This document shows positions 1-64,000 of a stretch of DNA of 64,000 bases, piece by piece (the first letter of the stretch is position 1; the number at the start of each line of letters is the position of its first letter). The DNA comes from Bacteroidota bacterium (GTDB lineage Bacteria > Bacteroidota > Bacteroidia > Chitinophagales > Chitinophagaceae). The stretch is taken from positions 5,569 to 69,568 of the forward strand of contig JBANFX010000017.1 in NCBI GenBank assembly GCA_037975805.1, given 5' to 3'. The notes under the pieces were generated by a model. The model was not told the origin of the DNA. It searched no databases and saw nothing but the letters and a program-made list of their open reading frames with translations. The translations under genes were made by a program, and so were the position numbers.

Positions 1-1
1 T

Positions 2-955
2 ATTGTTCCTGAATTTTTAATGTTATTACATGGCGTCATTGATAGTCCGGATATTCCTTTAAATGTAAGCCGTAGCTATTTACAAGGCGATCCGAATGTT
101 AAAAAAATTAATGCACACATTACTAAAAAGGTCGCAGACAAGCTAGAAGAAATATTTAACAATGATCGTAAGTCATTTGAAGATAAGTGGGAAAGCTTAG
201 GGTTATTTGTAAAATATGGCATGATCACAGATGATAAATTCTTGGAGAAAGCAAACAAATTTTTGATTTTAGAAGATGCAGCTGAAAAAGGCAAATTTTA
301 TACTTTAGACGAGTACAAGGCTGCTACAGAAGCTTCTCAAAAAAACAAAGATGGCAAACAGGTATTGTTATATACTACTAATCCGGTTCAGCAAGATGCA
401 TTCATTCAAGCAGCAGTAGGCAAGGGTTATAAAGTAGTAAAATTAGAAACTATGGTAGATGCCGCCTTCATTAATAATGTAGAAATGAAATGGGAAGGTG
501 TTCAGTTTGTAAGAGTAGACGCGGATGTAGTAGATAATTTAATTGATAAGCAAGAAAACGTTGATTCTGTTTTAAGCAAAGAAGAAGTAGAGCAAGCAAA
601 AAAATTATTTGAATTCCAAGTGCCGGAAATTACTTTAACTGTAGAGGTGAAAGGATTGAGTGCAGATGCAGCTCCAGTGATTGCAACCCGACCTGAATTT
701 ATGCGTCGTATGAAAGATATGGCAAGTATGGGTGGCGGAGGTATGACTGCGTTTTATGCACAAATGCCTGACGAGGTACATTTGACAATTAATGGTAACC
801 ATCCAATATACCAGGCCTTGTTAAAAGAAACAGATACGGATAAGCAACAAAAACAGGCACGTAATTTAGCAGACTTGGCTTTATTGTCCCAAGGGTTATT
901 AAATGGGGCTGAACTAACTAATTTTATCAATAGAAGTGTAGACTTGTTAAAATAA
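2..955 (+). CDS. htpG: Hsp90-family chaperone HtpG, C-terminal part (5' truncated by window edge)
   Basis: Frame is open from position 2 (IVPEFL-MLLHG...). It carries the GVIDSPDIPLNVSRSYLQ middle-domain motif and the RPEFMRRMKDM and LTINGNHP C-terminal motifs. Confidence 0.93.
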   Translation: MVPEFLMLLHGVIDSPDIPLNVSRSYLQGDPNVKKINAHITKKVADKLEEIFNNDRKSFEDKWESLGLFVKYGMITDDKFLEKANKFLILEDAAEKGKFYTLDEYKAATEASQKNKDGKQVLLYTTNPVQQDAFIQAAVGKGYKVVKLETMVDAAFINNVEMKWEGVQFVRVDADVVDNLIDKQENVDSVLSKEEVEQAKKLFEFQVPEITLTVEVKGLSADAAPVIATRPEFMRRMKDMASMGGGGMTAFYAQMPDEVHLTINGNHPIYQALLKETDTDKQQKQARNLADLALLSQGLLNGAELTNFINRSVDLLK

Positions 956-994
956 AAGCTTTCTCTTACTTGATTGGTTTTATTTGGTAAGACT

Positions 995-1028
995 AAAAAA
1001 GCGACCTTGTTATAGGTCGCTTTTTTTA
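995..1028. terminator. Bidirectional intrinsic terminator between convergent htpG and recJ
   Basis: AAAAAA-GCGACCT-tgttat-AGGTCGC-TTTTTTTT. Confidence 0.88.
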
Positions 1029-1073
1029 TGTGCTAGCTACAATATTTTTTGTTGAATATGAAGCAGGCTATTA

Positions 1074-2777
1074 TTAATTAGCAACACTGGGTTTTACATC
1101 TATCACTTGCATTTGCACTGATTGATTGCCCTGCCATTCATTTAATTGTAATTGAAAAACAAGATCAAAAGGCTTGCCCGATTTTATTGTTTTTAAATGT
1201 TCTGGCATATTATATCCAATGCCACGTACATTGGTTTTCCCTTGCGTGACACTAAAACTAATATGTTGATCCTTAACTAGTTTTGTGTAACCAGTATCAT
1301 ACACTCCTTTAGCTATAAATAATGGTCGCATATTGTCAGGCCCAAAGGGTTCCATTTGCGCAATAATATTATAAAACGTTATACCAATATCGTCTAAAGG
1401 AAGGGTAGCATTAATTGTTATTTCTGGTGTTAATTGTTCCTCGGTAATACGCGCTGCAACTGCTGCTTCAAAAGCAATTTTAAAATCTTCGAGTGCATCA
1501 ACCGACATGGTCATGCCTGCCGCAGCAAAATGACCACCGTATCCAATTAAATGCGTTCTGCATGCATGAAGTGCTTCATATAAGTTAAATCCATTCACAC
1601 TCCTTGCACTACCCGTTATAACATCGCCACTTTGTGTAAGTACAATGGTTGGTTTATAATACTTTTCAATTAATCTACTTGCTACTATTCCCACTACACC
1701 TTTATGCCAGTGGGGTTGAAAAACAACAGTAGATTTCTTAGTATCATGTAATGGGTCGTCTTCTATTTGCGCCAAAGCCTCTTCTGTAATAGTTGTATCT
1801 GCTTCTCTTCTATCTAAATTATCTTGCTGTAACACCGATCCAAAAGCGAGTGCTTTTTCATAATCAGGTTCAATAAATAGTTGTACCGCCTTTTTTGCAT
1901 CGTCCATTCTGCCAGCAGCGTTAATGCGGGGTGCTACCGCAAAAACTAAATTGGTAATGCGCATTGGGCCAGTTTGTTTTGCTAGTTCCATTAATGCTTT
2001 TAAACCAGGTGAAGGATTGTCATTTACTTTTTGGACGCCAAAAAATGCCAATGTCCTATTTTCTTCAGTAATAGGGACAATATCCGCAGCAATTGCGGTA
2101 GCTACTAAATCTAAATATTGCAAATAAGATTCAGTTGGCATATTGTATTCCATTGCCAAGGCAGAAATTAATTTAAAAACAACACCGCAACCGCACAATT
2201 CTTTGTAAGGGTAATTACAATCGGTTTGTTTCGCATTTAAAATAGCAACTGCAGGAGGTAAAATTTCATCAGGTAAATGGTGGTCACAAATAATGAAGTC
2301 CATCCCCAATGATTTCGCATATGTAATAAGTTCGGTTGATTTGATACCACAGTCAACAGAAATGATTAAATCAAATTCATTTTCTTTAGCAAAATCAATT
2401 CCAATTTTTGAAATTCCATATCCCTCTTTATACCTGTGCGGTATATAATAATCTATATTTTGTGAAAGCTGTTTTAAAAACTGAAAAAGAGTGGCAACCG
2501 AAGTGGTTCCATCAACATCGTAATCGCCAAAAACCAATATTTTTTGCTTGCCAACAACAGCATCCTTGATTCTATCTACTGCTTTACGCATGTCTTTCAT
2601 TAACCAAGGATCATGCAAATGATTGAGGCTAGGACGAAAAAATTGTTTGGCTGCCTCAAAATTGCTAATTCCTCTTTGTACTAATAACTCACAAAGTATA
2701 GGATGTATTTTTAGTGCATCTTGTAAGGTGCGCACACTTGCAGGATCTGCTGATATAAGGTTCCATCTTTTTTCCAT
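1074..2777 (-). CDS. recJ: Single-stranded-DNA-specific exonuclease RecJ
   Basis: GDYDVDG, DCG, DHH, PRINAAGR and GGHFAAAG (DHHA1) motifs; 567 aa. Confidence 0.96.
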   Translation of the reverse strand: MEKRWNLISADPASVRTLQDALKIHPILCELLVQRGISNFEAAKQFFRPSLNHLHDPWLMKDMRKAVDRIKDAVVGKQKILVFGDYDVDGTTSVATLFQFLKQLSQNIDYYIPHRYKEGYGISKIGIDFAKENEFDLIISVDCGIKSTELITYAKSLGMDFIICDHHLPDEILPPAVAILNAKQTDCNYPYKELCGCGVVFKLISALAMEYNMPTESYLQYLDLVATAIAADIVPITEENRTLAFFGVQKVNDNPSPGLKALMELAKQTGPMRITNLVFAVAPRINAAGRMDDAKKAVQLFIEPDYEKALAFGSVLQQDNLDRREADTTITEEALAQIEDDPLHDTKKSTVVFQPHWHKGVVGIVASRLIEKYYKPTIVLTQSGDVITGSARSVNGFNLYEALHACRTHLIGYGGHFAAAGMTMSVDALEDFKIAFEAAVAARITEEQLTPEITINATLPLDDIGITFYNIIAQMEPFGPDNMRPLFIAKGVYDTGYTKLVKDQHISFSVTQGKTNVRGIGYNMPEHLKTIKSGKPFDLVFQLQLNEWQGNQSVQMQVIDVKPSVAN

Positions 2778-3739
2778 TAGTAAGCGCGGTCGGTTGTGTA
2801 ACGAACTAATTCTTCTAAAGCCGATCGGGAAGGACTTTCAGGAAAGCCATGCAAAATAGCGAGTGCTTTATCGCGGTATTCAATCATTTTATTGGTAGCA
2901 TATTCAATGCCTCCATTGGAAACAACATTGTCAATAACAAATTTTACTTTCTTTTTATCGTTATTATTGTTTTTTACAATGTTAATGATTTCTTTCTTTA
3001 AATCAGGGCTCACTTTTTGTAATATATGTATCAACGGAAGTGTTAACTTTTTTTCTTTAATATCATTACCGGTTGGCTTCCCCACTGCAACATCTCCGTA
3101 ATCAAATAAGTCATCTTTAATTTGGAAAGCCATTCCAACCATTTCACCAAAATCACGCATTTGTTGTATAATATTATCATCTTTGGTAACCGATGCGGCT
3201 CCAGCACCACAACTCGAAGCCAACAAGCTGGCTGTTTTGCCATTGATGATTTCATAATATACCGACTCATCAAAATTTAAATTTCTAGTTTTCTCTATTT
3301 GCAATAATTCTCCTTCACTCATTTTTTTTACTGCGTTGGAGAGAATCGTTAAAATTTCGAAATCTTTATTTTCAAGTGAGAGCAGAAGGCCTTTTGATAG
3401 TAAGTAATCGCCAACCAAGACTGCAATTTTATTTTTCCATAAAGCATTGATAGAAAACATGCCTCGTCTTTCCAATGCATCATCCACTACGTCATCGTGC
3501 ACCAAAGTGGCTGTGTGTAATAATTCAACGAGGCTGGCAGCTCGATAAGATGAAGCTGAAATTTCACCATGCAGTTTTGCAGAGAGCAATACAAACATAG
3601 GACGCATTTGTTTACCCTTGCGTTTAACAATGTATTGCATAATTCTGTCCAAAAGCGACACCCTGCTTTTAACAGCAGCTTTAAAATGCTTTTCAAATTC
3701 ATCCAACTCTCTTCCAATAACCTCTTTAGCTAATTTCAT
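2777..3739 (-). CDS. ispB: Polyprenyl (octaprenyl-type) diphosphate synthase
   Basis: GKQMRP, HDDVVDD (FARM), RRG and QIKDDLFD (SARM) motifs. TAATG overlap with recJ. Confidence 0.88.
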   Translation of the reverse strand: MKLAKEVIGRELDEFEKHFKAAVKSRVSLLDRIMQYIVKRKGKQMRPMFVLLSAKLHGEISASSYRAASLVELLHTATLVHDDVVDDALERRGMFSINALWKNKIAVLVGDYLLSKGLLLSLENKDFEILTILSNAVKKMSEGELLQIEKTRNLNFDESVYYEIINGKTASLLASSCGAGAASVTKDDNIIQQMRDFGEMVGMAFQIKDDLFDYGDVAVGKPTGNDIKEKKLTLPLIHILQKVSPDLKKEIINIVKNNNNDKKKVKFVIDNVVSNGGIEYATNKMIEYRDKALAILHGFPESPSRSALEELVRYTTDRAY

Positions 3740-3749
3740 GGAGCGAATT

Positions 3750-4412
3750 TTATGGGTTTAGCATATTAAAATGTAATGCCCCGAAATTTTGCAATGAAGA
3801 AAGTTTTAAATCTGCTGCGCCCCAATGTTCAAGTTTAATATCTTCAGCAGCAGGTACCACTACGCAAGTCATTCTCGCCGCTTTCGCTGCAATCATTCCA
3901 TAAAAAGAATCTTCGAAACATATACAAGCAAATGGGTTGGTATGCATGGCTGTGGCGCAATCTAAATATACTTGAGGGTGTGGCTTTGCAAATGGCAAAT
4001 GCTGTGCGGAACAACTTGCATGTATATAACTTCTGATGCCCAATTTGTCTTTCACCCATTCAATTAATTCAATAGGTGAAGAACTGGCTAATCCCATTTT
4101 AAAATCTTGTTGTAAGAAAAACTCAAATACATGTTCAACACCAGGCATTAAAGTTGCTTCTTTGTCGATAAGTTCAAGTGCTAATTCAATTATCTTTTTT
4201 TCTACGACTTCATTTTGACTAACGGGCACATTAAATTTATGCAACCAAAATGCAACAAATTCTTTAGATCTTAAACCCGTTGTAATTGCATATTGTTGTT
4301 GCGTTAAAATAATGCCATATTGTCTAAAAATTTCGGCAGCGGCTTTGTTCCACAAAGGCTCACTGTTAATTAATAATCCATCAATATCAAATATTACCGC
4401 CGACTTTTTCAT
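3750..4412 (-). CDS. HAD-superfamily phosphatase (hexitol phosphatase HxpB/YniC-like)
   Basis: FDIDGLLINSEPLW motif I, LASSS, KPHPQVY and FEDS motifs. Confidence 0.85.
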   Translation of the reverse strand: MKKSAVIFDIDGLLINSEPLWNKAAAEIFRQYGIILTQQQYAITTGLRSKEFVAFWLHKFNVPVSQNEVVEKKIIELALELIDKEATLMPGVEHVFEFFLQQDFKMGLASSSPIELIEWVKDKLGIRSYIHASCSAQHLPFAKPHPQVYLDCATAMHTNPFACICFEDSFYGMIAAKAARMTCVVVPAAEDIKLEHWGAADLKLSSLQNFGALHFNMLNP

Positions 4413-4416
4413 AGCC

Positions 4417-4424
4417 TAAAGATA
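4417..4424 (-). promoter_or_regulatory. Bacteroidota -7 promoter element (TATCTTTA), 4 nt upstream of the ATG
   Basis: Minus strand reads TATCTTTA-ggct-ATG. Confidence 0.55.
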
Positions 4425-4466
4425 CAATATTTGTAGTATCTTGCACTTCTAACAATTGATTGCATA

Positions 4467-5228
4467 ATGTCATTATTTGATCGGTTAAAAAATATCAGAA
4501 TTTTTCGCTCTATCATATATGGCTTAGTAGGTTTGTTCACCTATCCGGGTCTAGCATTATTCAATAAAATTAAAATTGAGGGAGCCGAGCATTTAACCAA
4601 TTTGCCAAGACAAAAAGTACTTTTTGTGAGCAATCATCAAACCTATTTTGGGGATGTAATTGCATTTGTTCATATTTTTTGTGCGTTTAAATGGGGTAAG
4701 TATAACAAATTAGGAATCCCTTATTATTTATTAAACCCATTTACCAATCTTTATTTTGTAGCCGCAGAAGAAACCATGAATAATAATTGGTTGTCAAGAT
4801 TGTTTAAGTTGGGTGGTGCATTAACCGTTAAAAGAACTTGGAGAGCTGAAGGTAAAGATGTAAGTAGAGAAAGAGATACTGTGGATACACAAAAAATTGA
4901 CAAGGCATTGTTAAAAAGTTGGGTAATCACATTTCCGCAAGGAACAACAAAACCATTTGCTCCAGGTAGAAAAGGTACAGCGCATATTATTAAAAACAAT
5001 CGTCCGGTTGTGGTTCCAGTTGTGATTAATGGCTTTTGGCGTGCATTTACAAAAAAAGGACTCACCTTTAAAAAAGTAGGAACTACTTTAACGGTTCGCA
5101 TTAAAGAGCCATTGAGTATTAACTATGATGCGCCAGTGGAAGACATACTTTCACAAGTGATGGAGGCTATAGAACAAAGTAAGGACTTCATGCTTAAGGG
5201 TAAGCACCACGCATTAAAAGAAGCTTAA
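4467..5228 (+). CDS. 1-acyl-sn-glycerol-3-phosphate acyltransferase family protein
   Basis: NHQTYFGD (HX4D) and FPQGT motifs of PlsC-type acyltransferases. Confidence 0.85.
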   Translation: MSLFDRLKNIRIFRSIIYGLVGLFTYPGLALFNKIKIEGAEHLTNLPRQKVLFVSNHQTYFGDVIAFVHIFCAFKWGKYNKLGIPYYLLNPFTNLYFVAAEETMNNNWLSRLFKLGGALTVKRTWRAEGKDVSRERDTVDTQKIDKALLKSWVITFPQGTTKPFAPGRKGTAHIIKNNRPVVVPVVINGFWRAFTKKGLTFKKVGTTLTVRIKEPLSINYDAPVEDILSQVMEAIEQSKDFMLKGKHHALKEA

Positions 5229-5740
5229 TCGTTAGTGAAAAATGCCTTTAATTCTGTGGCATCGTCAGGCTTCATTTTTCCAGATAATATTAATCTCATT
5301 TGGCGACGTCTTAAAGCGCCATCATAATATTTAATTTGTTCTTCCGTTTCTGCAATAATTTCTGGAACTTTTTTGGGTCTTTTATTTTCATCCAAAGCTA
5401 CAAAAGTAAAAAACGCCTCATTGCTTAATACCCTGGTTTGCGTAATCATATTTTGATTCCAAACTTTTAAATGAATTTCCATGGAGGTATTAAATGCACG
5501 TGTAACAATGGCTTCAATGCAAATTACATTTCCCAATTTAATGGGTGTTTTAAAACTAATATTGTCAACCGATGCAGTCATAGCTGCTGAATTACAATGT
5601 TTAGCAGCAGCTAGATAAGCTGCAATATCCATCCAATACATAAGCTTACCTCCCATTAAATCACCAAAAGTGTTGGTGTCGTTTGGTAAAACCAATTCGT
5701 TCATGGTAATAAAAGAATCACCTGCTTTTCTTGCTTCCAT
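5225..5740 (-). CDS. Acyl-CoA thioesterase (hotdog fold, YciA-like)
   Basis: LVLPNDTNTFGDLMGGKLMYWMD and TASVDNISF motifs. Confidence 0.9.
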   Translation of the reverse strand: MEARKAGDSFITMNELVLPNDTNTFGDLMGGKLMYWMDIAAYLAAAKHCNSAAMTASVDNISFKTPIKLGNVICIEAIVTRAFNTSMEIHLKVWNQNMITQTRVLSNEAFFTFVALDENKRPKKVPEIIAETEEQIKYYDGALRRRQMRLILSGKMKPDDATELKAFFTND

Positions 5741-5772
5741 ACTTTGTATTTATACCTCAAAGATACAAATAC

Positions 5773-6876
5773 TTATACAACGCAATGTTCTAGTTTTGAA
5801 AGGTAAGCTGGGTCTACGTTGGCGCCATGGCCTGGGCTGTCGTCAATACTTAAATGCATACCCTTAAATTGGACACCACCAATAATTGGATCGGCCAAAT
5901 GCCCTAATAAACAGGTATCCATATCATAATATTTTACATTGTCATGTGCCATGGCAAAGTGCATTTTTGCACTCAATGCTAAACGACTTTCAAGCATTCC
6001 GCCCATCATACATGTCATATTATTTTCTCCTGCAATCGCCTGTATTTTAATAGCTTCTTGAATACCACCACTTTTTGAAAATTTAATATTAATTAAATGA
6101 CATGCTTTATTGGCAATTAATTTACGGGCATCGTGATGGGTAAAAACCGATTCGTCTGCCATGATTTTTATAGGAGAGGCGGCACATAAAGCGGGTAAAT
6201 AATCGTCATAATATTTGTGCATAGGTTGCTCACAAAATTCAATATCAAAATTGGAAAGGCTTTTTAAAACCGACAAAGCATCTTCCTTGGACCAGCCTTG
6301 ATTGGCGTCAATTCTCAATTTAATATCCTTACCTATAGCCGTTCTAATTTGCTTAATTCTCTCAATATCTGTTGCAGGATCCTTTCCTAGTTTCACTTTA
6401 ATCATGGTAACACCATTGTTCTTAAATGTTAAGGATTGTTCTGCCATTTTTTCGGGACTGTCAATGCCTATTGTTAAATCCGATTCAATGGCTTTTTGTT
6501 TCCCACCTAAAAATGCATATAGAGGAAGGTTGGCAGCTTTTGCAGCAATATCATACAAGGCAATATCAAAAGCACTTTTGATGGTATAATTTCCGGCAAT
6601 TATTTTATCTAGCTCCGATAGTCTTGTTTCAATTTCAAGTGGATTTTTTCCTTTCCAAAAACTTGCAAAATCTTTGGCATGATGGTAGCAGCTGGTTTGT
6701 GTTTCGCCCACAATCATAGGAAAAGCAGAACATTCTCCAAGTCCCATTATTCCTTCGTCCGTAAATATTTTGATAAGTATATTTTGTGCGTATTCCATAG
6801 TCCCTGTAGCGATAGTGAATGGCTCCATAGGGATCTTAAACATGTAAATCTCTGTCTTTGTAATTTTCATATCCAA
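5773..6876 (-). CDS. Dipeptide epimerase (L-Ala-D/L-Glu epimerase, enolase superfamily)
   Basis: KVKLG, DANQG, EQP, DES, NIKFSK and DMD catalytic/metal motifs. Confidence 0.85.
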   Translation of the reverse strand: MDMKITKTEIYMFKIPMEPFTIATGTMEYAQNILIKIFTDEGIMGLGECSAFPMIVGETQTSCYHHAKDFASFWKGKNPLEIETRLSELDKIIAGNYTIKSAFDIALYDIAAKAANLPLYAFLGGKQKAIESDLTIGIDSPEKMAEQSLTFKNNGVTMIKVKLGKDPATDIERIKQIRTAIGKDIKLRIDANQGWSKEDALSVLKSLSNFDIEFCEQPMHKYYDDYLPALCAASPIKIMADESVFTHHDARKLIANKACHLINIKFSKSGGIQEAIKIQAIAGENNMTCMMGGMLESRLALSAKMHFAMAHDNVKYYDMDTCLLGHLADPIIGGVQFKGMHLSIDDSPGHGANVDPAYLSKLEHCVV

Positions 6877-6963
6877 CTAAATTAAATTATAGGATTTTAA
6901 AGGTACTATTTCTTTGTCATTCCCTTTTTCCAACCGATATTTGCCATACGAACTAATGTTAGC

Positions 6964-8154
6964 ATGAACCTATCTTTTGACAATACCCAAAATGCTTTTG
7001 CATACAAGAGTACAGCCGATTTAAAGAAAGCAAAATTTTTAATTAGTGTAATCCAGAACCCATTCATGGTGGCGCTTGCAACAAAGGCAACTCCCATATT
7101 GATGAAATTGGGTTTCCCTTTAAATGGGATTTTAAGAAGTACAGTTTTCCAACAATTTGTGGGGGGTGAAACTTTGGAAGAGTCGGCAAGAACTGCAAAA
7201 TTATTAGGCTCTTATGGTGTACAAGTTATATTAGATTATGGTGTAGAAGCCAAGGAGGGCGAAAGTAATTTTGACGAGGTTACTTCGCATATTATTGAAG
7301 CTATTGATTTTGCTGCAACACAAAATAATATTCCATTTGTTAGTGTAAAATTAACAGGGATAGCAAGTCATATTTTATTAGAACATTTAAATGAATCACC
7401 TCGTTTAAGAAGTGGGATACATGATAGTGAGTCCGAAAATGCTTCATGGCAAAGGGTTAGAGAAAGAATGTATGCGATTTGTGATGTTGCTCAAGAAAGA
7501 GGAGTAGGCATTTTAATTGATGCGGAAGAAACTTGGATACAAGATCCAATTGATCGCCTTGCGATTGAATTAATGCAAGCTTACAATAAAGAAAAAGTAA
7601 TTGTTTACAACACCTATCAATTGTATAGGAATGATCGATTACATTTTTTGCAGCTCTCGCATAAATTAGCGAAAGAAGGCGGATTTATATTAGGTGCGAA
7701 ACTAGTGCGCGGCGCTTATATGGAAAAAGAAAGAGCGCGCGCGTTAAAATTGGGTTATGCTTCGCCAATTCATGTAAACAAAGAAGCAACCGACAAGGAC
7801 TTTGATGCTGCTGCAAAATATTGTTTAGACAACAAGGATTGCATTTCAATGTTATTGGCTTCACATAATGAAGCTAGCAATATTGCAATAGCTACAACAA
7901 TGGAAAATTTAGCACTTCCAAATAATTACAGCCACATTCATTTTTCTCAATTATATGGAATGGGAGATCATATCACATTTAATATGGCAGTTCAAGGATA
8001 TAATGTGAGCAAGTACTTGCCATTTGGCCCTATCAATGAAGTGATTCCATATTTAATGCGTAGAGCCGAGGAAAATACAAGTGTAAATGGCCAAACCAAT
8101 AAGGAATTGGTCCTTTTAAAGAAAGAATTGGCAAGAAGAAAGTCAAAAAAATAG
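6964..8154 (+). CDS. Monofunctional proline dehydrogenase
   Basis: IDAEE, KLVRGAYME, ASHN, QLYGM and YLMRRAEEN motifs; no P5C dehydrogenase domain. Confidence 0.9.
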   Translation: MNLSFDNTQNAFAYKSTADLKKAKFLISVIQNPFMVALATKATPILMKLGFPLNGILRSTVFQQFVGGETLEESARTAKLLGSYGVQVILDYGVEAKEGESNFDEVTSHIIEAIDFAATQNNIPFVSVKLTGIASHILLEHLNESPRLRSGIHDSESENASWQRVRERMYAICDVAQERGVGILIDAEETWIQDPIDRLAIELMQAYNKEKVIVYNTYQLYRNDRLHFLQLSHKLAKEGGFILGAKLVRGAYMEKERARALKLGYASPIHVNKEATDKDFDAAAKYCLDNKDCISMLLASHNEASNIAIATTMENLALPNNYSHIHFSQLYGMGDHITFNMAVQGYNVSKYLPFGPINEVIPYLMRRAEENTSVNGQTNKELVLLKKELARRKSKK

Positions 8155-8233
8155 ATAAACTTTTATTTTTCACAGCTTCTCCCCAACCTATTAAAATGTT
8201 TCTAATTAAGAGGCAATGGTTGTAAATTGCAGC

Positions 8234-9028
8234 ATGCAACAATATTTGACTTTATTACAACATATTTTAGAAGAGGGTACTCAAAAAACAGACAGAACAG
8301 GTACTGGTACCAAGAGTTGTTTTGGATATCAAATGCGCTTTAATCTTGCCGATGGCTTTCCTTTGGTGACTACTAAAAAAGTGCATTTAAAAAGTATTAT
8401 TTACGAATTACTTTGGTTTTTAAATGGCGACACTAATATTAAATATTTGAAAGAAAATGGTGTGCGCATTTGGGATGAGTGGGCAGACGCTAATGGCGAT
8501 TTAGGACCCGTATATGGTAAGCAATGGAGAAGTTGGGAAGGCGCCAATGGCGTGGTGGTTGATCAAATCACAGAGCTTATAGAGCAAATAAAAAAAACGC
8601 CCGATAGTAGACGTTTAATAGTGAGTGCATGGAACGTGGGTGATTTAAAAAAGATGGCATTAATGCCTTGTCATAATATGTTTCAGTTTTATGTGGCAGA
8701 TGGTAAGTTGAGTTGCCAGTTGTATCAACGAAGTGCAGATGTTTTTTTAGGAGTGCCTTTTAATATTGCATCTTATGCTTTATTAACTATGATGATTGCA
8801 CAGGTTTGTGAATTACAGTATGGCGATTTTGTGCATAGTTTTGGAGATGTGCATTTATACAATAATCATTTTGAACAAGCAAAGCTTCAATTATCTAGAA
8901 AACCTTTTCCTTTGCCAACAATGAAAATAAATCCTGAAGTAAAGAATATATTTTCATTCAAATTCGAAGATTTCACACTTGAAAATTACGAGTGTCATCC
9001 AGGTATTAAAGCACCAGTTGCTGTATAA
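8234..9028 (+). CDS. thyA: Thymidylate synthase
   Basis: DRTGTGT, ALMPCH, YQRSAD and GVPFNIASY motifs. Start moved to ATG 8234 (MQQYL), which lies just after the TAAATTGC promoter element at 8223-8230. Confidence 0.97.
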
Positions 9029-9039
9029 CACAAATAAAT

Positions 9040-9531
9040 ATGAATATAACCCTTGTAGTTGCTGCTTCCCAAAACAATGCTATTGGTAAAGACAATCAAT
9101 TGCTTTGGCATTTGCCTAAGGATATGCGATTTTTCAAAAACACTACTTGGGCTCTGCCAATATTAATGGGAAGAAAAACCTTTGAGTCCATGGGGAGTAA
9201 ATTGTTGCCGGGCCGACTCAATATTATACTCACCACAAAGCAAGGTTTAAAAATTGAAGGCGCAGAAGTGGTAAATTCTATTCAGCAAGCAATACATCTT
9301 GCCCAAAAAAATGATTATAAAGAATTAATGGTGATTGGCGGTGGGCAGGTTTATGAAATGGCTTTGCCTTTAGCCAATAAAATTTGGTTAACAAGAGTAC
9401 ATACGCATATTGAAGGTGATACTTTCTTTCCTGTTTTAGGCAGTGAATGGGAAAAACAATCAACCGAATCGAATGCTAACGATGAAAAGCATGCATATGC
9501 TTTTGATTTTGAATGTTGGCAAAGAAAATAA
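9040..9531 (+). CDS. folA: Dihydrofolate reductase
   Basis: IGKDNQLLWHLPKD, MGRKTFES, LPGR, IGGG and GDTFFP motifs; directly follows thyA. Confidence 0.96.
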   Translation: MNITLVVAASQNNAIGKDNQLLWHLPKDMRFFKNTTWALPILMGRKTFESMGSKLLPGRLNIILTTKQGLKIEGAEVVNSIQQAIHLAQKNDYKELMVIGGGQVYEMALPLANKIWLTRVHTHIEGDTFFPVLGSEWEKQSTESNANDEKHAYAFDFECWQRK

Positions 9532-9534
9532 TTT

Positions 9535-10332
9535 ATGTATTCAACTTTTACATTGCTAAGTAAATATCTGCAGTATTTAATGAGGGCAGAGAATGGGAAA
9601 GGGCATGGTGTTCATTCCCCTTTTGTATTTTCTTTTATCAAAGAAGTACTCAATAATAAGCAAGTAACGCCCCTAGCTATTCAAATTGAAGCACAAAGAA
9701 AAGCTTTAGAAAGTAATACGCAAAAAATACAAGTATGGGATAGGGGCGCTGGATCAAGACAAAACAATCAAACTGAAAGAGCCGTTAAGCAAATTGCAAA
9801 AACAGCATTAAAGCCTAAAAAGTATAGCCAACTTTTACATAAAATTGTTGCTTATTATAAGCCTGCACAAATACTAGAGCTGGGCACTTCTTTAGGCATA
9901 ACCACTTGTTATTTAGCAGCTGGAAACATAAATGCAAGTGTAGTCACCTTGGAAGGTGCGCCTAATGTGGCTGCTATTGCAAAAGAAACATTTAATGCAG
10001 TTGGATTGCATCATGTACAATTAATGGAAGGGGACTTTAATAAAACTTTGCCAGCATATTTGAATCAATTGGATTGGGTAGGACTTGCATATGTTGATGG
10101 TAATCATAGGTATGAGCCTACCATGCTATATTTTAAAAGCCTACTTGAAAAATCAACAGAAGATTCGATCTTAATTTTCGATGATATTCACTGGAGTGAT
10201 GAAATGGAAAAAGCATGGGATGAAATAAAATTACACCCTGCTGTTACTTTAACCATTGATTTATTTTTTATAGGTTTGGTATTTGTACGAAAAGCACAAA
10301 AGGAGAAAGAACATTTTATCATTAGATATTAA
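9535..10332 (+). CDS. Class I SAM-dependent methyltransferase
   Basis: GHGVHSPFVF N-terminus, LELGTSLG SAM-binding motif, YVDGNH and FDDIHWS. Confidence 0.82.
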   Translation: MYSTFTLLSKYLQYLMRAENGKGHGVHSPFVFSFIKEVLNNKQVTPLAIQIEAQRKALESNTQKIQVWDRGAGSRQNNQTERAVKQIAKTALKPKKYSQLLHKIVAYYKPAQILELGTSLGITTCYLAAGNINASVVTLEGAPNVAAIAKETFNAVGLHHVQLMEGDFNKTLPAYLNQLDWVGLAYVDGNHRYEPTMLYFKSLLEKSTEDSILIFDDIHWSDEMEKAWDEIKLHPAVTLTIDLFFIGLVFVRKAQKEKEHFIIRY

Positions 10333-10342
10333 ATTATTTCAT

Positions 10343-11704
10343 TTGTTACCCGCTTCATTATTACATTCTTTAGTTTCAATGCCTGGATACCAGGAGCAAA
10401 GTTTTGTGCGGGTACATGCATTAGGGGATCAAATAACCAGTGTTCGATTGAATCCTGCTAAAACTTTTGATTATGCACAACATCCTTTCTTAAATGAAAT
10501 GGTTCCAGTGGATTGGTGTTCGAATGGGTATTATTTGCAAGAAAGGCCTTTGTTTGTAAAGGATCCTTTATGGCATGCCGGCGCTTATTATGTGCAGGAG
10601 GCAAGTAGTATGTTTATTCAATATATTATTAAAAATATTTTTCCTCATCCAAAGCATAAAATAGTACTTGATTTGTGTGCAGCACCAGGTGGAAAGTCCA
10701 CTTTGCTCGCTAGTTACTTTAATGAGGGATTGGTGGTTTCTAATGAAACTATAAAGTCTCGTAATTCAATTTTAGTAGAGAATTTAACAAAGTGGGGAAG
10801 TGACAGTGTAGTAGTTACTCAAAACGATCCTTCTCATTTTAAAGCTTTGCCCAATTTTTTTGATTTAATGGTGATAGATGCTCCTTGCAGTGGAAGTGGG
10901 TTATTTAGAAAAGATCCCGAGGCTATAAAAGAATGGAGTGAGGAAAGTGTTTTGCATTGTAGCATAAGACAGGAAAGGATTTTAGAAGATAGTTTAGATG
11001 CCTTAAAAGAAGGCGGATACTTAATTTATTCAACATGCTCCTATTCATTTGAGGAGAATGAAAAAATCATGGATTTTATAAGTGCATTACCAGGGATGAA
11101 AAATATTGACATGGAAATTCCTGAAAATTGGAATATTGTTGTTACGGAAAGTCCAAATGCAAAAGCAAAGGGGTTCAGGTTTTATCCAGACAAAATAAAA
11201 GGGGAAGGTTTCTTTGTTTGTATTTTTCAAAAACAGAATAATACAAGTACAAGCTATTATAATTCCAGTTTTCAATGGAATCCAATAACTAAAAATGAGC
11301 GCGCTATTTTAACAGACCACATAGCGCTACCCGAAGCTTACGAGTATATTAATCATCAAGACAATATCATTGCTGTACCCGTTGATATCTCTTTGACAAT
11401 AAAAGCGCTGCTTTCTCATTTATACGTCAAAAAAATGGGCTTGACTATTGGAACCTTAAAAGGGAATGATTTAATCCCCGATCATGCACTTGCTATGAGC
11501 CATTGGTCAAATAAGCCTTTTGGGGTGGTTGAGGTGGATATAGAAACTGCGCTCCGGTATTTGAGGCGCGCCGACCTCATTTTAGAGGGAAACAAGGGTT
11601 GGGCAGGTGTTTATTACCACAAAATTTTACTGGGTTGGGCAAAGTTATTACCAAATAGGACCAATAATTATTATCCTACAAATTGGAGAATACTGAAATA
11701 CTGA
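10343..11704 (+). CDS. rsmF: RsmF/RsmB/NOP2-family rRNA (cytosine-C5) methyltransferase
   Basis: YYVQEASSM, DLCAAPGGKS, DAPCSGSG and YSTCS motifs, with a C-terminal PUA-like region. Start is uncertain: TTG 10343 is preferred over the track start, which overlaps the upstream gene. Confidence 0.82.
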   Translation: MLPASLLHSLVSMPGYQEQSFVRVHALGDQITSVRLNPAKTFDYAQHPFLNEMVPVDWCSNGYYLQERPLFVKDPLWHAGAYYVQEASSMFIQYIIKNIFPHPKHKIVLDLCAAPGGKSTLLASYFNEGLVVSNETIKSRNSILVENLTKWGSDSVVVTQNDPSHFKALPNFFDLMVIDAPCSGSGLFRKDPEAIKEWSEESVLHCSIRQERILEDSLDALKEGGYLIYSTCSYSFEENEKIMDFISALPGMKNIDMEIPENWNIVVTESPNAKAKGFRFYPDKIKGEGFFVCIFQKQNNTSTSYYNSSFQWNPITKNERAILTDHIALPEAYEYINHQDNIIAVPVDISLTIKALLSHLYVKKMGLTIGTLKGNDLIPDHALAMSHWSNKPFGVVEVDIETALRYLRRADLILEGNKGWAGVYYHKILLGWAKLLPNRTNNYYPTNWRILKY

Positions 11705-11769
11705 TTATTATATATTAAAAATATAATTAATTAGAATTAATTTTGCTTTTTATTCACATTTCATTTTGG

Positions 11770-11777
11770 TACCTTTG
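11770..11777 (+). promoter_or_regulatory. Bacteroidota -7 promoter element (TACCTTTG)
   Basis: TACCTTTG-catcc-ATG(11783). Confidence 0.65.
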
Positions 11778-11782
11778 CATCC

Positions 11783-12436
11783 ATGTTTAGAAAATATTTA
11801 CTCATATTGGTTGTATCTCTTGGCTTGTGGAATAGCGCAAGTTCAAGTGCGGCTGTCTATCATTCAGTGAGTCAAACGGTGAGTAAGTCAAAAAAATCCA
11901 AAGCAAAATCTGCAGCAGCCTCTAAAAAAAGCAAAAAGAGCAAATCGAGTCGTAGTGCAAAGTCAAAGAAGGGCAAGTCAACAACACGTATCGTAAAAGA
12001 TAGCGCACAGCTAAAACAAGAGAGCGATAATAAAATGGCTTCGCTTCAAATGATTAACGATAATCAAGTGAAAGCCAGAATTGCAGACAGCATTCGCAAG
12101 TCCTCTTTATTAAATGTAAATAATAACAAAGAAGGCTATTACGCTTCTATGTTTTCAAGTCAATCTAAATCTACCACCATACAAACACTTGAAGGAACTG
12201 CTTCAGTATTTAAAAGTTTAAGTGGATGGGATGATGGTAAATTTTATATCTTAACCAATCAAATGCCAATTGGTACGATTGTAAGAATCACTACACCTGA
12301 ATTAAAAAGTATCTGTGCAAAAGTGATTAATAGTTTGCCCGATGTTGGAGGTGCGGTTCAGTATCGTTTAAGCGATGCAGCAGCAACAATCTTAGGAATT
12401 ACCAACAAGATCTTTAAGGTTTCAGTTACCTACTAA
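11783..12436 (+). CDS. Secreted protein with Lys/Ser-rich linker and C-terminal RlpA-like double-psi beta-barrel domain
   Basis: Signal peptide, K/S low-complexity tract, and a C-terminus (GTASVF...GTIVRIT...AKVINSLP...RLSDAAATILG) resembling an RlpA-type DPBB. Confidence 0.55.
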   Translation: MFRKYLLILVVSLGLWNSASSSAAVYHSVSQTVSKSKKSKAKSAAASKKSKKSKSSRSAKSKKGKSTTRIVKDSAQLKQESDNKMASLQMINDNQVKARIADSIRKSSLLNVNNNKEGYYASMFSSQSKSTTIQTLEGTASVFKSLSGWDDGKFYILTNQMPIGTIVRITTPELKSICAKVINSLPDVGGAVQYRLSDAAATILGITNKIFKVSVTY

Positions 12437-12445
12437 AATTTATTT

Positions 12446-13153
12446 ATGAAGAACCTAATTTTCGCAGGCCTTTTTACATTGGCCACTGCATTAGTGAGTT
12501 GTGCGCAAACTAATAAAGAAACAAAGCAGGCTTTATCTATACCTTCTATTGAGTTTAATACGGCTATACAACAACCTAACGTTCAAATTTTGGATGTGCG
12601 CACTGCAAGCGAATTTAAATCGGGGCATATTAAAAATGCTTTACAGGCAAATTGGAACGACCCTCAAGAATTTGAAAGTAGAACCAAGGAGTTGGATAAG
12701 AAATCAACGGTATATGTTTATTGTCAAGCAGGAGGTAGAAGTGCTGCAGCACAGGCATATTTAATGGAAAAAGGTTTTACTGTGGTAAATTTAGAAGGAG
12801 GAATGAGTAATTGGAAAATGAATAATTTACCAGTGGAAGGAAATGCAAATGCACAACAAATGACGGTTTCCGATTTTGATAAAATAATTGCTACGAATAA
12901 TTTGGTATTGGTAGATATTGGTGCTAGCTGGTGTCCCCCTTGTAGAAAAATGCAGCCAATAATTGACCGAGTTAAAAAAGCACAAGGAACTAAATTATAT
13001 GTGTTAGCAGTGGACGGTGGAGCAGATGTGGAAGTGATGAAGCATGTGCAATTTGAAACTTTGCCTACCTATATTATTTACAAGAATGGGAAGGAGGTTT
13101 GGAGAAAAAGCGGCGTCGTAGAAGAGGCTGAATTTAATAAAGTATTACAATAG
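12446..13153 (+). CDS. Lipoprotein: rhodanese domain fused to thioredoxin domain
   Basis: Lipobox LVSC, LDVRT...GHIKNA, rhodanese active site YCQAGGRS, and thioredoxin WCPPC. Confidence 0.85.
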   Translation: MKNLIFAGLFTLATALVSCAQTNKETKQALSIPSIEFNTAIQQPNVQILDVRTASEFKSGHIKNALQANWNDPQEFESRTKELDKKSTVYVYCQAGGRSAAAQAYLMEKGFTVVNLEGGMSNWKMNNLPVEGNANAQQMTVSDFDKIIATNNLVLVDIGASWCPPCRKMQPIIDRVKKAQGTKLYVLAVDGGADVEVMKHVQFETLPTYIIYKNGKEVWRKSGVVEEAEFNKVLQ

Positions 13154-13209
13154 GTGGCAATTTTTTGTGTATTGCAGTACAAATGATTGAATCAAAATTT
13201 ATTGCTGTA

Positions 13210-14145
13210 TTAGTCAGGTTTGCGGTAGCCTCTTAAAAAATCCAAAACGAGCATTCTCTTTTTCCCTTCCCATTGAATATCATTAATATTCAAATACCCA
13301 TTTTTGCAAGCAAATTTTGCAAATTTTTTTCCGTCGGTTATAAATGTGCCAGGTAATTCTTTGGGTAAACCTGCTTCTGTATTCGTACTATATAATTTCA
13401 CAATCTTCCCATCTACTTTAGTTATTGCTCCTGGAAATGGGGCCAAACCTCTTATATGATTGTGAATTTCTTCAACGGATAAATCCCAGTTAATTTCACA
13501 ATCTTTTGTAAATATTTTAGGAGCATGTTTTATTTCAATACCTTTCGCTCCCTCACTTTGTGGGACCGATTGAATGCTATTGTTAATTAATCCATGTAAT
13601 GTTTTTACCAACAAATTAGCACCCACAACCATCATCTTATCATGTAATTCTCCTGCAGTCATATTTTCGGGAATGGCAATACGGTCTTGTAATAAGATGT
13701 CGCCGGTATCAATGGCATGTTGTAGTTGAAAGGTAGTCACCCCTGTTTCCTTTTCTCCATTTATGATTGCCCAATTTATGGGTGCTGCCCCTCGATATTG
13801 TGGTAGTAATGATCCATGTACATTTAATGTGCCCATGGTAGGAAAGGACCATATTTTTTCGGGGAGCATTCTAAAAGCAACCACAACTTGTAAGTCGGGT
13901 GCCCAATTCCTTAGGGCTTCCATAAATTCAGGTGCCTTTAATTTTTCTGGTTGTAATAATGGTAAATTATTGGCCAGCGCAAATTGTTTTACGGCACTTT
14001 GTTGTAGCTGCATACCTCTGCCACCGGGTTTATCAGGTGCCGTTACTACGCCAACCACATTCAGTTCTGCTGCCAATAATGCTTCCAAAGAAGCTACTGC
14101 AAAGGCAGGGGTTCCCATAAATACAATCCTTGGTTTTTTGTCCAT
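13210..14145 (-). CDS. fmt: Methionyl-tRNA formyltransferase
   Basis: VFMGTPAFA, NVHGSLLPQYRGAAPI and DTGD motifs. Confidence 0.97.
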   Translation of the reverse strand: MDKKPRIVFMGTPAFAVASLEALLAAELNVVGVVTAPDKPGGRGMQLQQSAVKQFALANNLPLLQPEKLKAPEFMEALRNWAPDLQVVVAFRMLPEKIWSFPTMGTLNVHGSLLPQYRGAAPINWAIINGEKETGVTTFQLQHAIDTGDILLQDRIAIPENMTAGELHDKMMVVGANLLVKTLHGLINNSIQSVPQSEGAKGIEIKHAPKIFTKDCEINWDLSVEEIHNHIRGLAPFPGAITKVDGKIVKLYSTNTEAGLPKELPGTFITDGKKFAKFACKNGYLNINDIQWEGKKRMLVLDFLRGYRKPD

Positions 14146-14149
14146 GGGG

Positions 14150-14185
14150 CAAAGTTAGTTTATCTCCCATAATTATGTACTTTTG
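14150..14185. promoter_or_regulatory. Divergent -7 promoter pair (fmt: TAACTTTG on - at 14150-14157; slyD: TACTTTTG on + at 14178-14185)
   Basis: Both match TAnnTTTG. The fmt element lies 4 nt from its ATG. Confidence 0.7.
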
Positions 14186-14223
14186 CCCTTTGCACCCTAG
14201 GTGCTTTATTTAAAAAATACAAT

Positions 14224-14679
14224 ATGCAACAAGTAAAAAATGGGGATACCATTCAAGTGCATTATCACGGTACTTTAGCTAGTGGTGAAACATTTGACTC
14301 TTCAAACGGTAGAGCTCCTCTAGAATTCGAAGTAGGAAGTGGAATGGTAATTCCAGGTTTTGATAATGGCGTTTTAGGAATGACTGTGGGTGAAAAGAAA
14401 ACCATTCACATTCCATTTATGGAAGCTTATGGCCCTAAACAACCAGAAATGATTGTAGAGTTTCCAAAAACTCAATTTCCTCCCGATTTAAATCCTGAAG
14501 TAGGTATGGCATTGACAATGAATAATGGTCAAGGTCAACAATTTCAAGTTATCGTGGTTGAAGTAAAAGAGGAAGTGGTGGTATTAGATGCCAACCATTC
14601 TTTAGCAGGCCAAGATTTAACTTTTGATTTAGAATTGGTAAATATTGATAGCCCTTCTAAAATCATTACTGAATTTTAG
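14224..14679 (+). CDS. slyD: FKBP-type peptidyl-prolyl isomerase, SlyD/SlpA-like (no His-rich tail)
   Basis: VHYHGTL, PLEFEVGSGMVIPGF, AYG and DANHSLAGQDLTF motifs. Confidence 0.85.
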   Translation: MQQVKNGDTIQVHYHGTLASGETFDSSNGRAPLEFEVGSGMVIPGFDNGVLGMTVGEKKTIHIPFMEAYGPKQPEMIVEFPKTQFPPDLNPEVGMALTMNNGQGQQFQVIVVEVKEEVVVLDANHSLAGQDLTFDLELVNIDSPSKIITEF

Positions 14680-14735
14680 ATTTGTTGAATCCTAAAAAAT
14701 ACTTTATTTTATTGTAATACTAGGTATAAAATGTT

Positions 14736-14768
14736 AAGGCGTTCCAAAATTTTGGAACGCCTTTTTTT
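14736..14768 (+). terminator. Intrinsic terminator after slyD
   Basis: Perfect 28-bp palindrome AAGGCGTTCCAAAA|TTTTGGAACGCCTT followed by a T-tract. Confidence 0.88.
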
Positions 14769-14832
14769 ATTCGAAAATTTCAAATTATCTTCAAGCATCT
14801 TATTTTAAGCCGATTTCAAAACAAATTATAGT

Positions 14833-16098
14833 ATGGCCTTACAAGCATTAGAAGTAGCAGAGCGATTTATGCGTTATGTTCGTATTGATACGCAAAGCGA
14901 TCCCAATAGTACTCATTTCCCATCTACCGAAAAACAAAAAAATCTATCTACTTTATTGGTTAAAGAATTACTTGCATTTGGTATTGAGGATGCACATATG
15001 GATGCGAACGGTTATGTAATGGCAACGGTTCCTGCAAATTATCCATTATCATTTGTCCCATCCAATGAACATCCATTGCCTGTGATTTGTTTTTGTGCAC
15101 ATGTGGACACGGCGCCGGATTGTAGCGGAACAAATGTGAAGCCAATATTACACGAAAAGTTTAATGGAGCGGATATTGTTTTGCCAGATGATAACCAGCA
15201 AATTATTTCGATAAAAGATTATCCCTATTTAAAAGAGTTTATAGGAGAAGCAATAATTACTGCATCGGGTAATACCTTATTAGGAGGGGACGATAAGGCA
15301 GGTGTTACCATTATTATGGAAATGGCAAAGTATTTGATGGAAAACAAAAGTATTGCACATGGCCCCGTAAAAATTTTATTTACACCAGACGAAGAAGTAG
15401 GAAGAGGCACCGAACATTTAGATATTAAGAAACTGGGTGCCGATTACGGTTATACTTTAGATGGAGGTGAATTAGGAAGTTTTGAAATGGAAACTTTTAG
15501 TGCGGATTATTTGGTTTTGCACATTCAAGGAGTGATTGCACATCCTGGTGCTGCGAAAGGAGTAATGCAAAACGCAATTAAAGTGGCAGGTGAAATTTTA
15601 GCTGCATTGCCTAAGGCCGAATGGTGTCCGGAGCATACGGATGGTAGAATGGGTTTTATTCATCCCAATCATGTGGAAGGGGGTGCCGAAAATGCACGTA
15701 TAGAGTTTTTAGTGAGGGATTTTGAAACGTCTAAATTAAAAGAACATGCAGATAGGTTTTTTAATCTAGCACAAGGCGTTATTAATGCGAATCCAGATTT
15801 CTCCAAGGTGAAAATATCCATGGAGATTACCGAACAGTATCGAAATATGCGAGAAGTTATTGATCAATATCCTGTGATTGTAGAACGTGCAATAAAAGCG
15901 TATGAAAAAGCGCAAATTAAGCCAATAGTGTCTCCTATTAGAGGAGGAACGGATGGAAGTAGAATGAGTTTTATGGGTTTGCCTACACCCAATATATTTA
16001 CGGGTATGCAAGCTATTCATAGCAAGCATGAGTGGATAGGTGTTAGAGATATGATAAAGGCGGTAGAAGTATTGGTAAATTTGGTAGAAATAAATTAA
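14833..16098 (+). CDS. pepT: Peptidase T (tripeptide aminopeptidase, M20B)
   Basis: AHVDT, LGGDDKAG, TPDEEVGRG, DGG, IRGGTDG and HSKHEW motifs. Confidence 0.95.
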   Translation: MALQALEVAERFMRYVRIDTQSDPNSTHFPSTEKQKNLSTLLVKELLAFGIEDAHMDANGYVMATVPANYPLSFVPSNEHPLPVICFCAHVDTAPDCSGTNVKPILHEKFNGADIVLPDDNQQIISIKDYPYLKEFIGEAIITASGNTLLGGDDKAGVTIIMEMAKYLMENKSIAHGPVKILFTPDEEVGRGTEHLDIKKLGADYGYTLDGGELGSFEMETFSADYLVLHIQGVIAHPGAAKGVMQNAIKVAGEILAALPKAEWCPEHTDGRMGFIHPNHVEGGAENARIEFLVRDFETSKLKEHADRFFNLAQGVINANPDFSKVKISMEITEQYRNMREVIDQYPVIVERAIKAYEKAQIKPIVSPIRGGTDGSRMSFMGLPTPNIFTGMQAIHSKHEWIGVRDMIKAVEVLVNLVEIN

Positions 16099-16121
16099 CT
16101 TTAAAAAATAAATTAAGTCCT

Positions 16122-16772
16122 ATGTTGTTTTTATTAGATGTAGCTCAAAATAAAATTTCCTTATTAAGTTTATTACAAAAAGGCGGATGGATTATGTATC
16201 CATTATATGCTTTATTGGTGGTGGCAATTTATGTTTTTATAGAACGTATGTTGGCCATTAAAAAAGCTGGCGCTATTGATCCTAAATTCATGCTTGTTGT
16301 AAAAGATAATTTGTTGTCAGGAAATGTTGCCGCTGCAAAAAGTTTTGCGAAAAATACCGATAATCCTGTAGCAAAAATGATTGAAAAAGGAATTATGAGA
16401 ATGGGAAAACCATTGGATGCAATTGAAAAGAGCATGGAGAATGTTGGCAAATTAGAAATGTATGCAATGGAGCGCAATTTGAACATTTTGTCATTAATTG
16501 CTGGTATAGCTCCTATGTTTGGTTTCTTGGGAACAATTGTAGGAATGGTACAATTGTTTTACGGAATTGCTTCAACTGGAGAGTATACATTAAACACCAT
16601 TGCGGGCGGTATCTACACAAAAATGATTACCTCTGCAACAGGTTTAATTATTGGACTTATTGCTTATGTAGGACATAATTATCTTTCTACTCAAATAGAC
16701 AAGACCGCCAATAAAATGGAAACGGCAAGTGCCGATTTTTTAGATATTTTACAAGAAACAACGCATTCTTAA
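16122..16772 (+). CDS. exbB: MotA/TolQ/ExbB proton channel protein
   Basis: GGWIMYPL and IAPMFGFLGTIVGM...GIYTKMITSATGL motifs. Confidence 0.88.
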   Translation: MLFLLDVAQNKISLLSLLQKGGWIMYPLYALLVVAIYVFIERMLAIKKAGAIDPKFMLVVKDNLLSGNVAAAKSFAKNTDNPVAKMIEKGIMRMGKPLDAIEKSMENVGKLEMYAMERNLNILSLIAGIAPMFGFLGTIVGMVQLFYGIASTGEYTLNTIAGGIYTKMITSATGLIIGLIAYVGHNYLSTQIDKTANKMETASADFLDILQETTHS

Positions 16773-16781
16773 AACAGTACT

Positions 16782-17180
16782 ATGAATCTAAGAAATAGAT
16801 TAAGGCATCAGCCCGAAGTACATACCGGCGCATTGAATGATATTTTATTCATTTTGCTATTGTTTTTTCTAATTGTTTCCACTTTGGCCAATCCTAATGT
16901 GATTAAAGTTTCTAATCCCAAATCGGCGAGTGATACTAAAGCAAAGCAAACAGTGGTGGTTACCATTGATAAAGACCAACATTTATTTATTGGTTCCACT
17001 CCAGTAGTTATAGACTCTTTGTCCGCACAGCTCAAAACATTTTTAGATAAGGAAACAGATAAACCATCAGTGGTAATTAATGGGGATAGCGTTGCTAATT
17101 TGGGTGTAACCATTCAGGTAATGCAAATCGTAAAAAAGTTAGGTGCAACGCCGGTTGTAGCAGTTGATCCTAATAACTAA
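16782..17180 (+). CDS. exbD: ExbD/TolR biopolymer transport protein
   Basis: ALNDILFILLLFFLI transmembrane segment with the conserved Asp; follows exbB. Confidence 0.88.
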   Translation: MNLRNRLRHQPEVHTGALNDILFILLLFFLIVSTLANPNVIKVSNPKSASDTKAKQTVVVTIDKDQHLFIGSTPVVIDSLSAQLKTFLDKETDKPSVVINGDSVANLGVTIQVMQIVKKLGATPVVAVDPNN

Positions 17181-17234
17181 TTAGTGGTATTTAATTACAA
17201 TCAAGGAAATTTTTAATTTTTATGCGCGCTTCCT

Positions 17235-18092
17235 TTATTTCCCTTTTTTAAGACTTGCTCTTAACATGCGATCTTTTCCAAACATGTCTTGACGTAATTC
17301 GGCATGATAACCCATTTCATCAAATAAACTTAATAATGCTTTGCCCTGGTCATAATGTATTTCAAAAAAAAGCTGACCATTGGGTTGTAAGTATTGCTTT
17401 CCTAGTCTTGCAATAGTTCTATAAAAAATAAGGGGATCTTCATCTTTTACAAAAAGTGCAATATTTGGTTCAAAGTTTTTTACCTGGGCCTGCATATTTA
17501 TATTTTCTTTAAATGGAATGTAAGGCGGGTTGCTTACGATTACATCAAATTGATTAAGCAAGTATGTGGTATTTAAAATATCTTCCTGTATCCAACTTAT
17601 TTTGGTTTTTAATGTATCTGCATTTTGTTTTGCAGTCAACAAAGCTTTTTCGCTTATATCCAGGCCAGCTAACATGCAATGGGGAAGTGCTAATTTTAGG
17701 GCAATAGGAATACAGCCAGACCCAGTACCAATATCTAATATTTGTAATGGTTTATTTATGATTGTAGCATATTCAATAATCCATTCAACTAATTCCTCCG
17801 TTTCTGGTCTTGGAATTAAAACATTTTCATTTACTATAAATTCATTACCCATGAACCATGCTTTGCCAATAATATATTGAATGGGCATGCCTTCTCTTAA
17901 TAAATTAAGCGCCTCATGGAATTCCTTAATTTTTTCTTGCGATAATTCAGTTTCTTTATTGAGTACTTGTTTTAATTGATCCCAGCCAGTGATGTGCTCA
18001 AATAAAATGGCCATTAAGCTATTTAATTCAATACTTTCATACTGATTTGACAGTGCTGCTTTACATTCTTGTTTAAGTTCCTGTAAACTCAT
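17235..18092 (-). CDS. prmC: Release factor glutamine methyltransferase PrmC/HemK
   Basis: PIQYIIG, LIPRPETEELV, DIGTGSGCI and SNPPY motifs. Confidence 0.96.
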   Translation of the reverse strand: MSLQELKQECKAALSNQYESIELNSLMAILFEHITGWDQLKQVLNKETELSQEKIKEFHEALNLLREGMPIQYIIGKAWFMGNEFIVNENVLIPRPETEELVEWIIEYATIINKPLQILDIGTGSGCIPIALKLALPHCMLAGLDISEKALLTAKQNADTLKTKISWIQEDILNTTYLLNQFDVIVSNPPYIPFKENINMQAQVKNFEPNIALFVKDEDPLIFYRTIARLGKQYLQPNGQLFFEIHYDQGKALLSLFDEMGYHAELRQDMFGKDRMLRASLKKGK

Positions 18093-18152
18093 AATGCAAT
18101 GTTACAAATGAATGCGCATTATGCGTTAGCTTTGCGGAGATATTATTCATTA

Positions 18153-18764
18153 ATGGGTCCCTTTTTCTATAATACTATTGAACAGCCAGCAATTGCCGAG
18201 TTTAAAGATCGTGGCAGTAAGTTTTTAGCTTATAGTTTTCCGGTACAAAATATTGAAGAATGCAAAAAGCAATTAGCCAGTTTAAAAAAAGAACATCCCA
18301 AAGCTGTGCATCATTGTTTAGCGTATAGAATAGGTGTAGATGGATCCACATTTAGAGTTAGTGATGACGGAGAACCAGCAGGATCTGCAGGTAGGCCTAT
18401 TCTTGGACAAATTGATAGTAAGCAATTAACCAATATCATGGTAGTGGTGGTAAGATATTTTGGCGGTACATTATTAGGAGTACCTGGCTTAATTAATGCA
18501 TACAAAACAGCCACTTCTTTAACCTTGCAATTATCACCCATTATCCAAAAAGCAGTGGAAGTGTCGTATGCGCTTAATTTTGATTACCAACAAATGAACG
18601 AGGTAATGATGATTGTGAAACAATACAATTGTTCTGTTGTGGAACAGGTAGCACAATTATTTGTAGAGTTAAAAATTGGCATACCCAAGCATCGATTGAA
18701 TGAAGTGATAAATAAAATACAAGACATGCAAGGTGTTACCTACAAGACAGTGCTTGTTGAGTAA
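18153..18764 (+). CDS. yigZ: YigZ/IMPACT family protein
   Basis: SKFLAY, HHCLAYR, SDDGEPAGSAG and RYFGGTLLG motifs. Start moved to ATG 18153, downstream of the TAGCTTTG promoter element at 18127-18134. Confidence 0.88.
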   Translation: MGPFFYNTIEQPAIAEFKDRGSKFLAYSFPVQNIEECKKQLASLKKEHPKAVHHCLAYRIGVDGSTFRVSDDGEPAGSAGRPILGQIDSKQLTNIMVVVVRYFGGTLLGVPGLINAYKTATSLTLQLSPIIQKAVEVSYALNFDYQQMNEVMMIVKQYNCSVVEQVAQLFVELKIGIPKHRLNEVINKIQDMQGVTYKTVLVE

Positions 18765-18801
18765 TCTCTATTATCATTCCAAAATGTTTTGATGATAATA
18801 A

Positions 18802-19647
18802 TTAGTACTTATAAAAACCTTCACCTGTTTTTACCCCAAGTTTCCCCTTGTTTACCATTTCAATTAGTAAAGGACAGGGCGCATATTTTTCATTATTGAA
18901 CCCATCATGCATTATGTCCAAAATATTTTTGCAAACATCTAATCCAATATAGTCGGCAAGTTGAAGCGGACCCATTGGATGTGCCATCCCAAGTTTCATA
19001 ATTTGATCAATTGTAGCAGCGTCGCTGATGCCTTCCGAAAAAGCATGAATCGCTTCATTAATCATGGGCATTAAAATTCGGTTGGCGATAAATCCTGGCG
19101 CATCTTTTACAACACAAGGTATTTTATCAATTGCGTTTGTTAATTCAACAATGGTTTTGGTGGTAGCTTCGCTTGTATCTGCTCCGTTAATAATTTCCAC
19201 CAGTTTCATTACAGGTACGGGGTTCATAAAGTGCATGCCAATCACTTTCCCTGGTCTACTGGTTACCGCTGCCAATTGAGCAATAGGTATGGAAGAAGTG
19301 TTGGTGGCCAAAATACAGTGGGGATTTGCTTTTTCATCCATGATGCGAAAAATACTTTTCTTAATTTCACTGTTTTCGGTGGCCGCTTCTACTGCTAAAT
19401 CTACATTTACAATTCCAGTTTCAATGGAGGTGAAAGTGCTAATTCTTTGTAGGGTATTTGTTTTGTCCTCGGCGGTGATAAAGCCCTTATTTATTTGACG
19501 ATCCAAATTCTTATCAATCGTTGCAATGGCTTTGCTTAAAGCTGCTTCTTGCGTATCAATAATATTAACTTCAAAACCTTTTTGTGCAAATACATGTGCA
19601 ATTCCATTACCCATTGTACCCGCTCCAATCACTGCTATTTTTTTCAT
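18802..19647 (-). CDS. hbd: 3-hydroxybutyryl-CoA dehydrogenase
   Basis: GAGTMGNG, EAATE, NTSS, GMHFMNP, GFIANR and HPMGP motifs. Confidence 0.9.
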   Translation of the reverse strand: MKKIAVIGAGTMGNGIAHVFAQKGFEVNIIDTQEAALSKAIATIDKNLDRQINKGFITAEDKTNTLQRISTFTSIETGIVNVDLAVEAATENSEIKKSIFRIMDEKANPHCILATNTSSIPIAQLAAVTSRPGKVIGMHFMNPVPVMKLVEIINGADTSEATTKTIVELTNAIDKIPCVVKDAPGFIANRILMPMINEAIHAFSEGISDAATIDQIMKLGMAHPMGPLQLADYIGLDVCKNILDIMHDGFNNEKYAPCPLLIEMVNKGKLGVKTGEGFYKY

Positions 19648-19679
19648 GTTGTTTTAAAATAATATTTAAAAAAGTAAAA

Positions 19680-20342
19680 TTATTTTTTTGATTTATAGTC
19701 CCCTCTTTTCCATGAATTAATAAAGCTTTTCCAAGCAACTGGATTTAATATATTCATTGGTGGTAACTGTCCTGAGTAATAATATCTTTGGGCCTGATTA
19801 TTTAAAGAAGCTCCAACTGCTTCTTTACCATCTCTCGGCAATGAAGCTAAAATAATTTTTTTCTGACTCTCACTAGTATTTTTCCTAGCAGTCTCATACA
19901 TGTCGTCGTCTACTTTTGCATTCACAAAATCTCTTTCAAATTGCGCGCGGGTAGGTCGTGGTTTTAAAATAGTAGCAGGTAAAAAGTTAGTATCATTTAC
20001 CATTAACTGAACCACACTATATTGGTTCCCTTCTAAATTATTGGGAATTAAAATAGTTCTGTCTTTAAACCCTACACAAGTAAAGGTAATTTTCTCGCCT
20101 TTGTTAACTGCAATGGAAAATACACCATCATAATTGGTAACGGTTCCACGGCCTTTTTCATTTACGACCACACTTGCAAAAGGAATGGCTTTTAAACTAT
20201 CTGCCGTCATTACAACACCAAAAAGCTGTACCACTGAATCTCTGTAAATATTAGGGGTATTGGTATTAGTTTGTTGTGCCATCGCTGGCTTTGCAATGAG
20301 CCCTAAAAATCCCATAGTAAGTATTATAAGCGTCTTTTTCAT
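19680..20342 (-). CDS. Secreted carboxypeptidase-regulatory-like domain protein
   Basis: Signal peptide (...AMAQ) and G.V..AD...IPFASV...GTVTNYDGVFSI...ITFTCVGF fold signature. Confidence 0.7.
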   Translation of the reverse strand: MKKTLIILTMGFLGLIAKPAMAQQTNTNTPNIYRDSVVQLFGVVMTADSLKAIPFASVVVNEKGRGTVTNYDGVFSIAVNKGEKITFTCVGFKDRTILIPNNLEGNQYSVVQLMVNDTNFLPATILKPRPTRAQFERDFVNAKVDDDMYETARKNTSESQKKIILASLPRDGKEAVGASLNNQAQRYYYSGQLPPMNILNPVAWKSFINSWKRGDYKSKK

Positions 20343-20444
20343 AGCAGGGCAAAATTAAGCTAGAACCTTGAATTTTTTGCTAAAATAAGGGGCGCATCAA
20401 TTAACTTTGCCCCAGTTTTTAACTTTTTAACAAAAACTTCCAAA

Positions 20445-21539
20445 ATGACAGCAGCAGACATTTTAAAAGCGCTTAGCAATGTGCAAGAACCGGATTTGGG
20501 TAAGGACTTGGTGACCCTTAATATGATTGAAGATATTGTAATTGATGGCAATAAAGTGAGCTTTAGAATTGTATTAACTACACCAGCTTGTCCAATGAAG
20601 GACTTGATGAAAAATGCATGCGAAAATGCCATTAAATTATTGGTAAATAAAGAGGCGATAATTACCGTTGGATTTACCTCAAAAACAACTACCACCCGAA
20701 AAGCCAATGAGACCGTTTTGTCGAAGGTTAAAAATATAATTGCAGTAGTGAGTGGAAAAGGAGGTGTGGGAAAAAGTACTGTTTCGGCAAACCTAGCGTT
20801 GGCATTGGCCGAAGGGGGTGCAAAAGTGGGCTTGATGGATGCCGATATATATGGACCAAGTGTACCTATAATGTTTGGCGTAAGAGGACAAAGACCAATG
20901 ATGAAAGACGCCAACGGAGAAGGGATTATTTTACCTATTCAAAAATTTGGAATCGATTTAATGAGCATTGGTTTATTGGTTGATGAAAAAGATGCAGTTG
21001 TTTGGAGAGGGCCCATGGCAAGTAGTGCAATAAGACAATTCATCACCGATGTAGATTGGGGGGAATTAGATTATTTAGTGATAGATATGCCGCCGGGCAC
21101 AGGAGATATACATTTAACCATTATGCAAACGGTTCCAGTAACTGGTGTGGTAATAGTAACTACTCCTCAAAATGTAGCATTGGCGGATGCTAAAAAAGCA
21201 ATTGCCATGTTTGGCCAAGCAAATGTAAATGTGCCTATTGTTGGATTGGTTGAAAATATGGCTTATTTCACCCCAGCGGAACTTCCTAACAATAAATATT
21301 ATTTATTTGGCAAGGATGGTGGCCGTAATTTGGCGGAGGAGTATGATTTACCATTCTTGGGCCAGGTTCCAATAGTACAATCCATTAGAGAGGGGGGAGA
21401 CGCAGGTGTTCCTGCCATGGTTGGTAATGACGAAATTTCAAAAAAGGCATTGAGAGCAGTTGTATCACAGGCAGTAAGACAAATTGCAATACGAAATGCA
21501 AATTTGCCTAAAACACAAACCATAACAATGGCGCCTTAA
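20445..21539 (+). CDS. mrp: Mrp/ApbC/NBP35 Fe-S cluster carrier ATPase
   Basis: N-terminal DUF59 (LTTPACP), SGKGGVGKST, DADIYGPS, WRG, DMPPGTGD and ENMAYF motifs. Confidence 0.93.
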   Translation: MTAADILKALSNVQEPDLGKDLVTLNMIEDIVIDGNKVSFRIVLTTPACPMKDLMKNACENAIKLLVNKEAIITVGFTSKTTTTRKANETVLSKVKNIIAVVSGKGGVGKSTVSANLALALAEGGAKVGLMDADIYGPSVPIMFGVRGQRPMMKDANGEGIILPIQKFGIDLMSIGLLVDEKDAVVWRGPMASSAIRQFITDVDWGELDYLVIDMPPGTGDIHLTIMQTVPVTGVVIVTTPQNVALADAKKAIAMFGQANVNVPIVGLVENMAYFTPAELPNNKYYLFGKDGGRNLAEEYDLPFLGQVPIVQSIREGGDAGVPAMVGNDEISKKALRAVVSQAVRQIAIRNANLPKTQTITMAP

Positions 21540-21581
21540 TTTTTAGAAATTAGAAAAGAAACAAAATTCAAAAAGTAGCAT

Positions 21582-22277
21582 ATGTCCAATAAAATTATCA
21601 TTGCCATTGACGGTTTTTCTTCTTGTGGAAAAAGCACTTTAGCAAAAGCGTTGGCAGCAAAGTTGGAATATGTCTTTATTGATACAGGTGCAATGTATAG
21701 GGCAATTGCACTTTATTTTTTAAGGAATAACATTTCTTTTCAAGATCAAGAGGCTATTACAATTGCTTTAAATAATATCAAACTTCATTTTGAATACAAT
21801 CCAGCAACTTTAAAAAGTGATATGTTTTTAAATGGGGAGAATGTGGAATTACTAATACGTGAAATGCAGGTAAGTTCAAAAGTGAGTGAAGTTGCTGCAA
21901 TTGAGGCGGTACGTGATTTTGCAGTAGCACAACAACAAGCCATGGGTCAGCATAAAGGGATTGTAATGGATGGTCGTGATATTGGCACTGTGGTTTTTCC
22001 CAATGCGGAGTTAAAAATATTTGTTACTGCGCAACCTGCGATAAGAGCGCAAAGACGTTTTTTGGAATTACAATCAACCGACCCTACCATTACCATGGAG
22101 GCTGTTGCTGAAAATTTACAACATAGAGATCATATAGACAGCACAAGAGAACATAGTCCTTTAAAGCAAGCAGAAGATGCGCTTGTTTTGGACAACAGTC
22201 ATATTGATAGAGCTTCTCAATTTGAAATTGCATTGAGCTGGGCTCAAGAACGTATTGCACAATTGAATGCAGAATAA
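21582..22277 (+). CDS. cmk: Cytidylate kinase
   Basis: IDGFSSCGKST, DTGAMYR and DGRDIGTVVFP motifs. Confidence 0.96.
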   Translation: MSNKIIIAIDGFSSCGKSTLAKALAAKLEYVFIDTGAMYRAIALYFLRNNISFQDQEAITIALNNIKLHFEYNPATLKSDMFLNGENVELLIREMQVSSKVSEVAAIEAVRDFAVAQQQAMGQHKGIVMDGRDIGTVVFPNAELKIFVTAQPAIRAQRRFLELQSTDPTITMEAVAENLQHRDHIDSTREHSPLKQAEDALVLDNSHIDRASQFEIALSWAQERIAQLNAE

Positions 22278-22283
22278 TATATA

Positions 22284-23513
22284 CTAAGCCTGCTGACGCC
22301 AATCATTAATGAGTTCATAAAGGGCTTCTTCCTTTCCAAAATATCCTGCAATTTTATGAATCACCGATTCTACAACTGCATCAGGGCAGCTTGCACCGCT
22401 GGTCATTAAAATTTTTACAGTCTCTTTTTGTGGAATAAAATCATGCATTACCTGTGCTGCTTTATTTTTCCAATCAGTATGAATGATTTCACTTGCGTTA
22501 ACAATTTTACTTGCGTCATCAATAAAATAGGTAGGTAATTTTTGCTCACACAATTCAACTAAATGAGAGCTGTTGCTGCTATTCTTTCCACCCATTACTA
22601 TAGCAAAATCAGCATTGGTTTCTAACAAACCCATAACGGCAGATTGGTTGTCATTGGTGGCATAGCACAATGTATCACGGGTATCTGCGAAATGTGATTC
22701 TAAATTAGCTGAACCATATTTTTCAATAATAATTTTTTTCAAATAATCTGAAATAGCTTGGGTATCAGTAGCCAACTGCGTAGTTTGATTTACGACCCCT
22801 ATTTTTGATAAGTCCTTGGTTGGATCAAATCCTACTGAGTATCTTCCTGAAAAATGTTTTTCAAATGCTGCGATCGTTAATTTACCAAGTATAAAATCTC
22901 CCAATAAGATGGTTTCTTCCATGTCATTCACTATCAAGGTAGGAGTGTTGGCTGCTGCATGAGAAAAAGTGGCCCTTGTTTCCTCGTGTTTGGGTTTGCC
23001 ATGAATAACAATTGAGTAGCCTTTTTTAGCAATCTGCTCACTGCGGTTCCAAACTTTTTCAACAAATGGACAGGTGGTATTGTATTTTTGTATTTCAATT
23101 CCTTTTTCCAAAATTGTTTTTTCCAACTCTAGAGTTGTGCCAAAGGCCGGAATCATAACAACGTCATTGGCTGTTAATTCATCTAATGAAATAATCGCAT
23201 TCCCATTGGTGTCATGTAAAAATTTTACTCCTTTCTGAATAAGGTCTGCGTTCACTTGAGGATTGTGAATCATTTCACTTAATAAATAAATTCTTTTGCC
23301 TTTATTTTCTTCAATGGTTTTATAAGCGATATCAATAGCGTTCTCAACTCCATAACAAAACCCAAAATGCCTTGCTAAATAAAATTGAACACTGCCTAAA
23401 TCCAACAAAGTGGGGCTAAAGTCTTTCTTTAATTTATCGTCCGCTTTTCTTTTTTGCTTAATAGCAGTAATTAATTGGCTACGATATCCTGTGGGCACCT
23501 CAAATTGCTTCAT
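22284..23513 (-). CDS. ispH: 4-hydroxy-3-methylbut-2-enyl diphosphate reductase
   Basis: GFCYGV, EMIHNP, TTCPFV, HEET, TLCYAT, GGKNSSN and SGASCP motifs. Confidence 0.94.
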   Translation of the reverse strand: MKQFEVPTGYRSQLITAIKQKRKADDKLKKDFSPTLLDLGSVQFYLARHFGFCYGVENAIDIAYKTIEENKGKRIYLLSEMIHNPQVNADLIQKGVKFLHDTNGNAIISLDELTANDVVMIPAFGTTLELEKTILEKGIEIQKYNTTCPFVEKVWNRSEQIAKKGYSIVIHGKPKHEETRATFSHAAANTPTLIVNDMEETILLGDFILGKLTIAAFEKHFSGRYSVGFDPTKDLSKIGVVNQTTQLATDTQAISDYLKKIIIEKYGSANLESHFADTRDTLCYATNDNQSAVMGLLETNADFAIVMGGKNSSNSSHLVELCEQKLPTYFIDDASKIVNASEIIHTDWKNKAAQVMHDFIPQKETVKILMTSGASCPDAVVESVIHKIAGYFGKEEALYELINDWRQQA

Positions 23514-23580
23514 TTGTAAACTAATTAAGTTTGTAGATCACAAAAGTACAATAAAATACGGCTTCCTTGCACGGGGAGCT

Positions 23581-23588
23581 TATCTTTG
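23581..23588 (+). promoter_or_regulatory. Bacteroidota -7 promoter element (TATCTTTG), 4 nt upstream of the ABC-F ATG
   Basis: TATCTTTG-cgcc-ATG(23593). The divergent ispH element TACTTTTG lies on - at 23541-23548. Confidence 0.7.
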
Positions 23589-23592
23589 CGCC

Positions 23593-25509
23593 ATGCATTA
23601 TGTATCAGTAGAAGGGCTTACAAAAAGTTATGGAATAACACCCTTATTTAAGGGCATTAGTTTTAATATCAATGAAGGGGACAGAATTGCTTTAATCGCC
23701 AGAAATGGGGTAGGGAAAAGCACCTTATTAAAGATATTATCGGGTAAGGAACATCCAGATGCGGGTACTTTTAAAATTCACAAGGATGTGCATTTGGTCA
23801 TGTTTGAACAAGAGCCTCAGTTTATTGAAACGGCAACGGTGATCCAGAATTTATTTAACCAGGATCACCCAATTATGAAAGCCATTAGTAATTATGAAAT
23901 GGCAATGGAATCGGAGGATGAGGATTTAATTACCAATGCCATTATGGAAATGGAAGAGCATAGCGCATGGGATTTTGAATCAAAAGTTAAAACCATTCTT
24001 ACCCAACTAAATATTCATCATTTGGAGCAACCTGTCTCTAAATTAAGTGGAGGTCAGAGAAAGCGCGTTTCATTGGCAAAAACTTTAATTCAAATTGGTT
24101 TTGAACCCAAGCACGTTTTATTACTGATGGATGAGCCTACCAATCATTTGGATTTAAATATGATTGAGTGGCTAGAAAATTATTTGGAGCAAGAAAAAGT
24201 GACTTTATTACTGGTGTCGCATGATCGTTATTTTTTAGAAGCAGTAACCGATGAAATTTGGGAGTTAGAACGAGAAAAATTATACAGCTATAAAGGGGAC
24301 TACGAAAATTATTTAGAGAAGAAAGCGGCGCGTATTGAATCGGAGTTGGCGAGCATAGATAAAGCAAAGAATACTTTTAGAAAGGAATTGGAATGGATGC
24401 GTAAACAACCCAAAGCAAGAACCACAAAAAGTAAGAGCAGACAGGATAATTTTTATGAGGTAGAAGCAAAGGCTAAGCAAAAGATAGACGACACCAATTT
24501 GCAATTGGATATGAAAATGACCAGGTTGGGCGGTAAGATTATTGAGGCGAAGAAGGTTTACAAATCCTATGGTGATTTAGTAGTTTTAAAAGGGTTTGAT
24601 TATACATTTAGCAAGGGGGAGCGCATTGGTATTGTAGGCAAAAATGGAGTAGGTAAAAGCACTTTTTTACAAATTCTTCAAGGCATAACACAACCTGATA
24701 GTGGAAAGATAAATGTGGGAGAAACCATTGTATTTGGTCATTTTTCACAGGAAGGGTTGGTGTATAAAAAAGACATGCGCGTTATTGAATACTTAAAAAC
24801 CTTTGCTGAGCAATTTCCATTGGCAAGCGGGGGATCCTTAAGTGCGGCACAATTTTTAGAATTATTCCTGTTTACGCCAGATAAGCAATATACTTATTTA
24901 AGTGCCTTGAGTGGAGGAGAAAAAAAACGCTTACAATTACTAACCATATTATTTAAGAATCCTAATTTCTTAATTCTGGATGAGCCAACGAATGACTTGG
25001 ATTTACCAACATTGGCTGTACTTGAACAATTTTTACTGGATTATGCAGGTTGTGTGTTATTGGTATCACACGATAGATATTTTATGGACAAATTAGTGGA
25101 TCACTTATTTATTTTTGAGGGCAATGGAGTGATTCGCGACTATCCAGGTAATTATACTCAGTTTAGAATCTTAGAGAAGTCAAAACAAAGTTATGCAGCT
25201 GTAAGCTCCGATATAAGCTCAGTTAAAGAACATGCTGTGCCCACTACTGAGAAAAAAGTTGAAACTACATTAGTTGCTTCAGAAAAGAAAGTGGTTGAAA
25301 AAATGAGCTATAAGGAAAAGTTAGAATTTGAAACCTTGAATAAAGAGATGCCCGTACTAGAAGAAAAGAAAACAGCATTAACAGCGCAATTAAATAATGC
25401 GAGTTTAAATTACGAGGAAATAATTTCAATTAGCGAAAAACTCTCTGAGGTGAATGCTGCGTTAGAATTAGCTGAAATTAGATGGTTAGAATTAAGTGAA
25501 AAACAATAG
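23593..25509 (+). CDS. ABC-F family ATP-binding protein (Uup-like)
   Basis: Two NBDs (ARNGVGKS/LSGGQ/DEPTNHLD and GKNGVGKS/LSGGE/DEPTNDLD), a P-site-tRNA-interaction linker and a C-terminal coiled coil. Start moved to ATG 23593 because the track start overlaps ispH. Confidence 0.9.
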   Translation: MHYVSVEGLTKSYGITPLFKGISFNINEGDRIALIARNGVGKSTLLKILSGKEHPDAGTFKIHKDVHLVMFEQEPQFIETATVIQNLFNQDHPIMKAISNYEMAMESEDEDLITNAIMEMEEHSAWDFESKVKTILTQLNIHHLEQPVSKLSGGQRKRVSLAKTLIQIGFEPKHVLLLMDEPTNHLDLNMIEWLENYLEQEKVTLLLVSHDRYFLEAVTDEIWELEREKLYSYKGDYENYLEKKAARIESELASIDKAKNTFRKELEWMRKQPKARTTKSKSRQDNFYEVEAKAKQKIDDTNLQLDMKMTRLGGKIIEAKKVYKSYGDLVVLKGFDYTFSKGERIGIVGKNGVGKSTFLQILQGITQPDSGKINVGETIVFGHFSQEGLVYKKDMRVIEYLKTFAEQFPLASGGSLSAAQFLELFLFTPDKQYTYLSALSGGEKKRLQLLTILFKNPNFLILDEPTNDLDLPTLAVLEQFLLDYAGCVLLVSHDRYFMDKLVDHLFIFEGNGVIRDYPGNYTQFRILEKSKQSYAAVSSDISSVKEHAVPTTEKKVETTLVASEKKVVEKMSYKEKLEFETLNKEMPVLEEKKTALTAQLNNASLNYEEIISISEKLSEVNAALELAEIRWLELSEKQ

Positions 25510-25520
25510 TGGTTAAAAAT

Positions 25521-25556
25521 ATGAGGCCTATGTTCAAATAAAATGAGGCCTATGTT
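25521..25556. repeat. Direct repeat ATGAGGCCTATGTT x2 with 22-bp period (AGGCCT palindromic core)
   Basis: Copies at 25521-25534 and 25543-25556. Confidence 0.9.
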
Positions 25557-25621
25557 TTTTATTTGGCGTATATAATATTTTTAATATTGGATATGTTCTA
25601 TTACCAATTAAATTAAATGTT

Positions 25622-26035
25622 ATGAAACCAATTGAAAGAATCGCAATGTACTTGCAGTTTAGAGCAATCACGCCTCATTCCTTTGAAAGAAAAATTCATT
25701 TATCCAATGGATATTTCTCAAAGCAAATTAAAAACCTAGGGTCGGTTGGATCGGACATCCTAGTTAAAATCCATGATAGTTACCCCGAATTAAATATGTT
25801 GTGGGTGCTAACAGGTGAGGGTGATATGATCATAGAGGATATTGAATCCCATCAGGTTTTAAAAGTAAACGAGTTTAGTAACCGTTATGAATCTGAAAAT
25901 CGAAAGTTAAAAAATCTCGAATCAGATGTTGAAAAATTAAATGTTGTTTTAAAAGACAAGGATAAAATTATAGGGCTTTATGAATTTATGTTAAATGGAA
26001 ATAATAAGTTGGGCACAATTGCCGATACCTATTAA
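25622..26035 (+). CDS. Phage CI-repressor-like HTH transcriptional regulator with C-terminal coiled coil
   Basis: N-terminus (IERI...FERKIHLSNGYF...PELNMLWVLTGEGDM) resembles XRE/CI-type HTH domains. The C-terminus has heptad character, and there is no S24 protease domain. Confidence 0.7.
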   Translation: MKPIERIAMYLQFRAITPHSFERKIHLSNGYFSKQIKNLGSVGSDILVKIHDSYPELNMLWVLTGEGDMIIEDIESHQVLKVNEFSNRYESENRKLKNLESDVEKLNVVLKDKDKIIGLYEFMLNGNNKLGTIADTY

Positions 26036-26058
26036 TAGTATGCTTCCCCCAATACAAT

Positions 26059-26090
26059 AAAAAAGCCTCGTCATTTTGACGAGGCTTTTT
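26059..26090. terminator. Bidirectional intrinsic terminator between the HTH gene and gcvP
   Basis: AAAAAA-GCCTCGTCA-ttt-TGACGAGGC-TTTTT. Confidence 0.9.
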
Positions 26091-26107
26091 TAGGTGTCCA
26101 ATACTGC

Positions 26108-28966
26108 TTATGCGTATGAGGCAACAGGTTCACAGGTACAAATTAAATTTCTATCACCATGCGTATTGTTTACTCTAGCAACAGTAGGCCAGAATTTATT
26201 TTCAGTAACATAAGGCAATGGGAAGGCTGCCGTTTGTCTTGAATAATTGTGATTCCACTCCTCTGCGCAAATTACTTTTAGGGTATGTGGCGCATTTTTT
26301 AATGGGTTATCAATTTTATCGAATTGACCATTTTCAATGGCTTTGATTTCATTGTAAATACCAATTAAGGCATCGCAGAAACGATCTAGTTCTGCTTTAT
26401 CTTCACTTTCAGTTGGTTCAATCATAATCGTACCAGCTACCGGGAAGCTCATGGTAGGTGCGTGAAATCCGTAATCAATTAAACGTTTGGCAACGTCTTC
26501 TGCCTCAATGCCTGCAGTTGCTTTAAATGGACGCAAGTCAATGATAAATTCATGCGCACAGGTTCCGTTTTTGCCAGCGTATAAAATGGCATAGCATTTT
26601 TCTAATCTTGACTTCATGTAGTTTGCATTCATAATAGCATAAGCAGTAGAAAGTGTTAAACCTTCTGCACCTAACATTTTAATGTACGCATAACTTATTA
26701 ATAAAATACTAGCCGATCCTAATGGTGCTGCACTTACTGCGTTCGCTCCATTACCATTATAATTATGTCCAGGTAAGAATGGCGCTAATTTATCATTCAC
26801 ACAAATAGGGCCCATGCCAGGTCCGCCGCCACCGTGCGGAATGGCGAATGTTTTATGTAGGTTCAAATGACAAACATCGGCTCCTATATTTCCAGGACTT
26901 GTTAATCCAACTTGCGCATTCATATTGGCTCCATCCATGTATACCAATCCACCTAAATCATGAATTGTTTGGCATATATCAATAATGGTTTCTTCAAATA
27001 CACCATGCGTACTTGGGTAGGTTACCATTAAAGCACCTAAGTTCGCAGCATGCTGAGCTGCTTTTGCTTTTAAATCGGCAAAGTCAATATTACCTGCTTC
27101 ATCACATGCCACAACCACTACTTTAAAGCCAGCCATAACTGCACTCGCAGGATTAGTACCATGTGCACTGATAGGAATTAATACAATATCACGGTGTGCT
27201 TCATTGCGTGCTTGGTGATAAGAACGTATGGTTAATAAACCAGCATATTCACCCTGCGCGCCGCTATTTGGCTGTAAGCTACATGCAGTAAAGCCGGTAG
27301 TCTCACATAAATAAGCGCTTAATTCTTTTGCTATTTCCTGATAACCTAATGTTTGATGACTAGGGGCAAAAGGATGAAGCCCACCAAATGAAGGCCAGCT
27401 AACTGGAATCATTTCGGTGGCAGCATTTAATTTCATGGTACAGCTACCTAAACTAATCATGCTTGTATTTAAGGAGAGATCTTTGTTCTCTAATTGCTTA
27501 ATGTAACGCATCATTTGTGTTTCACTATGGTGCGTATTAAATACTGGGTGTAATAAATAGGCAGAAGTTCTAACTAATTCTGGTTGTATGTTAGCATTTT
27601 TAACAGCCGCATTGGTTGCAGCAGCTTTCTTACCGGTTAATTTTTCAAATAAAGCTACTACGGTTTTAACATCACTTAATGATGTGGTTTCATCTATAGT
27701 AATACTAACACTATTTTTATTAACATAGTTGAAATTTACCTGCGCTTCGTTAGCAATTGTTTGTAAAGCAGCAGTGTCTATTCCGTTTACCAATAGGGTA
27801 TCGAAATAATAATTATTCGTTTGTTGTAATCCTAAGGACTGTAATTGTTGATCTAAGCTTTGAGTTAAACCGTGCACTCTTTCTGCAATTTTCTTTAATC
27901 CTGCAGGGCCATGATACACTGCATACATTACAGCCATATTCGCCAGCAATGCTTGCGCAGTACAAATATTAGAAGTGGCTTTTTCACGCTTAATATGTTG
28001 TTCGCGAGTTTGCAATGCCATTCTTAATGCACGGTTGCCTTGAGCATCTACACTTACCCCAATCAATCTACCTGGCATGCCTCGTTTAAATTCATCTTTT
28101 GTAGCAAAATAAGCTGCATGCGGTCCACCAAAACCCATTGGTACTCCAAAACGTTGTGTATTACCTACCGCAACATCTGCGTTTAATTCACCTGGACTTT
28201 TTAATAAGGTTAATGCTAAAATATCCGCCACTAAAATCACCAATCCGCCTGCAGCATGTACTTGATTAATGAATGTTTCATATGTTTCAATGCTGCCTTG
28301 ACTATTTGGGTATTGTAAAATAGCACCAAAGAAAGTATTGTCAATTTGTGCCGTTTGATAATTACCCTCTACCAATTCAATACCAATTGGATTGGCGCGC
28401 GTCGCTAAAACGTCTTTTGTTTGTTGGAAAATTGAACTGTCAACAAATAGTTTTGGTTGCGCTATCACATCCGATTTATTAACAGCGTTAAAAATCATAG
28501 CCATTGCTTCTGCAGCTGAAGTAGCTTCGTCTAATAATGAGGCATTGGCAATAGGTAAGCCTGTTAAATCCGATACCATAGTTTGATAGTTCAATAAACT
28601 TTCTAATCGTCCCTGAGCAATTTCGGCCTGGTAAGGAGTGTATTGAGTGTACCAACCTGGATTTTCAAAAATATTTCTGAGTATTACGCTTGGCGTAATG
28701 GTACCGTAATAACCTTGGCCAATGAAATTTTTTGCAACAATATTTTTTTCGCCAATGGCTTTTAAGGATTGCAACATTTCAAATTCAGTTAAACCAGTTG
28801 GAATATTCATTGGCTTTTTTAAGCGAATATTATTGGGAACTGTTTTTTCAATTAATTCATTTAAAGAATTTGCGCCAATGCTCGCTAACATTTTTTGTGT
28901 ATCAGCATCACTAGGGCCAATATGTCTTTTGATAAACTCTGCACCGCTCGTACTTGATTGCAACAT
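26108..28966 (-). CDS. gcvP: Glycine dehydrogenase (decarboxylating), glycine cleavage P protein
   Basis: [39 protein letters not shown] (PLP lysine) and HGGGGPG motifs; 952 aa. Confidence 0.98.
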
Positions 28967-29080
28967 AAAAGAAGGGTTTTAAATGGCCACAAAGATACTT
29001 AATTATCAAAGCTTTTAAAAGGGTTTTAAAGCTGTTGGGGAAAGCTTGTGGATGACCCTGAAAAGCCTTAATTTTGATAC

Positions 29081-29566
29081 ATGATGGACCCTTCTGTTGA
29101 ACATTTATATGAAACACCAGCCCCTGAGATACTCAAAAAGTTCCAAAACTTTTTAAAAAGGGTAGACAAGCGCGTAATTTTAAAGCAATTGCCTGATTTA
29201 CATGAAGCGGCTTTTGAAAAAATTAACTGTTTGGACTGTGCCAGATGTTGTAAAAATTATTCTCCTCGTTTTAAAATGCCGGATATAAAAAGAATAAGTA
29301 AAGCGATGGGGATGAAGGAAGTGGCATTTATTGAAAAATACTTATCCATGGATAGCGATGGGGATTATGTAGTGCGCACAAAACCTTGTCCTTTTTTAGA
29401 TACAAACAATACCTGCAGTATTTATGATTACCGTCCCTCCGATTGTGAAAGATTTCCTTACACTGACGAAGATGTTTTTTTTAAAAGAACATCCATCACT
29501 ATGAAGAATGCTGAATTCTGTCCTGCAGTACACGATGTAATGATTGGATTATTAGCAAAAGGTTAA
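29081..29566 (+). CDS. YkgJ family Fe-S cysteine-cluster protein
   Basis: CLDCARCC, CPFL...CSIYDYRPSDCERFP and a terminal CP motif. Confidence 0.85.
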   Translation: MMDPSVEHLYETPAPEILKKFQNFLKRVDKRVILKQLPDLHEAAFEKINCLDCARCCKNYSPRFKMPDIKRISKAMGMKEVAFIEKYLSMDSDGDYVVRTKPCPFLDTNNTCSIYDYRPSDCERFPYTDEDVFFKRTSITMKNAEFCPAVHDVMIGLLAKG

Positions 29567-29569
29567 TGC

Positions 29570-30838
29570 TTAGTATTCCATTTTTCTCAAACTTGGTGCT
29601 TTAAACCATGTTGTGAATACTACAAGTAAAGTCATTGAACCACCAAAGACTACGGAAGGAATCACCCCCATTAATTTTGCAGCTACACCACTTTCAAATT
29701 GACCCAGTTCATTGCTGCTATTAATAAACATGGAGTTTACACTCATAACCCTGCCGCGCATATGGTCGGGGGTTTTTAATTGTACAATGGTGCCGCGAAC
29801 AATCATACTAAAACCGTCTAGTATGCCACTTAAAACCAAAGCGGCAAAGGACAGCCAGAAAATTTTTGATAGTGCAAATATGATGATACAAACGCCAAAG
29901 CCGCCTACTGCAATTAATAATTTTTTACCTTGACCAGAGTAAACAGGGAAGAGGGTCATTATAAAAATAATAAGCATTGCGCCAATGTCTGCAGCGGCAT
30001 TAAGCCAGCCAAATCCAATAGGGCCCACATTTAAAATATCTTTTGCAAAAACAGGGATCATAGCAACTGCGCCGCCAAATAAAACGGCAAACAAATCCAA
30101 TGATAATGCCCCTAATAATTCTTTTGTACTAAATACGTATCTCAAACCTTCTTTTACACTCTCCATGGGCTTTTGATCTACTACAATATCAGCGTGAGGA
30201 GGCAAGGGATTAATTTTTGAAATGAATAAAAAACCAATACTCACCAAAGAAACAACTACCATTAAAGAACCGCTATGACCAAACCCAGCAATGATAAATC
30301 CAACGATGGCATGTCCCAAAATAGAAGCGCTTAACCAAATTCCTTGGCTCCAGGTGGTTGCATTTTGTAATAATGGCTTTGGAATAATAGAACCAACAAT
30401 AGTACCAAAACTAGGACCTGTAAATGATCGAATGATGCCGGTACAAAAAATAATAAAGTAAATGCCTATAGCAATGATTAAAGTGTTTTGTTGAGTGCCT
30501 TTGTCTGTTTGATCATTATATAAGGATAAGCCTAATAAAACGAGGGCACATATCCAATAACATACTACGCCTCTTAATAATAATTTTCTTTTTTCACTTA
30601 TATCAATTACATGCCCTGCATATAAAGCAAGTGAGACAGCAGGTATCACTTCGGCAAGTCCAATAAGTCCAATTGCAAAAGGTTCTTTGGTTAATTCATA
30701 AATCCACCAACCTACCAAAGTGCCCATCATTCTTAAACCCATTATAAATAAGAAACGCCCAATCATTAGGTTCCTAAATTCAGTCACCTTCACGGCGCCA
30801 AATGGATCTTGTTTTGTATGGGTGTTTGCTGGTTCCAT
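29570..30838 (-). CDS. MFS transporter (EntS/H+ antiporter-like)
   Basis: About 12 hydrophobic segments; AGHVIDISEKRK, SLDLFAVLFGG and TPDHMRGRV motifs. Confidence 0.85.
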   Translation of the reverse strand: MEPANTHTKQDPFGAVKVTEFRNLMIGRFLFIMGLRMMGTLVGWWIYELTKEPFAIGLIGLAEVIPAVSLALYAGHVIDISEKRKLLLRGVVCYWICALVLLGLSLYNDQTDKGTQQNTLIIAIGIYFIIFCTGIIRSFTGPSFGTIVGSIIPKPLLQNATTWSQGIWLSASILGHAIVGFIIAGFGHSGSLMVVVSLVSIGFLFISKINPLPPHADIVVDQKPMESVKEGLRYVFSTKELLGALSLDLFAVLFGGAVAMIPVFAKDILNVGPIGFGWLNAAADIGAMLIIFIMTLFPVYSGQGKKLLIAVGGFGVCIIIFALSKIFWLSFAALVLSGILDGFSMIVRGTIVQLKTPDHMRGRVMSVNSMFINSSNELGQFESGVAAKLMGVIPSVVFGGSMTLLVVFTTWFKAPSLRKMEY

Positions 30839-30843
30839 TTTTA

Positions 30844-31476
30844 TTAAGGAAGGTTAAAATAATGCTGCCCGTCCTCCAAATCTTTATCTAAAGCATCCGT
30901 AATCACTTTTAAATGCGCCTCATTGTATAAAAAATCGGCATTACTAGCATCAACAAATATGGTTTTTATATTGTGTTGCTTAATATAACTAGTATAAGTT
31001 TCTTGAATTTTAAATAAGTATTCGTCCGGAATGGCTTGTTCAAATTTTCTATTTCTTTTTTTGATGTTGTTTTGTAATCTGTTAACAGGAGCGTGCAAGT
31101 ATATAAGAATATCGGGCGGTGTTAACTGCTGATAAAATACATCAAACATTTTTTGGTATAATCTAAATTCTTCCTCAGGTAAATTTACTTTCGCAAACAG
31201 TAAACATTTAGTAAAAATATAATCCGAAACCATTACCTCTTGGAAAAGGTCTTTGCTTTTAACGAATTCCTGTTGTTGTTTAAAACGTTCAGCCAAAAAA
31301 AACAATTCTAAAGGGAAAGCATACTGTTTTGGGTTCTCATAAAATTTAGTCAAGAAAGGATTTTCCGCAAATTCTTCTAATACTAATTTGGCATTATAAT
31401 GTTGAGATAACAAATGAGATAGTGTTGTTTTTCCTGCTCCAATATTCCCCTCAATGGCTATAAAACGATGATTCAT
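30844..31476 (-). CDS. Deoxynucleoside kinase
   Basis: IEGNIGAGKTT, NPFL, ELFFLAERF, SDY and PDILIYL...RNR motifs. Confidence 0.9.
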   Translation of the reverse strand: MNHRFIAIEGNIGAGKTTLSHLLSQHYNAKLVLEEFAENPFLTKFYENPKQYAFPLELFFLAERFKQQQEFVKSKDLFQEVMVSDYIFTKCLLFAKVNLPEEEFRLYQKMFDVFYQQLTPPDILIYLHAPVNRLQNNIKKRNRKFEQAIPDEYLFKIQETYTSYIKQHNIKTIFVDASNADFLYNEAHLKVITDALDKDLEDGQHYFNLP

Positions 31477-31523
31477 ATTTTTTAGATGCTGCTTGCGTCA
31501 AATATAGCATCTCCAATGCTTTT

Positions 31524-32009
31524 TTATGTTGTTTTTTTATGCACAGTTAAAGAATCTCCACATTCTTTCAACAATAACGTGTTGCTTTTGTCTAAAATTG
31601 GATGTAAATAATTTGGAGCGATTTCAGTCAAAGGCAATAAAACAAAACGACGCTCGGCAATTTTTGGATGTGGAATAGTCACCCTTTCATTGTTCACAAT
31701 TTCTTCATTAAAATAAATAATATCAATGTCAATTATTCTTGGGCCCAAAGGAATATTTCTTTCTCTTCCCATGTTTCTTTCAATTTGTAAAATCGCATCC
31801 ATTAACTCATTCGCACACAAATTGGTATGTATGAATACAGCTTGATTTAAAAAATCGGGTTGCTCTGTTAAACCCCAGGCAGCAGTTTCATATAGAGAAG
31901 AAATTTGGATTATTTTACCAAGATTTGTTCCTATCAAATTTAGCGCATTCTCTAAATTCGCCATTCGATCGCCCATATTGCCACCTATCAATAGGTATAC
32001 TTTGTTCAT
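31524..32009 (-). CDS. folK: 2-amino-4-hydroxy-6-hydroxymethyldihydropteridine diphosphokinase
   Basis: GGNMGDR, YETAAWG, FLNQA, GPRIIDIDI, PHP and RRFVL motifs. Confidence 0.95.
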   Translation of the reverse strand: MNKVYLLIGGNMGDRMANLENALNLIGTNLGKIIQISSLYETAAWGLTEQPDFLNQAVFIHTNLCANELMDAILQIERNMGRERNIPLGPRIIDIDIIYFNEEIVNNERVTIPHPKIAERRFVLLPLTEIAPNYLHPILDKSNTLLLKECGDSLTVHKKTT

Positions 32010-32111
32010 ATAAGGATGGTAAAAGTAGCTTAATTATTCATATTTTTACAGTCAAGTACACTATTTATTGTGCCTTTGTTTATTGCAAATCATTTTCTAT
32101 AATTACCACGT

Positions 32112-33869
32112 ATGAGTCAATTTTTCAAATCTTTCTTTGCTAGTTTACTGGCATTTTTCGTTTTTATTTTTTTAGGCTTCATGCTTTTGCTAGTGATTGT
32201 GGGTGCATTATCTTCTGAAGAAGAAGTGGTAGTCCCAGCAAATTCAGTTTTAGTGATTGATTTGTCGGAAAATTTTCCAGAACAAGTAAAAGAAGATGTT
32301 TATTCAGAATTGTTAAATAAGAAAAAAGGTAAAACGCCAAGTTTATCTGATTTAGTATCATTAATTCATTACGCAAAAACCGATTCGTCTATAAAAGGCA
32401 TTTATTTAAAATGTCAAGAAAATCCTAATGGATTTGCAGCGTCGGAAGAAATAAGAACTGCCCTGATGGATTTTAAAAAATCTAAAAAATTCATTATTGC
32501 CTTTGGGGAAACCATTTCTCAAAAAGGATATTGGATTGCTAATACGGCGGATCAAATTTACGCACATCCTCAAGGGGGTTTAGAATGGACAGGACTTTCA
32601 TACGAAACCATGTATTTAAAAGGATTACTCGATAAATTAGAGATTCAGCCGCAGGTTTTTTATGCGGGAAAATTTAAAAGTGCCACAGAGCCTTTTAGAT
32701 ATACCCAGATGTCAGAGGAAAATAAGTTGCAAACCAGCCAGTGGTTAAATGGAATGTATCAAAGTTTTATTGATGGAACTGCTGCGCAAAGAAATTTAAA
32801 TGGGGATACTTTAAAAATTTGGTCTAATGAAGCTTCAATTCAAACTCCCAATGATGCTGTTACCCATCACTTGATTGATGCTTTATATTATGATGATCAA
32901 GTTAAAAATGAAATTGCAAAAAAAGTAAAGGTTGCAAAATCTCAAAATATTTCATTTGTTACCATTAATCAATATGCTGCGGCAATTGCCATTAGGGGTA
33001 AAGGCAGTGATAAAGTGGCCGTTATTTATGCCGATGGTGATATAAATATGGGTAAATCCGATAAGGATGGAATTGCAAGTGATGAGTATCGTGCATTATT
33101 ACAAAGTGTTAAAAATGATAAAACCATTAGTGCTGTGGTTTTAAGAGTGAATTCGCCAGGCGGTAGCGCTTTGGCAAGTGACATTATTTGGAGAGAAATT
33201 GAATTACTCAAAAAAGTGAAACCTGTTGTTGTAAGCATGGGTAACTATGCGGCATCAGGTGGATATTATATTGCATGTAATGCCGATTCTATTTTTGCCA
33301 ATGCCAATACCATTACGGGTTCCATAGGAGTGTTTTCGGTGGTGCCTAATTTCGGCAACTTTATGAAAAACAAATTAGGTATTACCTATGATGGTGTAAA
33401 AACTTCAACCTATGCCGATTTCCCAACTACTTCTAGAGCCTTAAATGCAACTGAACAAAAGTTTATGCAAGCTGGAGTGGATAGCATTTATCATACTTTT
33501 AAATCAAGAGTCGCTGCAGGAAGAAAAAAATCAATTGAATACATAGATTCAATTGCACAAGGAAGGGTATGGACTGGAGCCGATGCATTAAAAGTGGGCT
33601 TGGTGGATAGAATTGGAAATTTAGATGACGCCATTGCTTCAGCGGCAAGAATGGCGAAGTTAAAATCCTACTCAATTAAATCATATCCTGAGAGAAAATC
33701 ATTTATTGAGGACTTTTTCAATGGTTATGAAGACAAAGTAAAAACCAAGGCCATAAAAGAGGAAATTGGAGCACAGGAATGGGAAGCTTTGAAGCAACTT
33801 AAATCCGTAAAACAAATGATGGGTCAACCACAAACACGATTGCCTATCTTTGTAGTGAACCACCCATAA
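32112..33869 (+). CDS. sppA: Signal peptide peptidase SppA (67K type)
   Basis: N-terminal TM segment, GKFKSA, RVNSPGGS, SMGNYAASGGY, TGSIGV and AQGRVWTG motifs. Confidence 0.95.
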   Translation: MSQFFKSFFASLLAFFVFIFLGFMLLLVIVGALSSEEEVVVPANSVLVIDLSENFPEQVKEDVYSELLNKKKGKTPSLSDLVSLIHYAKTDSSIKGIYLKCQENPNGFAASEEIRTALMDFKKSKKFIIAFGETISQKGYWIANTADQIYAHPQGGLEWTGLSYETMYLKGLLDKLEIQPQVFYAGKFKSATEPFRYTQMSEENKLQTSQWLNGMYQSFIDGTAAQRNLNGDTLKIWSNEASIQTPNDAVTHHLIDALYYDDQVKNEIAKKVKVAKSQNISFVTINQYAAAIAIRGKGSDKVAVIYADGDINMGKSDKDGIASDEYRALLQSVKNDKTISAVVLRVNSPGGSALASDIIWREIELLKKVKPVVVSMGNYAASGGYYIACNADSIFANANTITGSIGVFSVVPNFGNFMKNKLGITYDGVKTSTYADFPTTSRALNATEQKFMQAGVDSIYHTFKSRVAAGRKKSIEYIDSIAQGRVWTGADALKVGLVDRIGNLDDAIASAARMAKLKSYSIKSYPERKSFIEDFFNGYEDKVKTKAIKEEIGAQEWEALKQLKSVKQMMGQPQTRLPIFVVNHP

Positions 33870-33873
33870 TACC

Positions 33874-34977
33874 ATGCATTCTTATAGTCAACTAAAAGCC
33901 ATGCTTTCCATTACGAAAGCGAGTTTAAGATCAACTTTTAGAAGTCCTTCCGCTGTTGTATTTAGTGTAGCTTTCCCTTTGATTTTTATTTTAGTATTTG
34001 GATTCATGAGTAGTGGAGGGAATATTAATGTTAATGTGGCAATGGATCCTACATCTGATACATTAAATCCTATTTATGCAAGTATTCGACAAATACCTGG
34101 ATTAAAGTTTATACAAGGAGACAGTGCAAAAATTAAAAGCGAGTTATCCAAAGGACGCATTACTGCACTTATAAAGATTGAACCCACTGGAAATACAAAT
34201 GCACCTTATACTATTCACCTTATAAGTTCAGAAGCGGCTAATCCACAAAATGTGCAATTGGTAAAATCCATATTGAATGCAGTAATTGGAAAATTAAACA
34301 ATACTACGTACCCCAATGCACCCACCATTGCAACCGTAAACAATACAGTGCAGCAAGTTCCTGGAAGAATATACAGAACCATTGATTTTATTTTGCCGGG
34401 GCAAATGGGATTTTCGTTATTAAGCGCTGGAGTTTTTGGAGTTGCTTTTTTGTTTTTTAATTTAAGACAGCAATTGGTATTGAAACGTTTTTATGCAACC
34501 CCTATAAGAAGATTATACATTATTTTGGGAGAAGCCTTAAGTCGTGTCACTTTTCAATTAATTACTGCAATTGTCATAATTAGTATTGGACATTTTGCTT
34601 TCAAGTTTACACTCGTACATGGATTAAGTACTTTTTTAAGCATAATGGTTTTAAGTTTTATAGCCTTGGTATTATTTATGGGTTTTGGATTTATCGTAAG
34701 TGGAGTTGCCAAAAGTGAAAGTACAATTCCCCCCTTAGCCAATTTGTTTACCCTCCCTCAGTTTTTATTGGCGGGCACTTTTTTCTCTATTGATAATTTT
34801 CCAACTTGGATGCAGCCTTTATGTAGAATATTGCCACTAACTCATTTTAACAATGCAATGCGTGATATTTCTTTTGAAGGTAATAGTTTAATGGATTCTT
34901 GGGGAGACATTTCGGTATTATTAATTTGGATTGTAGTAGTATATGCTGCTGCATTTAAAATATTTAAATGGGAATAA
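33874..34977 (+). CDS. ABC-2 type transporter permease
   Basis: N-terminal TM, extracytoplasmic domain, FILPG, LKRFYATP and RILPLT motifs. Confidence 0.85.
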   Translation: MHSYSQLKAMLSITKASLRSTFRSPSAVVFSVAFPLIFILVFGFMSSGGNINVNVAMDPTSDTLNPIYASIRQIPGLKFIQGDSAKIKSELSKGRITALIKIEPTGNTNAPYTIHLISSEAANPQNVQLVKSILNAVIGKLNNTTYPNAPTIATVNNTVQQVPGRIYRTIDFILPGQMGFSLLSAGVFGVAFLFFNLRQQLVLKRFYATPIRRLYIILGEALSRVTFQLITAIVIISIGHFAFKFTLVHGLSTFLSIMVLSFIALVLFMGFGFIVSGVAKSESTIPPLANLFTLPQFLLAGTFFSIDNFPTWMQPLCRILPLTHFNNAMRDISFEGNSLMDSWGDISVLLIWIVVVYAAAFKIFKWE

Positions 34978-35472
34978 ATGCGATTAATTAAGTTAGTAGT
35001 AATAAGCTTCATTGTGCTTGCCTTATTGGTAACAGCTTTGTCTTTATTATTTCCGTCTACTGTTATTGTTTCAAGGGCCATTGAAGTAAACGCTCCTGCT
35101 AATGAAATACAAAAAAATGCGGGTAATTTAAAAAATTGGGGTGCATGGATGAGTGATTTCAAACAAAACAAAGTGGAATGGAAAGGAGACACTGTTTTGA
35201 TTGGTACACAAACTATTCATTTAATTACAACCACCGAAAATTCAGCTACATTTAATTGGGTGGCCACTGGACAAAGACCTTATACAGTTAAAATTGAATG
35301 GATCCCGCTGCAAAAAGGGATTTATGTTATTCATTGGTCTTTTGAACAACATGTAAAATGGTATCCTTGGGAAAAATTCCAAACCTTACTCAATGAAAAA
35401 GTATTGGGTTATAAAATGGAAACTGAACTTGCTAATTTGCGCGATTTATTGCTTCAAGTAAATAACAAGTAG
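34978..35472 (+). CDS. SRPBCC/START-like family membrane-anchored protein
   Basis: N-terminal TM, then SRAIEVNAP...LKNWGAW and KWYPWEKF. Confidence 0.6.
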   Translation: MRLIKLVVISFIVLALLVTALSLLFPSTVIVSRAIEVNAPANEIQKNAGNLKNWGAWMSDFKQNKVEWKGDTVLIGTQTIHLITTTENSATFNWVATGQRPYTVKIEWIPLQKGIYVIHWSFEQHVKWYPWEKFQTLLNEKVLGYKMETELANLRDLLLQVNNK

Positions 35473-35497
35473 AACTATTTGCAAAAAATATTTTAAA

Positions 35498-36442
35498 TTA
35501 TTTTTCTTTCTGTTCCTTCAAAAATTGAATGTTCCTTTGTATTCCTTTCAATTTTGATCTTAAAATGGGTGATTTCTTAAATCTTGATTTAAAGGTAGTT
35601 TCTTCCATTTCCATCCAGTCATCTGCTTTCATTTGCAATAAACCATTTAATGGCTTGAACTTATGTTCATAATGTTGTTGACTAAAACGATTCCAAGGAC
35701 AAACATCTTGACAAATGTCGCATCCAAAAGCCCAATCTTGATAAGGTCGATTGGTTTCAATTTTTTCTTTTTTTAATTCAATGGTAAAGTAACTAATGCA
35801 ATGATTGGCTTCAATGGTTTTATTGGGAAGAATTGCTTGCGTTGGACAGGCGTCAATACATTTGGTGCATTCGCCACAATAATCCTTAGGCATGGGATCA
35901 TCGTAAATTAATTCTAGGTCAACAATAAGCGTAGCAATAAAAAAGAAAGACCCTGCTTTGTGTCGAATTAAATTTCCATTTTTACCAATCCATCCTGCTC
36001 CTGATAATTGTGCCCAAGCTTTTTCTAAAACGGGAGCAGAATCAACAAATCCTCGCCCTTCAATGGGCCCAATCATTGATCGCATGGTATCTAAAAATTC
36101 AAATAATTGTTGTCTTATTACTTCATGATAATCCTCGCCGTATGCATACTTGGCAATTTTAGCATCCTGTGTATCAGCCGCATTTAAAGCATCATTTGAA
36201 GGGTAATAGTTTTTTAAAAAAGTAATTACAGATTTTGCGCCGGGTACTAGTTTTCTTGGGTCTACTCTTAAATCAAAATTATTTTCCATATAAGACATCT
36301 CACCATGATATCCTTTTTCAAGCCACGACTCAAGTCGCTTTGCATCCTCGGTTAACGCTTTGGCTTTGGCAATACCACAATAGTCAAAGCTCATTTGAGC
36401 CGCTAGCTCTTTTATAAAAACGGTATTTGAGTATTCATTCAC
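35498..36442 (-). CDS. queG: tRNA epoxyqueuosine(34) reductase QueG
   Basis: YAYGEDYH, VDSAPVLE, GWIGKN, CGECTKCIDACPT and GCDICQDVCPWN motifs; GTG start. Confidence 0.95.
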   Translation of the reverse strand: MNEYSNTVFIKELAAQMSFDYCGIAKAKALTEDAKRLESWLEKGYHGEMSYMENNFDLRVDPRKLVPGAKSVITFLKNYYPSNDALNAADTQDAKIAKYAYGEDYHEVIRQQLFEFLDTMRSMIGPIEGRGFVDSAPVLEKAWAQLSGAGWIGKNGNLIRHKAGSFFFIATLIVDLELIYDDPMPKDYCGECTKCIDACPTQAILPNKTIEANHCISYFTIELKKEKIETNRPYQDWAFGCDICQDVCPWNRFSQQHYEHKFKPLNGLLQMKADDWMEMEETTFKSRFKKSPILRSKLKGIQRNIQFLKEQKEK

Positions 36443-36504
36443 GCTGTAAAAATAGCAGAAAAACCTTGATGGGACTGACTTTTATTCCGTTTTAAGTTAA
36501 ATTA

Positions 36505-36546
36505 TATGACATTATAACTTATATCATAGATTGGCGCTTGATTTGA
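36505..36546 (+). promoter_or_regulatory. Putative clpB control region: inverted repeat TATGACAT-N8-ATATCATA plus a sigma54-like TGGCGC-N5-TTGA element
   Basis: Inverted repeat at 36505-36512 and 36521-36528 (one mismatch). TGGCGCTTGATTTGA at 36532-36546. Confidence 0.4.
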
Positions 36547-36573
36547 GCATACTTTACTATAAACAACATAATT

Positions 36574-39177
36574 ATGAATTTAAATCAATATACTATTAAA
36601 GCGCAGGAAGCAATCCAGGCAGCACAGCAATTGGCTTATAACAATGGTAATACGTCCATTGAAACGGCACATTTGTTAAAAGCCATTTTACTGGATAAGG
36701 ACAGCTCCACTGAGTTTTTATTAAAAAAGAATAATGTAAATCCGGTTTTGGTGTTGCAAAAAACCGATGAAACCATTTCTGGTTTAGCAAAGCAACAAAC
36801 AGGGGAACCTGCCTCTAATTTAAGTAGAGACTTAAATGCAGTATTGTTAAAATCAAATGCCGCACTTAAAACCTTTGGGGACGAATTTGTCACAGTAGAA
36901 CATTTAATGATTGCATTATTGCAAGTAAATGATGTTTGCGGTAAAATATTAAAAGATGCAGGACTTACCGAAAAAGGGTTAGTTGCTGTCATTAAAGAAT
37001 TACGAAAAGGATCCACTGTTAACTCCGCAACACAGGAAACACAATTTCAATCCTTGTCAAAATATGCGAAGAACTTAAATGATTTGGCAAACAAAGGAAA
37101 ATTAGACCCGGTAATTGGTCGTGATGAAGAAATTAGAAGAACCTTGCATATACTTTCCCGCAGAAGCAAAAACAATCCCATTTTAGTGGGTGAGCCTGGT
37201 GTGGGTAAAACTGCGATCGCCGAAGGATTGGCAATGCGTGTTGTTAATGGCGATGTACCCGATAATTTAAAAAGTAAAATTATTTATGCCTTGGATATGG
37301 GGCAATTAATTGCAGGTGCAAAGTACAAGGGAGAATTTGAAGAGCGTTTAAAAGGAGTGGTAAAAGAAGTAGCTGACAGTGATGGTGAAGTAATATTATT
37401 TATAGATGAGATACATACATTAGTGGGTGCCGGTGGTGGTGAAGGTGCTATGGATGCGGCTAATATTTTAAAACCTGCTTTAGCAAGGGGTGAGTTGAGA
37501 GCGATAGGTGCTACCACATTAGCGGAGTATCAAAAGTTTTTTGAAAAAGACAAAGCATTGGAGCGTCGTTTTCAGAAAGTAATGATTGACGAGCCTACAA
37601 AAGAAGATGCCATTTCAATTTTAAGAGGACTCAAGGAGCGTTATGAAACGCATCACCATGTGCGTATTAAGGATGAAGCCATTATTGCCGCAGTTGAACT
37701 TTCTAGTAGATATATAACCGATCGTTTTTTACCCGATAAGGCCATTGATTTAATTGATGAAAGTGCCGCAAAATTACGCCTAGAAATGAATTCAATGCCA
37801 GAGGAGTTGGATACTTTAATGCGCCAAATACGTCAATTAGAAATTGAAAGAGAAGCTATTAAAAGAGAGGAAAATCCAGAGCAATTAAAGGCTTTGAATA
37901 TTGAAATTAGCAATTTAACTGTCCAGCAGGATACATTGAAAGCAAAATGGACCGAAGAAAAAGAAATTGTAGATAAGGTTCAAAAAGCAAAATCTGATAT
38001 TGAAAAATTAAAACAAGAGGCAGAAGTTGCTGAGCGAAATGGAGATTATGGAAAAGTAGCAGAAATCAGATACGGCAAAGTGAAAGAGCAGGAATCTAAT
38101 TTGGAACAGTTTACAATTCAGTTAAATGAATTAGGCGTAAATGGCAATCGTTTAATGAAGGAAGAAGTGGATGCCGAAGACATTGCAGAGAATGTTGCCA
38201 AGGCGACGGGCATTCCTGTAAGTAAAATGATACAATCGGAAAGAGAAAAGTTATTGCATTTGGAAGAAGAATTGCATAAGCGTGTCGTTGGTCAGGAAGA
38301 GGCCATTACAGCAGTATCCGATGCCATTCGAAGAAGCAGGGCTGGGTTGCAAGATCCAAAAAAGCCAATTGGCTCCTTTATATTTTTAGGAACAACTGGG
38401 GTTGGTAAAACCGAATTGGCGAAAGCTTTAGCCGAGTATTTATTTGATGATGATTCCATGATGACGCGAATTGATATGAGTGAATATCAGGAGAAGCATT
38501 CTGTTTCAAGATTAGTAGGCGCCCCTCCAGGATACGTTGGATATGATGAAGGTGGACAACTAACGGAGGCGGTACGAAGAAAACCATACAGCGTGGTTTT
38601 GTTAGACGAAATTGAAAAAGCGCATCCTGATGTATGGAACATATTATTGCAGGTTTTGGATGATGGGCATTTAACAGATAATAAAGGTAGAACAGTAAAT
38701 TTTAAGAACACCATTATTATCATGACTTCAAATATTGGAAGCCATATTATTCAAGAAACCTTTGAAGGGGTTACCGATAAAAACTTGGAATCAAAAGTAG
38801 AGCAATCCAAGGCGGAGGTAATGACTTTATTGAAGCAAACTATTCGTCCCGAATTTTTAAATAGAGTAGATGAGATTATCATGTTCTCTCCATTATTGCA
38901 AAAACAAATGGCTGCCATTGTGAAAATACAATTGAATAATTTAAAACATTTGGTTGCTGAAAATGGTATGCAAATTGAGTTTAGTAATTATTTGGTTGAA
39001 TTTTTATCCGAGCAAGGGTTTGATATGCAATTTGGGGCAAGACCTTTAAAAAGGCTAATACAAAAGATGGTAGTGAATGAATTGAGCAAGAAAATTTTGA
39101 GTGGTGAGATTGACAAGACAAGAAAAGTACTGATAGATATTTTTGATGGCCTAATTGTTTTCAGGAACGAAGCCTAA
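36574..39177 (+). CDS. clpB: ATP-dependent chaperone ClpB
   Basis: Two AAA+ domains (GEPGVGKT and GTTGVGKT), [10 protein letters not shown], a coiled-coil M domain, RIDMSEY and GARPLKR; 867 aa. Confidence 0.97.
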
Positions 39178-39182
39178 ATTTT

Positions 39183-39217
39183 AAAAGCCCTGTCTATTTT
39201 AGACGGGGCTTTTTTTT
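39183..39217 (+). terminator. Intrinsic terminator after clpB
   Basis: AAAAGCCCTGTCTA-ttt-TAGACGGGGCTTTTTTTT. Confidence 0.88.
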
Positions 39218-39233
39218 GTATATTTACGCCACT

Positions 39234-40493
39234 ATGGTAAAAAATAATAGAGAAGCAGCAGTTGGTTTTATTTTCATAACCATCTTAATTGATGTGATTG
39301 GTTTTGGAATCATAATTCCGGTAGTGCCACAGCTATTACAAGATTTCTATCATATCACAGACCGAAAAAATGTAGGTGCTATTGAACAACCCTTATTGTA
39401 TTTAACTTCAATTTATGCGGTAATGCAATTTATTTTTGCGCCCATTTTTGGAAGTTTAAGTGATCAGTATGGCCGACGTCCTATTTTGCTACTATCCTTA
39501 TTGGGTTTTGGTATTGATTATATTTTTTTAGCATTAGCTCCCTCTGTGGGATGGTTGTTTGTAGGAAGAATGTTTGCAGGTATTACGGGTGCAAGTATTC
39601 CTACAGCAGCAGCATATATGGCAGATATTAGTGATGAATCCAATAGAGCGAAAAATTTTGGGATGATTGGTGCGGCATTTGGAATTGGCTTTATTATTGG
39701 TCCATTGATTGGCGGCTTATTAGGGCATATAGGATTGCGCGTCCCATTTTTCATGGCTGCTTTCTTAGCATTTGTGAATGCATTGTATGGTTATTTTATT
39801 TTGCCAGAATCATTGAGTTTGGAACACCGAAGAAAATTTAATATTAAGAAAGCCAATCCTATTGGTGCTTTAAAAAACTTAAAAAAGTATCCAGCTGTAT
39901 TTGGTTTAATTATTGCCATGTTTTTTATTTACATAGCAGCGCATTCAGTTCAAAGTAATTGGAGTTTAGCCAATATGAGTAAGTTTGGTTGGGAACCAAG
40001 AACCATCGGGATCTCGCTTGGGGTAGTGGGTTTATTGGTAGGGTTGGTTCAAGGTGTATTAATTAGGTATGTAAATCCAAAATTAGGAAATGAGAAAAGC
40101 GTTTACTTGGGAATATTACTTTCTGCGCTTGGCTTAATATTATTCGCGTTTGCATCTGAAAGTTGGATGATGTTTGTATTCTTGATTCCGTATTGTTTAG
40201 GGGGTATTTCTGGACCAGCTTTGCAGTCTTTAATTTCTATACATGTTGCTAAAAATGAGCAGGGTGAATTGCAAGGTTCATTAACTGGCTTACAAAGTTT
40301 AACAGCAATTTTTGGCCCACCTTTAATGATTTGGTTAACCACAAGTTTTTCTACCAAAAACAATTTCTTACATCTTTATTTCCCGGGGGCAGCATTTTTT
40401 GCTGGTGCAATTTTCATGCTTATTAGTTCGATCATTGCTTATTTAGTGTTAAAAAATGATCCAATCGTTCATACCAAGGAACCTAAGGGGTAG
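39234..40493 (+). CDS. TCR/Tet (TetA-like, DHA1) MFS transporter
   Basis: IDVIGFGIIIPV, GSLSDQYGRRP (motif A), GRMFAGITGAS and GFIIGPLIGG (motif C). Start at ATG 39234. Confidence 0.88.
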   Translation: MVKNNREAAVGFIFITILIDVIGFGIIIPVVPQLLQDFYHITDRKNVGAIEQPLLYLTSIYAVMQFIFAPIFGSLSDQYGRRPILLLSLLGFGIDYIFLALAPSVGWLFVGRMFAGITGASIPTAAAYMADISDESNRAKNFGMIGAAFGIGFIIGPLIGGLLGHIGLRVPFFMAAFLAFVNALYGYFILPESLSLEHRRKFNIKKANPIGALKNLKKYPAVFGLIIAMFFIYIAAHSVQSNWSLANMSKFGWEPRTIGISLGVVGLLVGLVQGVLIRYVNPKLGNEKSVYLGILLSALGLILFAFASESWMMFVFLIPYCLGGISGPALQSLISIHVAKNEQGELQGSLTGLQSLTAIFGPPLMIWLTTSFSTKNNFLHLYFPGAAFFAGAIFMLISSIIAYLVLKNDPIVHTKEPKG

Positions 40494-40497
40494 TTTT

Positions 40498-40515
40498 GCC
40501 CATTTAATGGGCTTT
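40498..40515 (+). terminator. Weak hairpin/possible terminator after the MFS gene
   Basis: GCCCAT-tta-ATGGGC-TTT. Confidence 0.4.
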
Positions 40516-40549
40516 GGTTGCTATATTTGTGTCCAAATTAAAGAACCAT

Positions 40550-41374
40550 ATGACGCAATTAATGACACAGTTACACGAGACTAGAAATTTTATTAAATCT
40601 AAAGTAAGTGAGACTGCCACCACTGCAATTATATTAGGAAGTGGATTAGGAAATTTGGCAACCAAAATAGAGGTTGATTTTGAAATTCCTTACAAGGATA
40701 TTCCACATTTTCCTGTGAGTACAGTTGAAGGCCATAAGGGTCGTTTAGTTTTAGGGAAATTAAATGGCAAAAAAGTATGGGTGATGGAAGGGAGATTCCA
40801 CTTTTACGAAGGGTATACGCCCGAGCAAGTAGTTTATCCGGTTAGAGTATTAAAATTATTAGGGGTTGAAAATTTATTACTATCCAATGCTGCAGGTGGT
40901 GTAAATGCAAATTATGCAGTGGGTGATTTAATGATTTTAAGAGACCATATAAGTTTGTTTACTGTAAATCCGTTGTTAGGTAAAAATGAAGCTGAATTAG
41001 GAACTCGATTCCCTGATATGAGCGAACCTTATGCTAATGTGTTTATTCAAAAAGCAAAAGCCATAGCAACTGCCAATAATATTCATTTACACGAAGGTGT
41101 TTATGTAGGGGTGACAGGTCCAACATTTGAAACCAGAGCGGAGTATAAATTAATTAAAGCAGTTGGGGGTGATGTTGTAGGTATGAGTACTGTGCAGGAA
41201 AATATTGCAGCCGTTCATTGTGGAATGAAAGTTTTTGCTATGAGTGTAGTTACTGATTTGGGTATTCGTGAGGATAACAATGTAATTACACATGAAGAGG
41301 TGTTAGAAGCTGCAAATGCCGCTGAACCAAAACTTACATTAATATTTAGTGAGTTGTTAAAAGAAATCGCATAA
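40550..41374 (+). CDS. Purine-nucleoside phosphorylase (trimeric type)
   Basis: ILGSGLG, STVEGHKG, GRFHFYEG, NAAGG, GPTFET, VGMSTV and HEEV motifs. Start moved to ATG 40550, downstream of TATATTTG at 40522-40529. Confidence 0.93.
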   Translation: MTQLMTQLHETRNFIKSKVSETATTAIILGSGLGNLATKIEVDFEIPYKDIPHFPVSTVEGHKGRLVLGKLNGKKVWVMEGRFHFYEGYTPEQVVYPVRVLKLLGVENLLLSNAAGGVNANYAVGDLMILRDHISLFTVNPLLGKNEAELGTRFPDMSEPYANVFIQKAKAIATANNIHLHEGVYVGVTGPTFETRAEYKLIKAVGGDVVGMSTVQENIAAVHCGMKVFAMSVVTDLGIREDNNVITHEEVLEAANAAEPKLTLIFSELLKEIA

Positions 41375-41385
41375 TTATTAAATGC

Positions 41386-43383
41386 ATGTTTCGTTATAGG
41401 CCCATTTTTTTAGTTGCTTTTTTTGTGATGCTTTTACAAGTTAAAATGCATGCGCAGGGATATGGACCAAGCATGAATGGACGACAAGGTGGAGCAAGCA
41501 ATCAAACACCTGATTCTTTACAACGAAGAGATAAAAATGCCGACTCCATTACAATTTATTATAAGTTATATAATAACAATCTAATTCAAAAATTAGACAC
41601 TACTATTAATGATTTTTTTGTTCATTATCCCATTCCCTATACTTCTTTTAACTTAGGGAATTTGGGTACTGCTACTAGATCATATTTATTTAATGCCAAC
41701 AAGGTAGCGGGTTATGACGCAGGCTTTCATTCTTTTGATACTTATTTATATACTTTAGAAGAGACTCCAATATATCAAACCACAAGACCCTATACGGAGT
41801 TTGCTTATTTATTGGGTGGAAAGGGAGAGCAGTTGGTAGAAGTTAAGCATACGCAGAATAAACAACAGCAGTTTAATTTTTCATTTGAGTATCGTTTCAA
41901 CAATGCGCCGGGAAATGTAAAAAATCAAAATGCGAATGTGAATAATATGCGCATCACAGCCAATTATCAATCCAAGCGAAAAAGGTATGCTTCTAATTTG
42001 ATAATGCTTTTTAATAAAACAGCATCTTCCGAAAATGGGGGGTTGGTTAATACAAATTTATTAGACAGTTTAGCATTGAATGACCCCTATGAATTAGACA
42101 CAAGGCTTGGCATAAGTGGTGCTTCCTTTAGAAATCCGTTTAACACAAAAATTTCAACAGGTAATATTTATAATCAAAACACCATTGTTTGGAGAAATGC
42201 GTATGATTTTGGACAAAAAGATTCTATCGTAAAAGATACCATCACCACTCATTTGTTTTATCCAAGGCTTCGTTTGCAAAACGAGCTTAAATTAGTAACA
42301 AACGAGTATACTTTTGGAGATGTGCATCCTTCCATTGACAATTACTTACAATATTTTGGAACAGTAATAACGAATAGCGATACTATAAAGTACAATGATA
42401 GTTGGAAACTGCTCACCAATGAATTTAGTGTAATTAGCTATCCTGATAAAATGAATAGTAATCAGTTCTTGCAATTAGGATCGGGCTATACACAAATGAA
42501 TGCAAGTTATATTGGCAGAGCAGGTTGGAGTAATTATGATATATACGGATTTGCAGTATATAAGAATAAAACCAAGAATCAATTATGGGATTTATTGGCT
42601 TCTGGTAAATTATTTTTGAATGGGTTTCATGCAGGTGATTTTGATGCACAAGCATCATTGTCTAGAATTTTAAGTGCGAAGGGTACTTTTCTAAAACTTT
42701 CCTTTCAAAATGTAAATAGAACACCCTCAATGAATTTATTAGGGTACACTCAATTTCCTATTCAAGGTTTTAACGCAATTACAAAAGAAAATGCTACACT
42801 TTTAAATGGAGTCCTAGCCAATAAAAAAGATGGATGGGAGACCTCGGTTAGTTATCAGATGATTCAAAACTACAACTACTTTTCAAATGGATTTCGTCCA
42901 GTTGTATATGGCAGTTTGATGAGTTATTTAAGAGGTCAGGTAGAACATAAAATAAAAATAAGTAAATACTGGAACTGGTACGATCAAATTACATTACAAA
43001 TATTGGATCCAAACGCACCAGTTAATGTTCCTCTTGTTTTAACGAGGCAGCGTATTGCTTTTGAAGGTAATTTTTATAAAAATTTGGAACTATCTACAGG
43101 TTTAGAATTCATATACCATACCAATTATAAAGTGGACGGTTACATGCCTTTCACAAGTCAATTTTATAATCAAAATAGCTATACTACTCAAAATAGACCT
43201 ACGGCAAATGCTTTTTTGCATTTCATGATAAAACGTTTTAAAGGCTACATAAGACTAGAAAACTTGAATACTTTATTGCCTTCAAGTAAAACATTAGGTA
43301 ATACCTACAATTTTACCACCCAGCACTATCCTTCAACCGGTATGTGGTTTAGGGTAGGTATTTGGTGGAATTTCATTAATTAG
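41386..43383 (+). CDS. Putative outer-membrane beta-barrel porin (Bacteroidota 'putative porin' family)
   Basis: Signal peptide, LGNLG motif, TRPYTE, amphipathic strands and an aromatic C-terminus (FRVGIWWNFIN). Confidence 0.72.
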   Translation: MFRYRPIFLVAFFVMLLQVKMHAQGYGPSMNGRQGGASNQTPDSLQRRDKNADSITIYYKLYNNNLIQKLDTTINDFFVHYPIPYTSFNLGNLGTATRSYLFNANKVAGYDAGFHSFDTYLYTLEETPIYQTTRPYTEFAYLLGGKGEQLVEVKHTQNKQQQFNFSFEYRFNNAPGNVKNQNANVNNMRITANYQSKRKRYASNLIMLFNKTASSENGGLVNTNLLDSLALNDPYELDTRLGISGASFRNPFNTKISTGNIYNQNTIVWRNAYDFGQKDSIVKDTITTHLFYPRLRLQNELKLVTNEYTFGDVHPSIDNYLQYFGTVITNSDTIKYNDSWKLLTNEFSVISYPDKMNSNQFLQLGSGYTQMNASYIGRAGWSNYDIYGFAVYKNKTKNQLWDLLASGKLFLNGFHAGDFDAQASLSRILSAKGTFLKLSFQNVNRTPSMNLLGYTQFPIQGFNAITKENATLLNGVLANKKDGWETSVSYQMIQNYNYFSNGFRPVVYGSLMSYLRGQVEHKIKISKYWNWYDQITLQILDPNAPVNVPLVLTRQRIAFEGNFYKNLELSTGLEFIYHTNYKVDGYMPFTSQFYNQNSYTTQNRPTANAFLHFMIKRFKGYIRLENLNTLLPSSKTLGNTYNFTTQHYPSTGMWFRVGIWWNFIN

Positions 43384-43485
43384 TCCTTTTTTGGGGGAAT
43401 ATTTGGGCCTCTATTTTAGGTGATTTAGTTGTAACTTTATTTGAGAATAAATTCATTATCTTATAAATATTTAAAAAATTAACAC

Positions 43486-43818
43486 ATGAAAAAGAGTTTA
43501 GTAATGTTAACCGTTTTCTTATTGTCAGGGGTATTTGTGTTTGCACAAACGCCCACTACCATTAAAGTATCTGGTAATTGTGGTTCTTGTAAAAAAAGTA
43601 TTGAAAAAGCAGCTAAAGATGCGGGGGCTACCACTGCAACTTGGGATAAAGTTACCAAGCTACTTTCCCTAACTTTTGATGCAAATAAGACAAATACGGA
43701 TAAAATTGAAACTGCCATTGCAGGAGTGGGATATGATACCGAGCACAAGGAAGCTACAGAAGCAGCCTATAAAAAGCTAGACGAATGCTGTCAATACGAT
43801 AGAAAGAAAAAAAATTAA
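43486..43818 (+). CDS. Exported heavy-metal-associated (HMA) domain protein
   Basis: Signal peptide, GNCGSCKKSIE (CxxC) and a C-terminal LDECCQY motif. Confidence 0.88.
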   Translation: MKKSLVMLTVFLLSGVFVFAQTPTTIKVSGNCGSCKKSIEKAAKDAGATTATWDKVTKLLSLTFDANKTNTDKIETAIAGVGYDTEHKEATEAAYKKLDECCQYDRKKKN

Positions 43819-43825
43819 GTTCTAT

Positions 43826-43857
43826 AAAAAAGCCCTCCTGTAAATGAGGGCTTTTTT
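43826..43857 (+). terminator. Intrinsic terminator after the HMA gene
   Basis: AAAAAAGCCCTC-ctgtaaat-GAGGGCTTTTTT. Confidence 0.85.
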
Positions 43858-43920
43858 ATAGGCTTGATCCATGCTTTTAGGCAATTAATCCCCCTTGTAT
43901 TTTAAAAGCCATAAATTTTG

Positions 43921-43928
43921 TAACTTTA
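43921..43928 (+). promoter_or_regulatory. -7 promoter element (TAACTTTA), 4 nt upstream of GTG 43933
   Basis: TAACTTTA-gaag-GTG. Confidence 0.55.
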
Positions 43929-43932
43929 GAAG

Positions 43933-44319
43933 GTGAAAAACTTAATTGTCATATTTCTCAGTTCGCTCTACTTTTTAGGTGCCACTGAAGCGTATCAATT
44001 GCTCAAAGTTCCCAATTTGTTTGAGCATTATAAAACGCATCAGCAATTTGAGCAAGGCTTAAGTTTTTCCAAGTTTATTAAAATGCATTATTTCCAGGAA
44101 CAAACTTATGATAACGATTATCAACAAGACATGCAATTGCCTTTTAAATCATCTAATCGTACTGTTTCCTTATTAAATTTTGTGACTTTATTCGCTCCAA
44201 AAATTTCTTTGGCAAGCGCTATCATATTTCCAGATGCGAAAGCATATTTACACTTTAATGACGAAAAGCATTTGTCCATGAATCATGGAAATATTTTTCA
44301 GCCTCCACGATTTTCATAG
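43933..44319 (+). CDS. His-rich hypothetical protein upstream of czcA, ending in QPP; candidate regulatory leader ORF
   Basis: Hydrophobic N-terminus, 6 His and 0 Cys (EHYKTH, MHY), DMQLPFK, and C-terminus IFQPPRFS. Confidence 0.7.
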   Translation: MKNLIVIFLSSLYFLGATEAYQLLKVPNLFEHYKTHQQFEQGLSFSKFIKMHYFQEQTYDNDYQQDMQLPFKSSNRTVSLLNFVTLFAPKISLASAIIFPDAKAYLHFNDEKHLSMNHGNIFQPPRFS

Positions 44320-44377
44320 TCGCCTCTTTTTTCTTACACGAACTGTGTAAATTTCCATCATTATTGAACTATTTTTT

Positions 44378-47300
44378 ATGTTAAATAAAATAATTGCTTA
44401 TTCTATTAAGAATAAGTTAATCATAGGATTATTTGTAATAGCACTTGTGGGTTGGGGTGTTTATGAGGTTACTAAATTGCCTATAGATGCTGTTCCGGAT
44501 ATTACGGACAATCAGGTACAGGTAATTACGGTGTCGCCCTCACTTGGCGCAAATGATATTGAGCGACTGGTTACTTTCCCTATTGAGCAAGCATGTAGCA
44601 GCATACCAGGCACAAAACAAATAAGAAGTTTTTCTCGTTTTGGCTTGTCTTTAATTACCATTGTTTTTAATGACAACATTGATATTTATTGGGCAAGACA
44701 ACAAATAAGTGAAAAATTACAAAAAGTACAACAGGACATTCCACCTGGCACAGGCTCCCCTGAATTAGCACCTGTTTCCACAGGCTTGGGCGAAATTTAT
44801 CAATATGTAGTGAGACCCTTAAAAGGGTATGAGCAAAAATTTGATGCTATGCAGTTAAGGACCATTCAGGATTGGATTGTTCGAAGACAACTCATAGGCA
44901 CACCAGGGGTTGCAGAGGTAGCTAGTTTTGGTGGCAAATTAAAGCAATATGAAATTGCTGTAAGACAAGAACAATTAAAAGCATATGGATTAACCATCAC
45001 TGATATTTTTGATGCCCTCGAAAAAAACAACCAAAATACTGGTGGTGCTTATATTGAAAAAGGGCCAACTGTATTGTATATCCGCAGTGAAGGGTTAACA
45101 ACCAATCTCGAGGATATCAATAAGATTGTAATAAAAGTATTAGATAATGGAACTCCCTTGTTAATAAGAGATGTTGCTAAAGTTCAGTTTGGGGCAGCTA
45201 TTCGATATGGAGCTATGACTTTTAATGATAATGGGGAAGTTGCTGGCGCTGTTGTGATGATGCTAAAAGGTGAAAATTCCTCTGCGGTAGTTAATCGTGT
45301 AAAAGAAAAAGTAGCGCAAATTCAAAAAATGTTGCCAGAAGGTGTAGTGATTGAGCCTTTTTTGGATAGGACAAAAATGGTAAACAATGCCATTAAAACA
45401 GTTGAGACCAACTTGCTGGAAGGCGCATTAATTGTGATTTTTGTACTTGTATTTTTCCTGGGTAACATAAGAGCTGGACTCATCGTATCCTCTGTAATAC
45501 CGCTTTCCATGTTATTTGCCATTATTCTAATGAATATGTTTGGCGTGGGTGGAAATTTAATGTCTTTAGGTGCAATTGATTTTGGACTTATTGTGGATGG
45601 GTCTGTAATTGTAGTGGAAGCTATTTTACATAGATTTTCACATTCAAAACATTTTAGAAATTTGGTTAGTGTGAACCAAGAGGATATGGATGCAGAAGTT
45701 GGTAAATCCACAGGATCGATGATAAAGTCTGCTGTGTTTAGTCAAATTATTATTCTTATTGTGTATTTGCCAATTTTATCATTGCAAGGTATTGAAGGAA
45801 AAATGTTTAAACCTATGGCATTTACCATTGCCTTTGCCATTTTAGGGGCGTTTATTTTATCTATTACCTATGTGCCTATGATGGCTGCTTTATGCTTGAA
45901 TAAAAAGTTAAACCATAAAGCAAGTTTAGCAGATAAACTTATGCGTTTTTTAGAAAGAAGGTATCAGCCATTATTAAGTTTAGTTTTAAAATTCCCCAAA
46001 ACTGTAATTGTGTCAACAGTTAGTTTATTCACCATAGCAGTGGTCATATTATTGAATATGGGAGGAGAATTTATACCACAATTAGAAGAGGGAGACTTTG
46101 CTGTAGAAACAAGGGTATTAACTGGCAGTAATTTAAACAACACCATTGAGTCCACTCAAAAAGCTTCCAAATTATTATTACAAAATTTTCCAGAGGTTGA
46201 AAAAATTGTAACCAAAATAGGAAGTGCCGAAATTCCAACCGACCCAATGCCTTTTGAAGCTGGAGACATGATGGTAATTCTAAAAGATAAAAAAGAGTGG
46301 GTATCTGCAGGATCATTTAGCGAGTTAAGCATGAAAATGACTAAGGTATTGGAACAAGTACCAGGAATTACAGTAGGTTTTCAATTTCCCGTTCAAATGC
46401 GCTTTAATGAATTAATGACGGGTGCAAGACAGGATGTAGTTTGTAAAATTTATGGCGAAAATTTAGACAGCCTCACGAAATATGCAGGCGCTTTAAATGA
46501 AATAATTCAAACGGTGGATGGTGCTGTAAATATTTATGAAGAAAAGGTTACGGGTATGCCACAAGTAGTTATTAAATACAATAGAGACGGAATGGCAAAG
46601 TATGGATTAAATGTAGAAGATATAAATAGAGTTGTAAATAGCGCTTTTGCTGGGCAAATTGCAGGCCAGGTGTATGAGGATGAGAAACGTTTTGATATGG
46701 TTGTGCGATTAGATGGAGATGTTCGAAAAAATATAAGCGATATTAATAACTTATCCATCACTACTTCCAAAGGCTTGCCCATTCCTTTATCAACCGTCGC
46801 GAGTATTGAGCAAATTGAGGGTGTAAACCAAATACAAAGAGAAAATACAAAGCGAAGAATTATTGTAGGATTTAATGTAAATGGGAAAGATGTTCAAACT
46901 ATTGTAAAAGAATTGCAAAGTAAAATCAATAAAAATTTACAATTATCAAAAGGCTATACCATTGAATATGGTGGATCTTTTGAAAATATGACTGCAGCAA
47001 AAGAACGATTGTCAATAGTTGTACCTATTGCTTTATTATTAATATTCTTATTGCTTTACTTTGCATTTGGATCGGCAAAGCAGGGACTACTTATATACAC
47101 TGCAATACCCTTATCTGCCATGGGGGGCATTTTTGCATTGTCGGCAAGGTCCATGCCATTTAGTATTTCTGCAGGGGTTGGCTTTATTGCATTGTTTGGC
47201 GTTGCAGTATTAAATGGTATTTTGTTGGTTTCTGAGTTTAATAGGTTAAAAGCGGAAGGTTGGTATGACGTTACAAGAATAGTTATACATGCTACCAAAT

Positions 47301-48742
47301 CAAAATTAAGAGCGGTCCTTATGACTGCCTTGGTACCTGCACTTGGATTTATTCCAATGGCAATAAGTACCGGAGCGGGTGGTGAGGTTCAAAAGCCATT
47401 GGCTACCGTTGTTATTGGAGGTTTAATTATTTCCACATTGCTAACTTTATTTGTATTACCAGTTATGTATATTTTATTTGAAAAAGGAGTGAAAAAAGTA
47501 AGTAAAAGTAGCGCAGTTTTAAGTTTAATTGGAATGGGTTTGATATTGCATATTGGAGCAATGGCTCAATCTAAAATTACTGTAAATGCAGCAATTGATT
47601 CTACTTTAAAAAATAATGCATTTGCTAAAGTTGCAGCAGCTCAGGTAGATTACTATAAAGCCCTGAAAAAAACAAGTGTTGATATAGATAAAACAGATAT
47701 TGGATTTGGCTATGGGAAAATTAATAGTAATTATAATGATAATGCAATTAATATTTCTCAAAATATTCAGTTCCCTACTGTTTATAAATATCAAGCAGCT
47801 ATCAATAACGCCAATATTGAAATAAGCAACCTCAATAAATTGCAAAAAGAAGTTGAGCTTAAATCTTTGGTTAAAAAACAGTATTATCATTTAGTGCTAT
47901 TGCAACAAAAAAGAAGTTTGTTAAAAGTGGCAGATAGTATATATGCCTCCTTTGTTTTAAGAGCAGTTCAAAAGTTTAATGCGGGTAATGCAGACTTAAT
48001 TGAAAAAATCACTGCAGAAAATCAATTAAATCAAATAAAAAGCCAACTACAGTCTATTCAAATTGGGTATCAGGTTGCATTAAATCAGTTTAATGTTTTG
48101 ATGAATACACAAATACAGTATGAGCCATACTTTGATAACAATATTTTGCTTTTAACTTCCATTCCAGATATGCTTGTATTGGAGCAATCCCCTGCTTTAA
48201 GACTTCAAGCGGCAAATATTACAAAAGCAGAACAACATGTAAAGCTTGAAAAAAGTAAACTGATACCAAGTTTAAATATGGGGTATAACTCCTTAACCAT
48301 TACAGGATGGCAAACTACTCCTCAAAACACAGATCGTTATTTTGGATCGAATCAAAGGTTCGGATCATTTAATATTGGGTTATCTGTTCCTTTATTTGCT
48401 GCTGCTCAAAAGGCAAGAATTAATGCTGGGAATATTGCCATCACCCAAAATAAATTAGAACAAAAAGCAGTGACACAACAATTACAGAATAATTTGTTGG
48501 ATGCAATTGCCATGTATTTACAAAATAAAAAAGTAGTAGAGGAATATCAACGAAATATTTTACCTAATACTAAAATTTTAATCGAATCTGCTTCCAAAAA
48601 GTTGAATGCAGGAGAAATTAATTATTTGGAATGGGTGATGCTAATTAATCAAGCCATCCAAGGACAAAACGAATATTTAGGATACGTTCAACAGCTTAAT
48701 GACGCTGCCGTAGAAGTAGAAAAATTAAGCATAAACAATTAA
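44378..48742 (+). CDS. czcA: CusA/CzcA-family heavy-metal efflux RND transporter fused to a C-terminal TolC-like outer-membrane factor
   Basis: LPIDAVPDIT, GAIDFGLIVDG, GEFIPQLEEGD and QKPLATVVIGG motifs (about 1030 aa RND part), followed by about 400 aa of helical OMF-like sequence. Confidence 0.92.
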   Translation: MLNKIIAYSIKNKLIIGLFVIALVGWGVYEVTKLPIDAVPDITDNQVQVITVSPSLGANDIERLVTFPIEQACSSIPGTKQIRSFSRFGLSLITIVFNDNIDIYWARQQISEKLQKVQQDIPPGTGSPELAPVSTGLGEIYQYVVRPLKGYEQKFDAMQLRTIQDWIVRRQLIGTPGVAEVASFGGKLKQYEIAVRQEQLKAYGLTITDIFDALEKNNQNTGGAYIEKGPTVLYIRSEGLTTNLEDINKIVIKVLDNGTPLLIRDVAKVQFGAAIRYGAMTFNDNGEVAGAVVMMLKGENSSAVVNRVKEKVAQIQKMLPEGVVIEPFLDRTKMVNNAIKTVETNLLEGALIVIFVLVFFLGNIRAGLIVSSVIPLSMLFAIILMNMFGVGGNLMSLGAIDFGLIVDGSVIVVEAILHRFSHSKHFRNLVSVNQEDMDAEVGKSTGSMIKSAVFSQIIILIVYLPILSLQGIEGKMFKPMAFTIAFAILGAFILSITYVPMMAALCLNKKLNHKASLADKLMRFLERRYQPLLSLVLKFPKTVIVSTVSLFTIAVVILLNMGGEFIPQLEEGDFAVETRVLTGSNLNNTIESTQKASKLLLQNFPEVEKIVTKIGSAEIPTDPMPFEAGDMMVILKDKKEWVSAGSFSELSMKMTKVLEQVPGITVGFQFPVQMRFNELMTGARQDVVCKIYGENLDSLTKYAGALNEIIQTVDGAVNIYEEKVTGMPQVVIKYNRDGMAKYGLNVEDINRVVNSAFAGQIAGQVYEDEKRFDMVVRLDGDVRKNISDINNLSITTSKGLPIPLSTVASIEQIEGVNQIQRENTKRRIIVGFNVNGKDVQTIVKELQSKINKNLQLSKGYTIEYGGSFENMTAAKERLSIVVPIALLLIFLLLYFAFGSAKQGLLIYTAIPLSAMGGIFALSARSMPFSISAGVGFIALFGVAVLNGILLVSEFNRLKAEGWYDVTRIVIHATKSKLRAVLMTALVPALGFIPMAISTGAGGEVQKPLATVVIGGLIISTLLTLFVLPVMYILFEKGVKKVSKSSAVLSLIGMGLILHIGAMAQSKITVNAAIDSTLKNNAFAKVAAAQVDYYKALKKTSVDIDKTDIGFGYGKINSNYNDNAINISQNIQFPTVYKYQAAINNANIEISNLNKLQKEVELKSLVKKQYYHLVLLQQKRSLLKVADSIYASFVLRAVQKFNAGNADLIEKITAENQLNQIKSQLQSIQIGYQVALNQFNVLMNTQIQYEPYFDNNILLLTSIPDMLVLEQSPALRLQAANITKAEQHVKLEKSKLIPSLNMGYNSLTITGWQTTPQNTDRYFGSNQRFGSFNIGLSVPLFAAAQKARINAGNIAITQNKLEQKAVTQQLQNNLLDAIAMYLQNKKVVEEYQRNILPNTKILIESASKKLNAGEINYLEWVMLINQAIQGQNEYLGYVQQLNDAAVEVEKLSINN

Positions 48743-48753
48743 TACAAATTATT

Positions 48754-49893
48754 ATGAAATACAATTTTAACATTCTTATTTTTTCAAGCATCATTCTTTT
48801 TGCTTGCACCGGTAAAAAAGTATCGAATGCGGAGGCAAATGCTGGGCAGTTAGTAGATTCGGCTAAAGGGGAATTAGTGATGCTAACTGAAGCGCAATTA
48901 AAAAATGCTAATTTGACCCTAGGTTTGGTTTTGGATACTGCGGTACAACAATTATTGAAAGTGAACGGACACATGGATGTTCCACCAAGCAATATTGTTT
49001 CCATAAGTATACCAATGGGAGGATATTTAAAAAAGACCAATCTCATTCCAGGTTCGCAAGTTAAAAAAGGAGATGTAATTGCTACCCTCGAAGACCCTTC
49101 ATTTATAGAGCTTCAGCAAAACTATTTAACGGCTATAAGCAAGTTGACTTATTTGGAAGCAGATTATACAAGACAAAAAGGGCTGAATGAATCAAAAACA
49201 GTAAGTGATAAAGTATATCAGGCTGCAAAAAGTGACTTTGAAACACAAAAGTATTTAGTGAAGTCTTTAAGTGAAAAATTAAAGCTGATTGGTTTAAACC
49301 CTGCGTCTTTAAATGAAGAAAATATTTCAAGGGCTGTAAATTTTTATGCGCCTATTAGTGGTTATGTAACTAAAGTGAATGTTAATATTGGTAAATATGT
49401 TACACCTACTGATGTTTTATTTGAAATTATTGATCCAAGTGATTTACACCTTCGACTTACGGTTTTGGATAATGATGCAGCCAATTTGCAGATTGGAAAC
49501 ACTGTTAGCTTTTATGCAAATAATAATGTGAATGAGCGATTTATTGCACACGTTGCAGTAATTACTCCTAATATCAACGAAGAAAGCACTACCGATGTGC
49601 ACTGTCATTTAGTAAATGAAAATATTAAATTATTCCCAGGTACTTTTGTTAACGCGGAAGTGGCATTAAATAATGCAAGGGTAAAAGCATTGCCTGAAGA
49701 TGCAATTGTAAAGTGGCAGAACAAGGATTTTGTTTTTGTAAAACAAACCCATTTAAGTTATAAATTAATACCGGTGGAAACGGGGGCGCATTCAAGTGGG
49801 TTAGTGGCACTTAAAACTGATTTAGGGAATCAGGAAATAGTAACTAAGAATGCATTTACTTTATTAATGAAATTAAAGAATAATGCAGAATAA
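48754..49893 (+). CDS. czcB: RND efflux periplasmic adaptor subunit (CzcB/CusB-like lipoprotein)
   Basis: Lipobox LFAC, GQVKKG-like biotinyl-lipoyl motif, APISGYV and PGTFV motifs. Confidence 0.88.
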   Translation: MKYNFNILIFSSIILFACTGKKVSNAEANAGQLVDSAKGELVMLTEAQLKNANLTLGLVLDTAVQQLLKVNGHMDVPPSNIVSISIPMGGYLKKTNLIPGSQVKKGDVIATLEDPSFIELQQNYLTAISKLTYLEADYTRQKGLNESKTVSDKVYQAAKSDFETQKYLVKSLSEKLKLIGLNPASLNEENISRAVNFYAPISGYVTKVNVNIGKYVTPTDVLFEIIDPSDLHLRLTVLDNDAANLQIGNTVSFYANNNVNERFIAHVAVITPNINEESTTDVHCHLVNENIKLFPGTFVNAEVALNNARVKALPEDAIVKWQNKDFVFVKQTHLSYKLIPVETGAHSSGLVALKTDLGNQEIVTKNAFTLLMKLKNNAE

Positions 49894-49909
49894 AGGTTTG
49901 AATTAAACA

Positions 49910-51106
49910 CTAATCTATTTCAAAATAAGCAAGACTGCCACCTACCCAGGTGGCATTTGCGTTATAACTCACGCCTATCATTTTGCCTTTGCTTAAACGG
50001 GCTAAATTCATTGTAGCAACATACGTTTGAGTATTGGCATTCCAAAAGTAGAAAAGCCTAATTTCAGTTTTTGCCGGGCCTGATGGTGTTTCAATCACTG
50101 GTGCATAGTTCACTTTTTCTTGTAAAATCCAATTTTCAGGATCTTCAACGCGTGCAATATCATTAGGGGTAAGGTCAATTATTACACCTTGTCCAGCGTA
50201 AGAGAATAGTGGCTTCAACACATAATTCTCTAAATCTTTTGGCAAACTGTTTATAGCAGATAGAAACTGCGTATACGGTACAGCACTACTTTTCAAAAAG
50301 GGGATGGTAAATTTACTAATTCTGTAGTAATGATTCGGATGCGTGACCCATTCTATATCCAATGTGTCTAATAATAATTTTCCTTTTGCTTGTATATTTT
50401 CTGATTGTTTATCGAGTTCATCCCAAACAACTCTATTGTAAATTCTTTCTATTTTATAATTAATACCTGATCGTGCATAAAAAAGTTCATGATCAATTAC
50501 AAAAACTTCACTTAAGCAAACAATAGGGATATCTAATAATTTTTGTGTAATATAAAAGTCAATTTTTGTTTTTTGTTCATGGGGAAATAATTCAAGCAAG
50601 ACAGTGTGTTTATTTTGTATGCCCTTTATCATTTTTTTCAAATGTGCTAAATACAGGGATTCATCATAATTATTTAAATAGGGACTATATCCTTTAGGGA
50701 TTTCAAAATTTTGTCTTAATACCCTGTCATGAAACCATTCAAATCCAAAAAGGGAAGGAAAGCCCTGTAATTCAATTAATTTTGGTGTTATCTCGCCATT
50801 TTTATTTTCACAGATAGCAAAATCCATTACAATACATTCAGGCAATCCTTTTTCATTGGGAGGTGTTAAAACTTGTTGAAATGACTTTTCTGTTTCTTGC
50901 TTAAATTCGGGTCCAGTTATAAAAGCGCCTATTTCATTCCCTGCTTTTATTAATTTATGTTTTGTAGCAGCATTTATAAATATGGGTGTTTCTGCCAATC
51001 TAAATTCAATGCATTTTGGGCATTCTTTTTCAATTTCAGCCAACATTTGTTGATACTTACGTTCTCTGAAGCTTTGGTTAAATTTATTTCTGATAGCAGC
51101 AATCAT
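49910..51106 (-). CDS. Uncharacterised ATP-grasp ligase (glutathionylspermidine-synthase-like / circularly permuted type)
   Basis: DFAI...KLIELQG, RIYNR, HPNHYYRISK, VLKPLFSYAGQGV, ILQEKVNY and EIR motifs. Confidence 0.7.
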   Translation of the reverse strand: MIAAIRNKFNQSFRERKYQQMLAEIEKECPKCIEFRLAETPIFINAATKHKLIKAGNEIGAFITGPEFKQETEKSFQQVLTPPNEKGLPECIVMDFAICENKNGEITPKLIELQGFPSLFGFEWFHDRVLRQNFEIPKGYSPYLNNYDESLYLAHLKKMIKGIQNKHTVLLELFPHEQKTKIDFYITQKLLDIPIVCLSEVFVIDHELFYARSGINYKIERIYNRVVWDELDKQSENIQAKGKLLLDTLDIEWVTHPNHYYRISKFTIPFLKSSAVPYTQFLSAINSLPKDLENYVLKPLFSYAGQGVIIDLTPNDIARVEDPENWILQEKVNYAPVIETPSGPAKTEIRLFYFWNANTQTYVATMNLARLSKGKMIGVSYNANATWVGGSLAYFEID

Positions 51107-51888
51107 GATTGGATGGCTTTATCTAAAAAATTAGGAATAAAATGAGTATAGGTATAATGAATAGGAGAGGTTTCATCTAAGTGGTTCATTATACGTTCCC
51201 ATTTTTCAATACCAAATTCATCAATAATTTTTTGCTTGGTAGATGGTTCATTAAAGTATACAACTAGTTCTCTTAAATCGGCTTCCGGATGAAATTGTAC
51301 GCCGTACATTTTTTCTGAAAACTTAATACCCATAATGGCTCTTTCTAATGGAACAGTTGGTCTCATTTTTTCAAGTGCAATAATTTTTGCATTCATCAAA
51401 TTTATTTTCTCATCGTTGGGTTCAATAATTTGATAAGATCTGCTTTCCATTGCATAAAAAGTATCTTCTAGTCCATTGAACAATTCATCTTCTATTAATG
51501 CATGAACTGGTAATATTCCAATTTGTCTGGACTTCCTTAAACATACTTTGCCTAAATTAAAATGTCTGCATGCAATTTGAAAACTATGACAAATTAAAAA
51601 AACAGGTTTATGTATTGCATATATATGTTCCAACCATCTTGTATACTGAATATCCCATTGCGCTGTGGCACTATCTATGGGAGAGCCTGGGCCCCCACTA
51701 CATAAATAAACATCATAGCTGTCGTTGGGTATTTCGCTTTTACCTCTTGTATTGTAAATGTTTAATTCAACTTCCAGTCCTTTTTCATTTCCCCACACCT
51801 GTATAATATTATGTAAGCATCGCATGCCTAAATTAGGCGTACCATCATACATATCCAAAACGGCAATCTTGATGGGGGAGGGTCCCAT
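51103..51888 (-). CDS. Class I glutamine amidotransferase-like protein (stand-alone)
   Basis: SGGPGSP oxyanion motif, nucleophile elbow ICHSFQ, and QFHPE catalytic His-Glu. Confidence 0.85.
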   Translation of the reverse strand: MGPSPIKIAVLDMYDGTPNLGMRCLHNIIQVWGNEKGLEVELNIYNTRGKSEIPNDSYDVYLCSGGPGSPIDSATAQWDIQYTRWLEHIYAIHKPVFLICHSFQIACRHFNLGKVCLRKSRQIGILPVHALIEDELFNGLEDTFYAMESRSYQIIEPNDEKINLMNAKIIALEKMRPTVPLERAIMGIKFSEKMYGVQFHPEADLRELVVYFNEPSTKQKIIDEFGIEKWERIMNHLDETSPIHYTYTHFIPNFLDKAIQS

Positions 51889-53036
51889 TATAAATAACTT
51901 AAGTTTGTTTTAGGACTTAACTGTAGTAAGGTCTCGTACATAAGTTGAATTGTGTCCATAATGTCTTTTTTATGTATCATTTCCACAGTGGTATGCATGT
52001 ATCTTAAAGGAATTGAAATTAAAACAGAAGGACATCCATCATTTGCATAGGCAAAACTATCTGTATCTGTACCAGTGCTTCTGCTCAAGGTTCTAAATTG
52101 TACTGGAATTTTTTTCGCTTTCGCAGTATCTTCCACAATTGACAATAGTTTATTGTGTATTGCAGGGGCATATGCTAAGGAAGGGCCCTTGCCGCATTGT
52201 ATGTCACCTTCAATTGCTTTGTTAATCATTGGAGTATGTGTATCATGCGTTACATCGGTTACAATTGCAATATTGGGTTTAATTCGGCGGGCAATCATTT
52301 CTGCACCTCTTAAACCAATTTCTTCCTGAACGGCATTAACAACGTATAAACCAAATGGTAATTTCTTTTTATTTTCTTTTAATAAACGTGCTACTTCTGC
52401 AATCATAAATCCCCCCACTCTGTTGTCAAAGGCGCGGCCAATAATAAAATCATGTGCGAGTTCATCAAATCCTTCTTCATAGGTAACTACTGCGCCAATA
52501 TGTATCCCTAATGCTTCCACTTCCTTTTTTGATCTTGCTCCACAATCCAAAGTAAGATTGTCTACTTTAGGTTGTGGTTCTTTTTGTTCAGGATTGCTTA
52601 AGCGTGTGTGTATCGCTGGCCATCCAAACACAGCTTTAACGGGCCCTTTTTTTCCATGAATCCAAACGCGCATACTAGGAGCAATTTGATGGTCCACGCC
52701 TCCGTTTCTTTTTAAATAAATTAAACCTTGGTCACTAATATAATTTACAAACCAACTAATTTCATCGGCATGAGCTTCAATAACTACTTTAAATGCGGCA
52801 TCAGGATTAATTACACCTACTGCCGTTCCGTAAGGATCGGTAAATGTAGAATCCACATATTTTGAAATATAATTTAACCAAAGTTTTTGTCCACTGGTTT
52901 CGAATCCAACGGGAGAAGGGTTATTTATGTATTCTTTTAAAAAAGAATAAGAAGCTGCATTAATAATTTCTTTTTTACCCTTGATTCTAGAAGTTGTATT
53001 ACTTGATTTTGCTGTTTTGATATTTGCCTTTGCCAT
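51888..53036 (-). CDS. M42 family metallo-aminopeptidase
   Basis: PSPVGFE, AHADEI, DNRVG, QEEIGLRG, DVTH, TGTD and RYMHT motifs. Confidence 0.92.
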   Translation of the reverse strand: MAKANIKTAKSSNTTSRIKGKKEIINAASYSFLKEYINNPSPVGFETSGQKLWLNYISKYVDSTFTDPYGTAVGVINPDAAFKVVIEAHADEISWFVNYISDQGLIYLKRNGGVDHQIAPSMRVWIHGKKGPVKAVFGWPAIHTRLSNPEQKEPQPKVDNLTLDCGARSKKEVEALGIHIGAVVTYEEGFDELAHDFIIGRAFDNRVGGFMIAEVARLLKENKKKLPFGLYVVNAVQEEIGLRGAEMIARRIKPNIAIVTDVTHDTHTPMINKAIEGDIQCGKGPSLAYAPAIHNKLLSIVEDTAKAKKIPVQFRTLSRSTGTDTDSFAYANDGCPSVLISIPLRYMHTTVEMIHKKDIMDTIQLMYETLLQLSPKTNLSYL

Positions 53037-53142
53037 AAGTAGTAGTTTAAATGTATCGAGTGCAAGATACTACTTTATGTATTTAAATTTTAGCCCGTTT
53101 TCCTGATATTATTAATACTTTTGCGCTTACTAAATACTTTTA

Positions 53143-54123
53143 ATGAACGCTCCTTTTGATATCAACCAGTTATGGAATTTATCCAATGATCAATTTTTAA
53201 ATTTGGCCAAGGAGCTTTGTGTTTTTCAGGCCCAAAACAACCCTATTTATAAACAGTGGCTCACACTTTCTGGGCAGTCTATTGAAAGTATACATGCAAC
53301 ACATACCATTCCTTTTTTGCCCATTTCTTTTTTTAAAAATCAGGATGTGTTCATTGGCGAAAAACCAAAAACATTGTTTGAAAGTAGCGGTACTACACAG
53401 GATGTTGTAAGCAAACATTGGGTTGCGGATACCCAAATTTACGAGGCTAGTTTTTTGCGCTGTTTTGAGCTTTTTTATGGCAAGCCCTCTGATTACTGCA
53501 TTATTGGATTGCTGCCTTCATATTTAGAACGCAAGCATTCTTCATTGGTATATATGGTTAATAAATTAATTCAAATGTCGGGTCACCCACAAAGTGGATT
53601 TTACTTGAATGAATTTGAGCAATTAAACGAGGTTTTAAAAACACTAGAAGCCAAAAAAGAAAATACGTGGTTTATTGGGGTAAGTTTTGGTTTAATAGAT
53701 TTTTCTACTGCTTTTCCTCAACAATTAAAATATGCAAAGGTTATTGAAACTGGTGGCATGAAAGGTCGAAAAGAAGAACTCACCAAAACGGAATTGCATA
53801 GTTTATTAAAGGCTAATTTAGGGGTTGATATTATTCATTCTGAATATGGCATGACCGAGCTGTTAAGTCAAGCCTATTCATTGGGAAATGGTTTGTTCAA
53901 ATGCCCACCGTGGATGAAGGTGTTGGTAGGAGAAGCGCAGGATCCAACTGCCCTTAAATCAAATGGAAGGGGTGTTTTGCATATCATTGATTTAGCCAAT
54001 ATTTATAGTTGTGCATTTATAGCTACACAGGATATAGGAGAGGTTTATGAAGACGGTACTTTTCAAGTATCAGGAAGGTTAGATCACAGTGACAGAAGAG
54101 GCTGTAGTTTACTGGCGATATAA
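53143..54123 (+). CDS. LuxE-like acyl-protein synthetase / acyl transferase
   Basis: PFLPISFFK, FESSGTT, ETGGMKG, HSEYGMTELLSQ, IDLAN, ATQD and GR motifs. Confidence 0.82.
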   Translation: MNAPFDINQLWNLSNDQFLNLAKELCVFQAQNNPIYKQWLTLSGQSIESIHATHTIPFLPISFFKNQDVFIGEKPKTLFESSGTTQDVVSKHWVADTQIYEASFLRCFELFYGKPSDYCIIGLLPSYLERKHSSLVYMVNKLIQMSGHPQSGFYLNEFEQLNEVLKTLEAKKENTWFIGVSFGLIDFSTAFPQQLKYAKVIETGGMKGRKEELTKTELHSLLKANLGVDIIHSEYGMTELLSQAYSLGNGLFKCPPWMKVLVGEAQDPTALKSNGRGVLHIIDLANIYSCAFIATQDIGEVYEDGTFQVSGRLDHSDRRGCSLLAI

Positions 54124-54158
54124 TAAAGGAAAGTAGTAAGCTATTGTATTTTAAAAAA

Positions 54159-55625
54159 TTATTCTTTAAATAATTTTTCAATCTCTGACATGTACATGTC
54201 GTTTAATCCATAATTATATTGTCTTTTATCAGCCCTATCTCTATTTTTAATAATTAATGGTTCGCTGTTTTGAGTAGCCATTTTGAATTTTTGATTTATT
54301 TTAATAAAATGGTCACTTCTACTCTTATTTTGGGTGAGGGTATCTTTTTGTTGTACACCAATAATTTTATTAATTGTCTTGGTAGAAACTTCTTCACCTT
54401 TTAAATGTTTTTTGTATAACACTTCAATTAATTCTTTTTCAACAATATTAATAGCGTTGAAAAAGTTTTGGTATAAATAAACTGTTACCTCCTTGGGTAT
54501 TTTTTTTAGTCGAAAAAATCGCGTACTTAATCCAATTACAAGTAGTAATAAACAAATGCCAATAAATAAATTTGTTTTATAATTTGAATAAAGTATTGTT
54601 ATAGTTTCAATGAAATTAGTTTTATTCGAGTAAATGCTTGAAGATTTGTTTGCGTCTATTGCTTTAAAGTTGATATTTGTTTTTAACCAGGTCAATGAAT
54701 CATTTTCAAGTAAATTCATGAAGTATAAATCGGTTCCAAGGTTAAATTGAAAACCTGATTCAATGCCTCTTTTATTTGAATTGTAAATACTCAACCAAAC
54801 GTCTCTTAGTTTACTCGTTTCTTGGTCATTAAAATTTCCTATTTTATTGGCTTCAAAATCTATCCAAAAAAATTCTAATTGACTTTGAAATACGTAATAG
54901 TTATCAAATCTTAATTCAAAATCATGTGCGCGCTTTGTACTCATGATTTTTTTGAATTCGGGCGTAAGTTTTCCGAGTGTAGTCCAAATTTTCGTATTAA
55001 AGTTATACATGTAACAACTGTCTGTGGCAGCCGTTTCAAATGAGTAGGGATATTTAGGATAGTAGTATGAATTTGAGACGTATAATTTGGGGTCTATTCT
55101 GTTTCCTTGATAATGCATTACGGCATCCTTGATATCATCAAAATAGGTTGGGATGGATTTATTGGTTTGTACCATTTCCCATTGTCTTGTTTGTGGGCTA
55201 TAATAAGTTAAAATTCCTCTTATGTTCCAAAATCCGAGTCCACCCATTTGATATAAAGTGTCTTTTATAAAGAAGTTTTGAGCATAAAAATTGGATCCAG
55301 TATGTACCGTTAAATCGAGTCTTTCAAGAAGTATAGAGCCATTTTCTTTAATGGCCTTATACAATCTACCTGTTCCTAGCGGCTGAACATATACGTCTTT
55401 GCCTTTTTTGAGAATATTTGATTTTGTAAAGAGTTCGTTTGATAAACCAAATCCAAAGGTATTATTTATAGTAAAGCTGGTATTATTTATAGTATCGTCC
55501 AATAAAAGTTGAAGAAGTTTAACTTCATGCTTTTTTAATGGGTTACTTTCCTTTTGAGCAAATAATGAGCTTGTTAAGTTAGCAAGCAATATTAAGATTA
55601 TGACTTTTTTTAAAGATAGACCCAT
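54159..55625 (-). CDS. Hypothetical membrane-spanning protein: exported kelch-like domain, TM helix and cytoplasmic winged-helix-like domain
   Basis: Signal peptide (...LFAQ), kelch-like LYQMGGLGFW...YY...W repeats, TM LFIGICLLLLVIGL, and a basic C-terminal domain ending ...DRADKRQYNYGL. Confidence 0.55.
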   Translation of the reverse strand: MGLSLKKVIILILLANLTSSLFAQKESNPLKKHEVKLLQLLLDDTINNTSFTINNTFGFGLSNELFTKSNILKKGKDVYVQPLGTGRLYKAIKENGSILLERLDLTVHTGSNFYAQNFFIKDTLYQMGGLGFWNIRGILTYYSPQTRQWEMVQTNKSIPTYFDDIKDAVMHYQGNRIDPKLYVSNSYYYPKYPYSFETAATDSCYMYNFNTKIWTTLGKLTPEFKKIMSTKRAHDFELRFDNYYVFQSQLEFFWIDFEANKIGNFNDQETSKLRDVWLSIYNSNKRGIESGFQFNLGTDLYFMNLLENDSLTWLKTNINFKAIDANKSSSIYSNKTNFIETITILYSNYKTNLFIGICLLLLVIGLSTRFFRLKKIPKEVTVYLYQNFFNAINIVEKELIEVLYKKHLKGEEVSTKTINKIIGVQQKDTLTQNKSRSDHFIKINQKFKMATQNSEPLIIKNRDRADKRQYNYGLNDMYMSEIEKLFKE

Positions 55626-55856
55626 ACACCAAAATTATATAAAAAATACAATAAGAAATTTACTTATTTGTTTTTCATCAAAATTTATAATATATTAATA
55701 TGTAAATAATTGATAAACAATATATAATTATAATTTATAATTTTTCACATCTTTCAGTATGTAAATTAGAAAATACACTAATACTTTAGAGCAAATTTGC
55801 TTTATAAGAAAAATATAAATATTTCAAATTAAAGAAATATTAAATATATAAAAAAT

Positions 55857-55880
55857 ATTATCCTTTGGGGGAAGGATAAT
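55857..55880 (-). terminator. Hairpin acting as probable minus-strand terminator for the dapD-EamA transcript
   Basis: ATTATCCTT-N6-AAGGATAAT, followed on the minus strand by an A/T run (ATTTTT...). Confidence 0.5.
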
Positions 55881-55881
55881 C

Positions 55882-55920
55882 GGGGTGGTGGGGATTCGTC
55901 TCTATCACCCCAACTTTTTT
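55882..55920 (+). terminator. Plus-strand-specific 13-bp hairpin with UUCG loop and U-tract, with no + strand gene upstream
   Basis: GGGGTGGTGGGGA-TTCG-TCTCTATCACCCC-AAC-TTTTTT. Its three G-U pairs form only on the + strand RNA. Confidence 0.65.
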
Positions 55921-56840
55921 GATGCTGCTTCTTTACTAATGCGTAAGACACCAGCAATCACTAAACAGGTTCCCAAAACTTGTTGCCAGCTGAAAGATTC
56001 ACCTAATATCCAATTTGCTTGGAATAAAGTGGCCACGGGACCAATACTTGTTACAATAGCCAAATTATTACTGCCTAACCTTTTCATACCTGAACTTAAT
56101 AAAAAGGATGGGATCACAGTGGCTATCATTGCCAGAGCAATTACAAACCAAAGAATATTGGATGGAATAGGATAAATGATAGCGTTGATTCCACTATTAT
56201 TTACTTTTTGTAAGATATAATGGACAAATATACTAATGCTTGCTGCTAGCATAGCAACACATGTATATAAACTGGCCCCCATCACAGGAACTAATTTTCC
56301 AGTGCCTACCAAGTAAAAGGCATAAGTAATACCACATAACAAAACCATGATTGATCCATAAATAAATAATTGAGTATTTGGCATTAAATGCAATTCACCC
56401 CAATAGGCTATTGCAATACCAAGGTAGGTAATAAAAATAGATGACCATTGCCGTTTGGTAATGGGTATTTTAAAAATAATCCGGTTAATGACTACGGCCA
56501 TTGTTGGATAAACAAAAAGAATAATTCGCTCAATCCCTGCACTCACATATTGCAGGCCTATAAAATCAAATAAACTACTCATGTAGTAGCCTAACAACCC
56601 CATTGCAACAGCCCACAAATAATGTTTTTTATGTAATGATTCTTTGAACTTTGATTTATTTAAAATTAAAATAATCAAATAAAAAGGAAATGCTATTAAC
56701 ATCCGCAACATAAGTAATGTTGTGGCGTCAATAGCACTTTCTCTAAAACAAAGTTTTATCCAAATAGCTTTTGTAGAAAATAAAATGGTTCCTAAAATGG
56801 CTATAATAAAACCTTGGTGATATGATAGTTTCTTTTTTAT
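55905..56840 (-). CDS. DMT/EamA family transporter (probable true start ATA at 56840; first ATG at 56711)
   Basis: Two EamA repeats. The frame stays open 43 codons upstream of ATG 56711 and encodes a TM1-like segment (GFIIAILGTILFSTKAIWIK). Confidence 0.8.
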   Translation of the reverse strand: MKKKLSYHQGFIIAILGTILFSTKAIWIKLCFRESAIDATTLLMLRMLIAFPFYLIILILNKSKFKESLHKKHYLWAVAMGLLGYYMSSLFDFIGLQYVSAGIERIILFVYPTMAVVINRIIFKIPITKRQWSSIFITYLGIAIAYWGELHLMPNTQLFIYGSIMVLLCGITYAFYLVGTGKLVPVMGASLYTCVAMLAASISIFVHYILQKVNNSGINAIIYPIPSNILWFVIALAMIATVIPSFLLSSGMKRLGSNNLAIVTSIGPVATLFQANWILGESFSWQQVLGTCLVIAGVLRISKEAASKKLG

Positions 56841-57649
56841 ACAGCTACATTAAAATCTCTTAATGCATCATTTAAACTAGTCTTTAAATCGGTACTTGGT
56901 TTGCGTTTACCAATAATTAAAGCACAACTTACTTGGTAGTCACCTGCAGGAAAAGATTTTTTATAAGACCCAGGAATCACAACACTTCTAGCGGGTACAC
57001 GTCCTTTATATTCAAGAGGTGTTTCACCACTTACATCAATAATTTTAGTACTCTTAGTTAAAACTACATTGGCACCTAATACAACTTCTTTTTCTAAATG
57101 TACTCCTTCAACTACAATACATCGGCTTCCAATAAAACAACCATCTTCCACAATCACAGGACTTGCTTGCAATGGCTCTAAAACTCCACCAATGCCAACA
57201 CCACCACTTAAGTGAACATTCTTTCCAATTTGTGCACAGCTTCCAACAGTTGCCCATGTATCCACCATTGTACCTTCATCAACATAGGCGCCAATGTTTA
57301 CATAGCTTGGCATTAACACAACGTTTTTTGCCAAGTATGCACCATATCTTGCCACTGCATGGGGAACAGCACGAACCCCTAGTTCGGCATAGCCCGATTT
57401 TAATAACATTTTATCGTGAAATTCAAAGGGTGCTAATTCCCATGTTTTCATTTGTTGAATTCCAAAGTACATTAATATGGCTTGCTTTACCCATTCATTC
57501 ACTACCCAATCATTTCCTTTAGGTTCGGCTACCCTGAGTCTTCCTTTATCAACTTCTTCAATTACTTCACGAATAGCATCACTGTATGTTTCCTCTTTTA
57601 ATAATGCACGGTCATTCCATGCAGCTTCAATCTTAATTTGTAAGTCCAT
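56837..57649 (-). CDS. dapD: 2,3,4,5-tetrahydropyridine-2,6-dicarboxylate N-succinyltransferase
   Basis: NEWVKQAIL, LMPSYVNIGAYVDEGTMVDTWATVGSCAQIG, GGVLEPLQA and DLKTSLNDALR motifs. Confidence 0.97.
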   Translation of the reverse strand: MDLQIKIEAAWNDRALLKEETYSDAIREVIEEVDKGRLRVAEPKGNDWVVNEWVKQAILMYFGIQQMKTWELAPFEFHDKMLLKSGYAELGVRAVPHAVARYGAYLAKNVVLMPSYVNIGAYVDEGTMVDTWATVGSCAQIGKNVHLSGGVGIGGVLEPLQASPVIVEDGCFIGSRCIVVEGVHLEKEVVLGANVVLTKSTKIIDVSGETPLEYKGRVPARSVVIPGSYKKSFPAGDYQVSCALIIGKRKPSTDLKTSLNDALRDFNVAV

Positions 57650-57753
57650 TTATTGTCAATTTTGGCAAAAATACATGCTCCATCTTTATTTTTCCTCAAT
57701 TCTTTTACACAATAAATCACCCTAATTATTGAAGGTATTGTTTAATTTGCATC

Positions 57754-58326
57754 ATGTTTGCCCACCACGATGATATTAAAGCCTGTCTTGAAGCACTTCA
57801 AAAAGGAGGTTTAATTTTATACCCTACGGACACGGTTTGGGGAATAGGTTGTGATGCAACAAATGAAGCTGCAGTAAAGCGTGTGTTTGAACTTAAAAAA
57901 AGAGTAGATACGAAAGCCATGATTATTTTAGTTCAAAATGAACAATCTATTTTGAACTATGTTCAAGTAAATGAATTGCAAGTGTTTGATTATATAAAAG
58001 GTATCCATAAACCAACCACTGTTATTTATCAAAATGCAAGGAATTTAGCCCATAATTTAATGGCTGAGGATGGAACAGTTGCTATTCGTGTATGTAAAGA
58101 TAAATTTTGCCAGGAATTAATTAGTGCGTTAGGCAAACCTATTGTAAGCACCTCTGCAAATATTTCAACTTATCCAACGCCTTTATGCTTTAATGATATA
58201 TCCATGGAAATTATTGAAGGTGTAGACTATGTTGTGAAACATCGCAGAGACGAAACCGAATTGCAACAACCCTCTTCCATTATTAAGTGGGATGAAAATG
58301 GGCAATTAATCATTATTAGACATTAA
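57754..58326 (+). CDS. tsaC: L-threonylcarbamoyladenylate synthase (YrdC/TsaC domain)
   Basis: YPTDTVWGIGCDA, AIRV, PIVSTSAN and PSSII motifs. Confidence 0.9.
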   Translation: MFAHHDDIKACLEALQKGGLILYPTDTVWGIGCDATNEAAVKRVFELKKRVDTKAMIILVQNEQSILNYVQVNELQVFDYIKGIHKPTTVIYQNARNLAHNLMAEDGTVAIRVCKDKFCQELISALGKPIVSTSANISTYPTPLCFNDISMEIIEGVDYVVKHRRDETELQQPSSIIKWDENGQLIIIRH

Positions 58327-58371
58327 AGTTGATGATAAATTGTCTCATCATTTTTTAAAGTATATACTAGC

Positions 58372-59394
58372 ATGTATAAAATTGGGATTATTCAAACTGC
58401 TTTTATAGGTGATGTTGTATTAAGTACAGCATTGATTGAATCCTTGCATGCAAAACATCCTGAAGCAGAAATTGAGATTATTGTAAGAAAAGGAAATGAA
58501 GCGTTGTTTTATGAGCATCCATTTATTAACAAAGTAATTGTATGGGATAAGCAGCGCGCCAAGTATTCTAATTGGTTAAAAGTACTGCATCAGTTGCGCG
58601 CGCAGCAATATGACGTTTTAATCAATGTGCAAAGGTATGCTGCTACTGGTTTATGGATGGTTTTTTCAAAAGCTAAAATAAAAATAGGATTTGATAAAAA
58701 TCCTTTCTCTTTTTTATTTACGCATAAAGTAAAACATGAAGCCATGCAACCAGGATTGCATGAAATTCAAAAAAATCATATGCTTATTCAAGTGTTGGAT
58801 GCCGCTATTCCTTTGTGTAAACCAAAACTATATCCATCCCCTTCTGATTTTGAGAAAGTTAAATTTTTGCAATCTCAGCCCTATATATGCATTGCACCTG
58901 CATCAGTTTGGTACACCAAACAATTTCCGTTGGAACAATGGGTTCAATTTTTGAATACCTTAAATTTTGAAGGGAAGGTATATATCATTGGAGGTCCCGG
59001 GGATCGAAAAATCGCAGATCAAATCATTAATGAAACCGCAGACAATGCAAAAGTTAAAAATCAGATAGTGAATGTTGCGGGTCAACTCCATTTTTTAAGC
59101 TCGGCTGCATTGCAAAAAAGTGCCGTATTAAATTATGTAAATGATTCCGCGCCAATGCATTTTGCTTCGGCTGTGAATGCGCCTGTGGTGGCCATTTATT
59201 GTTCAACCATTCCCGAATTTGGGTATGGACCATTATCCGAAAATTCCTTTATTGTTCAAACGCAAAAGCAATTAAGTTGTAAACCTTGTGGTATTCATGG
59301 TAAAAAAGCCTGCCCATTGGGTCATTTTAATTGTGCTTTAAGCATTGAGATGCAACAATTATATACTCCATTGGTTCAAATGAAGCAACATTAG
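58372..59394 (+). CDS. Glycosyltransferase family 9 (heptosyltransferase-like)
   Basis: TAFIGDVVL, APASVWYTKQFP, NDSAPMHFASA and CKPCGIHG...CPLGHFNC motifs. Confidence 0.88.
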   Translation: MYKIGIIQTAFIGDVVLSTALIESLHAKHPEAEIEIIVRKGNEALFYEHPFINKVIVWDKQRAKYSNWLKVLHQLRAQQYDVLINVQRYAATGLWMVFSKAKIKIGFDKNPFSFLFTHKVKHEAMQPGLHEIQKNHMLIQVLDAAIPLCKPKLYPSPSDFEKVKFLQSQPYICIAPASVWYTKQFPLEQWVQFLNTLNFEGKVYIIGGPGDRKIADQIINETADNAKVKNQIVNVAGQLHFLSSAALQKSAVLNYVNDSAPMHFASAVNAPVVAIYCSTIPEFGYGPLSENSFIVQTQKQLSCKPCGIHGKKACPLGHFNCALSIEMQQLYTPLVQMKQH

Positions 59395-59406
59395 TACATT
59401 TGCGCC

Positions 59407-60828
59407 ATGCAGCTCCAACTTACTTCAAGGGAAACAGAACTATTAAAAGCAGTGGCCGAAGCTGCTGCCAAAATAGGGGTACCTGCTTTTGCAGTAGGAG
59501 GGTTTGTTCGTGATAAAATTTTAGAACGTCCTACGAAAGATATTGATGTGGTTTGTATTGGTGATGGTATGGCTTTGGCCCAGGCTTTTTCCAAAATGTT
59601 TCATCCCACACCGCCCGTTTCCTTGTTTAAAACTTTTGGTACAGCCCAAGTTAAATTTGATGATATTGAAATTGAATTTGTAGGGGCTAGAAAAGAAAGT
59701 TATGCGCGTCATAGTCGAAAACCCGAAGTGCTTCCAGGCACCATTGAGGATGATCAAAACCGCAGAGATTTTACTGTGAATGCATTGGCCATAGAATTAA
59801 ATGTTGCACATTTTGGACATATCATTGATCCCTTTGGCGGACTAGATGACTTGCAAAATAAAATTTTAAGAACTCCTTTAGCGCCTGCGCAAACATTTGA
59901 CGATGATCCTTTGCGCATGATGCGAGCAATTCGTTTTGCAACACAATTGGATTTTACCATTACCGAGGAAACATTTAAGGGGATTCAACAAATTGCAGAA
60001 CGCATCTGTATTGTGTCTCAAGAGCGCATTACCGATGAACTACAAAAAATAATGATGACCAAGACGCCTTCCAAAGGTTGGTATTTATTAAAAGAAGCTG
60101 GTTTATTACAACATATTTTTCCATTATTATTGCAGTTGGAAGGCGCTGAAACCTTGGATGGTATTGGGCATAAGGATAACTTTTCTCATACCCTTCAGGT
60201 TTTAGACAATGTGGCAAACACCTCCCATGATATTTGGATAAGATGGGCGGCATTATTGCATGATATTGCCAAGCCCAAAACAAAAAAATTCGAACCAGGT
60301 TTTGGATGGACCTTTCATGGGCACGAGGTAGTGGGTGCTAGAATGATCCCTAAAATTTTTACGCAGTTAAAATTGCCTTTGAATGAAAAAATGAAAATGG
60401 TTCAAAAGCTTGTGGCTATGCACTTACGACCCATATCATTAACCAAAGAAAATGTTACGGATAGTGCCATCCGAAGATTGCTATTTGATGCCGGGGACGA
60501 TGTGGAAGCTTTAATGTTATTATGTGCTGCCGATATTACTAGTAAAAATCAAAATAAAGTAAAAAGATATTTACAGGGTTTTGAATTTGTGAAAGTGCGT
60601 TTACAAGAAGTGGAGGAAAAAGATAGTATTCGCAATTGGCAGCCACCTATAACTGGTGAAATGATCATGCAAATTTTTAATATTAGCCCCTCAAAACAAG
60701 TAGGACTTATTAAAGATGCCATAAGAGAAGCTATATTGGATGGGGTAATTCCCAATGAACACGATGCTGCCTACGATTTTATGTTGAAAGAAGCGGCGCA
60801 ACTAGGCTTATTTCCTGTAATAAAATAG
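59407..60828 (+). CDS. cca: CCA tRNA nucleotidyltransferase / poly(A) polymerase family with HD domain
   Basis: VGGFVRD, DIDVV, RRDFTVN, DDPLRMMRAIRF, LLHDIAK and HGHE motifs. Confidence 0.88.
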   Translation: MQLQLTSRETELLKAVAEAAAKIGVPAFAVGGFVRDKILERPTKDIDVVCIGDGMALAQAFSKMFHPTPPVSLFKTFGTAQVKFDDIEIEFVGARKESYARHSRKPEVLPGTIEDDQNRRDFTVNALAIELNVAHFGHIIDPFGGLDDLQNKILRTPLAPAQTFDDDPLRMMRAIRFATQLDFTITEETFKGIQQIAERICIVSQERITDELQKIMMTKTPSKGWYLLKEAGLLQHIFPLLLQLEGAETLDGIGHKDNFSHTLQVLDNVANTSHDIWIRWAALLHDIAKPKTKKFEPGFGWTFHGHEVVGARMIPKIFTQLKLPLNEKMKMVQKLVAMHLRPISLTKENVTDSAIRRLLFDAGDDVEALMLLCAADITSKNQNKVKRYLQGFEFVKVRLQEVEEKDSIRNWQPPITGEMIMQIFNISPSKQVGLIKDAIREAILDGVIPNEHDAAYDFMLKEAAQLGLFPVIK

Positions 60829-60853
60829 TAATTTAGCGTTTCAAATTTAAAGT

Positions 60854-61459
60854 ATGGCCATTTTAAAGTTTAGGGTGTATTGGGAGGACGATGATGCTAT
60901 TTATAGAGATGTTTTAGTGAAGCATACGCAAAATTTTTTATCACTACATGAAATCATATTAAAGGCCTTTGAATTTGATCAAATTCATGCAGCTACATTT
61001 TATAGGAGTAATGATATTTGGAAGCGAGGAAGAGAAATAAGTAAGGAAGTATATGACAAAGAGTATGTAGTGCCGCCATTAATCATGAGCGAAACTGCTA
61101 TTGGTACTGAAATTATTGATACCAATCAACACTTTATATACGTTTATGATTTTTCAAAAGCTTGGACTTTTTTAATTGAGTTAATTCAGGTAATCAAAAA
61201 TGCGGATGCCGATTTAACATTAGAATATCCTATTATTTCAAGAACTGAGGGCGTAGGTCCTATGCAATATGGTTCAAAAGGATTGTTGGGAAAAAACTTT
61301 GCAGACATTGAAGAAAAGTATGATTTATCGGAAGCAAAAGAAGGATTTGGTGAAGAAGGAGAAGAAAATGATGGAGATGATGATAATGAGGACACTGATG
61401 ACAATGACGCTGATGATAATGACTCCGCATTTTTAGATGATTCCTTCGAAGTTTATTAA
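60854..61459 (+). CDS. pRiA4b ORF-3-like family protein with acidic C-terminal tail
   Basis: YRD...LHEIILKAFEFD, FIYVYDF...WTFLIEL and YP motifs, plus a D/E-rich tail. Confidence 0.65.
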   Translation: MAILKFRVYWEDDDAIYRDVLVKHTQNFLSLHEIILKAFEFDQIHAATFYRSNDIWKRGREISKEVYDKEYVVPPLIMSETAIGTEIIDTNQHFIYVYDFSKAWTFLIELIQVIKNADADLTLEYPIISRTEGVGPMQYGSKGLLGKNFADIEEKYDLSEAKEGFGEEGEENDGDDDNEDTDDNDADDNDSAFLDDSFEVY

Positions 61460-61492
61460 TACAAGTGCATACAGCACAAAAAATAAAATATA

Positions 61493-62386
61493 GTGCCGGT
61501 CTTAAAAACAGTATATATTATTGTAGGTCCTACTGCTGTTGGAAAAACAGCCTTTGCGATTTCATTGGCACAAGCATTAAATACAGAAATTATATCTGCT
61601 GATGCAAGGCAATGTTATCAGGAAATGAATATTGGTGTAGCAAGACCAACTATTAATGAATTAAACAGCGTTACACATCATTTTATCGCAAGTCATTCTA
61701 TAAATGACACAGTGAATGCATCGGTATTTGAGGAATATGCATTGAAAAAAGTAACCGAACTATTTAAGACCAAAGATGTAGTTGTTATGGTAGGAGGAAC
61801 CGGCTTATACATTAAAGCATTTTGTGAAGGGCTAGATATGATTCCTTCAATTGATCCTGGAATTAGAGAGGGGATTATTCAACAATACGAAAAGATGGGG
61901 TTAAGGTGGTTGCAAAAAGAGGTTCAGGTAAAGGATCCTCTATATTGGGAAAAAGGAGAGCAACAAAACCCTCAAAGATTAATGCGAGCATTGGAGGTGA
62001 AGTTGGGTACAGGTGAATCTATCTCAGGTTTTCAACAAAAAAATAAAGTCACCCGTCCCTTTACAATCGTAAAAATAGGATTGGAAATGGATAGGGCATT
62101 ATTGTATGAACGAATTAACCAACGTGTTTTAAATATGGTTGAAGAAGGCTTGGAACAGGAAGTAAGATCCTTAGTGCCTAATTTCCATTTGAATGCATTA
62201 CAAACAGTTGGGTACAGTGAATGGCAGCCTTTTTTTGAAGAAAAAATGGGGAAATCTCGCGTTGTAGAAATGATTCAACAAAATACGAGACATTATGCGA
62301 AACGTCAAATGACCTGGTTTAAAAAGGACCCCGAAGTTAAGTGGTACCAAGCATCTAGCATTAGGACCGACCAAATAATTCCGTAG
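61493..62386 (+). CDS. miaA: tRNA dimethylallyltransferase
   Basis: GPTAVGKT, SADARQ, VGGTGLY, RLMRALEV, TVGY and RHYAKRQMTWF motifs; GTG start. Confidence 0.96.
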   Translation: MPVLKTVYIIVGPTAVGKTAFAISLAQALNTEIISADARQCYQEMNIGVARPTINELNSVTHHFIASHSINDTVNASVFEEYALKKVTELFKTKDVVVMVGGTGLYIKAFCEGLDMIPSIDPGIREGIIQQYEKMGLRWLQKEVQVKDPLYWEKGEQQNPQRLMRALEVKLGTGESISGFQQKNKVTRPFTIVKIGLEMDRALLYERINQRVLNMVEEGLEQEVRSLVPNFHLNALQTVGYSEWQPFFEEKMGKSRVVEMIQQNTRHYAKRQMTWFKKDPEVKWYQASSIRTDQIIP

Positions 62387-62469
62387 GTTTACTTGCCTAT
62401 TTCTTCCCATAAATTAATCGAATTTTAGGCAATTAGCATTAGTTTTACAGTCAATTTTAAATCTATTTT

Positions 62470-63798
62470 ATGCACAAAAAAGTTTTGTTGTTTTTTGTAT
62501 GCAGTTTTTCCTTGGTACAGTTGTTTGCGCAAGGAAATTCCATACAGTTTGAAAAATATACTTTACCCAATGGGTTAAAAGTGATATTACATGAGGATCA
62601 TAGTGCGCCCGTTGTAGCGGTTACTGCATTATACCATGTAGGTTCTAAAAATGAGGACACTGCGCGTACGGGCTTTGCGCATTTCTTTGAACATTTATTG
62701 TTTGAAGGTTCAGAAAATATTAAGCGTGGAGAATTTGACAAGTATGTAACCAATGCAGGTGGTGTGTTAAACGCCAATACTTCACAGGATCGTACTTTTT
62801 ATTACGAGTTATTGCCTTCTAATCAGTTGGATTTAGGATTATGGTTAGAAAGTGAAAGAATGATGCATGCCAAAATTGAACAAATAGGTGTGAATACACA
62901 AAGAGAAGTGGTGAAGGAGGAAAAAAGAATGCGTATGGACAATCGTCCTTATGGAAGTTTTTTAACCGAGATGTTAAAGCGTGCTTTTAAGGTACATCCT
63001 TACCGCTGGGCGCCTATTGGAAGCATGGATCATTTAAATGCGGCTAAATTAGAAGAGTTCATTCAGTTTTATAAGACCTACTATGTTCCTAATAACTGTG
63101 TTTTATCTATTGCTGGTGATTTTAATAAAGCAGACCTAAAGAAAAAAATTGAAGCATATTTTGCAGCAATCCCTGCAGGTACTTCTCCAATTGTAAGACC
63201 TTCTATTAATGAACCAGCATTGGGTGGTGAGGTAAGAGACGTTATTGAGGATAACGTGCAATTAGAGGGTGTATTTCAAGCTTACCGCGCACCTAAGCAA
63301 GGGGTAAGTGAATACTATGCATTTAATGTATTGTCAAATATATTATCTGGTGGTGAATCATCTAGAATGAATAAAACCTTAGTGGATACTAAACAGCTTG
63401 CTGTAGCAGCACAATCGGTTCCTTATTTTAATGAAGACGAAGGGGTGTTAATTACACTGGCAATTGCCAACATGGGCGTGAAGGCCGATGTCTTGGAAAA
63501 TAATATGGACAGTGTGGTGAATGATTTAAAAACAAATTTGGTTTCAGAAAGAGAATTTCAAAAAGTAAAAAACCAAATCACTACCGAATTAGTTGCTAGC
63601 AATGGAACGATGGCAGGTATTGCAGAGTCATTAGCAAATTATGAGGTTTACTTTGGAGATGCAAACTTAATTAATACTGAATTGGCTAAGTACAATAAAG
63701 TAACTAGAGAAGATGTTTTAGCAGTAGCTAAAAAGTATTTGAATAAAGACAATAGAGTGGTGTTATATTATGTACCTAAAGCAAAATCAAGTAAATAG
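62470..63798 (+). CDS. M16 family zinc peptidase (catalytic subunit)
   Basis: Signal peptide, YTLPNGL, HVGS, inverted zinc motif HFFEH, NANT and YYVPNN. Confidence 0.92.
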   Translation: MHKKVLLFFVCSFSLVQLFAQGNSIQFEKYTLPNGLKVILHEDHSAPVVAVTALYHVGSKNEDTARTGFAHFFEHLLFEGSENIKRGEFDKYVTNAGGVLNANTSQDRTFYYELLPSNQLDLGLWLESERMMHAKIEQIGVNTQREVVKEEKRMRMDNRPYGSFLTEMLKRAFKVHPYRWAPIGSMDHLNAAKLEEFIQFYKTYYVPNNCVLSIAGDFNKADLKKKIEAYFAAIPAGTSPIVRPSINEPALGGEVRDVIEDNVQLEGVFQAYRAPKQGVSEYYAFNVLSNILSGGESSRMNKTLVDTKQLAVAAQSVPYFNEDEGVLITLAIANMGVKADVLENNMDSVVNDLKTNLVSEREFQKVKNQITTELVASNGTMAGIAESLANYEVYFGDANLINTELAKYNKVTREDVLAVAKKYLNKDNRVVLYYVPKAKSSK

Positions 63799-63822
63799 TA
63801 AAGCACTTAAAAATAAATTATT

Positions 63823-64000
63823 ATGAAAAAATATATCAAAATATTATTCCTATTTGTTCCCATATTTACTATGGCACAGCAAATAGACCGAACAAAAGCA
63901 CCGGCACCAGCAAAAGCTCCAGTGATACAAGTTGCTACACCTGCTAGTTTTGAATTGGCCAACGGATTAAAAGTATTTGTTGTTAAAAATACAAAGTTGC
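63823..64000 (+). CDS. M16 family peptidase partner subunit (3' truncated by window edge)
   Basis: ATG at 63823, signal peptide, IDRTKAPAP, and FELANGLKVFVV; the frame is open to the window end. Confidence 0.8.
   Translation, partial: MKKYIKILFLFVPIFTMAQQIDRTKAPAPAKAPVIQVATPASFELANGLKVFVVKNTKL

Follow-up and report, generated by a model that had tools for sequence, protein, structure and literature searches.

We see a little better than an even chance, judging from the sequence, that the 128-aa ORF ahead of a czcA-tolC/czcB operon is a cis-acting stalling leader of the CutF/CruR kind. Its nascent exported product would sense a periplasmic divalent metal and set the expression of czcA-tolC/czcB. 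The ORF lies in a window of 64,000 nt, the whole stretch of DNA that was analysed, from a Chitinophagaceae contig of the phylum Bacteroidota. An earlier note on positions 43921-44377 had described the ORF and its surroundings, and all its sequence statements were confirmed by re-reading the DNA. The locus contains the following features.

43486-43818: upstream exported HMA-domain gene, named from its domain match
43822..43861, no strand assigned: strong G+C-rich hairpin with T/A runs on both sides, 16-bp stem with 6 GC pairs, terminating the HMA-domain gene
43921..43928, + strand: sigma-A -7 promoter box TAACTTTA (Bacteroidota consensus TAnnTTTG), ending 4 nt before the GTG at 43933
43933-44319, + strand: leader ORF of 128 aa, GTG start, TAG stop
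44378..48742, + strand: CzcA-type HME-RND permease fused to a TolC-like outer-membrane factor, 1454 aa
48754..49893, + strand: CzcB-type periplasmic adaptor

The terminator hairpin behind the HMA-domain gene indicates that the leader ORF opens a new transcription unit. The leader contains 6 His and 0 Cys, includes EHYKTH and MHY, and has the C-terminus IFQPPRFS followed by TAG. The QPP codons occupy 44299-44307, and the two prolines are residues 124-125 of 128. From the leader stop to the czcA ATG (44378) there is an A+T-rich spacer of 58 nt on the same strand. The czcA product carries ACR_tran at residues 5-1034 and OEP at residues 1267-1450 and matches the CusA/CzcA family TIGR00914; its TM4 motif, DFG..DGS..VEA, is read as the divalent-cation type. 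No regulator gene was found adjoining the leader-czcA-tolC/czcB operon.

The ORF is not a chance frame, because it has 329 close homologues, 1352 cluster representatives at 50% identity (all unannotated) and 1472 profile matches, with a Limnovirga soli protein among the last. The family was found in 68 of the 401 sampled Bacteroidota genomes and is under purifying selection. Pfam and NCBIfam scans of the leader ORF and its relatives gave zero matches (for the leader, Pfam at E <= 0.1). Along the protein, a conserved ligand domain comes first and the PP motif last, and the sequence of the spacer between them varies while its length stays constant. The parts of the protein before the motif are listed below.

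43945..43983, + strand: hydrophobic export-signal-like segment IVIFLSSLYFLGA, residues 5-17, after Lys2 and before the conserved T18-E19
44023..44040, + strand: E-H-Y-K-T-H, residues 31-36, with H32 and H36 invariant and one helix turn apart
44083..44091, + strand: M-H-Y, residues 51-53, with H52 and Y53 invariant
44110..44148, + strand: D-N-D-Y-Q-Q-D-M-Q-L-P-F-K, residues 60-72, the best-conserved block (3.4 bits per column)
44149..44292, + strand: spacer, residues 73-120 (48 residues), ~1 bit per column, constant length

A hydrophobic N-terminus is a family-wide trait, and the 13-residue run at residues 5-17, judged by eye, is export-signal-like. The most conserved columns among the homologues are H-Y-x-x-H, H-Y and D-x-x-LPFK, as the earlier note had proposed to check; the consensus of the residues 60-72 block is DxDYxxDMQLPFK. 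H32 and H36 are candidate metal ligands, and the family alignments have no conserved Cys column. The 48-residue spacer is long enough to pass through the ribosomal tunnel and the translocon when PP is at the peptidyl-transferase centre.

The candidate stalling site itself lies at the very end of the protein.

44293..44310, + strand: candidate ribosome-arrest motif I-F-Q-P-P-R, residues 121-126, two residues before the stop codon

It had been proposed that a terminal (Q/H)PP is kept at a fixed distance from the stop in homologues, and this held: the motif is nearly invariant. PP is present in 145 of 145 representatives with a complete C-terminus, with I/V, W/F and Q nearly invariant before it. 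The pattern [IVL][FW][QRKH]PP[RKQ] occurs in 263 of 269 homologues, and in 235 of these 263 two or three residues follow PP. The family consensus is [IV][FW]QPP[RK], almost invariant, two or three codons before the stop. The distance from H..H to PP is 92 +/- 2 residues, and that from LPF to PP is 55 +/- 2. The Pro codons of the motif show synonymous variation within the family, which indicates selection on the peptide and not on the RNA. EF-P normally resolves pauses at motifs with just two prolines, and for this reason QPP, with only two, counts against stalling.

CutF and CruR provide the experimental precedent for this design (PMC9973294; 10.1101/2025.02.05.636593; PMC9426467). CutF, from the cutFOG operon of Rhodobacter capsulatus, resembles the leader in its size (<150 aa). 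The leader has putative counterparts of its N-terminal export signal and of its exported metal ligands, and in both proteins a proline motif stands close to the stop. The cutF gene likewise opens an operon for metal homeostasis, and a short spacer separates it from the next gene. The RNA stem that joins the end of cutF to the initiation region of cutO has a counterpart in many members of the leader family. In size, PP position and downstream gene, the leader and its family fall within the operational criteria for CutF-like proteins (PMC9973294). However, CutF has no detectable sequence similarity to the family, uses CxxxC and disulfides instead of His/Asp ligands, ends with PPP and not with [FW]QPP, and controls a multicopper oxidase rather than a divalent-cation RND pump. 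In addition, the host phylum of the leader does not use Shine-Dalgarno sequences, and the leader, with its GTG start, is predicted to lie on a leaderless mRNA. In Bordetella pertussis, CruR (Bp2923) is an exported upstream ORF of >100 aa, as the leader is predicted to be, with a C-terminal xxPP three residues from the end (PMC9426467). Like the leader family, CruR heads operons of varied metal-related genes, which for CruR include thioredoxin/AhpC-like genes and TonB-dependent transporters (PMC9426467). The distance between the metal motif and the prolines is conserved in both, at 45 residues in CruR and about 55 residues in the leader family. CruR acts via Rho-dependent termination in a 162-nt G+C-rich spacer, whereas the spacer here has 58 nt and is A+T-rich. 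The leader is an analogue of CruR/CutF in its design and not a member of that family: it has no DUF2946 match, CXXC or RAPP. The DUF2946 profile (PF11162) matched 0 of 18 relatives at E <= 10 and nothing in the window's genome. No DUF2946 members were present in that genome or in a 'Comamonas'-labelled MAG, which looks like a mislabelled Bacteroidota bin. The copper motif CXXC / CxxxC is absent from the leader (0 Cys) and from the family alignments, and the proline motif reads [FW]QPP, with PP 2-3 residues from the end, instead of RAPP or poly-Pro. CutF-like proteins of Bacteroidota upstream of ACR_tran (CusA/CzcA) genes have already been published (PMC9973294). The sole His-only CutF-like clusters described adjoin HupE/UreJ genes, not czcA (PMC9973294).

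On profile comparison, the leader family is an unnamed His/Asp-type remote sister of the Cys-rich DUF6660 (PF20365), its nearest curated relative. The two aligned with hhalign at a probability of 97.6% and E = 4.5e-12 over the C-terminal 71 columns. The DUF6660 Pfam model did not match the leader or 17 relatives; the Cys-rich neighbours match it at E = 2e-8 to 2e-14. Both families have a hydrophobic N-terminus, a ligand block around xPF and a spacer of fixed length, and DUF6660 proteins end with I-W-Q-P-P-(Q/K) two or three residues from the end. Of 13 DUF6660 loci, 10 have the -7 box 4 or 5 nt ahead of the start codon, and the other three have near-matches there. GTG starts are frequent, and the genes stand directly upstream of czcA or TonB-type receptors. 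The Cys motif of DUF6660, HSHD..D.CSPFC, aligns with the residues 60-72 block of the leader family. The ligands C..CSPFCxCxCC are replaced in the leader family by H..H, HY and DxDYxxDMQLPFK, and the columns of the Cys cluster (C20, C51-x-P-F-C-x-C-x-C-C) read Q-L-P-F-K-S-S-N-R. The leader-family proteins are about 20 residues longer than those of DUF6660.

We then considered which genes the leader copies accompany. A co-directional czcA lies directly 3' of about 100 of about 110 copies (27/30, 59/62, 14/20), although, given the shared phylogeny of the compared loci, fewer of these observations are independent than the counts suggest. The other downstream neighbours are a CDF transporter, a DUF2231-like membrane protein, a thioredoxin-like protein and cytochrome c. 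The expectation that the leader stands first in a czcA or other metal-related operon is thereby borne out in almost every case. Several leader copies can occur in one genome, and in one genome three copies precede czcA, a DUF2231-like gene and cytochrome c, respectively. Such varied downstream genes make a dedicated pump subunit unlikely, as it would be less modular.

The promoter position is also shared by the family. The sequence TAnnTTT[GA], whose chance rate is 0.0014 per nt, ends 3-6 nt ahead of the start codon in 69 of 91 unique family loci. The distance to the start codon is 4 nt in 44 and 5 nt in 22 of the 91 loci, and most of the loci outside the 69 have one-mismatch boxes at the identical position. 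In Bacteroidota, the -7 box occupies -12 to -5 (PMC9723704). A box ending 4-5 nt before the start codon therefore predicts a leaderless mRNA, and the guess made for this locus alone is now backed by 66 of 91 loci of the family. One low-depth metatranscriptome contig, which may be read-through or DNA, starts at 43902, 31 nt 5' of the GTG. In a relative, a wastewater 'metagenomic RNA-Seq' contig, which may contain DNA, likewise begins upstream of the leader start. Both contigs argue against a strictly leaderless mRNA, unless they represent read-through or DNA carry-over. About 70% of the family start codons are non-ATG, mostly GTG or TTG; czcA starts are ~98% ATG. (In the family alignment, ten minus-strand references are one codon out of register, and the conclusions are unaffected.) The leaderless promoter layout together with the mostly non-ATG starts predicts a low output.

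Three RNA elements were considered between the PP codons and czcA.

44308-44322, + strand: first hairpin, CGATT-ttcat-AGTCG, 5 bp including one G-U pair, over the stop codon, with a T-run at 44327-44332
44334..44350, + strand: mid-spacer hairpin, TTACAC-gaact-GTGTAA, with a hairpin of differing sequence at the equivalent place in every close relative
44356..44368, + strand: CATCATTATTGAA, the window version of the sequence-conserved TTCAnnnnTGAA motif, 10-25 nt ahead of the czcA ATG

According to the earlier note, a ribosome at QPP would mask a terminator made of the first hairpin and the T-run. This part did not survive: the hairpin is weak and absent from close relatives. The local RNA fold as a whole is not significant (z = -1.5). 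The mid-spacer hairpin, compared between sequences, is conserved through covariation, and it may serve in attenuation, RNA processing or transcript stability. MFE hairpins were present in 39 of the 39 spacers examined, with a mean z = -1.43. RNAalifold on MAFFT spacer alignments found no consensus structure, because the spacer hairpins differ in sequence and length and align out of register. Per-sequence folding and shuffle tests were used for the spacers in place of RNAalifold. The TTCAnnnnTGAA motif is common to both paralogous operon lineages.

Over 49 diverse loci, the stop region of the leader turned out to be complementary to the czcA initiation region (mean z = -1.2, p about 2e-5). The z value was below -2.5 in 12 of the 49 loci, but in just 0.7% of the 150 gene pairs used as background. 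The controls were dinucleotide shuffles, control windows inside genes and these 150 pairs, which come from the window's genome. They replaced a comparison of matched and mismatched loci, which was confounded by G+C content. The czcA initiation region pairs with the codons behind PP, the stop codon and positions +1 to +12, and the stem shows a compensatory change in the paralogous lineage. In the window's clade, folding predicts an open czcA start region, free of pairing with the stop region (z about 0). At this very locus, therefore, the stem would not provide the output step, which counts against the stalling leader. Two other pairings were rejected. An 8-bp pairing of ATGGAAAT (44285-44292) with ATTTCCAT (44351-44358), taken from the MFE fold, partly survives in a small subclade coding for HGN; as other close relatives have lost it, it was discarded as a conserved element. 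A pairing between the N-I-F codons and AAGAAATATT, which precedes the ATG, occurs in some relatives only, not in the window, and was treated as chance.

The stalling leader could work in five steps. Transcription from the sigma-A promoter, with the -7 box 4 nt before the GTG, would give a leaderless, weakly translated mRNA from a putative start site. The hydrophobic N-terminus would bring the nascent chain to the Sec translocon. When the ribosome reaches I-F-Q-P-P, the His/Asp domain (H32, H36, H52, D60, D62, D66; residues 18-72) would be periplasmic, with the fixed 48-residue spacer bridging the tunnel and the translocon. Pro-Pro bond formation is presumed to be slow at this point, and the I-(F/W)-Q context would lengthen the pause. 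Metal on the exposed domain would alter the pulling force and, with it, the dwell time 2-3 codons before the stop. The dwell time would then set downstream expression. In many members, a ribosome parked at the stop region may free the paired czcA initiation region, as in CutF-CutO. In the window's clade, where the stem is missing, the output may depend on the conserved mid-spacer hairpin or, as with CruR, on Rho. A wider proposal, which is tentative and which we lean against to some extent, joins the His/Asp type and the Cys-type DUF6660 in one ancient Bacteroidota design. Here a leaderless, mostly GUG-initiated mRNA would encode an exported chain that binds metal while I-(W/F)-Q-P-P holds the ribosome, and the parked ribosome would open, or fail to open, a stem over the next start.

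If this wider design is real, it would chiefly govern the genes for divalent-metal efflux and uptake in the phylum, acting without a protein regulator. It would include the first nascent-chain sensor of Zn, Co or Cd, the first based on His/Asp ligands and the first where translation does without Shine-Dalgarno sequences. For most czc-type pumps of Bacteroidota no regulator is known, and a leader-peptide sensor would explain this gap. The only proven cases of transmembrane co-translational metal sensing are two proteobacterial proteins that sense copper via Cys ligands. The leader, if it stalls as proposed, would take such sensing into a new phylum, to a different ligand chemistry and probably to metals other than copper. 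It would also give a function to >1,000 'hypothetical proteins' and to DUF6660, and [IV][FW]QPP would be a new natural arrest sequence. With <6% of the mRNAs of the phylum leaderless, the GUG layout would offer a rare case in which leaderless translation could be tested. Annotators could use the small gene with its spacer as a marker of metal-regulated operons. Newly described here are the family-wide position of the -7 box, the mostly GTG/TTG starts, the sister relation to DUF6660 and the stop/start pairing in many members.

The product may instead act in trans. The AF2 model is confident for residues 1-75 (pLDDT above 90), with a helix at residues 26-39, and has low confidence in the spacer and tail (pLDDT 54-72). 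These well-conserved, predicted-to-fold 75 residues could equally suit a stable trans-acting periplasmic protein. Such a protein, periplasmic or membrane-anchored and metal-binding, might act as a chaperone supplying the pump or as a modulator like CzcI, with [FW]QPP[RK] as a protein contact or processing motif. We consider this unlikely. The invariant His and Asp fit a metal site, and the window's spacer has no ribosome-sensitive structure. CzcI of C. metallidurans, a small exported protein encoded upstream of czcCBA, has been grouped as CutF-like although it has no proline motif, and it is thought to be a regulator (PMC9973294). Against it, the motif stays 2-3 codons from the stop, behind a variable spacer of constant length, and the low output predicted from the leaderless layout and the non-ATG start would be unusual for a stoichiometric partner. 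The downstream genes are unrelated to each other (RND pump, CDF transporter, DUF2231-like, thioredoxin-like; TonB-type receptors for DUF6660), the pairing of the stop with the czcA start is far above chance in many members, and Foldseek found no solved fold in the PDB that resembles the AF2 model.

The known arrest peptides of the PP/RAPP type (SecM, VemP, MifM, ApdA and the RQH family) monitor secretion, and they have in common an export signal combined with a C-terminal arrest motif. The leader could thus be an arrest or translational-coupling leader whose signal is Sec/membrane status, EF-P or proline supply, or plain coupling to leader translation; the stop/start pairing alone would yield such coupling. 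The RAPP-type peptides (SecM, ApdA, RQH family) also carry their motif near the C-terminus of an exported upstream ORF, but their RAPP-like pattern, (R/Q/H)-(A/G/D)-(P/G/S)-(P/G), differs from the [FW]-Q-P-P-[RK] of the leader family. They lie upstream of sec or yidC, whereas the leader family lies upstream of czcA, a CDF transporter and others; its downstream genes are metal transporters or metal-related, never sec or yidC. Both the invariant His/Asp motifs and the DUF6660 Cys clusters resemble metal sites, and we regard a signal other than metal as quite improbable. The synthetic arrest peptide FxxYxIWPPP is similar in having Ile-Trp directly before the prolines and an aromatic residue about 7 positions upstream. 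It has three prolines and not two, and the leader family has a Gln between Trp/Phe and Pro-Pro.

Finally, we searched the spacer for a promoter of czcA. Canonical boxes were found in 12 of 87 spacers, against about 12.6 expected, and their positions were scattered, so that a canonical czcA promoter was rejected; boxes at the chance rate argue for co-transcription of the leader and czcA. Still less probable than a non-metal signal is that the leader forms an independent transcription unit, with the mid-spacer hairpin (present in every spacer of the clade and followed by a U-rich tract in some relatives) as its terminator and TTCAnnnnTGAA / TAnnTTGA as a non-canonical czcA promoter or operator, for even though TAT(G/T)TTGA, 11-15 nt before the ATG in the paralogous lineage, resembles the SM5 box TAnnTTGY (PMC9723704), the window's motif TTATTGAA fails to fit that box, the stems are short and A+T-rich, the window's hairpin has a poor U-tract, a -33 element has no room outside the hairpin, canonical boxes are not enriched, and the conservation of the PP motif and of its distance from the stop would have no reason. 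In a relative, the wastewater 'metagenomic RNA-Seq' contig, which may contain DNA, spans the end of the ORF, the spacer and the czcA start.

The locus was re-checked in the sequence, and all coordinates and letters of the earlier note, which had proposed a His-rich leader gene with a terminal QPP before czcA, proved correct. The features are as follows (forward strand):

43822-43861, strong hairpin at the end of the upstream exported HMA-domain gene
43921-43928, -7 box TAACTTTA
43933, GTG start, 4 bases after the -7 box
43933-44319, leader ORF, 128 aa
44299-44307, QPP codons of the leader
58 nt, spacer between the leader and czcA, whose ATG is at 44378

The GTG is the earliest possible start behind an in-frame stop. 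The leader product contains six His and no Cys and ends with IFQPPRFS. The czcA product (1454 aa) is a CusA/CzcA-family RND permease (TIGR00914, 1120 bits) with a fused TolC-like OEP domain, and the gene of a CzcB-type adaptor comes next. The TM4 motif of the pump is DFG..DGS..VEA, which we take to be of the divalent-cation type and not of the Cu/Ag type in the HME-RND classification. A search for a regulator gene on both sides of the operon found none. The upstream neighbours encode an MFS transporter, a phosphorylase, a porin and the HMA protein; an unknown protein, a GATase and a peptidase are encoded downstream on the opposite strand. The fusion (44378-48742) joins the inner-membrane pump and the outer-membrane channel in one frame. 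Its homologue on a Chryseobacterium balustinum plasmid has 4350 nt, and therefore the same fusion appears widespread in the phylum. The exported HMA-domain protein (43486-43818) has a signal peptide, GNCGSCKK and a C-terminal ECCQYD motif; its gene has its own strong terminator and lies immediately upstream of the czc module.

Using a word-based search, we found 329 leader homologues with 60-90% identity. An exhaustive phmmer search gave 1352 cluster representatives at 50% identity, and a profile search gave 1472 matches. All named matches are called 'hypothetical protein'; Pfam and NCBIfam scans of the family returned no match, and no named homologue carries a Pfam domain. Of 401 evenly sampled Bacteroidota genomes, 68 carry the family, frequently with 2-3 copies each; they represent 43 of the 178 genera. 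These sequence relatives show that the leader ORF is a genuine gene and that its family, which has no name, is very large.

The expected position at the head of metal operons was borne out. The next gene on the same strand is czcA in 27/30 loci of a phylum-wide sample; czcA also comes next in 59/62 loci from GTDB species genomes and 14 of 20 further, more divergent copies. The spacers to the next gene range from 43 to 368 nt (median 81 nt). Where another gene follows, it too is related to metals or to the envelope: it encodes a CDF (Cation_efflux) transporter, a thioredoxin-like protein, a cytochrome c lipoprotein or, recurrently, a DUF2231-like membrane protein with four helices. In standing before such a variety of metal genes the leader is like DUF2946; a dedicated pump subunit would not be expected to do so. 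Canonical sigma-A -7 boxes are not enriched in the leader-czcA spacers (12/87 versus about 12.6 expected, at scattered positions), and therefore czcA is without an obvious promoter of its own. One contig of a relative from wastewater 'metagenomic RNA-Seq', which may contain DNA, spans the leader end, the spacer and the czcA start. A Chryseobacterium plasmid carries the same module of leader, czcA fusion and adaptor, with the leader annotated as hypothetical. The DUF2231-like protein (170-240 aa; loci L026, L029, L111, L113, L117, L118) is encoded by the second commonest gene after the leader. It shows the motifs MNxxxxHLxLNHxPI..., TGEGTEE, HEExA, GGxIRHTE and an acidic DDDD tail, and its DUF2231 match is weak (E = 2e-5). 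A contig labelled 'MAG: Comamonas sp. lk' (L041, CALPWK020000119.1) carries a typical Chitinophagaceae leader-czcA locus, and its 2.2-Mb genome contains no DUF2946; the record is probably mislabelled or mis-binned.

The TAnnTTT[GA] box has a background frequency of 0.0014 per nt. Of 91 unique loci, 69 have it with 3-6 nt left to the start codon (a gap of 4 nt in 44 and of 5 nt in 22), and most others have one-mismatch boxes in the same place. The sigma-A box of Flavobacterium psychrophilum spans -12 to -5 (PMC9723704); with a 4-nt gap, +1 would therefore be the first base of the start codon. This layout predicts a leaderless leader mRNA. Only 3.7-5.5% of mRNAs are leaderless in the studied Bacteroidota (PMC9723704 among the sources). 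The family starts with GTG in about 60%, ATG in about 25% and TTG in about 12% of cases, and czcA of the same loci starts with ATG in about 98%. A low-depth river metatranscriptome contig (n=1) starts at 43902, which is 31 nt ahead of the GTG, and a similar contig from a relative's locus also begins upstream of the leader start; both may reflect read-through or DNA. They leave the leaderless prediction unproven. The box placement and the start-codon pattern of this family are new here.

We determined the protein anatomy from alignments of members down to 25-30% identity and from the information content per column.

Anatomy of the leader protein
Residues 2-3, Lys/Arg
Residues 5-17, hydrophobic run of 13 residues; 2.3 bits per column
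Residues 18-72, conserved, motif-rich domain
Residues 73-120, spacer of variable sequence and fixed length; about 1 bit per column
Residues 121-126, I-F-Q-P-P-R; 3.6 bits per column

The His motifs proposed as metal ligands are conserved: in the domain P27, H32, H36, H52-Y53 and L69-P70 are invariant, and D60, D62, D66, F71 and K72 nearly so. The DxDYQQDMQLPFK block reaches 3.4 bits per column, and the constant spacer length keeps LPF 55 +/- 2 residues from PP. The terminal PP also lies at a fixed distance from the stop, as predicted: 263/269 homologues have it, in 235 of these 263 the stop comes 2 or 3 residues later, and the remaining six are truncated or, in one case, have QTP. The logo of 145 cluster representatives is S..[YF]LS[SDN]-[IV]-[WF]-Q-P-P-[RK]-x-x-stop. 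Every synonymous combination of the two Pro codons is in use, and thus the peptide is conserved, not an RNA motif. AlphaFold2 (63-sequence alignment) gives a confident helical unit at residues 1-75 (pLDDT above 90) and low confidence (54-72) from about residue 80; a PDB search with the model returned nothing similar. With Pro124/125 at the peptidyl-transferase centre, we infer that the variable spacer would fill the exit tunnel and translocon and the His/Asp domain would sit outside the membrane. The homologue of Thermoflavifilum thermophilum (L019/L094, 141 aa) has lost the QPP ending (...YQVFFFHPFI) and still lies upstream of czcA, with a strongly structured spacer of 188 nt. It is a possible comparison case as a natural 'PP-less' variant.

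The earlier note had also suggested that a ribosome paused at QPP covers a terminator hairpin at 44308-44322. This hairpin has 5 bp with one G-U pair before a T-run; it is weak and absent from close relatives, so neither its role as a terminator nor the masking device is supported. The second hairpin (44334-44350) is supported: one of 4-11 bp and different sequence stands at its place in 39/39 spacers of the window's clade and its paralogous clade, and the spacers fold with lower energy than shuffles (mean z -1.43). After it comes the sequence-conserved motif TTCAnnnnTGAA (44356-44368).

A different and stronger family-wide signal than the hairpins is stop-to-start pairing. For this we took the leader's final 36 nt together with 12 nt past the stop and compared them with the czcA initiation region (-30 to +12). 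In 49 diverse loci the mean z against dinucleotide shuffles was -1.2 (p about 2e-5), with 12/49 below -2.5. The background, 150 pairs of co-directional genes from the window's genome, had a mean of +0.23, with 0.7% below -2.5. By partition-function analysis, the main partners are the post-PP codons with the stop, and positions +1 to +12. The closing stem of the paralogous freshwater lineage varies in sequence but stays complementary, e.g. UUUCUUU/AAAGAAA versus UUACUUU/AAAGUAA. In the window's own clade the pairing is absent (z about 0) and the czcA start region is predicted mostly open, and therefore the candidates for the output step at this locus are others: RNA processing, Rho, or a hairpin acting as a weak attenuator.

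Freshwater Chitinophagaceae (Sediminibacterium-like MAGs) have two paralogous czc operon lineages, with czcA about 63% versus about 90% identical to that of the window. As listed, one set comprises L038, L043-L048, L050, L052, L053, L055-L057, L059, L060, L062 and L069, and the other L031-L037, L039-L042, L046, L049, L051, L054, L058, L061 and L063-L068. Each lineage has its own leader (57-83% identical), and the spacer-closing stem occurs in one only. The motif TTCATTAT(G/T)TTGAA(T/A)AAG (44352-44369) is conserved at the DNA level in both, despite czcA being only 63% identical. In one lineage (group-2 loci) it lies 11-15 nt before the czcA ATG and reads TAT(G/T)TTGA, which is similar to TAnnTTGY, the alternative promoter box SM5.

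Known leaders have a similar build. CruR (DUF2946) has CXXC, a C-terminal RAPP three residues from the end, conserved spacing and an export signal; it stands first in copper-related operons and acts through Rho (PMC9426467). CutF is exported through Sec; when copper binds its periplasmic CxxxC during this export, it stalls at the C-terminal PPP, and the stall opens a stem over the cutO ribosome-binding site (PMC9973294; 10.1101/2025.02.05.636593). The stop-to-start pairing of our family has the same architecture as cutF-cutO, where a stem hiding the next gene's start is melted by the stalled ribosome. The leader motif does not fit the RAPP-like arrest rule (R/Q/H)(A/G/D)(P/G/S)(P/G). Its [FW]QPP is reminiscent of FxxYxIWPPP, a synthetic arrest peptide of E. 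coli that requires the F, Y, I and W ahead of its prolines and is little relieved by EF-P; we note the likeness without treating it as a test. The family does not belong to DUF2946 but is analogous to it. The observation of the earlier note is confirmed, and its interpretation is supported in part: the comparative predictions all hold, and the hairpin device is not supported. On balance we lean towards a metal-sensing arrest leader that acts in cis and is exported during its translation. A periplasmic metal-binding protein acting in trans, the main rival, seems less likely to us. What makes the family interesting is mainly its wide occurrence, its sharp definition and the fact that it can be tested directly.

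Of the 5,334 'CutF-like' proteins listed in the 2023 CutF paper, 19% come from Bacteroidota; ACR_tran (CusA/CzcA) is one of the neighbours named downstream, and two His-only clusters adjoin HupE/UreJ (PMC9973294). The concept therefore pre-exists, including for this phylum. As far as can be checked without its accession list, that paper does not describe the His/Asp czcA-linked family, [FW]QPP, the DUF6660 kinship, the leaderless non-AUG layout or the closing-stem statistics.

This kinship emerged from weak partial matches of the family profile to proteins of about 107 aa with the pattern VKW..ILSIYL..PCAD..HSHD..D.CSPFCxCxCCG..SNFYGSIWQPPQIV, which are Pfam DUF6660. Their genes lie immediately upstream of czcA or TonB-type receptors. 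Profile-profile comparison of the two families gave 97.6% probability (E = 4.5e-12) over the C-terminal 71 columns, with DxDYxxDMQLPFK aligned to HSHDxxxDxCSPFC. Among 13 DUF6660 loci (L098-L110, e.g. L098, G123:C1:1184700-1188000), ten have the -7 box at a distance of 4 or 5 nt from the start, the other three have near-matches in the same place, and eight of the 13 start with GTG. Pumps after both leader types have the common motif DFG..DG(A/S)..(V/I)E(A/S). Thus, the profile link, the common layout and the common pump motif make the window's gene a His/Asp-type sister of DUF6660, which could itself be annotated as a candidate arrest-leader family.
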